This document shows, one piece after another, positions 1-64,000 of a DNA stretch of 64,000 nucleotides (positions are counted from its first letter, which is position 1; every line of letters starts with the position of its first letter). A program made the position numbers and the translations under genes. The stretch lies in assembly GCA_000004985.1 (NCBI GenBank), contig GG738903.1, one strand, 5' to 3'. The notes under the pieces are model-generated. The model was not told where the DNA came from and made no database searches. It saw only the letters and a program-made list of their open reading frames with translations. Source of the DNA: Naegleria gruberi (taxonomy: Eukaryota).

Positions 1-46
1 AGAACGAAATAAGAAAAATTATAATGAGAAATGTTTATTACAATAA

Positions 47-886
47 TTATTTTCTATAGACACAATTAATGTAAATTTCAGAAAGTATCAAATTAGTAAC
101 GAATGACAACCAAACTGAACTTGTATAAGAATCCTTAACAGCAGCATCAACATTGATTCCTTCCTTTTGTTGGAAAATATTGTAAACTGTAAAGAGAGCC
201 AAATAGACTCTCAATGAGATTGAACTCATCACAGTAGCATAACATCTAATCATCCATTCTCTGTGCTTTTGAATTCTATATTCCTTCTCCTTGTTAATTA
301 GAGATTTGAATGGATTTATCCATTTTGGTAAAACATAGGCCATTGCCATTCCCATTGTACCAACCCAAATAGATGTCAATAATGTGAATGCACTCTTAGT
401 TGCCAATCCACCAGCACTGTATGGAATCAAACCTATTGATCCAATTGCACCTAGAACAATACTTGAATTGAAAATATAACCCATCCATTTGTGTAATTTC
501 ATATGTCTAGCCCTGAATGATTCTTGAAATTGGAAAATACCCAATCCCAAACAAACCATTCCACAACTAGCATGTAAAGCCAATGCAGGATATCCTTGTT
601 TTAAAGTATAAGTTGATCCGACATATTCCAATGCTCTTGGGTCAATGGATGGATCTGGATTAACAGGTTTAAATCTATGAAATATGGACAATCCCATTAC
701 TGCTGCCCATCCTGTTCCAACAACAACCCAAGAACCGTATTTCAATAGGGATTTAAGCCATGATGACGATGAAGAAGATGTAGTAGTATTGATTGTTTCT
801 TCTGTTGCTACTTTCTCTACTTGTTGTTGCTCGGATGAGGTAGATGATGGTGTTGATGAATTTTCATTAGACGATGTCTTACTCAT
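47..886 (-). CDS. multi-pass membrane protein with an N-terminal Ser/Thr-rich low-complexity region; family uncertain
   Basis: Uninterrupted 279-aa ORF. At least five hydrophobic helices follow an S/T-rich N-terminus. An AT-rich region sits upstream. I recognise no catalytic motif. Confidence 0.5.
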   Translation of the reverse strand: MSKTSSNENSSTPSSTSSEQQQVEKVATEETINTTTSSSSSSWLKSLLKYGSWVVVGTGWAAVMGLSIFHRFKPVNPDPSIDPRALEYVGSTYTLKQGYPALALHASCGMVCLGLGIFQFQESFRARHMKLHKWMGYIFNSSIVLGAIGSIGLIPYSAGGLATKSAFTLLTSIWVGTMGMAMAYVLPKWINPFKSLINKEKEYRIQKHREWMIRCYATVMSSISLRVYLALFTVYNIFQQKEGINVDAAVKDSYTSSVWLSFVTNLILSEIYINCVYRK

Positions 887-1280
887 GATGATATTGGTTT
901 AATTTTTTTTAATGGTGGTAAGGTATTGATTGGACCATTGTGTTTTTTTTTATAAGGAAACGGACAGTATTTATTTAAGGAATTGGAAACATTTATTCCC
1001 CGAATGGAAGACATTTTGCTACGTGTCTTCTACACACGTGTATTATGTGTGAAATTTATTGTGCTGTGTGCGTTTCTAATCCTTAAATTACTTCCACTAC
1101 TACTGTTGAACACTTTTAAGGGTTGGTTGAACAGTGCTGAATTATCCTCAATGGTTGTTGTATGGAAGCCAAGTCACCTATCAACTGTCACTGTTTTGAA
1201 CTGGCATCACCAATAAAAATTTTCGGTTTGCCCTTGTGACTACTTCACAGATCACTGAACGTGCTTCATCATAAAAAATT

Positions 1281-2306
1281 ATGCATAAGAGTTCATCATT
1301 ATCCTTCCTCTTGCTTGGAAGCATTTTGATTTGTTGCTTCTTGGCAACCTTCACAAATGCTCTCAAATTAAATGGGAAAGACAACAAAATTTCACTGGAT
1401 TTAAATTTGAATGGAATTAGTGGTTTGGGTGGTTTAAGTGCTTCATCATCTTCCGCTGCTTCTGCTGCTGCTGGAACATCAACTCAACAACAACAACAAC
1501 CAATTATTATTCAAGCTCCTCAACCTCAAGTTCAATATCAACCACAACCAATTACTATTAAAATTCCACCATTTAAATTCCCAAAGTGTTGTTCAAAGAA
1601 AAAGAAGGTTGAAAAAAAGACTGTTGTTATTGAAGTTCATCAAGAAAAGAGACAAAAGAAGAAGAAACCAACTAAAAAGACAGTCATTGTTGAAATTCAT
1701 CAAAAGAGAAAAGTTAAGAAGGTTAAGAAATCTGTCATTGTTGAAATTCATCAAAAAGTTAAACGTTCTAAATGTTCAAAGAGGGAAAGTAAGAGTTTGG
1801 CTCGTCAAATTAGATCAATTTTCAGAATTAAATATCAACAAGGAAAGAGATTCCATCCAAAGAAACATTTGGGAGCTGATTTGTTGATTTTATTCTCTCA
1901 TTTGAAGAAGAATCGTTCAGTTCCAAAATGTAGAAATAATACCAAGCCAAAACTTCCAAAATCTGTTAAAAAGATGGTAAAGATTATTTTCAAATGGAAG
2001 AAATCAAAGAAGGTTGAAAAGAAGCCTGAAAAAAAGCCTGAAAAGAAATGTAAGAAACCAACTAAACCAAAGAAATGTCCAAAGCCAGTCAAACCAAAGA
2101 AATGTAAAAAACCAACTAAACCAAAGAATAAGAAGCTCACTAAGGAAACTGTAGAAATGCTCAAATATTTGGCCACTTGTGACAAGAAATCTGTCACTAT
2201 TAAGAAGAAGAAGGTTGTTCAAAAGAAGGTTGAAAAGAAGGTTGTTGAAAAGAAACCTGAAAATAAGAATCAAAACATTGATGAAATCTTTTCAAAGAAG
2301 AAATAA
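1281..2306 (+). CDS. secreted lysine-rich repetitive protein (signal peptide, then KK-rich VIVEIHQK and KKPTKPKKC repeats)
   Basis: 341-aa ORF with a hydrophobic signal peptide (LSFLLLGSILICCFLATFTNA). Internal repeats include KKTVVIEVHQEKRQKKKKPTKKTVIVEIHQK and KKCKKPTKPKKCPKPVKPKKC. The antisense ORFs 1438..1887, 1898..2197 and 2004..2273 are artefacts of the low-complexity sequence. Confidence 0.5.
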   Translation: MHKSSSLSFLLLGSILICCFLATFTNALKLNGKDNKISLDLNLNGISGLGGLSASSSSAASAAAGTSTQQQQQPIIIQAPQPQVQYQPQPITIKIPPFKFPKCCSKKKKVEKKTVVIEVHQEKRQKKKKPTKKTVIVEIHQKRKVKKVKKSVIVEIHQKVKRSKCSKRESKSLARQIRSIFRIKYQQGKRFHPKKHLGADLLILFSHLKKNRSVPKCRNNTKPKLPKSVKKMVKIIFKWKKSKKVEKKPEKKPEKKCKKPTKPKKCPKPVKPKKCKKPTKPKNKKLTKETVEMLKYLATCDKKSVTIKKKKVVQKKVEKKVVEKKPENKNQNIDEIFSKKK

Positions 2307-2614
2307 ATCCAATTCTAACCAAGTAAATTGAATAACAATTGATACTTTCAATGTTGATAGAAGAAGAAACAGCAGACATGCAATATTGGATGATTTACAA
2401 AGTTATATTGAATAAATAGAAATTGTATCTTCTAAAAAAGGCAATTCAACAGGTAAGGAATTGGATACAAACTGGTAGATTTTTCGTTAAAAAACATTAG
2501 AAAATACGTGGTGGCTGTCATCATCAATGATAACTGACAACAACAACATTTAACCATTAAATTTGAAAAACTTTAAAAAAATATAAAAATTTGACTTGAA
2601 GAACCACCACACAT

Positions 2615-4219
2615 ATGAGTTATAAAACAGTGTTTAAAGCTTTATTCGCACTCGTAATAGTTGCTCTTTTACAGTCAGCCATCTATCTCCTAGTAGTAAA
2701 GAAGAGCAATGTTGAAGAGTCTAGAGCAGCAAGTCCTTCAGAGAAGAATCGTCCCGAGTTTAGTTCACCCTATCATCATCAAATGTTTTTAAATTATTCT
2801 TCGAGGATATTTACGGAGAGTGATTATTCTCATCAACGTCCAGGATTTTCCGAAATTATGAAACATGATTTGAAAGAGTTGTATAAATCAATGATTAATG
2901 TGGATGATCAGGTGAATAGAGCATTATCTATTTCTCTGGATCGTCCAATTGATTTTAGTAAAATGGATACGTATAGAAGAAGGATTAGAAGATATTTTGA
3001 AAAGGATAGAGTTTGGGATAGTTCTATGCATAAACATCAAATAACCTATTCACCATTTGATTCAGTTGTGGTACCTGCAGATTATTTCCTTGAAAATTAT
3101 CCAATTTATCGTAATTTTGTACTTCCACACACTGAAATTTACATGTTGAGAGAAAAGAATGTTCATGCCATCTATGATAATGACTATTCCACAACATTAC
3201 AAACTCTTGCAAAACATATAGTTGGAGAGGAGTGTTGGAAAAAAAAGATTGTAATGCTTCATGATACATTTCATTTCCATTCTGGTGGACCTAGAAAAGT
3301 AGGAATTACTTTAATGTCTGCATTGAAACTTATTGGAAAGGAATTTATTTCTACTGAGGATATTGATAGTCCTGATGTATTGAGTGCAGATGCTATGTAT
3401 TCCTATCATCCAATTCAACATACAAAAGTTGTTGATAGACTTTTAAGAGAAAAGCTAAAAGACAATTTCGTATATTTTGTTGGACCTACCATAGCACCTG
3501 ATATACATGCACATCATTACAGTAGATTGGGAGATAAAGTTAGAGTTTTAACAGCTTCACATTGGGTAAAATATCATGACTATGGTCCTGCTCTACCAAA
3601 ATCTATGAAATTATTGGTTTATCCAACACCAATTAACACAAAAATTTGGTCACCAAAACCAAAACAAGAACCTCCAAGTATGGATGGTGTATTATATATC
3701 AAGAATTGTGGACAGGGAGCTCCAGAGACTGTTAAGAGTCTAACTGAATCATTATTGAAGAATAATGCATACTTTTCCAATAGTACTCTCCATTTTTTTG
3801 GTTATGGTGGATATACTGAGCCACAATATTGGAAATTATTGAGAGAAAAGGCTAGATTTGCTGTTGTGTGCGTATCAACAGAAACTCAGGGCATTGCTCT
3901 CGAAGAAATGATGTCCATGAACATTCCTCTCTTTATTTTATGGGACAAGGGAAATTCTTACAGAGAGGCTGATTCACCAACTTCTGTTCCATATTTCTCT
4001 GAAGGAAAAACAGGAGTAATCTCAAAATTTAGTGAGATGCCTACTACTTTTCCTGATTTCTTAAAAAAGGTCGAAACCAATCAGTTTCAACCAAGACAGT
4101 ACGTTGCCAATGTGTTCAATTATTTTGATTTGGCCGTTTCATTTCTCGATATGGCTTGTAATTTGAAAAGCACTTTCGAACCAAGAGAAGAATATTTATC
4201 AAAATTTAAAAACATGTAA
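2615..4219 (+). CDS. type II membrane protein with a GT1/GT4-like glycosyltransferase C-terminal domain (putative Golgi glycosyltransferase)
   Basis: 534-aa ORF with an N-terminal signal-anchor helix (FKALFALVIVALLQSAIYLLVV). The C-terminal segment VVCVSTETQGIALEEMMSMNIPLFILWD resembles the E-x7-E nucleotide-sugar-binding motif of retaining GT4 enzymes. The family call is inference. Confidence 0.45.
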   Translation: MSYKTVFKALFALVIVALLQSAIYLLVVKKSNVEESRAASPSEKNRPEFSSPYHHQMFLNYSSRIFTESDYSHQRPGFSEIMKHDLKELYKSMINVDDQVNRALSISLDRPIDFSKMDTYRRRIRRYFEKDRVWDSSMHKHQITYSPFDSVVVPADYFLENYPIYRNFVLPHTEIYMLREKNVHAIYDNDYSTTLQTLAKHIVGEECWKKKIVMLHDTFHFHSGGPRKVGITLMSALKLIGKEFISTEDIDSPDVLSADAMYSYHPIQHTKVVDRLLREKLKDNFVYFVGPTIAPDIHAHHYSRLGDKVRVLTASHWVKYHDYGPALPKSMKLLVYPTPINTKIWSPKPKQEPPSMDGVLYIKNCGQGAPETVKSLTESLLKNNAYFSNSTLHFFGYGGYTEPQYWKLLREKARFAVVCVSTETQGIALEEMMSMNIPLFILWDKGNSYREADSPTSVPYFSEGKTGVISKFSEMPTTFPDFLKKVETNQFQPRQYVANVFNYFDLAVSFLDMACNLKSTFEPREEYLSKFKNM

Positions 4220-4511
4220 ATCTCTTCAACAGTACGATATTTACTAAAATTCTTCCAGACCATAAATCGACGACATTTGAGCATTTCATTAGGGTGGCTG
4301 TCAAAACGTGATTGAAATCATGTGAATCAATCACATTTTGTCACCCACCCAACAAACCACGAGTGAAATCTAAATTCCTTAATAAACACTATCTAATACC
4401 ATGCTATTCTACATTATTTCAATATCTGCTGATTTCATTAATACAAATAAGTTGGTGTATGATTCGTTAAGGATTAAAGCAGTTCCTTAAACAATACAGC
4501 AATATGTTCGT

Positions 4512-5522
4512 TTATTTGATAATGGAATATTTAGAAACCCAACCACTCTTTTCTACTTTGACAATACACAATCTCTTCCATGATGTCAAAGTAAAACATG
4601 TCTTGAATTCACCATCATCTCTAGCTTTCCTCACCTTTCCTCTCACATAGACAACATCATAAAAATGTCCCTTTTGGAAATAATAATTAGGTCTCATATG
4701 TCTCATCTGAATTTCCACACATTCCTCAAACTCTAAATTTTCAATAATGTAATCATATGTTCTATACCAATACACACCATTCTTAAAACAATAACCCTTA
4801 TTTCTCTCAGGGTATGCCCCTTCCATTCCCATATTTATAGCATTAAACATATTCGGGTCCTTAATAGAAATTGAGAAATTGAACCCCTTAACATTATAAT
4901 ATTTTTGGCAATAACATTGACATTTTTTCTGCACTGATCCAACAGAAGATGTTTTTTCATAGGGAAGAAACATTCCCATTGCTGTGTCACATATTGTTCT
5001 GAAATGGAGTGAGGGTTCATCTACTAGATATACATTTGGATTATACATCATTCCTCCATCACTATTCTGATCTAGAATATTCTTGTAAAGTTGTTCTGAG
5101 AAGGGATTAAATAATTTGTTGTTTAGTTTTGCAATCGAAAGTCCATTCCATTGTTGGTTGACTAACATCATGTAAACTTTGCCTTCGACCTTTCCAATAA
5201 ACAGTAAAGCACTTTCTTCCAATTTAAAATCTTCAATAAAAAGAGTCAACTGTTTCTTTTCTAAACAATACTTGCTGATTGATAATTTAAAGTGTCCAAT
5301 CAGGTTGGATGGATAGGAAATTTGAAGTTTGTATCGTTTCTCAGTTTTTCCTCCGTTCACAGAATCAAGTTTCACTTTAATTTTATCTTTCGTACTAATT
5401 GTAAATTCCAATGCTACAAGATTTTTATGTTTTTGTGTTGAATTGCTATTAATTAATCCAAAAACTAAATTGAAATTCGAAGAAAATTCCGACAGCATTG
5501 CCTTGTGCTGCAGTTTAGTCAT
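4512..5522 (-). CDS. hypothetical protein (336 aa)
   Basis: Long uninterrupted ORF with typical codon usage and AT-rich flanks. No motif recognised. Confidence 0.4.
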   Translation of the reverse strand: MTKLQHKAMLSEFSSNFNLVFGLINSNSTQKHKNLVALEFTISTKDKIKVKLDSVNGGKTEKRYKLQISYPSNLIGHFKLSISKYCLEKKQLTLFIEDFKLEESALLFIGKVEGKVYMMLVNQQWNGLSIAKLNNKLFNPFSEQLYKNILDQNSDGGMMYNPNVYLVDEPSLHFRTICDTAMGMFLPYEKTSSVGSVQKKCQCYCQKYYNVKGFNFSISIKDPNMFNAINMGMEGAYPERNKGYCFKNGVYWYRTYDYIIENLEFEECVEIQMRHMRPNYYFQKGHFYDVVYVRGKVRKARDDGEFKTCFTLTSWKRLCIVKVEKSGWVSKYSIIK

Positions 5523-5637
5523 TTTTTCAATTTAATTGGACAACTAATCTGTTTGAACAAGTTCAATATTGAATTTGATCTTGTTATTTTACAATGTTAT
5601 TCAGTAATTAATTTTAAAAAATATTTCGAAAAGAAAA

Positions 5638-7887
5638 ATGGGCAACTTCTTTCCTTCAGTAACGCTTGAACCACAACAGAAAACTGAACTGGAATCAAAG
5701 TTGAAAAGAAAAATAGATTCTGTTGGTGCCTATCCTGTAAGGAGTCCCAAGAAAAAGGTTCATACAAAATCCGAAACAAAGAAATATCTTCCATCTGATA
5801 TACTTCAGTTTTTTGATATTCCCTTAGTCAACAGGGAAATAGCCTGCAGAAACCTGATGGACAGCTTAATAGAACAAAAAAGCTCAGCGAACCATGGACT
5901 GCTCCCTATTTTGAGCCAGCATTATGGTAGTGGGAAAACTCGTCTTTTAAGAGAGTTTCGACAAGCTTTAAAGGAGAGGAATGATCTTGAGCAATTTACC
6001 TGCTGCGAGTCTGAAACTTCATCAGCAGTAGCAAATAATATTATGCAAGCAGTTCTTGTGGATATGCCTTTAAATAGGGCAACATTAACAAATTCTATAG
6101 AAAAGGACTTGCAATTTCCATTGGGTGGTATAAGTCGTCTCTTTTTATTAAGGCTAAAGACATCTATAGAAGAACATGCAGCAATTTCAAAGGATCCTCT
6201 TGTTTCTAAAACGATGAATGTTTTACGGTATGTGGGTGCGTGTACATACAATCATGTTTCTGATCTTTCGTTTGAAGAAAAAGATATTATTACAGAATTG
6301 AGCTTTTGCTCTGATTGGATGCAGTTTCTTCAATTTTATTCTCGTAATAGACTTTACCCAATATTAATTCTAATAGACGAAGCTTCATATCTAGAGTACC
6401 ATTATAAGGATGGCCATGTGTCCTTTGTTTATCTTTGGGAAAAAGTAATCAAACCTACAATGGGATCATCTTCTCCAGGAATTTACTTTGTGGCTTGTGG
6501 GACATCTTCAACTCTTACGAAACTGGGAAGAGGATTGTTAAGAAACGAAACTAAACTGATTTCTCCCACAAACGCAATTCATATCACGTTAGAAATGTTA
6601 AAAGAAGAGCATATTATGGAGATTTTCGAGAAAGTAATTATATCTAAGGATGGAAAACTTAATGTTAGGCAATTTACTTCTATTTTTTGTAATATTGGAA
6701 ACAACTATGAATACTTTTGCAAAACAGTTTTTTGGTTTACTATGGGTGTTCCAAGATTGGTGCTGTACGTTCTCTCATCTTTAACGCGACATGTTAAAAG
6801 CAATGGACCATTAGATTTCAGCACGAGAGGAAAGATTGACGATGTTTTCAATAACTTTGAAGCAGGTCCAGAGCTTTCACTTGTGAAAACAGCAAAAGAA
6901 ATTTTCCCATTTAATGAATGTACTTCTACTAAGGACAATTTATCTCGCTTTCGTTCAATATTAACAATGGGAGTGTTGAGATTTCCAATTCCTGTAACAG
7001 AGGAGTTTTTGACTGAAATAGACCTTATCCATGATCTTAACGTAGCCGTGGAAACACCAACTATCAATATTGATGGAAAACCAACAGTCATGATCAAAAT
7101 GTTCATTCCAAGGTTTACATTGATTAAGGCAGCCAAGCAAGAAAGCTTGCAACATTTATCTGTCCTAGCTTCTCTTCCTTCCAATTACTACAGATACATA
7201 GACAAGGTCGACTTGCTTGAACAACTATTTCATGACACAATACTAACTAGAGTTTTGGTAACCATCAAATTTTCAAACGCAACGAGATGGCAAAACATCC
7301 ACTCAATATTCTCTCATTCACAGTTTCTAACAGACAAAAAGGTTGAAAGGGAACATGAATTGTTTATGACCACCTCTGTTTTAGGACCCCCAGCTCCTAA
7401 ATCCAAAAGCCCAGGTTTTTTGATATCTGTTCCTGAAGGCAATAGTATAATTGGTATTGCATGTAAAACCAACATGTTTTCATCAATATTTAGTCTAAAA
7501 ATGCTTCAAGACGAAATAGATAAGGCCAGTTTGCTTGAAAAAAACATTACACTTTTTGTTTTTGCCAGACAGTTGACTGCTGAACTAGTTCAGTCTTGTA
7601 AAGATTTAGGGTACTTAAAGTTGACAGAAGGGAAGTGGTCATTTGGTTCCGGCTTAAGTTGCTCAAAGCTAACCACACCTCCAACAGGTGTATGGGCCAA
7701 AGGACTCAAATTTATTGAGAAGACCATAAATGTTTACAAAAACATGGAGGTTATTATATTGGGGAATGATTTGTTCAGTTCATTCTTTACGAAAGAGGAT
7801 ATTGAGCTCCTGACAGAAATTTCTACTGCAAAAACTTATCCAAAAATGGGACTGGTAGAAAATTGGGTTCAATCATTAATTCAATAG
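5638..7887 (+). CDS. P-loop NTPase of the AAA+/STAND-like class (749 aa)
   Basis: Walker A motif QHYGSGKTRLL and Walker B motif ILILIDEASYL (hhhhDE) sit about 130 aa apart. A long alpha-rich C-terminal region follows with no recognisable repeats. Confidence 0.55.
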   Translation: MGNFFPSVTLEPQQKTELESKLKRKIDSVGAYPVRSPKKKVHTKSETKKYLPSDILQFFDIPLVNREIACRNLMDSLIEQKSSANHGLLPILSQHYGSGKTRLLREFRQALKERNDLEQFTCCESETSSAVANNIMQAVLVDMPLNRATLTNSIEKDLQFPLGGISRLFLLRLKTSIEEHAAISKDPLVSKTMNVLRYVGACTYNHVSDLSFEEKDIITELSFCSDWMQFLQFYSRNRLYPILILIDEASYLEYHYKDGHVSFVYLWEKVIKPTMGSSSPGIYFVACGTSSTLTKLGRGLLRNETKLISPTNAIHITLEMLKEEHIMEIFEKVIISKDGKLNVRQFTSIFCNIGNNYEYFCKTVFWFTMGVPRLVLYVLSSLTRHVKSNGPLDFSTRGKIDDVFNNFEAGPELSLVKTAKEIFPFNECTSTKDNLSRFRSILTMGVLRFPIPVTEEFLTEIDLIHDLNVAVETPTINIDGKPTVMIKMFIPRFTLIKAAKQESLQHLSVLASLPSNYYRYIDKVDLLEQLFHDTILTRVLVTIKFSNATRWQNIHSIFSHSQFLTDKKVEREHELFMTTSVLGPPAPKSKSPGFLISVPEGNSIIGIACKTNMFSSIFSLKMLQDEIDKASLLEKNITLFVFARQLTAELVQSCKDLGYLKLTEGKWSFGSGLSCSKLTTPPTGVWAKGLKFIEKTINVYKNMEVIILGNDLFSSFFTKEDIELLTEISTAKTYPKMGLVENWVQSLIQ

Positions 7888-7974
7888 TTTCACAAACCAC
7901 ATTCAAAACCAAATTGGATGGTGAGTTTCAACTTAAACGCACTCAGAGGTAAATTGGTCCTTTATTCAGTTAGA

Positions 7975-8899
7975 TTAAACATTGTAATCAAAATGAATTG
8001 GATGTTCATCTCCATCACTTGCAGCATTAATTACAGTAACACCATTTTGTATCTTTTCATATCCATAACCCATGTGGACATGACCAAAACAATTTACCTT
8101 TAAATCTTTCAATTCATTCATTCTGGTCATCAATGAAGGACTTCCATATTTCAAAATTCCATCTAAATGACCCTTTGGTGGTGTATGGGTCACTAGAATA
8201 TTTGTATCTGGATCAATAGTAGCAAAAATCTCTGCAAGCTTTTCCTCACTTCTATAAAAATAATCATTGTCGAATTGACACATGTATTCCTTCTTTTCTC
8301 CAGGTAAATCTGACATATTTGGAATATATGGAGTTCCATAAATTTTAACACCTTCAATTACAACACTGCTATTTTCAAGATAAATAGCATTAGAAAATAA
8401 TTCTTGAATCTTTTCCTTTCCAAGTTTAGAAATATCCACTTCATGATTACCTAATTACAATCATTTCAATAATGTTACAAAATATTTAAATCAAATTATT
8501 AAACAAATATTAAACAAACATACCACAAATAACAATCTTGTGTTTGTAAGGAAGTGTTCCAACCCATTGATTAAACTTTTCAATATCCTCCAATTTTCCC
8601 TCATCAGTCATATCACCACAATGAATAAATACATCACCCTCTGGTAATTGCAGCATATCATGTTTGTTGTGTGTATCACTTATAATTACAAATTTTAATA
8701 CCTTTTTTCCTTCAGAGGTAGGTTGTGGATGAACAATTTCCCATTCAATCTTTTTTGGAGCCTTGATCGCTTCTTGTTCTCTTCGGGATGAGAGTTTCTT
8801 CATCAATTCATCGGAATTAGATGTTGTAGATGATGAAAGTATTTTGGTTGTAGGAGCTTTAACAGCAATGAATGAAGTAGGTGGAGGTGGTGGAGGCAT
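7975..8899 (-). CDS. calcineurin-like metallophosphoesterase (two exons)
   Basis: Exon 1 is 8514..8899 and exon 2 is 7975..8450. The 63-nt intron 8451..8513 reads GTATGT…TAG on the minus strand. Splicing gives …KIVICG|NHEVDISKLG…, restoring the GNHE motif. The GDxHG and GD metal-binding motifs are upstream (VIISDTHNKH, IHCGDMTD). Confidence 0.7.
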
Positions 8900-9049
8900 T
8901 TTCTAAATATATTGTACTTATGTGATGAACATTTCATTGTTGTGTAGATGATCTAAAACGTCAGGTTCACTATGAACTCGTCAATTTTTTTAAGGTTTTT
9001 TGCTTTCTAAATAATACATTAGTTTCCTTCTTATTATTAAAAACTTAAA

Positions 9050-11413
9050 TTACAATATGATATCTATTGCACTCTCTTCTTTTAGTGAAATGTATTTTGG
9101 AATCAGTTTTTGCATTTCTTTTTCTAGTTCTGTTGTGAATTCTCTATTGTTTTTCAGCTCGTTTGAAGCAAATTTGAGAGTATATGGTATTTCCAATACC
9201 GCAGCAGTTACAATCTGCTTATCGTTTCTCAATTCCTCTGAGGCAAACTTGAGAGCATTTCCATTTTTAGAGATGGCTGCTAGTACTACTTGCCTATCAT
9301 TTTTCAGTTCCTCTGAGACATACTCGAGGTTTAATCCATTTTGTTGTACTTTTTGTAATGCTAATTCTCTATTATCTATTATTGATAGTGGTTGAGAGGA
9401 AAATACAAATGGTAAAATATAAGTAAATGGTTTTTTGAAAATGAGAATGTCGCCATCTTGTTTCAGTTCTTCAGATGCAAATCTAAAGGAAGAGCCATTG
9501 TTTTGAACTGCCTTCATAACAACCTCTTTGTCATTTCTCAATCTATCCGATGCATATTCAAGAACAATTCCATCCAGTTGAACTGCAGCTAGAACAATAT
9601 CCCTATCGTCCCTTAGTTCTTCTGTGCAGTGTTGTAAAGCTATTGGATTATTTTTAACTGCTTCCATAGCAATAATCTTGTTTCCTTTAAAAGATGTTCC
9701 ACAAAATTTAAGAGAATTTCCATTTTTTCTAATGGCCAAGCTAACTATTTCTAAATCATTCCTTAAAGCCTTACATGCATACCCAAGATTGTTACCGTCT
9801 CTTTTAATAGCTTCTGTAACAATATGACGATCTTTCTTCAATTCCTCAGATGCATAACTAAATGATCCACCATCGGTATTCATTGCCTCTATTATTACAT
9901 CCTTATCATTTCTCAAATTTTCACATGAATAATATAGAGCATTACCATAATTCTTCACTGCTTTCAAGACCATTTCCTTATCATTGTTGAAATGAGGAAT
10001 GCAACATAGTGCTTGTCCTTTTAATTCCATTATTTTTAACATGAATTCTCTATTATTCTTCAATTCTTCAGAGGTCAGTGATAGATTTTTAATTGCATCC
10101 TGAGGTTCACTCATCAATGCAACTTGATAAATGATTTGCTGATCATTCAAAAGTTTAGTAGAGGCATACATAATAGCGTTTGAATTTTGAGTAATAGCCT
10201 CCATTACAATTTCAAAATCATTTCTAAAAGAGAGTGCATATTCAAGAGACATGCCATTTTGTTTTACACACCCTAAAACAAGTTCTTTCTCTATCAAAAA
10301 GTCCTCTGGTGATACAAATTGAAGATTGAGGCCATTCTTTTCACATACATACGAAACAACACTCTTACTATTTTTAAATGGGTGTTTTAAATTTTGAAAA
10401 CAATCAACCAAGCTAGTAACTTTGCCATTCAAATTATCAAACATCACCTGAAATATATTTTCAATAGAATATCTATTGTCTTCGTGAATACATGTCATTC
10501 CTTTACATAAGTCCTTAATTACAATCCATGAAGAAGGATCATTCTCAAATTCGCTAATAGTGGTAGTAGTATTAGTAATAATATTTTGGAATAATGTTTC
10601 GATATCATTCCACAATTCTTCTTGTTGATATTTTAATTGTAAGTGAAATCGATCTAGAAATAGAAATGATAGAATAGTAATACCCAGACTAAAAATATCA
10701 CATTTGCAGGAACATTTTCCATTAAGGATTTCTGGAGCAATAAACCCAATTGTACCAGCAAAACCTGTAGCAGAAGAGTAACAGGAGCTAGTACAATCAT
10801 CAACCAATTGCTCATTATTTTCCTCATTTAACAATAACATATCATCTAAATTATTTTCTGCCATTGTGGCACATCCTAAATCTCCCAACACTATCATTCC
10901 CTCCTCACTCATAAAAATATTTTCCGGTTTAACATCTCTGTGAATGATATGATTCAGTGATAGGGATTGCAAAGCTCCACAACACTGCACAATGATTTGT
11001 AATACCATTAAAATTGAAACTCTTTCCAAGTTTTTTCTCACATCACGCAAATTATTTCCTCTAAATTTAGATATAATAACATATTCTCGTAAGGTTATAG
11101 AGGCTTCATCATCATCATTATAATTATTAAAAGTTTTCATCGATAAAACATTGGCATGATTTGTGTGTTTATACTTTTGCAAATACTCGCTTCTGGTTTC
11201 TCCAGTCTCAAGTAAACCTGAATCATCATGAATAATTTTAAAAACCATCAATGATTGATCGCTCATCTTTCTACACTTGTAAACCCATGTTGTTGGATTT
11301 CGGTAAATTTCTGCTATGGGAAAATAGTATTCACCTTGAAATTCAAAACTTGTTCCATTGTTGTTATTATGGAAAAGAAGCGAAGAAATGGTGGACTGAA
11401 GAGATTTGGTCAT
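9050..11413 (-). CDS. Ser/Thr protein kinase with about 15 C-terminal DUF4116 repeats
   Basis: 787-aa ORF. The kinase catalytic loop HRDVKPENIF, DLG (a DFG variant) and the activation segment GFIAPE are present. The C-terminal half is tandem ~25-aa repeats of the form (A/V)(V/I)xxNGxALxYASEELRNDKEIV, typical of DUF4116. Confidence 0.7.
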   Translation of the reverse strand: MTKSLQSTISSLLFHNNNNGTSFEFQGEYYFPIAEIYRNPTTWVYKCRKMSDQSLMVFKIIHDDSGLLETGETRSEYLQKYKHTNHANVLSMKTFNNYNDDDEASITLREYVIISKFRGNNLRDVRKNLERVSILMVLQIIVQCCGALQSLSLNHIIHRDVKPENIFMSEEGMIVLGDLGCATMAENNLDDMLLLNEENNEQLVDDCTSSCYSSATGFAGTIGFIAPEILNGKCSCKCDIFSLGITILSFLFLDRFHLQLKYQQEELWNDIETLFQNIITNTTTTISEFENDPSSWIVIKDLCKGMTCIHEDNRYSIENIFQVMFDNLNGKVTSLVDCFQNLKHPFKNSKSVVSYVCEKNGLNLQFVSPEDFLIEKELVLGCVKQNGMSLEYALSFRNDFEIVMEAITQNSNAIMYASTKLLNDQQIIYQVALMSEPQDAIKNLSLTSEELKNNREFMLKIMELKGQALCCIPHFNNDKEMVLKAVKNYGNALYYSCENLRNDKDVIIEAMNTDGGSFSYASEELKKDRHIVTEAIKRDGNNLGYACKALRNDLEIVSLAIRKNGNSLKFCGTSFKGNKIIAMEAVKNNPIALQHCTEELRDDRDIVLAAVQLDGIVLEYASDRLRNDKEVVMKAVQNNGSSFRFASEELKQDGDILIFKKPFTYILPFVFSSQPLSIIDNRELALQKVQQNGLNLEYVSEELKNDRQVVLAAISKNGNALKFASEELRNDKQIVTAAVLEIPYTLKFASNELKNNREFTTELEKEMQKLIPKYISLKEESAIDIIL

Positions 11414-11757
11414 TTTTTATCATCTTTAATTCTTATTGTAATGCAAGTGGTTCATCACGCCTCTGTTGATTCTTGGTGTAATTTCACATCTATTAACTCC
11501 AAGAATTTCAGCACATCAGCTCAACATCTATATAATAGTAATTTGGAATTTATTCCTTCATCATGATTTGGAAATAAAATTTCGATTGTCAGACCTCCAA
11601 TACGAAGAACGTAAACCAATCCAAGGCTTGTATTGCCATGTGTGGTAAGGAAAGGTTAAGGTCGTCAGTGATATTATTGAAAAACTACATGAGATTAACA
11701 TGTCAAGGTGAAATGAGATATTAGAGAGGCAACCAAACAAAAAAAAATACCGAAAGA

Positions 11758-13311
11758 ATGTTCAAGTTTAAACGAAACAATTCTTCGACTAAACTTGAGG
11801 ATATCCACTTGATTTATGAGTTTCCTTTGGAGGCTATATTCGATGTTCCCGAAGCCAAGGAAGAATTTCGTGCCTATCTAAAGAGGGAACACAATGAAGA
11901 ACCTCTTTTGTTTTATGAGGAAGTTGAAGATTTTAAACGACTTAAATTTGAAGAGAATAAGACAAAGAAGGCATTATTCATACTAAAGACTTATGTCATG
12001 CCGAACAGCAGTCATGAAATTAATATATCATCACAATATAGACAGAATATCGTGTTAGGATTTGAAAAATCAGGTCAACTGACTTCAGAAAAGAATATGT
12101 TGGTTGATGAAACTATTTTTGATGATTCACAAAGTGCTATTTTCTATAATTTGAAGAATGACACTTATCCTAGGTTTACCAAATCTGTTCAATTTAACAA
12201 TTTCCTTAAACAAAAGGATGAAGCATTTATTACATCAATTTCTGTACTGAAAAACACAAAATATATGGAGTATATTCCAAAATTTGATGGATTGGTTTGT
12301 GATAGAGATATTCAATTCTTTTCATTCATGGCTTTTAATGATGATGAGGAAGTTTGGGATGAAATTAAAGTTGGAGCAAGTGGTAGAAGAGCTTGTTATC
12401 AATCCAAAAAGGAATTCAACATTGATGAAAATGAGGAAAAAGCAAATGGTAAACTGTTAAAGCAAGTTTTCATTTTACCATGTTCCAAGGAACAAGCTTT
12501 TAATATGTTTTCTCATACTCAAGTTAGACAGGATATTCTAGATGCAGAGAGTATTAATCAGTTAGATTACATTCCAATATCAAAAACAAATAAGTATGCA
12601 CAATCTATTCTCAAGATTGTTATTCAAATGACAGGTTTAACTTGGGTAATGAAACCTAGACAAGCAGTTGTGGCTGGTACTGTAGTTAAAGATACAAAGA
12701 GAAACTGTATTGCTAATATTATGAAGTCAACCAACTCTGTCCTTCTTCCTGAAAAGAAGTCACATGTTAAAGCGAGAGTACTTTCTTCCAGCTTCTTTGT
12801 AGATTGCTACACCACAACACATCTAAATAAGCTCAAAGATCCACCCCACACAAACCATAGTATGAGTTCTGGAGATTTGAGAAAATCAACCTCATCAGCA
12901 TCATCTACTTCCTCCTTTTCAAGAAAAAGCTCAGTAGCATTTGATGACAGCTTGTCTGATATGAGTACTGAATCATTTGGACCAATTGAAAATGCTTGCA
13001 AAGTAATTTGTGTTTCCTACATTGACTTACAATCAATGCAATCTGATTTTATAAGGAAAAAGTTTTTTAATGCGAAAAACAAGGCAGCCCATACAGTATT
13101 TATGAATTCTGTAAAGGAATTTGGAGCTTTAAATTTCCCTAAACCTAAATTCAGTGAGGGACTATATGACACCTTAGATGCTTTTACTTCACACTATACT
13201 ACTGGTGATAATGACACTGTTATGACCTGGGATTTGGAAGAAGAAGAAGAGGGTAATATGTATCCGTGTTATCCAGCCAACGCTGGATTGAAAGGATTTT
13301 GTCAGATGTGA
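11758..13311 (+). CDS. RGS (regulator of G-protein signalling) domain protein
   Basis: 517-aa ORF. The N-terminal region (FRAYLKREHNEEPLLFYEEVEDFKRL … KKALFILKTYVMPNSSHEINISSQYRQNI) matches the RGS-box consensus. The last 60 bp of the CDS is duplicated in inverted orientation about 580 bp downstream. Confidence 0.6.
   Translation: MFKFKRNNSSTKLEDIHLIYEFPLEAIFDVPEAKEEFRAYLKREHNEEPLLFYEEVEDFKRLKFEENKTKKALFILKTYVMPNSSHEINISSQYRQNIVLGFEKSGQLTSEKNMLVDETIFDDSQSAIFYNLKNDTYPRFTKSVQFNNFLKQKDEAFITSISVLKNTKYMEYIPKFDGLVCDRDIQFFSFMAFNDDEEVWDEIKVGASGRRACYQSKKEFNIDENEEKANGKLLKQVFILPCSKEQAFNMFSHTQVRQDILDAESINQLDYIPISKTNKYAQSILKIVIQMTGLTWVMKPRQAVVAGTVVKDTKRNCIANIMKSTNSVLLPEKKSHVKARVLSSSFFVDCYTTTHLNKLKDPPHTNHSMSSGDLRKSTSSASSTSSFSRKSSVAFDDSLSDMSTESFGPIENACKVICVSYIDLQSMQSDFIRKKFFNAKNKAAHTVFMNSVKEFGALNFPKPKFSEGLYDTLDAFTSHYTTGDNDTVMTWDLEEEEEGNMYPCYPANAGLKGFCQM
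13249..13308. repeat. left arm of a perfect 60-bp inverted repeat (copy of the RGS gene's 3' coding end)
   Basis: The sequence gagggtaatatgtatccgtgttatccagccaacgctggattgaaaggattttgtcagatg is read directly. Its exact reverse complement lies at 13888..13947. Confidence 0.8.
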
Positions 13312-13887
13312 GTGGATTCCGTCGACTGCCAGTGGATTTTTATCTGGATAAATCAGATAAATCAAGGAAAAATCTGGATTTAATGGATAAAATTAAAGGG
13401 GGGCGAGTAACCAATCATTACCATCATTAAACTGATTCAAAACTTTCTTATAGCCAATGGAATTCATGGCCAAGATCTTGCAATTTACCATCTTGTGCAT
13501 TTCTTATAATTTCTGCAAAGAAAATAACACTGCACATTCACTCAAACTCTTCTATTAAATCTTGCTTTTTTTCCAACTATTTCCAATTTGAATTATAATC
13601 ATATGATTTATTGTTATTTTTGTTTGATCTCTCTTAATACAATCACTAGATGAATAAATTTGTGATTAACTTCCGATTCTACCAATTCTACCAATTCCAA
13701 TATGTTGACTTGATTCACGTGATGAATTGGATCTGTTGCTTGTAGATATGAGTCTTTCTGTGTTAGTTTGCCAACTGAAATAATAGCAGCTCTTCTGTGT
13801 ACTAAATTGTATTTTGCAGCCAATAAAATCGGAAATATCCATCCATTATCCATTTTATCCTGGCTTTGTCTTGATGGGATCCACTTA

Positions 13888-13947
13888 CAGTGGATCCCAT
13901 CTGACAAAATCCTTTCAATCCAGCGTTGGCTGGATAACACGGATACA
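13888..13947. repeat. right arm of the 60-bp inverted repeat
   Basis: Exact reverse complement of 13249..13308. On the minus strand it encodes the same peptide EGNMYPCYPANAGLKGFCQM inside ORF 13802..13993. Confidence 0.8.
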
Positions 13948-14275
13948 TATTACCCTCAAGAAGAACAATCGTTACATGAAATAATAACATCACAACTCAA
14001 AATATAAAAATAAATAAGGTATTTCACTACAGTATGAAAATCAACAACAAGACCCTCCAACAATCCATTTCACATGGAGTTGGATTTTTGATTGTTCTCT
14101 TCTCCGATTTGGAACATTGTCAACACTAGCAAGTTGGTTTAGTAAAGATATTTCAATAAAGAAGAGCACTTTGAAATAACGCAAAAACAATTGGTAACAC
14201 TCTATTTTCAATGTCGTAAACAGAAGACTGCTATTTGTCTTTTCAAAATTTGAAAAAAATGTTTAACAAAACCAA

Positions 14276-14878
14276 TTGTTTACTTTGATATTATTCCTAT
14301 TGTTTGCTCAATCAGCTGTTGCCTTGATTGATCCAAATGATTTGAGTGAAATAAAAGAGACCATAATTACCCTTTCCAACAGTTCTAACATTACATGTAG
14401 TACATGTTCTGAACAATTACTTCCATTCTTGAATGACATGTGTTGGAAGTATAACACCAATACTAGAGAGCAAATTGTTTCATTCTTGTCTATCTCTATT
14501 GATAAAGAACCTAACCAAAAATTGTTGAATGAGGTAATTGCTAGTGTTGCTCCAACCATTGTTGAACTTAAAACAGCTTCTCAGACTATGGAAGAAAAGA
14601 AGACTGATCTACTTTCTGGATGGTTATCAACTTATGGATTCTACCCAAAAGGAAATGGTCAACCAATTGAGAGAGTTATTGGGTTTATTGTTACCAACTG
14701 GGCTTCACCTTCAACCACCTTACACATTCTTCTAAATGCCAGAAATATTCGTAATTTACTCAATACTAGACCTGCTTCTTCTGAAGTATTAATGTTTTCA
14801 TTGATGAATTACTTGAATAGTTTGAATAGTCTTGCCTACAGTTCTAAACCAGTTTGTTCTAGATTGGAATGTCATTAA
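14276..14878 (+). CDS. possible secreted Cys-containing protein with no in-frame ATG; may be an exon fragment or pseudogene
   Basis: 200-aa ORF beginning with a signal-peptide-like FTLILFLLFAQSAVA. The nearest ATG (14259) is out of frame, which implies an unrecognised upstream exon or an indel. Confidence 0.3.
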   Translation: MFTLILFLLFAQSAVALIDPNDLSEIKETIITLSNSSNITCSTCSEQLLPFLNDMCWKYNTNTREQIVSFLSISIDKEPNQKLLNEVIASVAPTIVELKTASQTMEEKKTDLLSGWLSTYGFYPKGNGQPIERVIGFIVTNWASPSTTLHILLNARNIRNLLNTRPASSEVLMFSLMNYLNSLNSLAYSSKPVCSRLECH

Positions 14879-15396
14879 ATGCGTTTTAACAAATTTGGTA
14901 TTTAATTAAATTGAATTGAACATTACACCTGTCTGAAATTGCTTGTGAAAGTTCTGAATATTCTTATATCTAGAATTGTATTCTCAATTTTTCAGTATTC
15001 GATACCTTATTTAAATTAGATTCTTCCTCACTAAAAACTTTCATATTTCCTCTTTAATATCTTTCAAAGAATCCGAAAGATATCCAAACATCCCTTAACA
15101 AGTAAGATTTGTTGGGCGACGAATTGTATGTAAAGGTGTTGGTTGACCAATAGAAACATCTGTTCCATCCTTGTAGTGATGAAGATTGATTGTCAGCAAT
15201 TTTGTGGAATGATATGTTTTTCTATTTTAAACGGGTTGAAAAAGAGGGATTTTCATTGTAATTGTGATGAACATTGGGTGAACAAGTTATTTTTAAACTC
15301 TAAAAATAAAATACAAAATGCTTTAAATACATCAAACTTTTGCCGTCATCATCACAAATCAACAAGAAAAAACAATTTAATAATACAACAAGAACA

Positions 15397-15591
15397 ATGG
15401 CAAGATCAAAAAATTCAAGAAGAGGAATTAACAGCCACTCTAACAAGTATTGGAAAGCTGAATATCATGGAGCCGGAAGAACAATGACTCGTTCCGTCTT
15501 GGCAAAAACTACCAAGGAATGTACCTTGAGTGGAACCGAATCATTGCCACACAGACATGAATATAGTGATAGATGGGATGCCAGATGGTAA
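15397..15591 (+). CDS. small basic protein (64 aa), possibly a highly expressed gene
   Basis: ATG in an A-rich context (aacaATGG). Local GC and codon choice (acc, gtc, tcc, gga) are higher than the surroundings. The product is Arg/Lys/His-rich (MARSKNSRRGINSHSNKYWK…). Identity not established. Confidence 0.3.
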   Translation: MARSKNSRRGINSHSNKYWKAEYHGAGRTMTRSVLAKTTKECTLSGTESLPHRHEYSDRWDARW

Positions 15592-15974
15592 AATATTCAT
15601 CAGAATGTGTATTAATTATCAACATATGATTCTAGTTGAAATTGATACTATTGTTCTTCCTGATTATTTAGTATGAACAGAAATAATGACCATCAACATA
15701 TAACTAATTTGCTAACTTCGAGAAAACTATTAGCATTGAAAAATTGTACAATACAACAACAAGAATAAACCATGGTTGAAATGTCATATAAAAAACCTAG
15801 ATCAGAATTTTTATTAATCGATGTAAGTGAATTGATATATCTTGATATTCATTTTAGTGAGATTGGCATTGAAGGAATTGGAGAAATGAAACAATTAATC
15901 TTGACATACTTTCATAAATTACATGAATTTCAAAGGCGCTGGATATGTTGTATCATTTTAAAAGTAAAAAGGTG

Positions 15975-16045
15975 TAGGAAGACAGGGAATCGAACCCTGA
16001 TCTTAGGAACCACAATCCCATGTTCTACCACTGAACTATCTCCCT
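15975..16045 (-). tRNA. tRNA-His (anticodon GUG)
   Basis: I folded a cloverleaf by hand. Acceptor AGGGAGA/TCTTCCT. D-arm GTTC-AGTGGTA-GAAC. Anticodon stem TGGGA/TCCTA with loop TTGTGGT (U33, GTG, G37). T-arm CAGGG-TTCGATT-CCCTG. Discriminator A, no encoded G-1 as expected in eukaryotes. A T5 run follows immediately downstream (15966..15970 on minus). Confidence 0.8.
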
Positions 16046-16123
16046 TCATGTTGTTACTCACCTTGATACATTTTCGTGAACATAATATTAACAATAAGAC
16101 ATCTTTATTTCAAGAAAAAGGCA

Positions 16124-18355
16124 TTAAGCTTGCTGCCCAACTTGTTGATTAATTGAGAATGGTACCCGAATATGATGAGTTGTCAAAAATGATTCCACAA
16201 ATGGATTAGTTGTCAAGTTGAATATCCTACCATAGTATGGTCTATTTGTAAATAAAAATTCCTTGCAATTTTCCACAATTCCCTTATCAAATAAATTTAA
16301 ATATTTCGTTCTGGGATTAATGATGTCAATGAAATAATGAACAATTCCATTATAGTGTTTGGAAATATACTCTGAATAATTTGAACTATTCACAATGTAG
16401 AAATGTCTGTCTGGCTTCATCATTTCAAATGCAGTATTGTTAAACATGACTGCTATTGTTTGTTGAATAGAAAGGATTGACCCAAAGAGTGAAAATACTA
16501 TGAAATAGGCTGTAGCAATTGTAATACATGGATTTTCCATGAGTACAACATAAAGCATGCTTGAATCAGAATCATTTACAAGTATGTAAAGTGAACAAGC
16601 TGCAATATTGACAAAAAGAAAACTGGAAATGGCAACTGAGTATACAAATGCTAAGAATTTCACATGATTCTTTTCTCCAATGGGATTGAGAGTGTAGACA
16701 CAGTAGTGATCAAATCTAATAACAATTTGGTCTGTGACTCTATCAAACTTTGATCTAATTGGTTTTCTAATAAGTAATTCAGAGCTGTATATGTGTGAAT
16801 AGTTTCCCTCAATTTCCCAACCTCTATGTTTAAAGAATGATTCATCAATAGAAGAAACTGATACGCAATTTTCTTTCTGAATATCCTTATAATAACCAGG
16901 ATCACAATTAACAGTCAATTGGTACCACAAATAGGCACAAACGGAAACACTTGGTATGAACAATATTAGAAATAGTGAACTGTAGTATATTGGTAAGATA
17001 TTGTAAAATAGTACCATTAGTCCAAAGAGAATTGATGATGGGAATAAGCCGAAGAACAGCAAATCCCTAATGTTACCATGATGCTTCGATCCTGATACCC
17101 TAATCACATAATTTTTAGTTTTGGTATGTAAATAGAAAACTAGTGGAATAATTAAAATCGCCAAATAAATAGGCATAATATTCAGCATTATCATAAAGAG
17201 AGGATAAACCACTATTGGTATTAGGAATCTGTAATGAAGGGTCTTTACCTTCATCATATCTGAAATAGTAACTGGTTGACTTTCTAGAATTTCAATAGAT
17301 TTCTTAGTGAGAAGTTCCTCATTTGAAAATCCCCTTTCACTCAAGCTCTGTTCTTTCAACTTGCTAATTAGATGATCATTAATATGCTCATTATTTTTGT
17401 ATAACTCCAATAGAGGATTCAAAATTCCTTGAAGAAAATCACTATAACCAACATAGTCCAATACAGAATTTCCAACAGTATCTCTTTCAGATATGACCTC
17501 TTTCAGACTAGTTAATCCCAAAATTTTTTCTGCAATTAAAAATTCCATTAATAGATATCTCATAATATTCAAATAGCCTTTCCTAGCAATCCAATGAAAC
17601 GCAGTTCTGTTAAAAGTATCCTTAGCAACAATAAAATTGTACAAATGTTGATAAAAATCCAACATTTCAATTCTTTCTTTTGAGTGGTATTTAAAAAACT
17701 GAATAATAAACTTGACTTGGTGCTCATATCCTTCATAACAAGCCCAATGTAATATAGTATGAGATTCGTTATCTAAATATTTTGTATACATATCTTGAAT
17801 ACTCTCTGTGGTTAACTCTACATTTCCATTCTCATTCGAATACAAGTGATACATTAAATATTGAACAATTGAAATGTGATCATCCTGAATAGCTAACATT
17901 AATAAATTATAACCAGTTCTTTTTTGAACATGTTCTTTAAACAAAGTTCGAACCATATTCGATTCATCCATTTCATGTTGTGAGTGCATGTAGTGTTGAA
18001 TTAAAAATTGGAGACATGGCAAACTTCCACCCTGTACACACCACATTAATGGTGTTTGATACTCGGAATCAATGTCCTGTTCATTGTTTGATGAGACATT
18101 TCTGTTTTTTACATAAGTTTTCAAAGAAGCTCCATAGGATAGCAATAATCGGATAGTGTCAATATTACCATAATAACAAGCCCAATGGAGAGGTGAAGCA
18201 AACCTTTCATCATCACAAATATTATTGATGTTAAACGTGTTGTCATCAGAAGAAGAATTTTGTGATAGCTGGTCCAGGATGGCTTTTGTTGTTTGTGCAT
18301 CATTAAACTGGAGTGAGTCGAACAAGTTTCGGATAGTGTATTGGAATGTGGCCAT
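16124..18355 (-). CDS. ankyrin-repeat zDHHC-type palmitoyltransferase (Akr1/HIP14-like; DHYC variant)
   Basis: 743-aa ORF. The N-terminal half has ankyrin repeats (TPLMWCVQGGSLPCLQFLIQ, TILHWACYEGYEHQVKFII, TAFHWIARKGYLNIMRYLL). Several TM helices follow. A Cys-rich domain has the active-site variant FDHYCVYTLNPIGEKNHVKF (DHYC, as in yeast Akr1). Confidence 0.75.
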   Translation of the reverse strand: MATFQYTIRNLFDSLQFNDAQTTKAILDQLSQNSSSDDNTFNINNICDDERFASPLHWACYYGNIDTIRLLLSYGASLKTYVKNRNVSSNNEQDIDSEYQTPLMWCVQGGSLPCLQFLIQHYMHSQHEMDESNMVRTLFKEHVQKRTGYNLLMLAIQDDHISIVQYLMYHLYSNENGNVELTTESIQDMYTKYLDNESHTILHWACYEGYEHQVKFIIQFFKYHSKERIEMLDFYQHLYNFIVAKDTFNRTAFHWIARKGYLNIMRYLLMEFLIAEKILGLTSLKEVISERDTVGNSVLDYVGYSDFLQGILNPLLELYKNNEHINDHLISKLKEQSLSERGFSNEELLTKKSIEILESQPVTISDMMKVKTLHYRFLIPIVVYPLFMIMLNIMPIYLAILIIPLVFYLHTKTKNYVIRVSGSKHHGNIRDLLFFGLFPSSILFGLMVLFYNILPIYYSSLFLILFIPSVSVCAYLWYQLTVNCDPGYYKDIQKENCVSVSSIDESFFKHRGWEIEGNYSHIYSSELLIRKPIRSKFDRVTDQIVIRFDHYCVYTLNPIGEKNHVKFLAFVYSVAISSFLFVNIAACSLYILVNDSDSSMLYVVLMENPCITIATAYFIVFSLFGSILSIQQTIAVMFNNTAFEMMKPDRHFYIVNSSNYSEYISKHYNGIVHYFIDIINPRTKYLNLFDKGIVENCKEFLFTNRPYYGRIFNLTTNPFVESFLTTHHIRVPFSINQQVGQQA

Positions 18356-18598
18356 TTTTTTTCAATCAGATTGTAAATAAATCCTCTAATGGTTGGCGAC
18401 ACCTGTCAAATTTGATTGTTTCCAGAATACTTCCATAAGACACAACTCATACAGACATTAGGTTTTAATTTCCTTATTGAAGATTTTGAAGGTACAACTT
18501 ATCCATTCCTCAATCATAAACCATGCCAAACAAAGAATAGTGTGATAAAATCTTTTGATCAATAGACATCTTCTAGAAGAGTTAATCATATTTGAGGC

Positions 18599-19600
18599 TC
18601 AATCTTCATTCAATAGTGCTTTGAGTTCTGCATCAATCCGAGCATTTTTCCTTGCAACTTCCCTTGATTTCTTTTTGATAAATTGCTCCATATCATCCTT
18701 ACACTGTTTAACTTGATTCAAATAAGTGTTATAATTTTCCTCAATGTAATTCAATTTTTCTTTGAGTTTCTTTGCCACCTTCTTCTTGTATTCCTCATAG
18801 ACTTCCATTTTCTTTTCATAAATTTCCGTCTGCTGAGTCAGTATTGAATCAATTTTTCTAGACATGGCACGAGAATTTTCCACAGTACATTTTGCATTAT
18901 CATCTGTGATAGATTGTTTCATTCCTCTCTTCAATGTTAGTACTGTACTCTTTGAAAAGATTGTTTCATCCTCATTGGTCTTTCTTTGCTTGGCTGCTTT
19001 TTCCTCACTATCCTTTATGGTGGTCGTATTTCTATTGGAAGTAGTTGTTGTAGTGGAAGTATTATTAGTGCTTTGAACAGTTCTTCTAGTGGCAACACTG
19101 CTGCTGGTAGAAGTACTTGGTGTTGTTGTTTCTAAAGCCTCTGAAGCTTTACGTTTCTTTGTTGTTGTTGAAGGTTGTTGCTTCTCCTCTTCATCCAAAT
19201 CAATATAACGAATGGAATTTTCATCAACTAATTTAACTGGTCCCTGTCTAATTTCCCTCTCCAAAGCATCTCTTATATGATTCTTCCTATTAGTAAAATA
19301 GAGTTTGAACATTTTGTCAATGACTTCATGGGATTTTGGCAATCTAGTCGACCTCGGAAGAAGTAAATCCTTATTCTCATCAGATGAAGAAGACCTATTG
19401 CTGGCTGTTGTTGTGGGAAAGCCTTTGTAGTCTTTATGAGTGATTGTATAGCTTTGAAAATCCTTGAATAGAATTTGAACAAGATCAATTTTCTTCAAGC
19501 AACGATCTTTGAATGCATCATGTTTAAGAATCTCTGCGAAATTAATCTGCAGAATATCACAAAAGTGATCGATTAAATACCAAGTTTGAAATTGAGTCAT
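18599..19600 (-). CDS. hypothetical protein with Ser/Thr-rich and Lys/Glu coiled-coil regions
   Basis: 333-aa uninterrupted ORF. Low-complexity TTT/S stretches and a C-terminal charged heptad-like region. No recognised domain. Confidence 0.45.
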   Translation of the reverse strand: MTQFQTWYLIDHFCDILQINFAEILKHDAFKDRCLKKIDLVQILFKDFQSYTITHKDYKGFPTTTASNRSSSSDENKDLLLPRSTRLPKSHEVIDKMFKLYFTNRKNHIRDALEREIRQGPVKLVDENSIRYIDLDEEEKQQPSTTTKKRKASEALETTTPSTSTSSSVATRRTVQSTNNTSTTTTTSNRNTTTIKDSEEKAAKQRKTNEDETIFSKSTVLTLKRGMKQSITDDNAKCTVENSRAMSRKIDSILTQQTEIYEKKMEVYEEYKKKVAKKLKEKLNYIEENYNTYLNQVKQCKDDMEQFIKKKSREVARKNARIDAELKALLNED

Positions 19601-19737
19601 TTTTATTAATTTATTAAATCATGAATTTTCAATAATATATTATATTATTAATCCATTGGTACAAGTTTACTGTAGAATACAATTTATATTATTATTTAAT
19701 AATAAATTAAAACCCAAGTAACAAAATGAAGGAAGAA

Positions 19738-19870
19738 GGCTTCGGAACAAATTCCGAAAAAAATGGCTTGAAATTACTTCCGAGGTTTTAAGCCAAAAAT
19801 AATTCGGAAGCAAACAAACTTTGGAAGTTATTTTCGGGATATGTGTTTGGAGAATAGTATTTAAATGATG
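19738..19870 (+). promoter_or_regulatory. putative Hsp70 promoter: five TTC[CG]G[AG][AG] (HSE-like) repeats plus a TATA-like box
   Basis: TTCGGAA at 19741, TTCCGAA at 19752, TTCCGAG at 19788, TTCGGAA at 19803 and TTCGGGA at 19833 are read directly. TATTTAAATG at 19858..19867 lies about 110 bp upstream of the Hsp70 ATG. The heat-shock-element function is inference, because the spacing differs from the canonical nGAAnnTTCn. Confidence 0.35.
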
Positions 19871-19977
19871 GAACAATCTTCTCATCCTGAAATAGCAATA
19901 AGAAAAAAAAAGGATTTAAACATTCTTAGCAATATATTGTACATAATTATAATCGAGTAAATAGTAATAACAACAAG

Positions 19978-21924
19978 ATGTCATCTGCTGAAGTATTTGA
20001 TGGAGCTATTGGTATTGATTTGGGAACAACTTATTCATGTGTTGGTGTTTATATGGGAGATAATGTAGAAATTATTCCGAATGATCAAGGTAATAGAACA
20101 ACACCTTCCTATGTTGCATTCACTGATGAAGAACGTTTAATTGGTGATGCTGCCAAGAATCAAGTTGCAATGAATCCACACAATACAGTATTTGATGCTA
20201 AACGTTTAATTGGTAGAAAGTTTTCCGACTCAACAGTTCAAGATGATATGAAACATTGGCCATTCAAGGTCATTACAAAGAGTGATGAGAAACCATACAT
20301 TCAAGTTGAATACAAGGGAGAATCACATGTTTTCACACCAGAACAAATCTCATCCATGGTCTTGACCAAAATGAAGGATATTTCAGAACAATATTTGGGT
20401 AAACAAGTCAAGAAGGCAGTCATTACAGTTCCTGCCTATTTCAACGATTCACAAAGACAAGCAACCAAGGATGCTGGTGCAATTGCTGGTTTGGAAGTTT
20501 TGAGAATTATCAATGAACCAACAGCTGCTGCCATTGCTTATGGTTTGAATAAGAAGGGTGAGAGAAATGTTTTGATTTTCGATTTGGGTGGTGGTACTTT
20601 TGATGTTTCAATTTTGAATATTGAGGATGGTGTTTTTGAAGTGAAAGCCACTGCTGGTGATACTCACTTGGGTGGTGAAGATTTTGATAACTTGATGGTT
20701 CAATTCTGCTGTCAAGAATTCAAGAGAAAGTACAAGAAGGATATTCAAGAAAATCCAAGAGCATTAAGAAGATTGAGAACTGCCTGTGAAAGAGCCAAGA
20801 GAAATTTATCATCAGCTGCCAATGCTTCAATTAATGTTGATTCAATTATGGACGGAATTGATTTGGATATTTCAATGACTCGTGCTAAATTTGAACAATT
20901 GAATATGGACTTGTTTAAGAAGTGTTTCGAACCAGTCAAGAAGGTTTTACAAGATTCAGGATTGGATAAGGCACAAATTGATGATGTTGTTTTGGTTGGT
21001 GGTTCAACTCGTATTCCAAAAGTTCAAGAAATGCTCAGAGAATTTTTCAACGGTAAAGAATTGTGCAGATCAATTAATCCAGATGAAGCTGTAGCTTATG
21101 GTGCTGCAGTTCAAGGTGGTGTTTTAACTGGTAAGGAAACCAAAGTCTTGCTGATCGATGTTACTCCACTTTCATTGGGTATTGAAACAGCTGGTGGTGT
21201 CATGACCAAATTGATTGAAAGAAATTCAACCATTCCATGTAAGAAATCTGAAATCTTCTCAACCTATGCTGATAATCAAACAGCAGTCACTATTCAAGTC
21301 TTTGAAGGTGAAAGAACCTTGACAAAGGATAATCACTTGTTGGGAAGATTTAACTTGGAAGGTATTCCACCAGCACCAAGAGGTGTTCCAAAGATTGAAG
21401 TCACATTTGAAATTGATTCAAATGGTATTATGAAAGTCTCTGCCAAGGATACTTCATCTGGTAAGACACAAAACATTACCATCAAGAATGAACAAGGACG
21501 TTTGAGTAAGGAAGAAATTGAAGAAATGGTCAAGAAGGCCAAGGAAATGGAACAATTTGATAAGGAATTGAAAGAAAAGATTGATGCCAAGAATCAATTA
21601 GAGGCCTACGCCTATCAAACGAAATCCACTGCTGATGATCCAAACTTGTCTGGTAAATTATCAGATGCTGATAAGAATACCATTAAGAAGACGTGTGAGG
21701 AAGTTATTAATTGGTTAGATAACAATTCTACCTATTCAAAGGATGATATTGAAAAGAAAAGAAAGGAATTGGAAGGTAAATGTGCACCAATTGTTAGCAA
21801 GCTGTATCAACAGGGAGCTGGTCAACCAGAATTCACACCAAATGGTGCAAACTTTACCTCATCAGGTAATACTTCCAGTGATTCTGAATCAAAGCCAAAG
21901 TTTGAAGATGTTGATGTTGATTAA
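19978..21924 (+). CDS. HSP70: cytosolic Hsp70 (HSP70/HSPA family chaperone)
   Basis: 648-aa intronless ORF carrying the Hsp70 signatures [31 protein letters not shown] and the GGMP-less linker. The C-terminus ends …[10 protein letters not shown] rather than the canonical EEVD. Confidence 0.9.
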
Positions 21925-22005
21925 ATAAATATATTTGCAAAATTGATTAAAGTTAAATGTGGTTTTGTTTTCAACAATAAGATATCTAGAGTCAACCTTA
22001 ATTTA

Positions 22006-25000
22006 TTACTTCTTTTTTTTAAATTCTGCAAGTAAAGAATGCGAAAGAACATCCTGAGCTTGAGGCCTTGTTAAATTATCCTTTTCAAGCATGCTCAATA
22101 CTAAATCGATAATTTCGTTCGAATATCTTTCCACCAATGTCTTTCTCAGCATTTGCACAACTTCTTTCTCATCTCTATGTCCATACAATTCGGAGATTGA
22201 CGTGGTTATGTCTTTGGTCATGATCTGATACATAACTACTCCCAAACTAAAGATATCTGCATTAAAGTAGTGTTTGTATACAGACACTATTTCTGGAGAT
22301 GAAAAGATTGGATTTACTTTCGTTCCAAAAACTCCATATCCAAAATCTGAAATTAATGCATGAATATTATCGTTATCCAAACTCTTGATGAGTAAATTGG
22401 AATGTTTGATGTTTGCATGAATGCATTTTTCAACACAATGTGAATATTCCAAACCTGTACATATTTGAAAAATGATCTGTTTCACTAACTTTTCAGAAAC
22501 ATTAAAGTTTCGATTAGTCAACTTGCTGAAATCACCCATTTCGAAATAATCCATATCAATGCAAATCTTTTGATCTATTGTACTCACGAAAATCTCATTA
22601 ATTTTACAAATATTTGGATTGGTAGTATTCAGTAGATGAACGGCTTGATTAAGGAATTTGTTCACATCTTCCTCAGATTTGTATTTGACAATTTTGATTG
22701 CTTTTGAACAATTCTTGACAGAATCGATTACTTTAAAGACATTTCCACTTCCAATTCTTGCAATATTGGTATATCTCAAGTGAGGATTGAATTCAGCACT
22801 GATGAAGGCATTTTCTAATTGGAAACTGTAACCACTGCTTGGTTTTAAGTAATATGCTTGAGTTGGAAGATTATCATAGACTAATTCAATATCTCCAGAG
22901 TTGATAGTAGCAACATTGGAAAGAGTTTCCGTTCTTGGTTGTTTCTTTTTCATTCTCCAAACAATGCAAATCAAGAGAATGATAACAATAATGATAATTA
23001 GAATAACAACAAATGCAACTGGAACTGCAATAGCTGCTGCAAGAGCACCTGTATCCATTCCTTGTTGAGCATTATCAGGATTTCTGTTATTACTCAATTC
23101 GGAAATTGGTGAAGATGGTTCTGTAACTATTGGAGGAATTGCTGGGTTGATAATATATGGTAATTCTTGAATGGTGAATAAACTGAGGTGGGATACTTGA
23201 CATTCTAAATCAAAATATAACAAGTCTCCATTTCGTTTTGTTATAGTTACAGAGCTGCTAATTCCTGATTGAGACCAACTTTTCGAATTATCAAGAAAGA
23301 CGCAGGATGCATTGATACCAGTCTTGTTAGCTGTAACAAGTCCTTCAAATTTGAAAATAATAGGATCTGCCAGATTGTCAACCTTCACTCCATTTCCATT
23401 CTTGTCATAAATTGACAAATCCAAAGATGGCCTCACTGAAAGAATATTTCCATCATTGGTGTCATTGGTAATCATTGTTAAGGCATAGAAAATCATAGAT
23501 TTTGATCCTAAATTTTGAACTTGTTCTGAAAATTTGCTTGGGAAGGTAATTTTCACATTCAACAAATCTTTGGAAATGGAAACTGATTTGGAATTGAATT
23601 GTTTTTCAAGTTGAAGGATTTGAGTGGAGATTAATCCATCAGAGGAGGATTTTCCTGTGAGTTTGTAGTAATCTAAATGATACTTGGCTAATTCTCCTTG
23701 CTTTGTTGCGTTATTGGAAAAAGTGTTCGAAAGAATGGTCATTAAACTTGAAATTTCATCAAAGTTCTTTGAATCTAACAGAGTTTTGTAAACATTGGAG
23801 GAATAATAGGAACGTGCTTGATTCATAGAAGCGAATATCCAGTCCATCCACCAAACTATTTCAGAACTAGTTGAAACTGAGAACTTTTCTAATAGATTAA
23901 AGATAGTCGAAATTGAAGGCAGAATTAATTGAACAATCTTTTCATCAGCGTTGTAGCTTAATGAAGGAATATCTTTCAGAGCACTCAACATATCAATAAG
24001 AATGGAAACTGCTTCTCTCTTTGCATCTTGTGAGATTATTCTTTCGGCGACATTATTCAAAGTTTCGTCTTGAGTAATTAATGATATTAAGGCATTTACA
24101 GAATTAATTGTATCTACAGTCAGTGGTTTGGATTGTCTCAGTGCAGCAAATTCATTACTGACATAATTAATTCTAGAAAGAAGTGAATTATTCGAAATAT
24201 CAATTTTTTCTGGCAATAGAGATGGCAAGTTATTTCTAAATTCACTCACAGTTCCAAATTCATTGATCATTTTCACAACCAAAACTAAACTTTGTTGATT
24301 GAAGAATGGTAAGTGAGTCACAATTGTATTTTTCAAACTATTCGAAAGGACAAATAATCTTTCATTTTGTGAGTGAACTTCCATTACAATACTAGAAATG
24401 GAATCTTGTGGAAGTGTTAAACAACTAATAGAAACCAAAGTTTCATGAGCAATAATATCCCTTTCGTTTTTCACTGTTTCTAATAAACAAGTAAATCTTG
24501 GTTTCATATCGATTCTAGTAGAAAGTGTCAACTTGGAAGAGCCATCTGTATTTGTAGTTTCCAATTCAAATTCGTAAAATTCACCTTCAATAAGATATTC
24601 TTTTCCAATATTAAGGTAAACTTCTAGGGAGTTTCCAACAAGAATATTAGAAACTGTGAAAAGTTCAAGATTTGGAGAATTTCTCAATTTTCCATTCAAG
24701 ACTTTCCAATTCAAAGTAACTAAACTTTCAGATTCGACCACACAATATAACGAAAGATTCTTTCCTTCTGGATATACTGATGGAATGTAATCTGGTGTTA
24801 ACTTAGGAACAGAAGTGGCAGAGTTGACCAATTCAATGTAACCAAAATAGGAGAAGGTACTTTCCGCTGTCGTAACATTGGTTCCTATCAAATAGATACC
24901 TTCAAAGAATCCAAGAGAATTAAAATCCGTTTCTAATTGGCAAGATGTTCCTTGACATAAATTATTCGAAACATCCATAATTGACTTGTCTAAAGTTCTG

Positions 25001-28000
25001 TAACAATACCAAGAATAAGATTTTGTAATAGAAGAAACGAAAGGATCATCACTTTCTAATGCAATTGTTAACTTTCCTGAATTTAGAGAAATAGTTCTGT
25101 TAACATTAGTTAATCTCAAGTCAATTGAATTGATTGGTGACTTTTTGATAGGATAGTCGATATTTAGAGTTGATTTAGATTCCCTATGCGTACCTATTAC
25201 CTTAAAAGTTGACAAATTTTCTTGTGGAATTCTTATCATTTGCTTATTAGAAAGCTCTGTATTTATCATTCCAGATACATCATACGAAAGTGAAGTATTT
25301 AATGACAGAGGAGATACTTCAAATAAACAATTATATCCTTTACATTCAAGATTATCAATCAAAACATTAAAGGAAGGAATAAGTTGTCCTTCTGGGTTGA
25401 CTTGAAGATTTTTAACACTTGAAGTCGAAATATACTTCTCATTAGTCGTATTCATCACAATATCGAATACATTCGGAATATCTTTCAATATACTCTTTGG
25501 AATACTAATAACTGTCTTGTTTGCATAATTGACCAAGGTGGAAGAAACAGTTTCAATGGAGGAAGACCAAATTTGAGAAATTTTCTTGAAATGATGATAT
25601 GAAGGTGGAATGTATGATCTGATAATCAAGTCCTGAGAGGATGGAATCAAATCTACGAGTTGCTGAATGGATGGAGTGGAAGGAGTTTGAGGAATTTCAA
25701 AGTCAACTTGGAGTTGAATTCCAAATGTTGTCTTGATAATTGAACCAGTTTCAATTAGATGATTATATCCTAAATAAATCTTGAGATTATTTCTTCTCCA
25801 TTGACATTTAAGCAAGTCAACTTGACCAAATTTGGAAATATCATTTTCTTGAATGAAATTTTCACATCCTTCAACTACAGATTCATTCAAAAACATGTTC
25901 AATACATTAGAATAGGAATAAATTATAGCATTATCAACATCCATTTGAACACTGAGATATTGACATTCATTTCCAACGAAACCTTTCAAACATTCACAAT
26001 TGTTTGGAGATTTACATTGGCCATTACCTGAACATACATTTGAATCAATTTCTGACTTGGAATAGCAAACATTGTATTGACAGTTTCCTCCTGTGAATCC
26101 AGTTTTGCATGAGCATTCGTCTGGTTTCAGACATTTACCCTTTCCAGAACAAACACTTTCGTTATTCGAAAGAACTCCATTACATTTGGCCAGAGAACAT
26201 TCTAAACCGTTCCAACCATTATTACATGTGCAATTATTGTAACTAGAGCATTTGCCATGACCAGAGCAAACATTTGGCATGTCAAAAGTCAGAGAATAAC
26301 ATTTGATTTTGTCACATTTGTCTCCACCCCATTCTTCTGAGCAAGTACAAGTACCACTAGTTAAGCATTGATAACCATTTTGACAAATGCTCTTATTAAC
26401 CCTTGAACAATTGAAAATGTCACAATCCAAACCAAAATAACCCAATTGACATTCACAAACATCTGGAGATTGACATGTGCCAGAAGCAGAGCAAACAGAT
26501 TGATTCAAACTTGATACACCAAAACAATCAAATAAATCACATAAACTTCCTCCATATCCTGAATCACATTTACAAATAGCAATTCCAGTTTCGTTTAAAC
26601 AAGTTCCATTTACACATTGTAAAGTACATGGATTTGGAATTTCACAATTGTATCCATAGTGGCTTGATTTACATGCACAAGTGTCTTTGTCTGTACAATT
26701 ACCGTGACCAGAACAAACTGTAGAGTTGAGTGAATTCACTCCATAACAGTTGAATTTTTCACATTCTTTTCCATAGTAACCTTCTTGACATGTGCAGTTA
26801 TCAAGTGATGAGCAGATTCCTCTTGATGAACAAACTGAAAGTGAGTCTTGAGCCTTTCCATAACAATCAAATTTTTCACAATTTTGTCCATAGTAAGGTT
26901 TTGTACAATTACATGTATCGATATTGGAACAATTACCATGTGATGAACAAACATCCTTCTTATCATTTCTTACACTGAAACAATCATAATACTGACAACT
27001 TTCTCCATAGAAACCTTGTTGACAAGAACAATTATTCAATGAGAGACACACTCCTTTTCCAGAACACACATTCGAATTGAGTGAGCTAACATTATAGCAA
27101 TTAAACTTTTCACACTCTTTGCCATAATAACCTTCCTTGCATGTGCAGTTATCAAGAGAAGAGCAGATACCTCTTGCTGAACAAACATCTCCCATATCAT
27201 TTCTGATACTAAAACAATCATAATATTGGCATCTTTCTCCATAGAAACCTTGTTGACAGGTACAGTTATTCAGGGAGACACAAACTCCCTTTCCAGAACA
27301 AACAGTTGAGTTGAGTGAGGAAACATTATAGCAGTTGAATTTTTCACATTCTTTTCCATAATAACCTTCTTGACATGTACAATTATCAAGTGATGAGCAG
27401 ATTCCTCTTGAAGAACAAACTGAAAGTGAGTCTTGAGCCTTTCCATAACAATCAAATTTTTCACAATTTTGTCCATAATAAGGTTTTGTACAATTACAAG
27501 TGTCAATATTTGTGCAATTACCATGTGATGAACAAACATCTCTCTTATCTTTTCTAACACCATAGCAATCGAATAATTCACAATTGCTTCCATAAAACCC
27601 TTGTTGGCAGGTACAATTGTTAGCAGAAACGCAACTTCCTTTTCCTGAACAAACTGTAGAGTTGAGTGAATTCACTCCATAACAGTTGAATTTTTCACAT
27701 TCTTTTCCATAATATCCTTCTTGACATGTGCAGTTATCAAGTGATGAGCAGAATCCTCTTGAAGAACAAACTGAAATCGAATCTTGAGCCTTTCCATAAC
27801 AATCAAATTTTTCACAGTTTGTTCCATAGTAAGGTTTTGTACAATTACATGTATCGATATTGGAACAATTACCATGTGATGAACAAACATCCTTCTTATC
27901 ATTTCTTACACTGAAACAATCGTAATACTGACACTTTTCTCCATAGAAACCTTGTTGACATGTACAATTATTCAATGAGAGACAAACTCCCTTTCCTGAG

Positions 28001-29612
28001 CAAACATTCAAACTAGTGTTCTTGACACCAAAGCAAGAAACTAATTCACAGTTACTTCCATGATATCCTTCAGAGCATGAACAATTGTTAGGAGAAACAC
28101 ATCGACCTTTCGAATAGGAACAAACTTCTGGACTAGTGGCCAAAATATTCGAACATTTAGGAACGTTACAATTGGAACCACCATACATTTCGGTACAGTT
28201 ACAAACTCCAGGTGCTAGACAATTTCCATTTCCTGAACATACGCTTGGAGAATTTGCCAAAACATTTCCACATTTGTGAATGTCACAATTTTGACCTCCC
28301 CAAAAAGTTGAATTCCAACATGAGCAATTATTTGCATAGACACATGTACCAATTCCAGAACAAACACTAGTATCATTAGCCATTATATTATTACATTTAG
28401 GAATTTCACAAAATTCTCCTCCCCAAAGTGAACTATTGAAACAATTACAAATGTCAAAATTCAAACAAACACCTCTTCCAGAACAGACATCTCCACTATA
28501 TTGGGGATAACCGAAACATACAGCTACACATTCATTCATAGTAGCATTGTATACATAACCTCCTGTGCAATAAGGTTCAATTTTTCTAATACGGAGATTA
28601 CCAGTATCTTTTTCAAAGTATTCGAAATATAAATTCTTCACTACTACTTACCAAGAATAAAAATATGACCTTCTGAACTAACATCCACATCATAGGTATT
28701 ATTCATCTTTACCAAATCACTTCCAGGAGTTTTAGCAACGCCTGAAAATAATGAAATTGTAGCTAAATTTTGGGTACCAGTAGTTCCATAAGAAAATTTC
28801 ACAACACGAACAACATGATTTCCTCTGTCAGCAATGTAAAGATCCTTGTTGGGTCCATAAGCAACTCCAGTAGGTGCGTTATACAAGGCATTGAATGCAC
28901 TGCCATCGGCATAACCAGCAGACCCAACACCTAAATAGGAAGTAGCTCCAGAGCCTGTCCTAATTAAACGATGAGTACCTGGTTCAGCAAAAGTCATTTC
29001 AGTACTAGAAAAGGCTGCGACTCCAGCGGATAGAGAACCTTGTACAATAAGTTGCTGAGTAGAGATGAAATTATTAGCTTTCGTATACTTTCTAACTCTG
29101 TAATTCAATGAATCTGAAAAGTAAATATTGCCATTTGGAAGTGAGGTAACATATTTCGGCTGATTTAGGTATGCATTTGTAGGGAGGGTATTCAAATCAT
29201 TGGCAACACCAGAAACTCCACATTTTCCAATAATTGTTTTAATCTGTCCATTGCTTACTTCTCTAATGACATGATTTAAAGTGTCAGCAATCAATAACTT
29301 TCCTTCTGATGTAACACATATACCACCTGGATAATTCAGCATGGCACCTGTAGCTGTAGTATTAGTGTCGTTTCCAGCAATTCCAGTTCCTGCCACGATT
29401 GTTACTTTCAATGTTGTCAAATCTAATCTTTTCACAAGGTGGTTTTTGGAATCTGAAATGAAAAGTTCATTATTATTACCAACAGCAATTCCTTCAGGAG
29501 AGTTGAAACCTTGTAGGTAGATGTGAGTGATGTTGTACAGAGGTGCAATAGAGTTGACTAAACTCAAGTGCAATAGTATTAGAAACAAGACGAAAGTAAT
29601 GAGTCTTGCCAT
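22006..29612 (-). CDS. giant receptor-kinase-like protein: signal peptide–NHL repeats–about 25 EGF-like repeats–about 1000-aa extracellular region–TM–pseudokinase
   Basis: Two track ORFs, 28644..29612 (signal peptide plus NHL repeats) and 22006..28641, are joined by a 44-nt phase-1 intron 28608..28651 (GTAAGTAG…AAAAG). The join is in frame: …FILG|DTGNLRIRK…. CDS = complement(join(22006..28607,28652..29612)). The TM is ALAAAIAVPVAFVVILIIIIVIILLICIVW. In the C-terminal kinase-like domain the VAIK lysine and DFG are kept, but the catalytic loop reads HANIKHSN (Asp to Asn, about 22411..22419) and APE is SPE. Confidence 0.7.
26650..28000. repeat. intragenic tandem repeats: near-identical three-EGF blocks (units of about 348 and 588 bp, combined period 936 bp) inside the giant receptor gene
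   Basis: The protein block DCYGKAQDS(I/L)SVCSSRG(F/I)CSSLDNCTCQEGYYGKECEKFNCY…CQQGFYG…DVCSSHGNC(S/T)NIDTCNCTKPYYG(Q/T)NCEKF recurs at least four times. The track shows near-identical out-of-frame ORFs 936 bp apart (26736..26966 vs 27672..27902; 26790..26978 vs 27726..27914). Boundaries are approximate. Confidence 0.7.
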
Positions 29613-30250
29613 TTTTTCTTATTGTATCTTCAATATTTGTTAAACAAGGTTGCGTGATATTCAATGGAGATACTGTAGTACAACATTCTTTCAATTTTGA
29701 CATGTTTCGTGTTAAATCACATGGATATAAATTGCTCAATTTTAGTCCGTTACTGCATCATACTTTTGCTTGAATTGTACTTTGCGGATTAGCGTTTGTA
29801 ATCTTTTATGAATTGAGTGCCAATGGATTTCTCTCAAATTTCCATTTTTGAAAAATAACCGATTTGGCATCTGCTTGTCATGACAAGTATTTGTTACAGG
29901 CAACAAGAAGGATTGCGTTATTGGTTTTTCCTTGTTTCAATTTTTATAGACTCGCACTAATTAAGGATGATTCAGTGTGTCAAAGACAATTGACTATTTA
30001 ACCAAGTTGAAAAAAACAAGATGAGAAAAGAAAAGCATTCTTGATAAAGGTTGTAATCACTCTCAGGGAGGGAAAACGAACATTGAAGAAGGTAACCCTT
30101 TGCAATAATTGTGTTTATCTTCAAATTTTAACTGAGAACAAGTAGATGAGGGAATTTATGAATAATGAGTTTAATAATGAGTTTAAGAAGGTGAATGGAT
30201 AGTGGTAAATACTGGCACTAGGTTTTTTATTTGTAATCGTAAGTTTTCAA

Positions 30251-30801
30251 TTATTCTGCAGCAACAACTGGTGGAACTTCTTCAGCAACTGGTTGAACAG
30301 GTTCTTCGTTCTTGGTTCTCACAGCTAGAACCAATTCTTCATTCATTGCTCTTAAGCTATTAACTTCATCATTCAAACTTTTAATCTTGTTATCATTTTC
30401 TTTTAAAAAGTTGTTTTCAATCAAAGTATTCGAAATGGCTACAACTTACCTTTGAGCATTCTTTCAAACTTCTTCTCCAATAAGTAAACCTGTTCTTGAA
30501 GGAAATCTTGACTTGTAATTTCAGTCTTTTCCAATTTCAAACACTTGGTTCCAATGGTGAGTTCAATGACTCCTTGAGTTTCGTCTGAAATCTTGACTGA
30601 AACAAGTCCACTTACCAATTGAGTAAAAACCTTTGTATTGATGACTTCAAGAGGACAATTGCCATTCATATACTTGACAGAATTTTCAAAGTCAATCAAG
30701 AATACTTTTCCAGATTGTTGGGATGAGAAAGATTCATGATAGGCAAATCTGAATTTTGAGTTGTTGGATTCAAGGCAAGCATAGTGGGTTGGGGAAGACA
30801 T
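30251..30801 (-). CDS. hypothetical protein with a C-terminal coiled-coil (two exons)
   Basis: Exon 1 is 30450..30801, ending …FERMLK before GTAAGT. The 50-nt intron is 30400..30449. Exon 2 is 30251..30399, encoding ENDNKIKSLNDEVNSLRAMNEELVLAVRTKNEEPVQPVAEEVPPVVAAE*. The joint is in frame (phase 1). Confidence 0.5.
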
Positions 30802-31191
30802 TCTTATTTGGTTCGGGAAGTTGTGATGTGTCGGTTGTTGAGTTGAGTTTCTTTAGGATGGCGTTTGTTTTTTTACTATTATTTAACCAAAACGTGATAA
30901 ACACAACCTCCATTCTAAACCATTAGAAAGGTGCTTGAGTAAAGTAACAGAAACGTGCTTTCTAATAATAATTCATTAATAACATTGTTTTCAATAAACT
31001 TGTTATAATTTTCTCTTTGAATCAGAGATGAAAATCTGTTGAAACTCAACTAACTATTGTAAATATCACGTTTGAACCAAATATACTTATCACGTTTACT
31101 AATAATACAATTATTACAATAACTTCACGTTCCAGAAATCTTTAAATAAACAAACACCCATCGAAAGAAAACAAAACTCAACAACAAAAAA

Positions 31192-32055
31192 GTGTTTCAA
31201 ATTCCAAGAACTTACTACAATCCAAATGCAAGATCAGAAACTGAAGATCGTTTCATGAGACTTGGTCATCTAATTGACTGGCTCAGAATTCAAGTTCTTG
31301 CCCCTTCAAATGTTGGTAAAAGTAGTTTCATCATGACTATTCACTCTGCCATAAAGGGAATGAGAGAGAAACCAACAGGATTGGAAGTTAGAGTTTCAGG
31401 TGGAGCAGATCATACTACCATGAGTGTTAATAATTATCCACTTACTGAGAAGATCTCAATCAATGATATTTTTGGTTGGGATTTCAATTCAGATAATTTG
31501 CAAGTTGATCGTTTTAAATGTTTATTGGAAGGTATGCTTAAATTTGGTCAATCAAAGAATGATCCAAGTGTTAGTGAAAGTGATCTTTCGAGAGCAAGCA
31601 ATGCTGTATTATTAATGTTGACATTTGAAGATTGTTTCACACCTGGTTTCTTGGAAAAACTCAAAGTTTTGCACGACAGTGCCAGAGAAATGGGAAGAGT
31701 TGTTGCCTTTGCTATTACCAAATTGGATACTATTGCTGATGATACTAAAATTCAACAATTTAATGATTCAGTTGATCCAGAAACAGCTCAGAACTTTCTT
31801 TTAAATAGTTCTGCTTTTAAGAGATGTTCAGAAAGGATTCAACAAGTTATTAGCGGTCAAGCCTGCTGTTATCCACTTGTAAATTATCAGAATCATCAAC
31901 AGTCAACTATTAGAAAGTTGGATTATCTTGCTGGAAGTATTGTTGAGGGAATTTTGATTCAACTTGAAAGAGAAAGTATGTTGATTGATACCAGCTCTGA
32001 AATATTTGATCCATTCCAATTCGAAACCCCAATTAAAGCTGTAAAAATTAACTAA
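31192..32055 (+). CDS. P-loop GTPase (G1 motif VLAPSNVGKSSFI, G4 motif TKLD); possibly IRG/IIGP-like
   Basis: 287-aa ORF with Walker A GKS and the NKxD-type motif AITKLDT. The family assignment is inference. Upstream exons are possible. Confidence 0.45.
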   Translation: MFQIPRTYYNPNARSETEDRFMRLGHLIDWLRIQVLAPSNVGKSSFIMTIHSAIKGMREKPTGLEVRVSGGADHTTMSVNNYPLTEKISINDIFGWDFNSDNLQVDRFKCLLEGMLKFGQSKNDPSVSESDLSRASNAVLLMLTFEDCFTPGFLEKLKVLHDSAREMGRVVAFAITKLDTIADDTKIQQFNDSVDPETAQNFLLNSSAFKRCSERIQQVISGQACCYPLVNYQNHQQSTIRKLDYLAGSIVEGILIQLERESMLIDTSSEIFDPFQFETPIKAVKIN

Positions 32056-32147
32056 TTTCAATAAACTGTACTAACAATGAAATTGGATCAGTACTTGATT
32101 AATAGCTAATTGGAGCCACCACTTGTTTTATCAACACTTGCAGCAAT

Positions 32148-32927
32148 TTATTCCTTTGCACATTGAAGGTTTTCACACTTTCGTGGGACTCTCTTTTTCA
32201 TCTCATTGAAGGAAGATGAGTTTCGATCGATTAAAGGCTCAAAATTAAATGAAGAGTATTCCAAATCGGGTATTACATTATTTTCCTGTAATATTTTGTA
32301 AAGTTCCTTATTTGTTCTCCATATAATCTCAATTATCTTGCTTCTACTTTTCATACAAACCTCAAATACAGGATCATGGAGGTTGTCGTCTACTGTAGCT
32401 GAACTCTCTGATACATTTCCAGAAATGCAAAATACCACAAACTTGTGCTCTTGATATTCCACAGTATCATATGTGAATTGAATGTTTTCTTTTTGGTAAA
32501 TACTTCTGTACACAACAAGCATAAATTGTGGTTGTAATTTTGATGAACATCCCAAGCAAAACCCTTCTTCGTATTTAATATGATTGCTTTCTATAATTGA
32601 CGCTTGTTTTTTGGAAATTTTCTTAAATTTGGTATTAGAGGTGTTTACTATTTTGATCCATGTATTTTGTTTCATGTTTGTGAAGTATTCATCGTCATAA
32701 TATGTCTCCACTATTTTATATGTTTCCACAAAAGCAAAACCCAAATCAATAACTTTATCCACAACTTCTTTAATGTTTTGTGAGGTAAAGTGGTACTTTA
32801 CTTTGATGCTTTTATCTGTCAGGCTTGTTTTACCAGAAAGTAAGAAGTATGGGAATTTGTGAATCAACATAGTCGGAAAGTAAGAAGATTTTGTGATCTC
32901 CACCTCTTCTATTTGGTGTAGACTCAT
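32148..32927 (-). CDS. hypothetical protein (259 aa)
   Basis: Uninterrupted ORF with typical codon usage. No recognised motif. Confidence 0.4.
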   Translation of the reverse strand: MSLHQIEEVEITKSSYFPTMLIHKFPYFLLSGKTSLTDKSIKVKYHFTSQNIKEVVDKVIDLGFAFVETYKIVETYYDDEYFTNMKQNTWIKIVNTSNTKFKKISKKQASIIESNHIKYEEGFCLGCSSKLQPQFMLVVYRSIYQKENIQFTYDTVEYQEHKFVVFCISGNVSESSATVDDNLHDPVFEVCMKSRSKIIEIIWRTNKELYKILQENNVIPDLEYSSFNFEPLIDRNSSSFNEMKKRVPRKCENLQCAKE

Positions 32928-33331
32928 TTTTTTAAATTGAACAACAATTAAGCTACTCGTTGAACTAAAATATTGAGCTGCAAGGGCTGTTCCACCTTGA
33001 TAATGGCGATTAAGACTGGAGCCTGCCTTGGAAGGATCAAAATCTATAGTGAGCAGGTCCCGACCTATTAAAATTGTCTGTAATGTAACTTAACAATTGT
33101 TGAAATAAGGATAAACGTTTCCAAACGCAACAGTTAAGAACTTCTTCTTGTTGGTGTGGCTTTTTTACCTTGTGCAAATTACTTGAAGGAATCGATAAGG
33201 TTATGGGCGAATCATTAACATTGTTTCTCAATATTTAATACTCTTATTCTAAAACTAAAAGAATGCAAAACATTTAATATTAAAACAGATTCACAAAAAG
33301 AGCTTTCCTAATAATCAAACTTTTGAATACT

Positions 33332-34147
33332 TTATTCATCAAAGTAGCGCTCCCAATACAAAACTCGAATGGTTAACTCTTTCCAATTCTTTGAAAAATA
33401 AATTGCACCATCTCCATTTCTGTATTTTGAAAGATCAGTATTTCTCTTGTAAGGAAACATTTCGTATAAATCTCTAATCTCCATAAAAGGTTCTGAACCA
33501 CAAGATTTAAATTCCCAAAATAAATCCGATTCAAAATTACAAAATATAAATCTTTTCGAATTTGGGAAATAATTTGGAGTGTAAATGATTAATTCAGTAG
33601 GTTCTGAATATTGAATGATTGCAAATAAGCAACATAGTGGCATTTCGTCTATTTCTTTCTTATCTTTACTCCCAACACGAACTGTATCATTGAAATAGTC
33701 CAACTTTCGTCCATTTCTTCCAGAAAGAAATCCAATCAACAAGGAAATGAACGCAAATCTCGACAATTCTTCACAATACTCATATTTCTCAACAAATTTT
33801 CCAAATTCATCAGGCAAACGCATGACAATATCCTCCACAGGATTATGATACACTGTAGTTGGTGATTCTTCATCATCATAAACTTTAACGGATTTCATTA
33901 TTGGAAAGTAGAATAATTTTCTGAATAATTGATAATAGAATAAATTTGAAGTCGTTGAATTGTCGTCGAGATCTAGAGAGTCGAAATGGTATTGATGATT
34001 CCTCATGTAAATATTGCAAAATTGTTGCCAAATAGAATTAGTTAAACAAGAAGAATTCCACACGGAAGAAACTAAACGAAAGGGAAGCAAATCTCGAGGA
34101 GGTAAAAATTGAAGAATATTGCATAGCTCGTATGTTGTGGTGAACAT
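33332..34147 (-). CDS. F-box domain protein
   Basis: The N-terminus LCNILQFLPPRDLLPFRLVSSVWNSSC matches the F-box consensus (LPxEIL…DL…VCKxW). 271-aa ORF. Confidence 0.55.
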   Translation of the reverse strand: MFTTTYELCNILQFLPPRDLLPFRLVSSVWNSSCLTNSIWQQFCNIYMRNHQYHFDSLDLDDNSTTSNLFYYQLFRKLFYFPIMKSVKVYDDEESPTTVYHNPVEDIVMRLPDEFGKFVEKYEYCEELSRFAFISLLIGFLSGRNGRKLDYFNDTVRVGSKDKKEIDEMPLCCLFAIIQYSEPTELIIYTPNYFPNSKRFIFCNFESDLFWEFKSCGSEPFMEIRDLYEMFPYKRNTDLSKYRNGDGAIYFSKNWKELTIRVLYWERYFDE

Positions 34148-34428
34148 TTTTTTAAATTATGAAATTGATCCTTGACTTTTACAATTTAAATTAACAAATT
34201 ATGAAATTGCTCCTTGACTTTAAATTAACATGTTTTACACCCAACACACACAATGAACATGTTCATCTTGGTTCCTCTAATGGTCATGAATATCATATCT
34301 TTGATACTGCTGGTAAACCATTCGAAAAGGAATGGATGGAAATGATGTGAATCAAATTCAATAGGTAATGCATGAATTGCCAACAGGTGTAAACTTGTCA
34401 CTTTCTAAATGGATGAATTCAGAAATTG

Positions 34429-35347
34429 TTACAGAAAATGCAGTTGGATTTGTGTTTTGAGCGTTTCTCTTTTACCCTTAATAGCTTCCATTACAATTTC
34501 CTTGTCATTTCTAATTTCCTCTGAGGCGTATGCAAGTAAACTTGCATGGTTTTTAATTGCTATCATTGCCAACTGTCTGTCATTTCTTAATTCCTTTGAT
34601 ACATGTTTATAAACAATGTCAGCATGTCGGTTAATAGCTTCTGTTACAATTTCTCTGTCACCTCTTAGTTGTTTTGAGGCATATTCAAACATCCATCCAC
34701 ATTTCTTAACTAGTTCCATTACAAGTTCTCTATTATTTTTTATCTCAATAGATGCAAATTCAAAAGCACTCATGTTTTGTTTAATAGCTGCCAATACAAT
34801 TTCTTTGTCTCTTAAATAATGACATACATGTTGAAGTGCAAGGCCATTTTGCTTAACAGCTTCCATTGCTATTTCTTTGTCATGTTTATTAATGTAATTA
34901 TATTTTAGACTCTTTCCATTATTCTTAACGGCAAGAAGTACTATTTCTCTGTTATATTGTAATTGTTTTGATGCATATTGAAGTGGCAAATCCATCAGTC
35001 TGGACTGCTTTCATAATAATTTCTCTATCACTTATCAAATCATCAGGACAATATTTCAAAACATCAACATTGTACTTAATAGCCTCTAAAACAAGTTCTC
35101 TGTCTCTTTTCAGTTCTTCACTAACGTTTTCAAATACTATTATTGGAAATATATTTACAATCATCATGACAATAAACTTGTTATTCCATAAATTCAACAT
35201 TTTCATAACTTTAATAGCCAAATTAAACATTCTATTAGAATTATGTTGGAAGAGTTTTGAAATTAAATAAAAACCATGTTTCTTATAATCAAAGTTGTAA
35301 TGGTCATCACCAACAAGAACAACATCATCTTTCTGACTTTGTAACAC
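34429..35347 (-). CDS. DUF4116-repeat protein split by an apparent +1 frameshift (possible pseudogene or sequencing error); 5' end possibly in the assembly gap
   Basis: ORFs 34952..35347 and 34429..34995 both carry DUF4116 repeats (EELKRDRELVLEAIKYN…, EIVLLAVKNNGKSL…). They overlap in different frames. Removing one A near 34984 (within gccActt on the minus strand) gives a continuous repeat …KAVQTDGFA|LQYASKQLQYNREIV…. An upstream ORF (35383..35595) and then the N-gap at 35662 follow. Confidence 0.45.
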
Positions 35348-35661
35348 TTGGTTAATAATTGGCTTGGCAATAGTTTCGTATTTTAGTGATGCATTGGAAC
35401 ATCTCGGATTTTCTTAATTAGCAACGGACTTGCAATAGATTCATCAAGAATAATTTGATGATTGTTTTTACTTATTTTCTTCTTCTTGTTTAAAGAGGTA
35501 GCATTTGAATGCCGCATCCTTAATAACGCGTTTTGTTTCTTTTTTAAAAATGGGGATGGAAAATCCGCCATTCCAATCCCAGATTCCTCCACCAACTGGA
35601 TCCACGAATTTAAGCGGTTTTTTGACTTTGAATCCAGCTAACAATCCGTCTGTAAAGTGTG

Positions 35662-35711
35662 NNNNNNNNNNNNNNNNNNNNNNNNNNNNNNNNNNNNNNN
35701 NNNNNNNNNNN
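35662..35711. other. assembly gap (50 N)
   Basis: Run of N read directly. Confidence 0.95.
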
Positions 35712-35956
35712 AATTGTGAGTTATTTAAATAGTAGATACTTTTTGTTACAAAATCTTAGAGAACATGACTGCTTAGCCCATACAATGATTGTTTTAACAC
35801 ATTCCACAGAGACAAGGTGAGAAGCAATTTGTGGATAAAGTTACAAATGCCTTTCTATTTGCATTCTTGGATAATCCAAAAGATCTTTCCAAAGATTTGA
35901 CACAAGTTGTGGAAGCAAAGATAAATAATTAAATGTTGGTTTAATGCAAAAGGAAT

Positions 35957-36029
35957 CGCCCACCGTGGGGGTCGAACCCACGACCACAAGGTTAAGAGCC
36001 TTGCGCTCTACCGACTGAGCTAGACGGGC
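35957..36029 (-). tRNA. tRNA-Lys (anticodon CUU)
   Basis: The minus-strand sequence GCCCGTCTAGCTCAGTCGGTAGAGCGCAAGGCTCTTAACCTTGTGGTCGTGGGTTCGACCCCCACGGTGGGCG is nearly identical to the vertebrate tRNA-Lys-CTT I recall. The hand-folded acceptor, D, anticodon (CTCTTAA loop) and T arms are all consistent. 73 nt, with a short T-run downstream. Confidence 0.9.
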
Positions 36030-36148
36030 TGTTATTGAGTCATTCCTTAATGACGTTAAATTGATTAACGACTTTTCCTTTGTGGCGATTTAATGCTTAG
36101 TTTACCAAAACAATACAAACTGAACTTTTTGACATTAGAATGTTAATT

Positions 36149-38392
36149 TTACATCAAAGATTTCATATCTACACTTTCTATCACAGATTGTAAACCCTCT
36201 AATTGGTTAGCAACACCTGTCAAGTAAGGTCTCATAGTATATTGTTCAGAATAAATCTTTTGCTTTGAAATATCTTGTAAATAATCACTCCAAGCATTAT
36301 CTGTTAAGAAATCCAACTTTTGTAAAAGTGTAGAAACAGCCTTTTCCAAATTATTCAAGTGAGTATCAAAGAGGAGGAAGCATCTCTCGCGCTCCTTCTT
36401 GATTTTATATTCCTTAGAGTGAATGTTTAGCAGAGAAGCTTTGGTTGAATTACTCTTCTTGTCCTTCTCTGCCAACTCTTCATTAAAGGCACAGAATGCA
36501 TAGACATAAGCTCCGTGAAGATAACGTTTTGCTTCCTTTACCTTCTTTAACATTTCATCAATCCAAAACAAGTGCTTATATGGTACATCAGTGTGCATGT
36601 AAATATCTGCTTTGAATTGTTGAATGTTATTCTTCATGTAGTGATTGAATTTTTCACGTTGTAACCACTGTTTGTGTTCATTCATTTTACCCTCATAGTA
36701 AATGTAGTGATGATAAAGATTCTTTTGGTGAATTTCATTTTTGGTTAAATTCATAGAATGCTCAACAACTCTTTCTTTACATGCTTCAAAATTGTGGGTG
36801 CTCCATTTTCCCTAACCAATGTTAAGATTTTCTATTTTTGAAATTACTTACAAAACATAACCAACAGAATTCATGTCTACACATCGAACAACTATTATTT
36901 TGTTAGGATATTTGAAAAATTATAAAACTTACGTCATGTGATTACAACCACCATTCTTTTCAATTGCCTTCTTGCAATTTGGACAGACTTTTGTGTTACC
37001 TTGAATAAATGCAATAGATGCACCTTCTGACATACCGCTCGATTTACCTTTGAAATCACTCACCTGTTGACAAGTGGAAGGGAAGTGAGGTTCCTTACCA
37101 CATTGGAAGCAAAACCTTTCTCCACAATAGCATTTCACATAGTGAATAGGTTCATCAATAGTTTTCTTAATAGCGCATTTACAACGATTTGATGGACATC
37201 TGGTAACCATAAAGTGATCACTCACATAGGTTTCAATTCTGTTCTCAATAAAACGTCTCTTGATTCTTTCATCATTTTTGAAGAATGAAAAGATAAAATC
37301 TTGGGTCAATGCAGCGTTACAATCCATACAATTGATACGTGTTTGTCCTAAACCTGAAGTTTCCTTAATCTTGACTTCTAAATATGATTTCCAGCAAGCA
37401 TTACAGAATGAATGACCACACATTGGACTCTCAGTCATTGGTACATCATCACAGAAACAAGCAGGACAAGTATTGTCATCATCGTTCGTTTGTTTTTCGC
37501 CTATTGGAATACCACATAATTTGAATACATAATTTTCACCCCTTTCCCAGTAATCGTGCGAAATATTTTCACTTCTCCATCTGTACTGTTTCAACATTGT
37601 AAGAACGATTTGATCTTTTTGAGCTCCTGACCATTGAATCAAATCCTTTGTATGTTGAACTTCTTCATCTTGCTCTCTGATAATATCCATTTCATCAATA
37701 AGAACCTTGTAGTCCTTCTTTTTCTTTTTGTATTGTTCCCACAAATATTCCAGAGTTTCTTCTTCCTTTTTCAAATCGAGGAAGAATTTTGGATCCATTG
37801 CTTTTCTTCTCAATTCTGATTGTAAAGTTTGATTGTGCAACTCTTCCTCTGAGTATTCATAGGCATCTGTCACATCAAGTACAATATGTTCATTATCGTC
37901 ATAGTCAAAGAGATTTTCATCATCTTCTGTTGGATCTCTATAAACTTCCTCTTCTTCCTCCTCTTCCTCTTGATATTCTTCATCATCAATTTCAATATCA
38001 CTTCCATAATCATCAATTTCGACATCTTCATCCTCGGCTATATCACTAGTTTCAACCATTGTTTCCTCCAGTTTAGTTTTCTCATCGACATCGACATTGG
38101 AATTGCCAACTACAGAAGATGAAGATTCTTCAATAATTTCCAACATTTCTTCATCATCATTATCCTTTTTACTATTATCATTGGAAATGTCAATAGTTGC
38201 TCCTTCTGATGTTTTTGGTGCCGATTCTTTTATTGCTTTTTCTTCCTCTTCTTCTTGCATCATGATCAAACGACTAATCGTAGCAGTTTCATCCTTTTCT
38301 TCTTGAAGATAAATCTTCAAAATTTCATCGGGAGTTCTCGATGGAAATAAAGAGTGAAGAGACAAGACTTGTCCTCTTACAATTTCTAACAT
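36149..38392 (-). CDS. Ariadne-type RBR (RING–IBR–RING) E3 ubiquitin ligase (three exons)
   Basis: CDS = complement(join(36149..36811,36852..36891,36933..38392)). Exon 1 carries the acidic N-terminus, RING1 and the IBR (CPACFCDD…CGHSFCNACW…; CPNCKKAIEKNGGCNHMT). A 41-nt intron is followed by a 40-nt exon encoding CSMCRHEFCWLCF (the remainder of the Rcat/RING2). A 40-nt intron then leads to the Ariadne C-terminal domain (GKWSTHNFEACKERVVEHSMNLTKNEIHQKNLYHHYIYY…). All joints are in frame. Confidence 0.8.
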
Positions 38393-38915
38393 GATTATCT
38401 AAAACAAATGTACAATGCCGATTAAACTTACCCTTCTCCTCTTTTGACCATGAATCAAACTTGCTCTTTGGAGGTTGTTTCTTATTGTTACTTTGTCGTG
38501 ATAACATTTTTTACTGGTTTGGATGTTTTAATAATAGATCATCATCATAATTTTCCACAAGTGTTGTTCATCCTATTTCAAAGTGGAGCTTGAATTTTCT
38601 GAAGATTTAGACAAGGTAAAACTGTTATCATCAGCATTATAATACTCTAGTATTTAATCATGTTTGCTTTCAGCAATTTCCATTGTAAATATAATATTCC
38701 AATCAAATGAATTAAAGCCTTCCGCAACAATGATACTTGAACAAATAAACAAGGAATAAGCCAAATTTTTGCTTTTTATTTTTTACGTAATTCAAAAAAA
38801 TTTTAAACCCTCTCCACCGCGTTTGCTGCCTTGTTGAAGTTTTACACCAACAACATCAAAACATCATCATCTTCATCATCAAGCAAGTTTGGAGAGTATA
38901 GAATTGATTTGGAAA

Positions 38916-41900
38916 ATGATTGCCTTTGGACCTGATAACGAAAATTCTTTTCATACACTCTACGAACGAGTTTCAAGCCTAAGTTTAATTAAAGAAAACA
39001 AGGATAGTACAACAAAATTCTTTCAACTCCTTGCTAATTTCAAATCAAGTTTTCAATTCAAGTTTCCAGTATGTACAACAACAATAATTGTTAAATTAAT
39101 TTAATTGAATAGGAAAAATCATCAGATGCCAGAAACAAAATTCAAACTAATAATGTAGATATTAAAGGAGTGCCTTCAACATTACCGGATTCACTTAAGG
39201 AATTGGTTCTCCAAGTGTCCGATGCTCTTAATCTTAACGAGTTGGTTGCTCTCAGCTTGATTTTTACAGCAACAAAAAGTAATCCAGTAAGTACTTGTAC
39301 ATATTACACAAATTTACTATTGAATTAGCCACAAGTTTATGGAGTACATGAATATCAATTATCTATCAAACTTTTTTACGAGGACTATTTAAAATTGTTA
39401 TCATCAGTATTGATTTTATTCCAATCTAGATTTAATGAAGATTTACATCCTAATACCAGAGATGTTGTTGTTAAATTTACTAATGAATTGTTGAGTGATA
39501 ATATTATTTCATCAATTTGTGAACAAATAACATCCACATCAAAACAAATTAACGAAGCTCAAAATTTAATTACTACATTGGAACAACAAGGTAATCAAGA
39601 TTCCGTAAAAGTATATCAATCAAGTGAACAAATCAAGTACAAAGTCGAAATAAGAAGAGGCTTTGCTGAATGTTTGTTCTTTGCTTGTTCAAATATACAA
39701 TGTGATGACGATACATTCTTCAAAGTATTTAACACATTCATTGGATTACAAAATTTGTTTAATCAATGTGTAGCTAACAGAATTGGAGAAAGACAAGAGG
39801 AGTTCTCATATAGCTTCCCATCTATTTTTGAATATCTTCCAATAGGTACAAAGAGTATCTTTAGCATATTGTACTTATTAACAACAACAATTCTTTCTTT
39901 ATTGGATCCAACAATCGGAAAGATTAGAATTGATCCTAAGGGTGTTACACAAAGTCCAAACAACAGCTTATACAAACAACAATTCATAGAGAAATTCGAC
40001 AAAATTTTGGACAATTTAATGCCTGATGATCATGATGATTTGAGCTATTTAATAGATAGAACTCAATTTGAAGCCATGACTGCTTTACAGTGGTGTGTTG
40101 GTTTAAGAGTTCAAAATAATATCAAACCAAATCTTGAATTATTAACAAGAAGTGATAATGCTTTCTCTAAGAGTTTATCGCGAGGAGTTTTTGCATTCAT
40201 CACAACTGGACTTTTGAATAACAAGGTTTACAGAAGTGAAAGTGAAAATGTCAAAGAATTTATTGTCAACATACTAGGTGACTTGATATCCAGTTTTATT
40301 GTAAATTTGGAAGATAGTATTAATGATTCATTGGTTGATCAAATTGAAGAATTGAGAAGTTATTTAACAAGAAGAGATGACAATCAAGCATCTGAAGAAG
40401 ATGAGCAAAATATTCCAAGAGAATTTAATGATATTTTACTGTTATTGGCTGAATTATATCGTGGATTCCCAAGTTATACTCACAAATACTTTGATAGAGA
40501 TGCTAATCCAAAATTGAACGATTTTTTGAGAAAGACATGCTGTGAACAAATTACTTCCCTTTGCAAATTTCAAGTAGAACTTGACGTAACATTCATTTAT
40601 TATTTGGGAGTACTTTGTTCATTCAGTGGAGATTCTGTGGGAGCAACGAATGTTTTTGCTCTTTTGAATGACTCTACTTATCCACTTTTTAGCTGGGAAT
40701 ATTTCTTTAAAGTATTACTTGAAGAATTCCGTTCACAATGTTCAAGTAATGATGATTTTGTTTTTGAGAAGAGAACTCTTGATGCAATTTCGATTGTTCT
40801 TAAGCTTGTAGAAGTTGTATGTAGAAACTCTGAACAGAGCAGAGTTGCAATTTTGGACAATACAAACTGGCGTGTGTTAGGTTTGCTTTTTGAAATGATG
40901 TATGCACCAAAAATTACACCATGTTTGATGGGTCAAGTTTTCTCCACCTTGTCATCATTCTTGAAACCATCCCAAGGTGAACCAAGCAACATTGCTTTTG
41001 CTATTATTTCACAAATGGGTAGAATTCTCCATTATGAAATTAGAGATCAAAAATACGAAGTCTCAAGCAAGGGAGGTATTAAGTATCAATTGAATTTTAG
41101 AGAAGCTCAAGAAGGAGAATACTATGAAACTTTAGGATTCTTAGAACTTATTGACGCTCTTATTTCTAGCACTGGAATGGCTATTGTTGGGTTCACACCC
41201 TTCCTCAAGTTTATCCAAGAAGATGTTTTTAATAATTTCTCAAAAAGATATTATAAGGACCAAAGTGATAAGTGGCTGATTGCAAAGTCTTGTCTACAAA
41301 TATTTACAAAACTTCTTTCCAGATACACCCCATCTACTTCTGATTTTGAGGAAGTTAAATCATCCGAAGACGAAACACCAAAAGTCAATGACCCTCCAGC
41401 TGGATTCCAACTTATGAGAGATATGCTTAGTGATACTATTTTCAGAAAAGAATTATTTAAAATTGTTATAGGAGAAGATTTTAATCTTGAAGAAGAAAGA
41501 TATAACAATAGAGAAGGAGAAGCTTTGGAAAGATCAGTTATTTATGCTTTGGAAATCATTGAAACTACCTTACTCAAAGAAGATGATTTCATTAAATGTT
41601 CTACAAGCAAGCTTCATTTGGTTCCATTAGTGATCAAACGTTTAGAGTACCAATTACCTAATTCATTAATAATTAGATTGATTGATCTTATTGATTATTC
41701 ACATAACAATGAAATCAGATATAGAGTTGTTAATATCCTTTGTTTGATTAGCAAGAATGCTACTAAGTTGGTAAGCTTGTTCAAGGACAAGCGTAAGGAA
41801 AAGACCGTGGTTAAGCTTTTCGTCAAGTATCTCCATGCTGTAACAACTGAAACAAACAGAGAATGCTCTGATGTTGAAGAAATTCCTGTAACAGAAGAGC

Positions 41901-44671
41901 AAAGAGATAATGAAACTAGATTAAGAATGTTAGACCTTTTGAAGGCTAATCTTGATGCTCCTGGAGAAAACTTGAGCCATTTATTATGTGGATTTGATGT
42001 TTCTAATGACGAACCAAGAGAAATCGACATTTTCAATGAAAAGACTTGTCTCACAGTAATTCTTAACTTGTTGAAATCTAAACAATTACCAATTACTCAT
42101 CCAAGATTTATTGAATCATGTTATGAACTTATTTACAAGTTGTGTGCTGATAGAAGAGTTAGTCAACAAACATTTGCTTGCCTTGAAAAGGCCAACTTTT
42201 TGATTGATAAGTTGAAGAATGCTAACTTCTCCACAAAGATTGAACCGTCACCTCTTGCCCATCATATTCTCAACCAAAGAGGTTTTGTTATTAGAATTGT
42301 TGCTCTCAAATTATACTCTAACACAAAGGCATTCAAGAAGGGTGATAGTAACAGAGGAGGTGTTCAAGAATTGGTACACATTCTTTTTGGTGGTGACTCA
42401 CTTTCTGATTTCAGTCGTTCTTACGATTTACTTGAGCAAAGAAGAGCCCTCATGCTCGAAATTTTGGACACTATCGACTTGAACTTGGCTCAAAATGCTC
42501 CTGCACAAGATTCAAAGGAGTGGAAACTTTTCTTGAAGAATTGGGCATCAACTTCTAACTCATTCGATGGATGGAAACAAGTAGTAGAAATTACTTTGTC
42601 CCAATGTTTTGGTATGATTCCGGATGATGGAATGAGACTGAGAATATTGCACGATATTATTAGTTCATTGCTTTTCAAACTTTTCCAAATGAAGAGAATT
42701 AACAAAGGTAAACAACAACAAAAATTGGAACTTTTGGTTTCTCAAGTAATTTTGAGAGTCATGTCCAAGTTAAGAGAGGAATTCATTACTAGTGGTGAAG
42801 TCATCATGCTTCCAGTTGATCAATGCCTCACAATTTTCAGAAATTTACTTGAATGCATTTTACTTTCTGAACAAAGTGAACAATCCATAAGAGGTAATCT
42901 TTACTCTACACTTATCAACTATTTGCAATACACCAAGAGAAACGAGCTTAACTATGGAAGTGATCAAATAATGAATCTTCAAAAGAATACTGAACACATT
43001 ATTGACAAGTATGACTTGAGAGTTTTCGCCCTTGTAGCTAAGGATGCATTGGATGCTAAGAACATTTGGAAGGCTGTTTCTTACTCCCTTTTGGAAACTT
43101 TCTTCACATACACCACTAACATTGCCCAAAGAGGTAAATGGATCACTTACTTTGAGTCAAGTGGATGTTTGAAACAAATTTTGGATAGTGTTATGACAGA
43201 AGCCAAACATTCCTTGCCTAAGGTGTTACAACCAACCCTTCACGATACTGATGCCTCTTCTTTAAACAGACTTTTCATTTATGAAAATGCTATGTCATTC
43301 CTTCTCAAGTTTACTGATGTTGATGTTAAGAGTGCTGAAATTATGATGAGCTTTGAAGTTATTACCAAGATTTGCTCGCATTTCACCTTTATCGATTTGA
43401 GACCTTCAATTGTTTCTCATCAATATGGCAGAAAGATGGATATGGAAGATGATATGGAAGCTGACTGGGAGCCTTCTATCACTGAAAAATATAATCAACT
43501 TGTTATTCCTGCAATTAAGCTCATTGTCGCCATTCAATCACATATGAGAATTAATAAGAAGGTTGCTGAACAAGTCTTGTCATTTGTTGAGCTACACAGA
43601 AAGTCAATTTCTGCAATTCTTAAGATGGAAAATATTCAAAAGAATTTGATTAATATTGATTCGGGTTCTTTGGAATTGGTTCGTTTGGTTACAGAGATGA
43701 TGTATCTTTTGTCTCTTCATCAAGACGTTATGTCTTCTAAATTACATACTAATAAGTATGAAAAGTTAATGTTGAACGCGTTGGTTAAACTGAATACTAT
43801 TCAACAATTGGGATCTACGAAGAAGACTATCAATATTCTTGATGCCAACATGGCTGATGAAAATGGTATCAGAACTGGAGAGCTGCAATTCGAGTATAGT
43901 TTGGAACAAAAGAGATGTTGTATTGACGAAATTTGTAAAACAATAATCAATTTCTGTAGAGTAGTATGTCAATACCCAGAATTCTTAACTAGTGGATCAA
44001 GTTTGGAACTGATAGGAAAAGTTCTATTTACCCATTTTATTTCTGGACCAAATTCAGCTTCAGGTAAACAAATGGCCTTGGATGAAGATATTATTCCAAA
44101 GCCATTCGAGCTTGACCAAAGACCATCTATTCATGTACTTGGTTTGTTGTTGCAAAATGGATACCATAGATTGAACAATGCTCTCGAGGAAAGATTTACT
44201 TGTGAATCCAACTTGCAACAATTGGATCAATTGAAGATTGAACAATTGAATAATATTGTTCGTTCAGCAAACACAATTTTAGGAGAAGAACATTTCTTAA
44301 GCTTCTTTGAAAAACAAGACAGTGTTCCAAATGAAGCCAAGTTGCTTTGCCGAACAATTCTTTCCAGAAAATTACTTAAACTTGATATCCACCTCAACAC
44401 TCACATCAGTTTGTTAGAAAATACTTTGATTGTTTTATTCAGACACATCAGTTTCTATGTACAAAATAGAGAATCTCCATTATCTGCTGAGCAAAGAACA
44501 CAACTCTTACAAGAAGCAACAACTGGAACACTCAACAAGTTGTTGGATGAAATTCTCCAAATGCAAATTCCAAAATCTTTACTTCAAAGATATTCCACAG
44601 TTGACAATATTTTCCATTTGACTATTGCTCAACGTCTTAAAAACCTAATTTTCCAAGTTAACATTGAATAA
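38916..44671 (+). CDS. NUP205: nucleoporin Nup205/Nup192 homologue (three exons)
   Basis: CDS = join(38916..39068,39113..39286,39329..44671), with introns of 44 and 42 nt (GTATGT…TAG; GTAAGT…TAG). The spliced N-terminus …VDIKGVPSTLPDSLKELVLQVSDALNLNELVALSLIFTA… aligns with human NUP205 as I recall it (…RLLPEQLIKEAFILSDLFDIGELAAVELLLAG…). Internal matches are FTPFLKFIQEDVFNNFSKRYYKDQSDKWLIAKSCLQIFTKLL against FDPYLQFLRDSVFLRFRTRAYRRAAEKWEVAEVVLEVFYKLL, and YELIYKLCADRRV against CYQVIYQLCACSD. Confidence 0.75.
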
Positions 44672-44805
44672 ATTATTGAATTGAAATCTTTATTATGAAA
44701 CTTGATGTTGGTTGGACAGATGAACTTGAACGTTGGTACTGTAATTGTATTACAGAAACACGAAAGGCCCATTTATTTTTTGGCTTTTCTCACACAGAAA
44801 AAACA

Positions 44806-47800
44806 ATGAAAAAGGTATTTGGTAGTTACCATTGCCAACTTTTAGTTTTGTTGGCTTTTTGCATGTGTTTTGTGCAATCAACAAATATTTATCAATCATC
44901 TTCATCAAATTCCTCTATTTATTATAATAATTTGGCCACCTATAGTGTTCAAACAATTATTGGATATCCGAGGCCATTGCAAAATTACTTTCCGAGTGGT
45001 TTGCCAGCCACTTACTATTGGGGATTATCAATACAGGCAATTGTATTGCCACGAAATGGTGATGGAAGTTTACATGGTGATGAAATTATTTACATCTCCT
45101 CCATGGAAATAATTTACAAATATTCAAAACAAGATGGACTATTGAGAAAGTTATCATTTAGTGGTGAGAAATGGTATGATATTTCATCATTCTTTGTTTT
45201 GAAAACTCAGGAAGGAGGAACTTTAATATATGTTACTTCCAATAGACTCGAGTCGACTGTTTATTCGGCAAGTGAAGAAAGTGGAACTGTTCAGAGGATT
45301 GCAGGTTCTTTGAGTTCATCGGGATATAATGGTACGTAATGGAGTAAATTGATTTTGTAATATGAGAATGTACATTGTAAAGGTGATGGAAAACCAGCTA
45401 TCGATTCCTTACTGAGCCAACCTCAATCTGTATTTGTTAAGGATGGTGAGGTTTATATTTGTGATACAAATAATCATCTGATTCGACGTATTGATAGGAA
45501 TGGAATTTTATGGAATGTTTTTCGTAAGTGTGTGTTAATTTTCAATTTATTTAAAACATTTAATATTTCTAAAAACAGAAAAAGGGTTTGTAAGGGAACC
45601 ACAACAACTAATTTTTGCAGGGAATGATATGGTAGTAAACACAGGCAATTTGATTCTTAGAATATTTCCCAATCAAACATATGAAACTCATTATGCTTTC
45701 TATTCATTTTCTAAAGCTGCTGTTTTTGAAAATGATATCTACTATATCAATTATGGTAGTATCCAGAAGGCAATTGGTTCATATTCCTCTGAGACTGTGT
45801 TAGTGTTTGAAAAATCTGCCAAAATTCCTAGAATTCTAACAATCAACAATGAGGGAAATTATTTAGTTTCAGTTGGAAACGTTTTAAAAGAATTTCAGAG
45901 ATATAATGATAGTATTGGAAGAGTTGTGATTGGAACATCGGATTCTAATCTTCAATACTATACATTACCAGCAAATATCTCAGATATTCAAAACGTTGAA
46001 TCGATGACACTTTGTGAAGAGGACAATTCCATTATTTTCACTCAACATTCGTCTTCTGTTATAAGACATTATGTTCCAAACAAACCATTCATGGATGTTG
46101 TTGGAATGAATGTGGATAAGATATCTTTTATTTCAAAGTATGGGAATGATATGTATGCAATTGTGAATAATAATATTTACTTGAGGAATAACCAAGGAAA
46201 TTTCACTCAATTATCAGGATTGCTATCACCAGTCAATGTACCTGATAATATTAAGGCAACATTATCAACCTTAAACAATCCTAGAGGAATATTTCTTAAA
46301 AACCAAAAACTGTACATTTCTGATTCGAATAATCATAGAATACGAGTAATTGATATACAAACTGGACTTATTTCTACATTGGCAGGAAATGGAATTGCAA
46401 ATTTTAGTGGTGATGGGCTAGCCGCAACAGAAGCATCCCTAAACTCTCCATCTGGTGTATTTGTTTCAGAGTTTGGAAAAATTTATATATCTGACTCTGG
46501 TAATCATAGAATTAGAGCTATTCTTCCAAATGGCATTATTTCAACTGTTGGAGGTAATGGTATTCCTGGATTTTCGGGTGATAATGGTTTGGCTACTAAT
46601 GCAAGTCTTAACAACCCCTATGGCATAGTTGAAACATATAGTGGTGACTTGATTATTTCTGATTCTGATAACAATAGAATTAGACTAATCGATAGATATG
46701 GAATTATCACAACTCTAGCTGGAACAGGAGAGAAAGGATTCCAGGATGGATTCTTTCTCGACGCGTTATTTAACAATCCATCTCAATTATTTTACTTCCA
46801 TTCCCGCTTGTACATTTCAGATACATATGGCCAAAGGATTCGTGAAGCAAATCTTGAATCAAAAACCGTAAAAACAATTATTGGAACAGGAGAGAAGGGA
46901 TACAATGGAGATAATTTCCCAACCACCACTCAGCTCAATAACCCTCTATCAATGTTTATTACATATAATAATATTATTTACATTGCAGATACTGACAACA
47001 AGAAAATAAGAATGTTGAATACGGGTATTGTATCAACACTAGAGCTTACTTTTGAATCTCCAAAGGGAATAACTGGAGATGATAAATTTCTCTATATCAC
47101 CGATGGGAATTTAGTTAAGAAAATTGATATTGCCAATGGTTATAGAGTTGAAATTATTGGAGGTGGAATTGGTGATGGTTGGTACTTGAAGTATGCAATT
47201 CTTAATGCTGAAAACCTTGCTTTTGATGATGAGAAGAATGTTTATTTTACAGATTCTTCTCATAATGTTGTAAGAAAGTTCAATACAATGAATGGAATAG
47301 TGAGTACAGTAGCAGGAAGGACTAGTACATTGGGATATGAAGGTAAGTTTCAATTACTACTAATATCTCATTAAAAAAACAACAGGTGATGGTGGATTGG
47401 CTGTTGGGGCTCTCTTAAATTTTCCAAAAGGTATTGCAGTTTCCAAGTCGAGTTTAGGATTCTTTCTCTATATTTGTGACTTTGAAAATCAACGCATTCG
47501 AAGAGTTAATTTGGAAACTGGAATAATAACAACAGTAGTAGGTACAGGTCAAAAAGGATATAGTGGTGATGGAGGGTTAGCAATTTATGCCAAGATTACT
47601 AATCCAACACATATAGCTGTCAACAAGGAAGGAGAAGTTTTCTTCTCAGATTACAATTATGTAAGGAAAATAACAAGAAATGGATATGTTTATAGAATAT
47701 CTGGTGCTCAAGGAGGAACTGATTTTAATGGAGATTCATATCCTGCTTTGGAAACAGGTTTCAGTATTACAAGTAAGTATTTTATCTCCGTTTTGAAATT

Positions 47801-49429
47801 CATATTTCAATTCAGAAACTTTAATGGTAGATAATACTGGAAGTATTGTTGTTTTCGATTATAACAATCAAATTATTAGAAAGTTAATTCCTCACTGTGA
47901 AACTGGCTATAGTTTGGAACCTGAAACTAATTCTACATGCATTCCAAATTGTTTTGGAATTTATGGAAAAACAATTAATGCTTGTTCTTCACATGGATTT
48001 TGTAAAAGTTTAGATCAATGTGAATGTTATTCTGGTTATTCTGGATCAAATTGCTCAGAATCAATATGCTTTGGTAAGACGGGATCTGGAGCATGTAATG
48101 GCAAAGGAATTTGTGTTTCACCAAATGTTTGTCAGTGCTTGGATGATTATTCAGGTATTGATTGTTCGATACCTAAAACAGTTTTAATTTTAGTTGGAAG
48201 TTTGATTGCTTGTGGCTTGGTTATTGTAATAGTTTTTGTAATTTCTGTTTCAATGGTCTTTGTCTATATTCAAAATCAAAGAAAGAAGAGAGCAATCCTC
48301 ATGACTGACAAATTATTAGACAAGAGATTGCTTATGGATGATTTTGCATCCTATAATTCTTCAATGGGGATCAGTAATAGTGAACTCAATGAAGCAGATT
48401 TTGTTATTCCACTGGAACAGTTGGATATGGATCATCCAATCAAGAGGATTGGTGAAGGTTCTTTTGGAAGAGTATTTTCTACAAAATGGGGAAACCAATT
48501 AGTTGCCGTTAAGGTTGTGGACATGAATGATTTTGACATGTCGGAGGAAACTTTCAAACAAGAATTTCAAATCTTGTCACGTTTAAGACATCCAAAAATT
48601 GTCTCCTTCTATGGCATTTCATTTTCTCCAACGAAGAGATATATTGTTATGGAGCTTTGTGAACACAGCTTGGAACATGTCATTAGTCAATTGCAGAATC
48701 AAGTTATTCAAATGGATTTACAGGAAAAGATTGATATTCTAATAGATATTATTGAGGGAGTGAATTATTTACATACCTTGACTCCAAAATGCCTTCATAG
48801 AGATTTGAAACCCCTCAATATTCTTGTGAGCTTTCAGAAAGAATACAAATTATGCGATTTTGGTGTTGGAAAGATTTTAAACTCAAAAACTGTCAATTCT
48901 TTGACCAACAATGGTAAGTTTCAATGAAATTGTTCTCAATATTTAATTATATTCACAAAACACAATAGTGGGGACGTGTTACTATATGGCTCCAGAAACT
49001 ACAGGATGTGAAAGTTTACAAGAATCTGAATCAGTTTGTGCTACTTCAATAGATATTTACAGTCTGGCCATTATTTTCTACCAATTATTATTTGAAGTGA
49101 AAGAGCCCTATATTTCATGTCATGATAGAGTTTTGAAAAAGTTGAAAATGAATGAACCACTACAATTGACTAACATGTACCATTTGCATAGATTAGTGAT
49201 TGAGAAAAACCTCAGACCTATCATTCCATTTTCTTCTGCAAAGGAATGTCAACAATGGTGTCAGGAATATCTATCACCAACAGATGCCAAATATCATAGC
49301 ATTTTCTATGAGATTTGTCAATTAACTAAACTATGTTGGGATAAACAACCAAAAACGAGACCAAGTGCAAAAACTATTTTAGAACGACTCCATGGTTGGA
49401 AGAAAGAAATTGAAACAAAGTATTACTAA
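44806..49429 (+). CDS. receptor Ser/Thr/Tyr-type kinase: signal peptide–NHL repeats–EGF-like module–TM–active kinase (six exons)
   Basis: CDS = join(44806..45331,45383..45523,45579..47342,47386..47772,47816..48913,48969..49429), with introns of 51, 55, 43, 43 and 55 nt, all GTA(A/C)GT…AG and phase 1. It re-joins track ORFs 44695, 45629, 47397, 47824 and 48968. NHL repeats look like ISDSNNHRIRVID. EGF-like cysteines CxCxxGYSGSNC are present. The TM is LILVGSLIACGLVIVIVFVI. The kinase has IGEGSFGRV, VAVK, HRDLKPLNILV, DFG and GTCYYMAPE, the last spanning the final intron. The acceptor of intron 4 has an alternative in-frame site 15 nt downstream. Confidence 0.7.
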
Positions 49430-49493
49430 GTATTTAGTTAATTAGTAATTTAATAAACTTCAGTTGAATTATTCAGTTGTTTCTTTCGAATAA

Positions 49494-50727
49494 TTATTCT
49501 GAACTTGAGGATGAGGCAGTAGATACTTGTATAACTTTGCACTTTTCAAAAACTCTTTTGAATGCCAAATAGTTGGATTGATCTTTTCCATCTTCCAAAA
49601 TAGCAAACACAATACTCTTAAAACTATTTGGAAATTCCTGAGTTATTACTTCATAAAACAATTTAGCCATATGATTTTCTGAAATAAATTGAATTCAATA
49701 AAACAAATAATTAAATAATTAACTTACCTGGATTCTTGTATGCTCCACATCCAAAAGCACTCAACACAATACTCAAATGTCCATTATTAAGAGCTGCATA
49801 AAGAATTCCTCTAATTTTCTGTCTTGTTCCTTCCTCAAACTTGCTCGTCATCATGAGTTGATTTGTCTTTTTATCTAAAAAGGTATTTGGTCTAATGAAA
49901 GCACTTGCTGCAATGATTGAAATTTCCAATGGTTGATCCAAATATTCGAAAGCACTTCCTTCTCCGTGTCTTAATAATTGAACATTGGGTGAGTAAATGA
50001 TATCATAATCAGAAAGTGGATAGAACTGATCTGGGCCAATAACTGAAACTATTTGTTGATCAGGGGAAGGTTTCTTACAATTTGGATTAAACTTTTTGAA
50101 AATATCATTTGGATCTAATAGAGAATAAATGTAATTTGTTGATCTGAAGAGAGCTTCTTCTTGACTTTTCTGTCCAGTTTCAAAACCTCCACCAGCTCTC
50201 TTCTTACTTGCCATATTTAGCACAACTGGATTCATTCCATTTTTGTGTAATTTGAAAATAGTTTCAACACAATCTTCCTTAATTACTTCAATGGTAGTAG
50301 CAAATTGTTGATTAGTAGAGGTGGAATTGAAGACAATCTTCTCAATTTCATTAAATTGATATAACTTATTCTTTGCCAATTGTTGCTCATAAATTTCTTT
50401 ATCCAAGTTTCTAATAGAAACTTTCTCCTTCTTTGAATTATAATAAAACCCTCTCTGTAATGACAACATTGTATCCTTCATGACATAAATCCTCATTCCC
50501 TTCAATGCATCTGGATTATTCTCATTCAAATATCGTTGATGCCACTTTCTAAAAACAACCGAATTAAAAACTGGTGATTGTAACAATAATTTATCCGCAT
50601 TTTCTTGAATTTGATTATAGCTCTGATCAAGAGGATCCGATAAATCAATAGATTGTTGCTGATTTCCCTTTGGATTATTTGCTGATTTATCATCCGATGA
50701 TTTTCCTGGTTTCTTGTTTTTTACCAT
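49494..50727 (-). CDS. bacterial-type poly(ADP-ribose) glycohydrolase-like macrodomain protein (DUF2263/TIGR02452 family; two exons)
   Basis: CDS = complement(join(49494..49678,49728..50727)), with a 49-nt intron (GTAAGTT…TTTCAG). The signature VLNMASKKRAGGGFETGQKSQEEALFRS (GGG-x7-QEE) and the C-terminal SAFGCGAYKNP|ENHMAKLFYEV are characteristic of microbial-type PARG. The track's upstream extension to 50937 runs through poly-T promoter-like sequence, so I start at MVKNKKPGKSS. Confidence 0.65.
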
Positions 50728-50991
50728 TTTTTTTTTATTTTTTTTTAAAGTTTTAATTTTTTCAAATTGGAAATTGAAATTTAGCCAAGTTTTAATTTTC
50801 AAATTCAAATTTAACTTCAAGGCAACTTCCTGGAGTAAAATCCAAATTTCACAGGAAAGAATAAACCCTATTATATTCATATTGCCATTTCGAATAATAT
50901 TAACTCCTAACATTTTACAATAAATTAATATGACCAATAATACGATAGAATCAAGTAGATCAATAATCTATTTAAACGAAAGTGAAATAAT

Positions 50992-53900
50992 TTATTCTCT
51001 CCTATATTTAATCAAATATTCAGGATAGCATTGATATCTATCATAGACAATAAATTCTCTATATGAAGAATTAGAACTATTCGATTGACCAATCACTGAA
51101 TCATACACTCTTCTGTTGGATCCATTAATCTCTGGTGGTCTTCTCTGATTTGTCATTCCCATAGGTGTATAATAGATCTGTCTTCCCAACACAACCCTAC
51201 ACAAAAACATGTAATACTCGCCATTAGTATCTGGAGTAGAATATTGATCTGATTTGGAACAATATTCAGCAAAGTATACTCCAGCTCCAAAGAGACCAGC
51301 TAAACTGGCAACTCTTTCATCAAATCCGTGCTCTGAAATGGTATTCACATATTCATGTTTGGTACCATGCCACAAATACTTTTCATTCATTGATGTGTTC
51401 AATCCAGTTGACTTGAGCCATTCAAAAGCAGGAGATTTCAATGTTGTGAAATTTTCAGTTTGGACTTGAATGGGATTGAGTGGATCTTGATAAGAAGAAA
51501 TGTGATTTTCTCGTATCTTGTAGGCACTGTAAAGGGAAGGATTTTCAATTCTGTAAACACTTGATATGACTAGTTTCGAATATTTCATTTTGTAGAGTTG
51601 ATCTCTTCCTGATCCAAGTGTTTTCGAGTTAGAAGAAACATTCATTATTTCTTGTATAATATCTTTCAATTGACTTGTTACATCAACAGTGTTGTATCTG
51701 TCTGCAAATCTATTAAAACTATTTCGTTTCCAATAACGAGGCAACCCAATATTCAATTGTTTCGACTTGTTTTCAATCATTTCCTTCTCCATCTTTTCAA
51801 GTTTCTTTTCCTTTCTCTTCAACCTTTCCACTTGTTTTGATAATTCCTCTCTTTCCTTTGAACTTTCTCTTGATAATTGTTTCTTCTTCTGTTCTAGTTC
51901 TTTAATTTTCTGCTCGAGCTCAGCATGTTCATTTGTCATGTTAAGTTTCAAATTATTCAATTGTTGCTCATATTCTTTCAATTGTTTTGACTGGTTTTCA
52001 ATGAATTTAACTTGATCTTGAAGTTTCCTTTCGTTCAATGGTTCAAATAAATCATTTTCTTCAATTTCATCAAAACTTGGATCTGAAAGCAGGTCTATTT
52101 TAAATCCTAATCCTTCAAGTTGAATGAATTTAGTTTTGAGCTCTCTCAATTGTTCGTAAATATTCCTCCATTCTTCTTGATATTTAGGAACCTGACTCTC
52201 CTTCTTTCTTAGTTTGTTTTCAAACTTTAAGATTTCCATTTCTGGCATATTTCCCTTCTTGGCGATTTCTAATGCACTTTTGATTCCTTCAATATCTAAG
52301 GTATTCATTTTACTTCTCAATGTTGTCTTTCTAATAAGTAAATTGGTCAATTGAGAGCTCAACTGAGGATAATTATTCATAACTTCAACTTGGCTTTGCA
52401 ACTCTTCAAACTTTTCAATGATAAATGGTATTCTATCTTGAATGAACATTTCACATGTAGAATATTGAATATAATAATCATGAAATAAATGAAAAATTGT
52501 AATCTGAATTTCTTTTGGAATTAAATTTTTAAAATTTGCAGAAATGTCATCCAAGTACTTTCTTTCCTGTTCTAAATTTTCCATAGCATTACCCAAGCTG
52601 GATGATAATTCAGTATTACTAATTCCAACAGAGGAAATTAAAGAAAAAGTAATGTTTTGTAATTGTTTTGTAACGAGCTCCAATCCTATTTTTGAATTTC
52701 GTTCAAAATTCGTTCCTGATACTATTTTACCCAAAGCATTTCCAATATAGTTTGGAATTTCTTCCGTATTTTTTACATAAACAGCTTCATTATTTTGTGA
52801 ATAAATTTCGTTTAAATAGTTTCCAATAAATTCTTTCAATTTTTCTAATTTTTCTTCCAATAATTGCATGTAACTATTGAGATTTATCAAGTAACTATCC
52901 AAATTAATTGCTTCTACCACCGATCCAATATAATATAGTAAACTATTAACATGCTCAATGTGTTCTCTAATTCCAATATCCAAAACTAAATTTGGTAAAT
53001 TTTCATTAATAAAATTGTGACATGTTGATATTTGTCCCTTCATAATAAAATATCCCTCTTGAATAGATTGATGAATGAATAGCTCTTTAGATTGAAAAAT
53101 TACTTTTTCAATCGTTTCTGATAATAGAGTTCTTTGTTTGGAAACTCTTTCATTTAAGGAACATAATTCCATAAATGATTGATTAGTAATTTCATGTTGT
53201 TGTTTTCTTTCTTTTCTTATTTTTTCATTTTCTAAACTTAAACTCTCGATCTTTCTTTCTTCTTTAATTATTCTTCTTTCTTCAGGAAGAATAACACCAT
53301 AATGAATAGCTTTCGAATAGTTTCTATTATTGGAAGTAGAAACTCTATTGCTCTTTTGAGTATTTTGAATTTCAATCTGATTATTCTTCATATCTTCCAT
53401 AATTTTACCAATAGGCTCTCCATTTACTTTCAAACGATAATCAATTTCTAAATCTTCCACTTTTAGTAATAACTTTACAATTTCCAGCTGATTTTTCTGG
53501 CAAGCAGAATGGAGGGGTGTCTAATTGACTTGATTTAATAAGAATTTACAATGAAAACTTACAAAAACAAGGTTCGGATCAGTTCCTGGCTACCATAATC
53601 CTCCAATTAATCCACAATTTTTTTTATCAAAACTTACCATCTATTAAACTATTTAATAATTTACAACATCAATATTAAACACTTACAAACTATTACAAAA
53701 TACTCAACAACCACAACACACCAACAAATCAACTTACGCCAATATTAACATTAATCCCATCACACTCCAATAACAATTTTACAATTTCAACATGTCCATT
53801 CCGACACGCAACAGATAACAAAGTTCTGTTATTTAAAATATCGTCCGAATATTTGTTAACTTGTTGAGGATTGAAGAAAGTTTTAAAATCAGAAACGTTG

Positions 53901-54013
53901 CCAATTTCTGCTGCTTTGAACGCTTTTTTGAAATCGTATCTGGACATTTTTTTCTTGTGGGAATTGTGATGGGAATTGTGAAAATGATGATTGACATTTC
54001 GAATAACTGACAA
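50992..54013 (-). CDS. poly(ADP-ribose) polymerase (PARP catalytic domain) with N-terminal ankyrin repeat(s) and a long coiled-coil
   Basis: Main exon 50992..53520. The C-terminal PARP fold has LWHGTKHEYVNTISEHGF (H-G-T), GAGVYFAEYCSKSDQY and YDSVIG…EFIVYDRYQCYPEYLIKY, resembling tankyrase-type catalytic domains. The reading frame continues upstream of the first Met into an ankyrin repeat (TPLHSACQKNQLEIVKLLLKVEDLEIDYRL). The upstream exon 53738..54013 (…LLSVACRNGHVEIVKLLLECDGINVNIG, then GTAAGT) joins in frame (phase 0) through a composite 216-nt intron, 53522..53737. That exact junction is inference. Confidence 0.6.
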
Positions 54014-54371
54014 GAAATCAAGTCAAAGGAACGAAATGTTTTGATTGTAGTTTATTAATCTAAAACCTATTCGGAACGAGTGTGGAGGATTGAGAAATGA
54101 TAAGGAATATTGGCATTAGATAAATGATATTTTACAAAACCTTAAGTTTGTTCCCTATTATCCTAAACTGTATTACAGCATTGATTATGTTGGAATTGGT
54201 GGCGATATCTGGACATCAATTCTGGTTTGTCACTTGTTTCCATCACCATAATAAGCACATTATGGTTTGCTAAATGTCTCTTGATGTGGTTTCGTATTTG
54301 CAAAAAACGAAATTTACAATGGACACAAGATAGGTTATTGGAAATATGAGTTTTTAGCCGACAATTAAGAG

Positions 54372-56551
54372 GTGTTGATGCCCATTAAACACTTCTTTAC
54401 ATTAAAGAGATTAGAAAGCATCTTAAAGATCCTTATTAAAAAAAATATGAAGACCAAAGTTGCACCTAATATCAAATACGAAACTGAAAGTGTTTCTAGT
54501 TCTTCGGCTGATGGTATCGATGAATTGAAAACTACCTTTTTCTCTTCCATTAAATTTCTGCTCATAATTTTAATTTCCTTATTAATTTTGATTAGTGTCG
54601 TTTTGCTGTCAGTTATTTGGATCAGCAGTTTTAGTTCAGCAGTTGGTGAGATGAGCAGCAAAGTGAGAAGACAAGAATTTGAAAAGATTGTTTCATTCAC
54701 TCAAAGGATTTTAAATGATGTCATGTTAGTGACAGAATCTGTCAAATCTCAATTATATTCTGATTTTGATTTTGACACCATGATTGAAAAGCACATGTTT
54801 AAAGCCATGAGAGTAGCTCAGAAATATCTACCAAGTGTTACCCAGGGAGTCAATATAGGTGATCCATTTGGAGCCTTTTATGGACTAGCTCACTTTGGGG
54901 ATGAAATTACTTTTTATAATATCACTCCAGGAAAAGATCAGTACTATTACAATTGTCGAAACTTTTACACTAGTGACTATTGTAATAGATCTTCTGAACC
55001 TGATATTGTCTATCCTCCATTCACTTCCAATTTTGTGGCAGAATCTGCTTCAGTCAACCCTGGCAATCCGGTGTTTACAGTTTCGTATGTGGATCCAACC
55101 TTACCGAATTTTGTCTTCCTTACAGCAGTCTCATCTTTCAAACAGGGAAATATCAAGTCAGGTGCCAGTTTTTCATACTTTTTTGGTTATGACATGACCG
55201 TGGCTTCAATTTCTGAATTTTTAGTTGAAATTACAAAAGAAGTGAGTGGCTCATCTTCGTTTATTATAGAAAAGAAGACAGATTTCATTATTGCAAGTGA
55301 CCATCCAGAGGTTGCGGTTGCCACAGTCGATTCTCAAGGAAACGTTCAAAGAAAAACAGCAAACGATTTTGGAGGTGATGTTACCAAAATTGGTAATATT
55401 GTTTATGGAGCTTTTAAATCATTTGATGAATTAACTTGCAATACTGAAAGTGTACTATCAGATGTTAGTAATGTCATTTCGGTTTATAGACTTTGTACTG
55501 AGGAGGGATTGGAATGGGTTCTTGTGTTTAGTGTTCCTCACTGGAATTATATTGGATCGATGGTTATTGCGATAATTTGTGCCATTTTGGGATCAATTCT
55601 GATCGTTTCTATTGGTATGGTAANNNNNNNNNNNNNNNNNNNNNNNNNNNNNNNNNNNNNNNNNNNNNNNNNNNNNNNNNNNNNNNNNNNNNNNNNNNNN
55701 NNNNNNNNNNNNNNNAAATGAATCCAACGATACAGTTACACTCTTGACTGACATTTTTGAAATCATTGGACAAGCAGCCAAAACAAGTTGTGGACAAATT
55801 GGAAAGTTTGAAAATGAAATGGTGACTATTCATTTCAATGCCACAAATGATCAAAATCAACATGAAATGAAAGGTCTACAATTATGTCATGTCCTCCTAT
55901 CCAAGTTAAATGGATACAAGGAAAGAAAATTAAGGAAACATCAATTATTGGAAAAGTATAAGGAATCCTCTCTCATAGAACGATTCAACTTTAGAATAGT
56001 TGCCAATAGTCAATATAATTTGTGTGGAAATTTGGGAACGAAACAAGTGATGACATTTTCAATTCTTGGAAGTACACCTTTCAATTTACAATCAATGATT
56101 GAAACTGCTAAGGAATTGGATGTTCCAATATTAATTTCAGATGATTTGAATGAAAAGGTTGATAATTTATTCCAAACTAGATATGTGGATACGAAAGAAA
56201 TGGTCATTGATCAGTATTACACCTCCCCTGTATCTGATTCGAATTTGTTTAGTATGAGAAGAGTTTATGAATTGGGAGAATCTTCTCAAATTGCGCAAGA
56301 TGAATGGATGTAAGTTATCATGGTTCTTTACTAATTAATTTTCAAATAATTTATTCGAAAGGTATGAGTTGGAAGCTAAGGAAAAGAAGAATCGTTGGAA
56401 CAAGTACAATAATGCATGTGCAATGGTCTTTGAGAATAAATATGGTGACGCTGCAAACATGTTGCGGGATTACATTACAGAACTTTCGAATGCAAAACAA
56501 GATTTGGTAGCTATAAGGTTACTTGAAAATTGTGAAAGACTATGCCAGTAA
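54372..56551 (+). CDS. receptor-type class III nucleotidyl cyclase-like protein (TM–extracellular domain–TM–divergent cyclase homology domain), interrupted by an assembly gap
   Basis: ORF 54372..55623 has two TM helices flanking an extracellular domain of about 320 aa and runs into the 92-N gap. After the gap the same strand reads …TVTLLTDIFEIIGQAAK… (compare cyclase F.DIVGFT) and …RIVANSQYNLCGNLGTKQVMTFSILGSTPFNLQSMIETAKELDVPILISDDL (compare RIGIHSGPVVAGVIG…GDTVNTASRMES…I.VS). The second metal-binding Asp motif (ETIGDAY) is not conserved. A 52-nt intron 56310..56361 joins the C-terminal exon 56362..56551. Frame continuity across the gap is unknown. Confidence 0.5.
55624..55715. other. assembly gap (92 N) inside the cyclase-like gene
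   Basis: Run of N read directly. Confidence 0.95.
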
Positions 56552-58137
56552 TAAATGTTTACATTATTGGAAACCCACTAGTTGCCCTTCATTTCCTTTT
56601 ATGTGAAAATCATTTTTGTCCAAATACATAATAAGGTAAGTAAAATTGGTTTCTGATGATTTATTATTGATGAAGATGGGTTGTGTTGTGTTGTGCATTT
56701 GTTAATTGTACTCTCGTTCTCCTCACCTTCAGCTTTTCTAACGATTGTTCTGTCAATTCGGAAGCTCTCTTTCTATCAGTGTACAGTAATGCTCTTGCTA
56801 ATTCTAATTTCATATTACAAATAGCATAGAGTCTATTGGCTGATCTATTGGAAACTCGATATTTGATAATGCTAGTTTTTACTACCCGTGATGAAAAGTA
56901 GAGTCTGTGAGAAGTTGAAGGAGCCATTTCGAAATGGTCGTTTGTTATTGTGTTATGTAAACGTGTTGTGTTTTTTTTCTTTTGTGAAAAGCCATTCTCA
57001 TTCGTGTTGGGGCATTGTCTTTCACTTTCCAATAATTATTAATTGGATGAATGCTGCCTAAACCCATGTTTAACAACCCAATTTGTACAATTGGAGTATG
57101 CACCAAAACAGTTACTAATTTCATGGCATGAAGAAGTTGAGAGGTCCGAATATCATAATAATAAAAATAAGATCAATAAGGTACAGAGTGCACATAGTTC
57201 TACAACGAAGCGTCTGGTTATTAGTGCGTGCCATTGATTACTTGGTGTTAAAATGGTGTTAGCCTTCAGGATTAGAAGAAACCTTTCGAATAGAATTTCC
57301 AACCAACACGGAACAAACTGTCATCCTTCAAATCCGTAATGCAATAACCCACTTGCCAAAGGATTCGAATGTCTAACAATGTTGATTAATTTCACAAAAA
57401 AGAGAGCCACTGTCCCTTCTTGACACAAAGGAGAAACTCCCATTGAGTACATTATTAATTAGTCAAGAAATATATTTCAACTATCGTGAATATTTTGCAA
57501 TATTACTAGAATGGATCATTAAAATTATGGACATGAATTTCATGAAAATTAATTTCATTATTATAGCCATTGAGCCCTCGGTTGCAAGTCAATCAAATAG
57601 ATGCATTATGTTGATAAGTGTATGATTCATCAATTTAATATTTTCATCATGACGAATACATTTTGAAAGTGAATATGAAGATGTTATGCATGTTGAAATA
57701 TTAAATGGATGTTGTATGATGCATGCATCAGAATATTCAAAGCCTTTACATCTAGTACACATCTACATCTTGATAATAGATGTAGTCTTCTTTCCTCATG
57801 TAATTTACTCCTTTAAATTCCAAATTTTGTTATTACATATTATTCAAACCTTCCAAACGAACATACAACAAATTCACCAAATTTATTCTTTGGAAAGAAT
57901 TGTTGACTGCATCACGTGTTATTTTTTTTTTGGTTGTTTTTTGGAAATTTTGTAAACCGTTGTAGTTTTGGAATGGGTTTTTTGACAGGTTCAACAAAAG
58001 ACCATCGATTTCATTGACCACATTTTCAATAAATTAAGAATTGCAATTAAATACAATGTAATACTGAAAATTTGGTGCTTAAGGAAGCAACGCCAGAAGT
58101 TACTGTTACGAAAAACCAAAAAACAAATTTAAAAAAA

Positions 58138-58466
58138 ATGTCCAATCACCAAAGAGCTCTTCTTGCCCCAGAGAATCAACACATGATGATGGACGAGCAT
58201 CCATCTTTTATTCTCTCCACCAATTATCAATACAATGAAGATGATAAATCCATGACTGTTGCCGATTTTCTCCGTAAACAAGTTGCTTTAAAGGTAAATT
58301 ATCATCCTATTAATACTTCAACAATTAATCCCAATTCAAACAACAATTTACACAGAATGATGAAATGAAATTATTATCAGAACGTATGATACAACAACTT
58401 GTTGCCAATGGAATCAAACATCGAGAAGAGATCAAACAAGCCTTCAGAAACCAACAAAAACAATAA
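58138..58466 (+). CDS. hypothetical small protein (89 aa, two exons)
   Basis: CDS = join(58138..58293,58356..58466), with a 62-nt intron GTAAAT…CACAG in phase 0. The product is MSNHQRALLAPENQ…FLRKQVALK|NDEMKLLSERMIQQLVANGIKHREEIKQAF…. No family recognised. Confidence 0.35.
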
Positions 58467-58623
58467 TTCTTCTTTGATGATGTTCAATGTCGAATTGGAC
58501 TCTGATGAAGAATTGTTGCGATTTGTCCATTCAAAAAAATGGAGCAATTAAACGGTTTGCCTGTTCTATCGCCATCAGTATTGACAACATCTCCACATTC
58601 TGGAGAATTGGGTGTCAGCAACA

Positions 58624-60435
58624 ATGAATACTACAGGTAAATCATCATCGGACGAATGTCATCCCATTGCATGTATTCGATGTAGAAAGTTGCATAAAAA
58701 GGTTTGTCTCAAATTTAGTGAAGGTTTTTTACCCTTTCTTGTTGTTTAGTGTGATAAAAAGCTAGCTGGTTGTTCCAAATGTGCATCAGCAGGTGTTGAA
58801 TGTATTGTAGGTTGATGATTATTATCTTCTAACTTATCTTCCATAGTATAATTCTCCTCAGAAGAGAGGCAAAGGCTCGGAAATTTATGCCAAAACACCT
58901 AAAGATAAATCAGACAAAGATATTAACACCCAGAAACCAAGTAAGAAGAAGAAGAAAACTGCTGATAGTGTAATAATAATAGTAGTATTAGTAATGTGGA
59001 AGTTGTGAACAATTCAACGACAAACGAAACAAATAATCATAGTACGAACTCTACTCCGACTAGTAGTGCATCAACAGCGACAGTAACAACAACATCACCA
59101 CCATCTTTATTGTCACCTAATCATTTAGTAGAATTGTATTATACTTTCGTTTGTGGAATTCATCCAATGATAGAAAAGGATAAATTTAAATATTTTGTAA
59201 ATAATTGCCTTCCACAGTTTGAGAGAAGAGCAGAGTTGCATTTGGATCCAAATATTTGGATAAAATCTGTTGAGGAAATGAGATGCCTTTATGCATTATA
59301 TTTGGCAATAATGACAATGGGATCTCACCTAGTTGCTGATTTGAATTCAGTTGATTTTTATGCAAGAAAGGCTGAGCTGGAGATTGCCCTTCTTTCTCTC
59401 GATCATTCCACTGAGTTTTATTGGGCTGCTGCATGTCACTATATTTACTTGCACTATGTATCAGATGGGGACAATTACAAAGCAGGGTATTATTTGGCTA
59501 AAGTGAATTATTATTTCAATAGTCAAAAGGAAAAACCTAGTCCTAACAAATATTTTCATTTGTTAGAGTTCCACTCTTCAGTTGTTGCAAGTAGATTTAA
59601 TGAAGAGGCAAACACGTTTCAAAGTTTAATGAAGGGAATGAGTAGCATGTTTTATCATTATTCCAATCGAAAGATAGAGGATACACTATTGCCTGGGACT
59701 TGGGAGTATTGTATGAATACGAAACTATGCCAACAAAACTATATTCTATTCAAGCAAGTTTCAGAGTTTATTTTCAAAAATTTGGCTCATTTCAAGCTTC
59801 ATACTATGAAAACATTAACAGATTGTCATAGTGAGGGATTTTTTAAGTCTCAACGACTGCTCGCTTTATTTGTTGCTGAGGGATATACTATTTTATTTAT
59901 GAAACAAATACCAGAGATTAGTTATTCTGTACTTGAAGAAGCATGTCTGAAAGTCACATTGTTGACTGAAAATGAGGTTTTCCCATTCGTTTTACTTGCA
60001 GCTATCTATATTATTGTTGAGGCAGCTCAATTTCATCTGGAGGCTTGCAAACAAATTGAAAGAGGACTTAAACCTAGGAAGGCCACTGTTTTTACATCAG
60101 CAGGAAAGGTCATTACATTTGATTATTTTTCAATATTGGAAAAGGATCTGCGAGCACTTCACGTTTTGGGTCAACGTTACAGGAGAGTTAGCGCTTCACA
60201 TAGTGATCTAATGTTGGAAATATCTCAAATATTGGAAAGGAATAATAATGTAGACATGTCTCCTCCAGTTTTCTCTTCTTCAAAATTCACACCACCTCTT
60301 CAATCCATTCCACAACAGGATGAAGTTCTTGCAAGACAATTAGAAGAACAACACAATGTTAGCAAATCAGAAGATACAGAATCTTTCCTTTCCGATCAAT
60401 CTCTAGGCCCTTGGGAAGAATTATTCAAAGATTGA
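58624..60435 (+). CDS. Zn(II)2Cys6 binuclear-cluster (Gal4-like) transcription-factor-like protein; the DNA-binding domain is split by two introns, and the link to the long C-terminal ORF is unresolved
   Basis: Proposed exons 58624..58701 (MNTTGKSSSDECHPIACIRCRKLHKK), 58750..58806 (CDKKLAGCSKCASAGVECI) and 58847.. (YNSPQKRGKGSEIYAKTPKDKSDKDINTQKPSKKKKK…), with introns of 48 nt (GTTTGT…TTTAG) and 40 nt (GTAGGT…CATAG). Together these give the six-cysteine pattern C-x2-C-x6-C-x6-C-x2-C-x6-C followed by a basic linker. The 479-aa ORF 58996..60435 is in a different frame. A short intron or an indel in the AAG/A-rich stretch around 58940..58990 is needed to connect the two parts. Confidence 0.45.
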
Positions 60436-60506
60436 AACCTCATCAAATAAATAATTCACACACACGATGATCATCTTCCATCATGAAATGGATTGCATTG
60501 AATTAA

Positions 60507-62498
60507 TTGCTTACAATGAAAAAAAATATCACGACAAGCAACATGTCAGTTGTGCTTCTTCCTGAAATCCTTGGTGAAGTGTTCACTTTTTTACCCTATC
60601 GTTTATTATTTAATACAATCAGGAGAGTTTGTAAAGAATGGAATCACTTGATCACTGATGGTTCTTCCATCCGAAACAGTTCATTGAAAATTGTTTCTCT
60701 CTGTTTTATGAAAGAGGAGAGAAGACAAGCCTTCTGGGAATGTTGCAAAGCAGGCTACTTTAATAAGAGTATTGAAGAGTTGATTATCCGATTGCCAAAA
60801 GAAATGATGTGGAATCAGACAGAGAAGGAAATATTGGATTCCGATGATAATTCACTGTTACACTATTTTCAGAGTGTTAAAAGTTTGTCCTTGAGAGATT
60901 CTAAAATTTATTCTGATAATTTTGGTATGATGTTGGAGAATTGCAAATCAGCTGCAACTCTTGAGGGTATTACAGAGTTGAGTGTTGAAAATAATGGATT
61001 GAATAATCTTGATATTAATTTAATTGCTGAAAAACTTCCTAATTTAACACATATTGATATTTCATCCAATCCTATTAATGAAGGTGGCTTGGATGTATTG
61101 CTGACCAATCAAAAGTTAAAGACAATTTTTGCAGGTGTAAACGAAATTGAAGATGAAACAGATTTGGACAAGATGAAATGCACACAAATTGAAGAGTTAA
61201 CTATTAGTAATACTGATTTTGGAGATAGATATTTGGAACTTTTATTTGATCATAAGAAGAATAGAGATTTATTGAAGAATATGAAGGAGTTAGATTTGAT
61301 GGATACGTTGCCGTCCGATGTTGGATTGTCGTACATGAAAAACTATCCATATCCAACAAATATCACCTTCCTTAATTTGGAATATAATGAGCTGTTGCCA
61401 GAAACTCTTGCCATTATCACCCAGAGCCAAGCTCTATCCAATTTGAAGACTCTATTACTTCCAAATGGATCTATTCTTTCTGAGGGGTTTAGCTTGATTA
61501 CAAAATGCCCTTTTTTCAAAAATGTCACTAAATTGGATGTTAGTAATAACACAATTGGAGATGAGGGATTTATTCACTTTGGAACAGAAAATTTCACTCT
61601 CAAAAACCTAATTCATTTCAAATGCAATACTAACACAGTTGGTTATGAAGGATATCAACATTTTTTCAAGGAACCTTCTCTTTCAGGACTACAAAAGCTT
61701 AAGATTGCAGATACCAACTTTGATGATGACTCTGTGAGTGAATTGGCGTCTGCAAATTTGGCTTCCTTGAAAGTTCTTGATTTTGTAGGAAATATTATAA
61801 CTGATAAGGGATTTGAAACTCTTTCTCAACTCAAGGCACCAAAATTGGAAAAAATTTTATGTGGAGGTTCCAATGCAACTTCCTACAAGGGAGCAATTTA
61901 CTTTTTGGAGAATTGCTCTCTGCCAAATCTCAAATATTTGGATATTGATTTTTATGAAGAGTACAAGGAAGAAAATAAGGAAATTCTTGATGGTCCAGAA
62001 GTTGTTGAATTAGTAAAGGCCAATTCATTAAAAGTTGCCAAGGTATTAGTGCAAAGATTTCCAAGATTGAATGGTATTAAATATGACTCATATATCAGTG
62101 TTGAGATATTGAAAGTATTCCTTGATGGATTATCAGAACTGATTTCATTGTGTATTCAGGTTAATTTTATAGATGATGATCACATTATTTTACTGACCAG
62201 CCATCCACAGGCTGCCAAATTAGAAAAGCTTTACCTTTCAGATAATAAGATTACAGATGTTGGAGCTAAACTCATTTCTGAATGCGCACAGTTCAAGAAT
62301 TTACTAGAGCTTTCATGTGAAGATAATTTATTTACAGATGAAGGATGGAAGTTAATATTTTCAAGTAGAAATTTAATGTCCCTCACAAAATTATTTACAG
62401 ATTTCAATGAGAATGATATAGTTGACTGTGAATTATTGAATATTGATTATATATCGGCTTCTGATAAAGATCTCTATGAAGATGCTGAAGAAGAGTAA
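60507..62498 (+). CDS. F-box / RNI-like leucine-rich-repeat protein
   Basis: 663-aa ORF. The N-terminus LLPEILGEVFTFLPYRLLFNTIRRVCKEWNHLI is an F-box. It is followed by about 14 ribonuclease-inhibitor-type LRRs (e.g. LPNLTHIDISSNPINEGGLDVLL, LKVLDFVGNIITDKGFETL). Confidence 0.65.
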   Translation: MLTMKKNITTSNMSVVLLPEILGEVFTFLPYRLLFNTIRRVCKEWNHLITDGSSIRNSSLKIVSLCFMKEERRQAFWECCKAGYFNKSIEELIIRLPKEMMWNQTEKEILDSDDNSLLHYFQSVKSLSLRDSKIYSDNFGMMLENCKSAATLEGITELSVENNGLNNLDINLIAEKLPNLTHIDISSNPINEGGLDVLLTNQKLKTIFAGVNEIEDETDLDKMKCTQIEELTISNTDFGDRYLELLFDHKKNRDLLKNMKELDLMDTLPSDVGLSYMKNYPYPTNITFLNLEYNELLPETLAIITQSQALSNLKTLLLPNGSILSEGFSLITKCPFFKNVTKLDVSNNTIGDEGFIHFGTENFTLKNLIHFKCNTNTVGYEGYQHFFKEPSLSGLQKLKIADTNFDDDSVSELASANLASLKVLDFVGNIITDKGFETLSQLKAPKLEKILCGGSNATSYKGAIYFLENCSLPNLKYLDIDFYEEYKEENKEILDGPEVVELVKANSLKVAKVLVQRFPRLNGIKYDSYISVEILKVFLDGLSELISLCIQVNFIDDDHIILLTSHPQAAKLEKLYLSDNKITDVGAKLISECAQFKNLLELSCEDNLFTDEGWKLIFSSRNLMSLTKLFTDFNENDIVDCELLNIDYISASDKDLYEDAEEE

Positions 62499-62504
62499 AT
62501 AGCA

Positions 62505-63668
62505 CTAATCCTTTACTACATTAATCCTTAGCAAGTGTTCTATAGTTTCTCTAATCATCACGTTATTGTTGATGAATTCCATTCCCAAATCTTGTTTAAT
62601 TTTCTTATTGGAATAATAGGATGGCTTACCAAGGTTACTGTTAATACCTTGCCTTACTCCTTTTGGTTGAAATAGAGCTAATCCCTTCACAAGAATAGTT
62701 CCAAAACCTCCTTCCAATGACAATGTTGGTAATTGCTTTAGGAAATTTCTCTCTGGGAATTCTTTCTTAATTATTTCACATATTTGTCTAATTGAGATGG
62801 TTTCATCTCCACAACAAATGAAACGTTCTCCTTTGGATGGTAAAAATCTTTGTGGATTATCCATATCTAATTCCATACACTTGACATGTGAAAGAGCAAC
62901 ATCTTTCACATCTACAAAGGTCATGTACATTGCAATTAGAGCTGGCATTTCACCATTTACAACTTTGGCTACAATATCATGAGTTTGGTTGACTTGTTGT
63001 GGAAGAACTGGTTTACCAATGACGCCGCTAGGATTAATGGTTGCCAATTCAATGAAATCTTGTCCATGTTTAGTTTGCATTTCTTTCATTAGCTTCCAAG
63101 CTGCCTTCTCAGAAGTTACTTTGGAATAATAATAAGGATTTCTATCAACAGTTGACAATTCATTCCAATCATCCTCGGTGTAGATCTTATCCTTCTCAGC
63201 AGTATCACAAATAGCAACAATGGATGAAGTGATAATCACTCTCTGTAATCTATTGACATCATGCGTTGCTTGTTCTTGTCTGAGCTTGATACATTCATTT
63301 AGAATATTCAAAGTTCCTTTCACAGCTGGGTCAACCAATTCCTGTTGTGCATCTTTAACATCTAATTTATATGGACTGGCCACATGATGAACGAAACGAC
63401 ATCCCTTAATGACATCTGCAAAACTTCCTTCTTTCATTAAATCTGCCTCAAAGATTGATAAACGCTCGTTCAATACTTGTTCAGTGAGTAGTTGAGTTGG
63501 ATCTGTGCAATTCTCCTTGTGGTATTGCAGGAGTGCATCTCTCAATTCATCCTTCTTTTTCAAATCTCTTATGGTAGTATTGACATGATAGCCCTTCAAT
63601 AATAACTGATAAACCAAGTGGCTAGCAACAAAGCCAGTGCCACCAGTAACGCACACCCTTATGGACAT
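62505..63668 (-). CDS. NAD(P)-dependent reductase of the extended SDR family (cinnamoyl-CoA reductase / dihydroflavonol reductase / GRE2-like)
   Basis: Rossmann motif VCVTGGTGFVASHLV directly after the Met at 63668, and the catalytic YYYSK (YxxxK). I prefer 63668 to the track's ORF start at 63815, whose extra 49 aa are low-complexity with no homology signal. Confidence 0.75.
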   Translation of the reverse strand: MSIRVCVTGGTGFVASHLVYQLLLKGYHVNTTIRDLKKKDELRDALLQYHKENCTDPTQLLTEQVLNERLSIFEADLMKEGSFADVIKGCRFVHHVASPYKLDVKDAQQELVDPAVKGTLNILNECIKLRQEQATHDVNRLQRVIITSSIVAICDTAEKDKIYTEDDWNELSTVDRNPYYYSKVTSEKAAWKLMKEMQTKHGQDFIELATINPSGVIGKPVLPQQVNQTHDIVAKVVNGEMPALIAMYMTFVDVKDVALSHVKCMELDMDNPQRFLPSKGERFICCGDETISIRQICEIIKKEFPERNFLKQLPTLSLEGGFGTILVKGLALFQPKGVRQGINSNLGKPSYYSNKKIKQDLGMEFINNNVMIRETIEHLLRINVVKD

Positions 63669-64000
63669 TTGATTTGTTTTTTTTTGGTTTCTTGCTGTTG
63701 TAAATCTAAACCATTTCTGTTTTTGAAGAATCTGCTGCGTGAGCACTAATGTTGGCTTGAAAATGATGGAAAATATGTGCGTTTCATCTTCGAACCAATT
63801 GAAGTGCTCACTCAATATTCAATACAATGACAATACCCTACAGACAGGGTACTCCGGATTGCCCCATGCATTTTTAAAATTAGCCAAACTCCAAGGCAGT
63901 GTTGTGGTAGTTGACTCAATTATGCCTGAAAACCTTTTCTCAAGAATTTCCACCGTGTCGTTGTATTGGATAGGAATCAATCTAAATTTACTGTGGTTCA

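What the first reader, a model, noticed from the sequence alone, without database searches (positions are those of the whole stretch)
58624..60435. Gal4-type Zn2Cys6 DNA-binding domain encoded across three tiny exons, joined to a 479-aa C-terminal ORF only through a frame discontinuity
The six-cysteine binuclear-cluster pattern plus a basic linker is typical of fungal transcription factors and uncommon elsewhere. The apparent frameshift in an AAG/A-rich tract before the long ORF is either an unrecognised micro-intron or a draft-assembly indel. Both possibilities bear on whether the factor is functional.
Basis: partly seen in the sequence, partly recalled or inferred. Interest (0 to 1): 0.5.

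Follow-up and report, generated by a model that had tools for sequence, protein, structure and literature searches.

The report
Mis-annotated Naegleria zinc-cluster transcription factor gene
This is a real Naegleria gruberi gene for a Gal4/Cep3-like zinc-cluster transcription factor whose public model lacks the DNA-binding exons. Its reading frame is broken by what looks like a one- or two-base error or recent mutation rather than a hidden intron, so it is an annotation or assembly repair, not a new kind of system.

Summary

**What is confirmed**
- The window is Naegleria gruberi.
- Exons 58624-58701 and 58750-58806, plus an exon starting at 58847, encode a Zn2Cys6 domain (Pfam Zn_clus 38.8 bits against a 21-bit cut-off).
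- Both introns (48 and 40 nt) sit at the same positions in two related metagenome loci.
- The 479-codon ORF is the C-terminal domain of the same gene. The N. gruberi paralogue P0002 (576 aa) matches all three pieces in order.

**Corrections**
- The frame break is real, but it is not in the AAG/A tract. Poly-K is conserved coding sequence, and the downstream frame has TGA TAG at 58963-58968. The break must lie in the AGT/AAT tract, 58967-59008.

**Interpretation**
- Three homologues read through this point in one frame.
- Every frame-restoring GT-AG pair that keeps the poly-K has a donor unlike the eight verified introns, which are all GTNNGT.
- Removing one GT, or adding one base, gives a 573/574-aa protein collinear with P0002.
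- An indel (assembly error or recent mutation) is therefore favoured at about 0.6-0.7 over an intron at about 0.2-0.25. No transcript or independent genomic sequence was available to settle this.

The public model (374 aa) is truncated. Interest is low to moderate.

The parts
58624..58701 (+). Exon 1 (26 codons, MNTTGKSSSDECHPIACIRCRKLHKK). Holds the start codon and Cys1 and Cys2 of the Zn2Cys6 cluster.
   Evidence: Translation. tblastn with P0002. The HPIAC-x2-CR-x2-HK motif is at least 90% conserved in the family alignment. L002 has an equally short N-terminus.
58702..58749 (+). Intron 1, 48 nt, phase 0, GTTTGT...TTTAG.
   Evidence: Same position (after HKK) in L002, which has a 41-nt GTTTGT...AAAAG intron. 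L001 begins inside it. In-frame stop inside.
58750..58806 (+). Exon 2 (19 codons, CDKKLAGCSKCASAGVECI). Holds Cys3 to Cys6.
58807..58846 (+). Intron 2, 40 nt, phase 0, GTAGGT...(TTCTAAC)...CATAG.
   Evidence: The acceptor at 58846 gives CI|YNSPQKRGKG, matching P0002 CV-YKTPQKRGKG, L001 CT|YNTPRKRGKG and L002 CT|YRSPKKRGKG. The Zn_clus score rises from 29.1 to 38.8 bits with this acceptor.
58847..58969 (+). First part of exon 3, in window frame 2 (41 codons, YNSPQKRGKGSEIYAKTPKDKSDKDINTQKPSKKKKKTADS). Covers the end of the DNA-binding domain, a basic stretch and poly-K (probable nuclear localisation signal, inferred).
   Evidence: tblastn 58847-58972 with P0002. A poly-K run recurs in many family members.
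58967..59008 (+). Interval that must contain the frame break. Its bounds are the frame-1 stops TGA TAG at 58963-58968 and the frame-2 stop TGA at 59006-59008. Sequence: AGTGTAATAATAATAGTAGTATTAGTAATGTGGAAGTTGTGA. The simplest repairs are to remove one GT of AGTGTAAT (58968-58971) or to add one base.
58969..59124 (+). N/S/T/P-rich low-complexity linker read in frame 1 (CNNNSSISNVEVVNNSTTNETNNHSTNSTPTSSASTATVTTTSPPSLLSPNH).
   Evidence: Open frame. Comparable N/S/T-rich linkers occur at this place in L001/P0005 and P0006.
59116..60252 (+). C-terminal all-helical regulatory domain with a Cep3-like fold and one beta hairpin.
60253..60435 (+). Predicted disordered acidic tail ending in the conserved SLGPWEELF motif, then the stop codon TGA at 60433-60435. 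Possible activation domain (inferred).
   Evidence: pLDDT is below 50 for model residues 391-408 and 417-435. The motif is conserved in P0002 and P0004. Similar acidic/hydrophobic C-termini occur in P0011-P0026.
59311..60435 (+). Extent of the only public protein model for this gene (P0001, 374 aa, 'predicted protein', starting at the internal Met of MTMGSHL). It lacks the DNA-binding domain, the linker and the first ~65 residues of the C-terminal domain.
   Evidence: No other protein in the 5.8-billion-cluster database matches the DNA-binding exons at high identity.

Best explanation
One Naegleria gruberi gene (58624-60435, + strand) encodes a roughly 573-aa zinc-cluster transcription factor with the Gal4/Cep3 layout.

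**Layout**
- An N-terminal Zn2Cys6 DNA-binding domain, split by two short conserved introns.
- A basic/poly-K stretch.
- An N/S/T-rich linker.
- A large helical Cep3-like regulatory domain.
- An acidic tail.

**The frame break**
In the assembled sequence the third exon is interrupted by a shift equivalent to one missing base or two extra bases. It lies in 58967-59008, most simply an extra GT in AGTGTAAT at 58968-58971. I read this as an indel, not a spliceosomal intron. It is either a sequencing or assembly error in this draft scaffold or a very recent frameshift allele. These two cannot be told apart here; I lean slightly to error.

**Consequence for the annotation**
The small 5' exons plus the frame break explain why the public model is a truncated 374-aa protein with no DNA-binding domain.

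**Shown**
- Gene identity, exon and intron positions, and the location of the break.
- Absence of an intron at this point in homologues.
- Fold similarity to Cep3.

**Inferred**
- DNA binding through the zinc cluster, by analogy with Gal4-type domains that bind CGG-containing sites.
- Poly-K acting as a nuclear localisation signal.
- Dimerisation or regulation through the helical domain, as in Cep3.
- The acidic tail acting as an activation domain.
- The indel nature of the break.
For: **Gene identity**
- P0001 is 100% identical over the C-terminal 374 aa and is from N. gruberi. P0002 is 51% identical over 97% of my first spliced model and carries PF00172.
- tblastn with P0002 hits the three segments in order, in frames 1, 2 and 1.
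- Zn_clus scores 38.8 bits, E 9.7e-10.
- The family profile matches the DNA-binding domains of LAC9, PUT3, GAL4, HAP1, Cep3, PPR1 and LEU3 in the PDB.

**Exon and intron structure**
- Intron positions are conserved in L001 and L002.
- The KRGKG exon runs uninterrupted into the C-terminal domain in L001 and L002. It does so too in the Logan/ENA ORF P0009, which shares a cluster with N. gruberi P0109.

**Location of the break**
- The K-run is conserved. Compare P0002 NPSKKKKKSSES and P0017 PKKKKKKTDS with TQKPSKKKKKTADS here.
- The frame-1 stops at 58963-58968 confine the break to 58967-59008.

**Against an intron at the break**
- Eight verified introns are 38-55 nt long and all have GTNNGT donors: five GTAAGT, two GTTTGT and one GTAGGT.
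- The in-frame donors that keep the K-run are GTGTAA, GTGGAA, GTTGTG and GTGAAC.
- GTGTAA scores -12.7 bits. About 97% of all GT sites in the window score at least as well.

**Repair and integrity**
- Deleting GT, or adding one base, gives a 573/574-aa ORF aligned 13-571 to P0002 61-574, at 49% identity and 565 bits.
- The downstream 479 codons are fully open in a 33% GC genome and keep all 39 columns that are invariant in the five-sequence alignment A1. Any real frameshift must therefore be recent.

**Precedent**
- In fungal Zn2C6-MHD genes, more than 90% of 'MHD-only' models are annotation errors.
- In S. cerevisiae strain assemblies, 75% of such cases are 1-2-base frameshifts in the genome sequence (PMC10141177).
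Against: - I found no transcript and no independent genomic sequence of this locus. P0001, P0002 and the 479-aa ORF are not on record in the contig index. P0001's cluster has one member.
- Several GT-AG pairs do restore the frame. Introns as short as 38 nt and AAG acceptors occur in this lineage, so the 35-nt candidate 58968-59002 is not excluded on length or acceptor.
- The donor GTAAGA at 58941 is in the top 5% of GT sites in the window.
- The tract has no homopolymer and is about 3.3 kb from the nearest assembly gap. It is not an obvious place for a sequencing error.
- The donor statistics rest on only eight introns.
- The genomic structure of the closest paralogues, P0002 and P0003, could not be read.
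Confidence: 0.62

Rival explanations
1. An unannotated spliceosomal intron bridges the two frames. One option is the 35-nt GTGTAA...GGAAG intron at 58968-59002, giving ...KKKKKTADI|VNNSTT.... The other is an intron starting at the better donor GTAAGA at 58941 and ending at 59002, 59077 or 59083 (62, 137 or 143 nt), which removes the poly-K and part of the linker. The gene would then be intact and only mis-annotated.
For: - These GT-AG pairs restore a single ORF of 526-562 aa.
- Verified introns in this gene family are as short as 38-48 nt, and AAG acceptors occur.
- GTAAGA at 58941 scores in the top 5% of GT sites.
- The gene already has two introns.
- The mean N. gruberi intron is 203 bp. A minimum intron length of 30 bp was used for read mapping in N. 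fowleri (PMC8296547).
Against: - There is no intron at this point in L001, L002 or P0009.
- All eight verified donors are GTNNGT. GTGTAA scores -12.7 bits.
- The 58941 donor would splice out PSKKKKK, which is conserved as coding sequence in P0002 and across the family.
- Frame 1 stays open through the whole candidate intron. By my own arithmetic from the 0.072 stop-per-codon rate, 36 open codons for 58941-59077 would be expected with probability about 0.07.
- Because GT and AG are frequent in this AGT-rich tract, the existence of in-frame pairs carries little weight.
Confidence: 0.23
2. The frameshift is genuine and has biological consequences. Either the locus is a recently disabled paralogue of an expanded family, or it now makes two products. 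These would be a 98-aa protein with only the DNA-binding domain (MNTT...KKKKKTADSVIIIVVLVMWKL) and, separately, a helical-domain protein as annotated (P0001).
For: - The sequence as assembled encodes exactly this.
- The family is large, so loss of one copy is plausible.
- The tract has no homopolymer that would favour a sequencing error.
- This overlaps the 'real mutation' half of the best explanation. The figure here is for the break being real rather than an artefact.
Against: - The 479-codon downstream frame is intact and keeps the residues that are invariant in the five-sequence alignment A1.
- No promoter or independent start for the C-terminal part has been demonstrated.
- In fungi, proteins with only the helical domain are overwhelmingly artefacts (PMC10141177).
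- The hydrophobic frame-2 tail VIIIVVLVMWKL is unlike any family member.
Confidence: 0.28
3. Programmed -1 ribosomal frameshifting joins frame 2 to frame 1 during translation.
For: The required shift is -1 (frame 2 to frame 1).
Against: - By direct reading, there is no X XXY YYZ slippery heptamer in 58967-59008.
- The A-rich run at 58943-59 lies upstream of the frame-1 stops, so it cannot serve.
- Homologues need no recoding.
Confidence: 0.01

Closest known systems
Heterolobosean Zn2Cys6 proteins (e.g. N. gruberi P0002; XP_002673725/NAEGRDRAFT_80888, UniProt D2VQN7, 'Zn(2)-C6 fungal-type domain-containing protein'; homologues in N. fowleri, N. lovaniensis and Willaertia magna)
   Same: - The same HPIAC-x2-CR-x2-HK-x-C-x6-C-x2-C-x3-G-x2-C-x-Y-x2-P DNA-binding domain.
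- The same poly-K, low-complexity linker, C-terminal helical domain and acidic tail.
- 49% identity end to end with P0002 after repair.
   Different: This copy has a frame break inside exon 3. Its public model lacks the DNA-binding domain. It also has a 13-residue insertion (KTPKDKSDKDINT) relative to P0002.
Fungal CeGAL family (Zn2C6 + middle homology domain; Gal4, Cep3; Mayer et al. 2023, PMC10141177)
   Same: - The same domain order: an N-terminal Zn2Cys6 domain and a large helical domain.
- The same annotation problem: the DNA-binding domain is lost from gene models because of small 5' exons and frameshifts.
   Different: - No PF04082 match in any of 49 members.
- No species-named fungal sequence among the 20 of 101 profile hits that I checked, which included the weakest.
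- 9-10% identity to Cep3.
- No coiled-coil element is evident after the cluster, judged by eye only.
- The host is a heterolobosean, whereas the CeGAL pair is described as fungal-specific.
Gal4-type Zn2Cys6 binuclear cluster DNA-binding domains with solved structures (GAL4 1d66/3coq, PUT3 1zme, LAC9 1cld, HAP1 1hwt, PPR1 1pyi, LEU3 2er8)
   Same: Six-cysteine spacing and a basic inter-cysteine segment. The family profile matches them at E 1.8e-7 to 6.6e-2.
   Different: The heterolobosean version has its own invariant flanks (HPIAC before Cys1; Y-x2-P-x-[KR] after Cys6). Its DNA target is unknown.

Membership tests
Zn2Cys6 binuclear cluster DNA-binding domain (Pfam PF00172, Gal4 type) | Six cysteines spaced C-x2-C-x6-C-x5-12-C-x2-C-x6-8-C. 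| tested here: met
   C17-x2-C20-x6-C27-x6-C34-x2-C37-x6-C44 in the spliced product.
Zn2Cys6 binuclear cluster DNA-binding domain (Pfam PF00172, Gal4 type) | HMM score above Pfam's gathering threshold. | tested here: met
   38.8 bits against 21, E 9.7e-10, profile positions 2-38 of 39. 29.1 bits with the less accurate acceptor.
Zn2Cys6 binuclear cluster DNA-binding domain (Pfam PF00172, Gal4 type) | Binds two zinc ions and DNA (CGG-type half sites). | not testable with these tools
   Needs biochemistry such as DAP-seq or EMSA.
CeGAL / fungal Zn2C6-MHD transcription factors | Middle homology domain detected by PF04082 (Fungal_trans) or PF11951. | tested here: not met
   No hit at E<=1 for this protein. 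None in 49 family members at E<=0.1.
CeGAL / fungal Zn2C6-MHD transcription factors | C-terminal domain has the Cep3-type helical fold. | tested here: met
CeGAL / fungal Zn2C6-MHD transcription factors | DNA-binding domain and helical domain on one polypeptide. | tested here: inconclusive
   True for paralogues (P0002, P0011 and others). In this gene it holds only after repairing the frame break.
CeGAL / fungal Zn2C6-MHD transcription factors | Restricted to fungi, as the family is defined in PMC10141177. | tested here: not met
   The source is Naegleria gruberi. All 15 looked-up relatives whose cluster carries a species name are Heterolobosea; five others are unnamed metagenome sequences.
Heterolobosean Zn2Cys6 / helical-domain family | C-terminal domain matches the family profile, and the DNA-binding domain carries the HPIAC...Y-x2-P signature. 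| tested here: met
   The profile was built from the window ORF and four relatives. It retrieves 101 representatives, 68 of them at E<=1e-10. The signature is present.
Heterolobosean Zn2Cys6 / helical-domain family | Two phase-0 introns, after HKK and one residue after Cys6, with a third exon continuous into the C-terminal domain. | tested here: inconclusive
   Both introns are present at the same positions as in L001 and L002. The third exon is not continuous here.
Spliceosomal intron at the frame break | GT-AG boundaries that restore the frame without removing conserved residues. | tested here: met
   58968-59002 (35 nt) and a few others. This is weak evidence, because GT and AG are abundant in the tract.
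Spliceosomal intron at the frame break | Donor fits the local consensus GTNNGT (mostly GTAAGT). | tested here: not met
   The candidates that keep the K-run are GTGTAA, GTGGAA, GTTGTG and GTGAAC. Eight of eight verified introns are GTNNGT. GTAAGA at 58941 comes close but deletes the conserved poly-K.
Spliceosomal intron at the frame break | Removed from mature mRNA. | not testable with these tools
   No N. gruberi transcript data could be reached.

The most novel reading that the evidence does not exclude
The Zn2C6 plus Cep3-like helical-domain architecture, currently defined as fungal-specific ('CeGAL'), is also the backbone of a large, sequence-divergent transcription-factor expansion in Heterolobosea (Naegleria, Willaertia). 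That implies either an origin much older than fungi or an ancient transfer between fungi and amoeboflagellates. A more speculative addition: this particular copy tolerates its frameshift through use of a non-consensus 35-nt intron.
Probability: 0.35. Interest if true: 0.5.

Novelty: new member of a known kind. Interest (0 to 1): 0.3.

Why it matters
**Practical**
- The public N. gruberi protein for this locus (374 aa, no domains) should be replaced by a roughly 573-aa Zn2Cys6 factor.
- The same truncation probably affects paralogues P0003 and P0004, and at least one N. fowleri model.
- Counts of DNA-binding transcription factors in Naegleria are therefore likely to be underestimates. This is the same problem already documented for fungal Zn2C6-MHD genes.

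**Conceptual**
- The helical domain of this heterolobosean family is invisible to Pfam's Fungal_trans model, yet its predicted fold resembles Cep3 more than any other solved structure.
- That weakens the 'fungal-specific' label for the Zn2C6-MHD pair.
- It also gives a defined family for asking how this regulator class arose.

Whether this one copy is functional depends on a one- or two-base question that a single PCR can answer.

Tried and rejected
1. **First splice model.** It used acceptor 58861 and a 62-nt intron at 58941-59002. I rejected it because the acceptor at 58846 gives YNSPQKRGKG, matching three homologues, and raises the Zn_clus score. The 58941 donor also removes the conserved poly-K.
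2. **A 73-nt GTAATA...CATAG intron (58970-59042).** I entertained this for a while. With exon 3 fixed in its correct frame it is out of frame, so I dropped it.
3. **Base composition to separate intron from exon.** This was not decisive. Verified introns range from T-rich to A-rich.
4. **Unconstrained enumeration of GT-AG combinations.** It gave hundreds of solutions, which shows only that in-frame pairs are uninformative.
5. **Independent copies or transcripts of the locus.** Exact-product look-ups for P0001, P0002, P0006 and the 479-aa ORF returned nothing. The JGI metagenome scan found no relative.
6. **The upstream ORF 58539-58640 as a possible true N-terminus,** which would have implied a second frameshift. 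Its similarity to the P0002 N-terminus is not significant (24 bits, shuffle p about 0.2).
7. **AlphaFold2 with five sequences.** The model was too poor to use (pLDDT 56.6). I repeated it with 49 sequences.
8. **The afdb50 fold library** was unavailable.
9. **Literature searches for Naegleria Zn2Cys6 factors** found nothing specific in the held library.
10. **Programmed frameshifting.** There is no slippery site.
Full report
**1. What is in the sequence**

The window has 33% G+C and contains two runs of N. Its 479-aa ORF at 58996-60435 is 100% identical to the C-terminal part of a 374-aa 'predicted protein' of Naegleria gruberi, P0001. The window is therefore N. gruberi nuclear DNA.

Upstream, in window frame 1, lie two short coding pieces:
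- 58624-58701: MNTTGKSSSDECHPIACIRCRKLHKK
- 58750-58806: CDKKLAGCSKCASAGVECI

They are separated by a 48-nt GTTTGT...TTTAG intron. A 40-nt GTAGGT...CATAG intron follows. Frame 2 then reads YNSPQKRGKGSEIYAKTPKDKSDKDINTQKPSKKKKKTADS at 58847-58969.

The six cysteines have the canonical spacing. Pfam Zn_clus scores 38.8 bits (E 9.7e-10) against a cut-off of 21. My first model used a wrong acceptor and scored 29.1 bits.

**2. Is it one gene?**

Yes.
- The N. gruberi paralogue P0002 (576 aa, carries PF00172) aligns to 97% of the spliced model.
- By tblastn it hits 58660-58806 (frame 1), 58847-58972 (frame 2) and 59125-60426 (frame 1) in order.
- Two metagenome contigs from Naegleria-like organisms show the same structure. 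These are L001 (encoding P0005) and L002 (encoding P0008). Each has an intron after HKK and another one residue after the sixth cysteine (38-46 nt, GTAAGT or GTTTGT donors). Each then has a third exon beginning Y-x-[ST]-P-x-KRGKG.
- An alignment of ten DNA-binding domains from the family shows the signature HPIAC-x2-CR-x2-HK-x-C-x6-C-x2-C-x3-G-x2-C-x-Y-x2-P.

**3. The frame discontinuity**

- Frame 1 has TGA TAG at 58963-58968, immediately after the AAG/A-rich tract.
- The tract itself encodes PSKKKKK. This is conserved in P0002 (NPSKKKKKSSES) and recurs as a K-run across the family, for example P0017 PKKKKKKTDS.
- Frame 2 ends at TGA 59006-59008.

The shift must therefore lie in 58967-59008 (AGTGTAATAATAATAGTAGTATTAGTAATGTGGAAGTTGTGA). 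This is an AGT/AAT-rich tract with no homopolymer.

**4. Intron or indel?**

(a) In L001, in L002 and in the Logan/ENA ORF P0009, the KRGKG exon continues in one frame into the C-terminal domain. P0009 shares a 90% cluster with N. gruberi P0109. An intron here would be specific to this copy.

(b) I collected eight introns supported by homology or by domain continuity:
- two in this gene;
- three in L001 and L002;
- three in the NHL-EGF-kinase gene at 45629-49.3k, whose spliced product has an intact kinase core.

They are 38-55 nt long and all have GTNNGT donors: five GTAAGT, two GTTTGT and one GTAGGT.

(c) With exon 3 fixed in its correct frame, the in-frame GT-AG pairs fall into three groups:
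- Pairs that keep both the K-run and the C-terminal domain start at GTGTAA (58968; to 59002, 59077 or 59083).
- Others start at GTGGAA, GTTGTG or GTGAAC (58996-59005). These would translate an odd hydrophobic VIIIVVLV.
- GTAAGA at 58941 is the only donor close to consensus (top 5% of GT sites), but using it deletes the conserved poly-K.

GTGTAA scores -12.7 bits on the small donor matrix. About 97% of all GT sites in the window score at least as well.

(d) Frame 1 is open through all candidate introns and reads as the same N/S/T-rich linker seen in homologues.

(e) Removing one GT (58970-71), or adding one base, gives a 573/574-aa ORF. It aligns 13-571 to P0002 61-574, at 49% identity and 565 bits.

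(f) There is a precedent in fungal Zn2C6-MHD genes. More than 90% of 'MHD-only' models are annotation errors. In S. cerevisiae strain assemblies, 75% are 1-2-base frameshifts in the genome sequence (PMC10141177).

Points against an indel, or leaving the matter open:
- Introns of 38 nt and AAG acceptors exist in this lineage.
- The sample of donors is small.
- The tract is not a typical place for a sequencing error.
- I could reach no transcript and no independent genomic read.

My estimates are: indel about 0.6-0.7, intron about 0.2-0.25, other explanations 0.1 or less. Within the indel reading I split roughly evenly between assembly error and a recent real frameshift, leaning slightly to error. 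The intact, conserved 479-codon frame means any real frameshift must be recent.

**5. The C-terminal domain**

- Pfam finds nothing in it, and no PF04082 match.
- Of 49 family members, 26 carry Zn_clus and none carries Fungal_trans.
- A profile of the domain searched against 1.84 billion representative proteins returns 101 hits at E<=0.001, 68 of them at E<=1e-10.
- I looked up 20 of these, including the weakest. All 15 whose cluster carries a species name are N. gruberi, N. fowleri, N. lovaniensis or Willaertia magna. The other five are unnamed metagenome sequences.
- An AlphaFold2 model built with 49 sequences is confident (pLDDT 86.7, pTM 0.83). It is all-helical with one hairpin and a disordered tail.
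- The top Foldseek hit is 6fe8_B, a chain of the CBF3 core complex that contains Cep3 (probability 1.00, TM 0.52).

The architecture therefore works like a Gal4/Cep3 ('CeGAL') factor. By sequence criteria and taxonomy, however, it is not a member of the fungal family as defined.

**6. Probable mechanism (inferred)**

- The zinc cluster contacts DNA.
- The basic and poly-K segments target the protein to the nucleus.
- The helical domain mediates dimerisation or regulation, as in Cep3.
- The conserved acidic/hydrophobic C-terminus (SLGPWEELF) could activate transcription.

None of this was tested.

**7. Verdict**

This is a genuine but ordinary gene. It is a new (unannotated) full-length member of a heterolobosean Zn2Cys6 family that databases already partly label 'Zn(2)-C6 fungal-type domain-containing protein'. 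The frame break is most likely an indel-type error or a recent mutation. The Cep3-like fold in a non-fungal lineage is a modest point of wider interest.

Noticed in passing
P0016 (N. fowleri XP_044567455; related protein, not in the window): The annotated model reads ...CRKMHK-KLPSC... and lacks the 'KCD(K/R)' segment that holds the third cysteine. The gap falls exactly at the conserved intron-1 position. The N. fowleri model was probably spliced at a wrong acceptor.
   Followed up: no
P0003 and P0004 (N. gruberi paralogues; not in the window): Both public models start inside or after the linker (MIDVYFTCVCGIHP...; MFMTCVAEGNQ...) and have no DNA-binding domain. The cause is probably the same truncation as at this locus.
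   Followed up: no
window 49714-50937 (-) and 50995-53460 (-): A microbial-type poly(ADP-ribose) glycohydrolase (PF10021, E 2e-31) sits directly next to a PARP catalytic-domain protein (PF00644, E 4e-23) on the same strand.
   Followed up: no
window 45629-49.3k (+): Splicing out three GTAAGT introns (47343-47385, 47773-47815, 48914-48968; 43, 43 and 55 nt) joins three long ORFs into one 1219-aa product. It carries NHL repeats, EGF modules, a hydrophobic segment and a protein kinase domain, so it looks like a receptor kinase.
   Followed up: partly
window 35662-35711 and 55624-55715: Runs of 50 and 92 N mark scaffold gaps, so the window comes from a draft assembly. The second gap lies inside or next to the ORF at 54372-55721.
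   Followed up: no
window 58539-58640 (+): A 33-codon ATG ORF (MEQLNGLPVLSPSVLTTSPHSGELGVSNNEYYR) overlaps the start codon of the zinc-cluster gene in another frame. It could be an upstream ORF in the 5' leader. Its resemblance to the P0002 N-terminus is not significant.
   Followed up: yes
window 58140-58466 (+): A small upstream gene appears to run from MSNHQRALL... to ...KQVALK, then a putative roughly 63-nt GTAAAT...CACAG intron (58295-58357), then NDEMKLLSERMIQQLVANGIKHREEIKQAFRNQQKQ. I read this by eye only and did not verify it.
   Followed up: no
window 60507-62498 (+) and 62508-63815 (-): The downstream neighbours are an F-box-like/leucine-rich-repeat protein and an NAD-dependent epimerase/dehydratase-family protein. 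Nothing links them to the zinc-cluster gene.
   Followed up: no
L001 (ERZ929261) and L002 (ERZ27315067), whole loci: ENA metagenome contigs with 34% and 39% G+C carry clear homologues with Naegleria-type short introns. Uncultured heteroloboseans are therefore present in these samples. L002 also holds a second 481-aa ORF and an acetyltransferase gene.
   Followed up: partly
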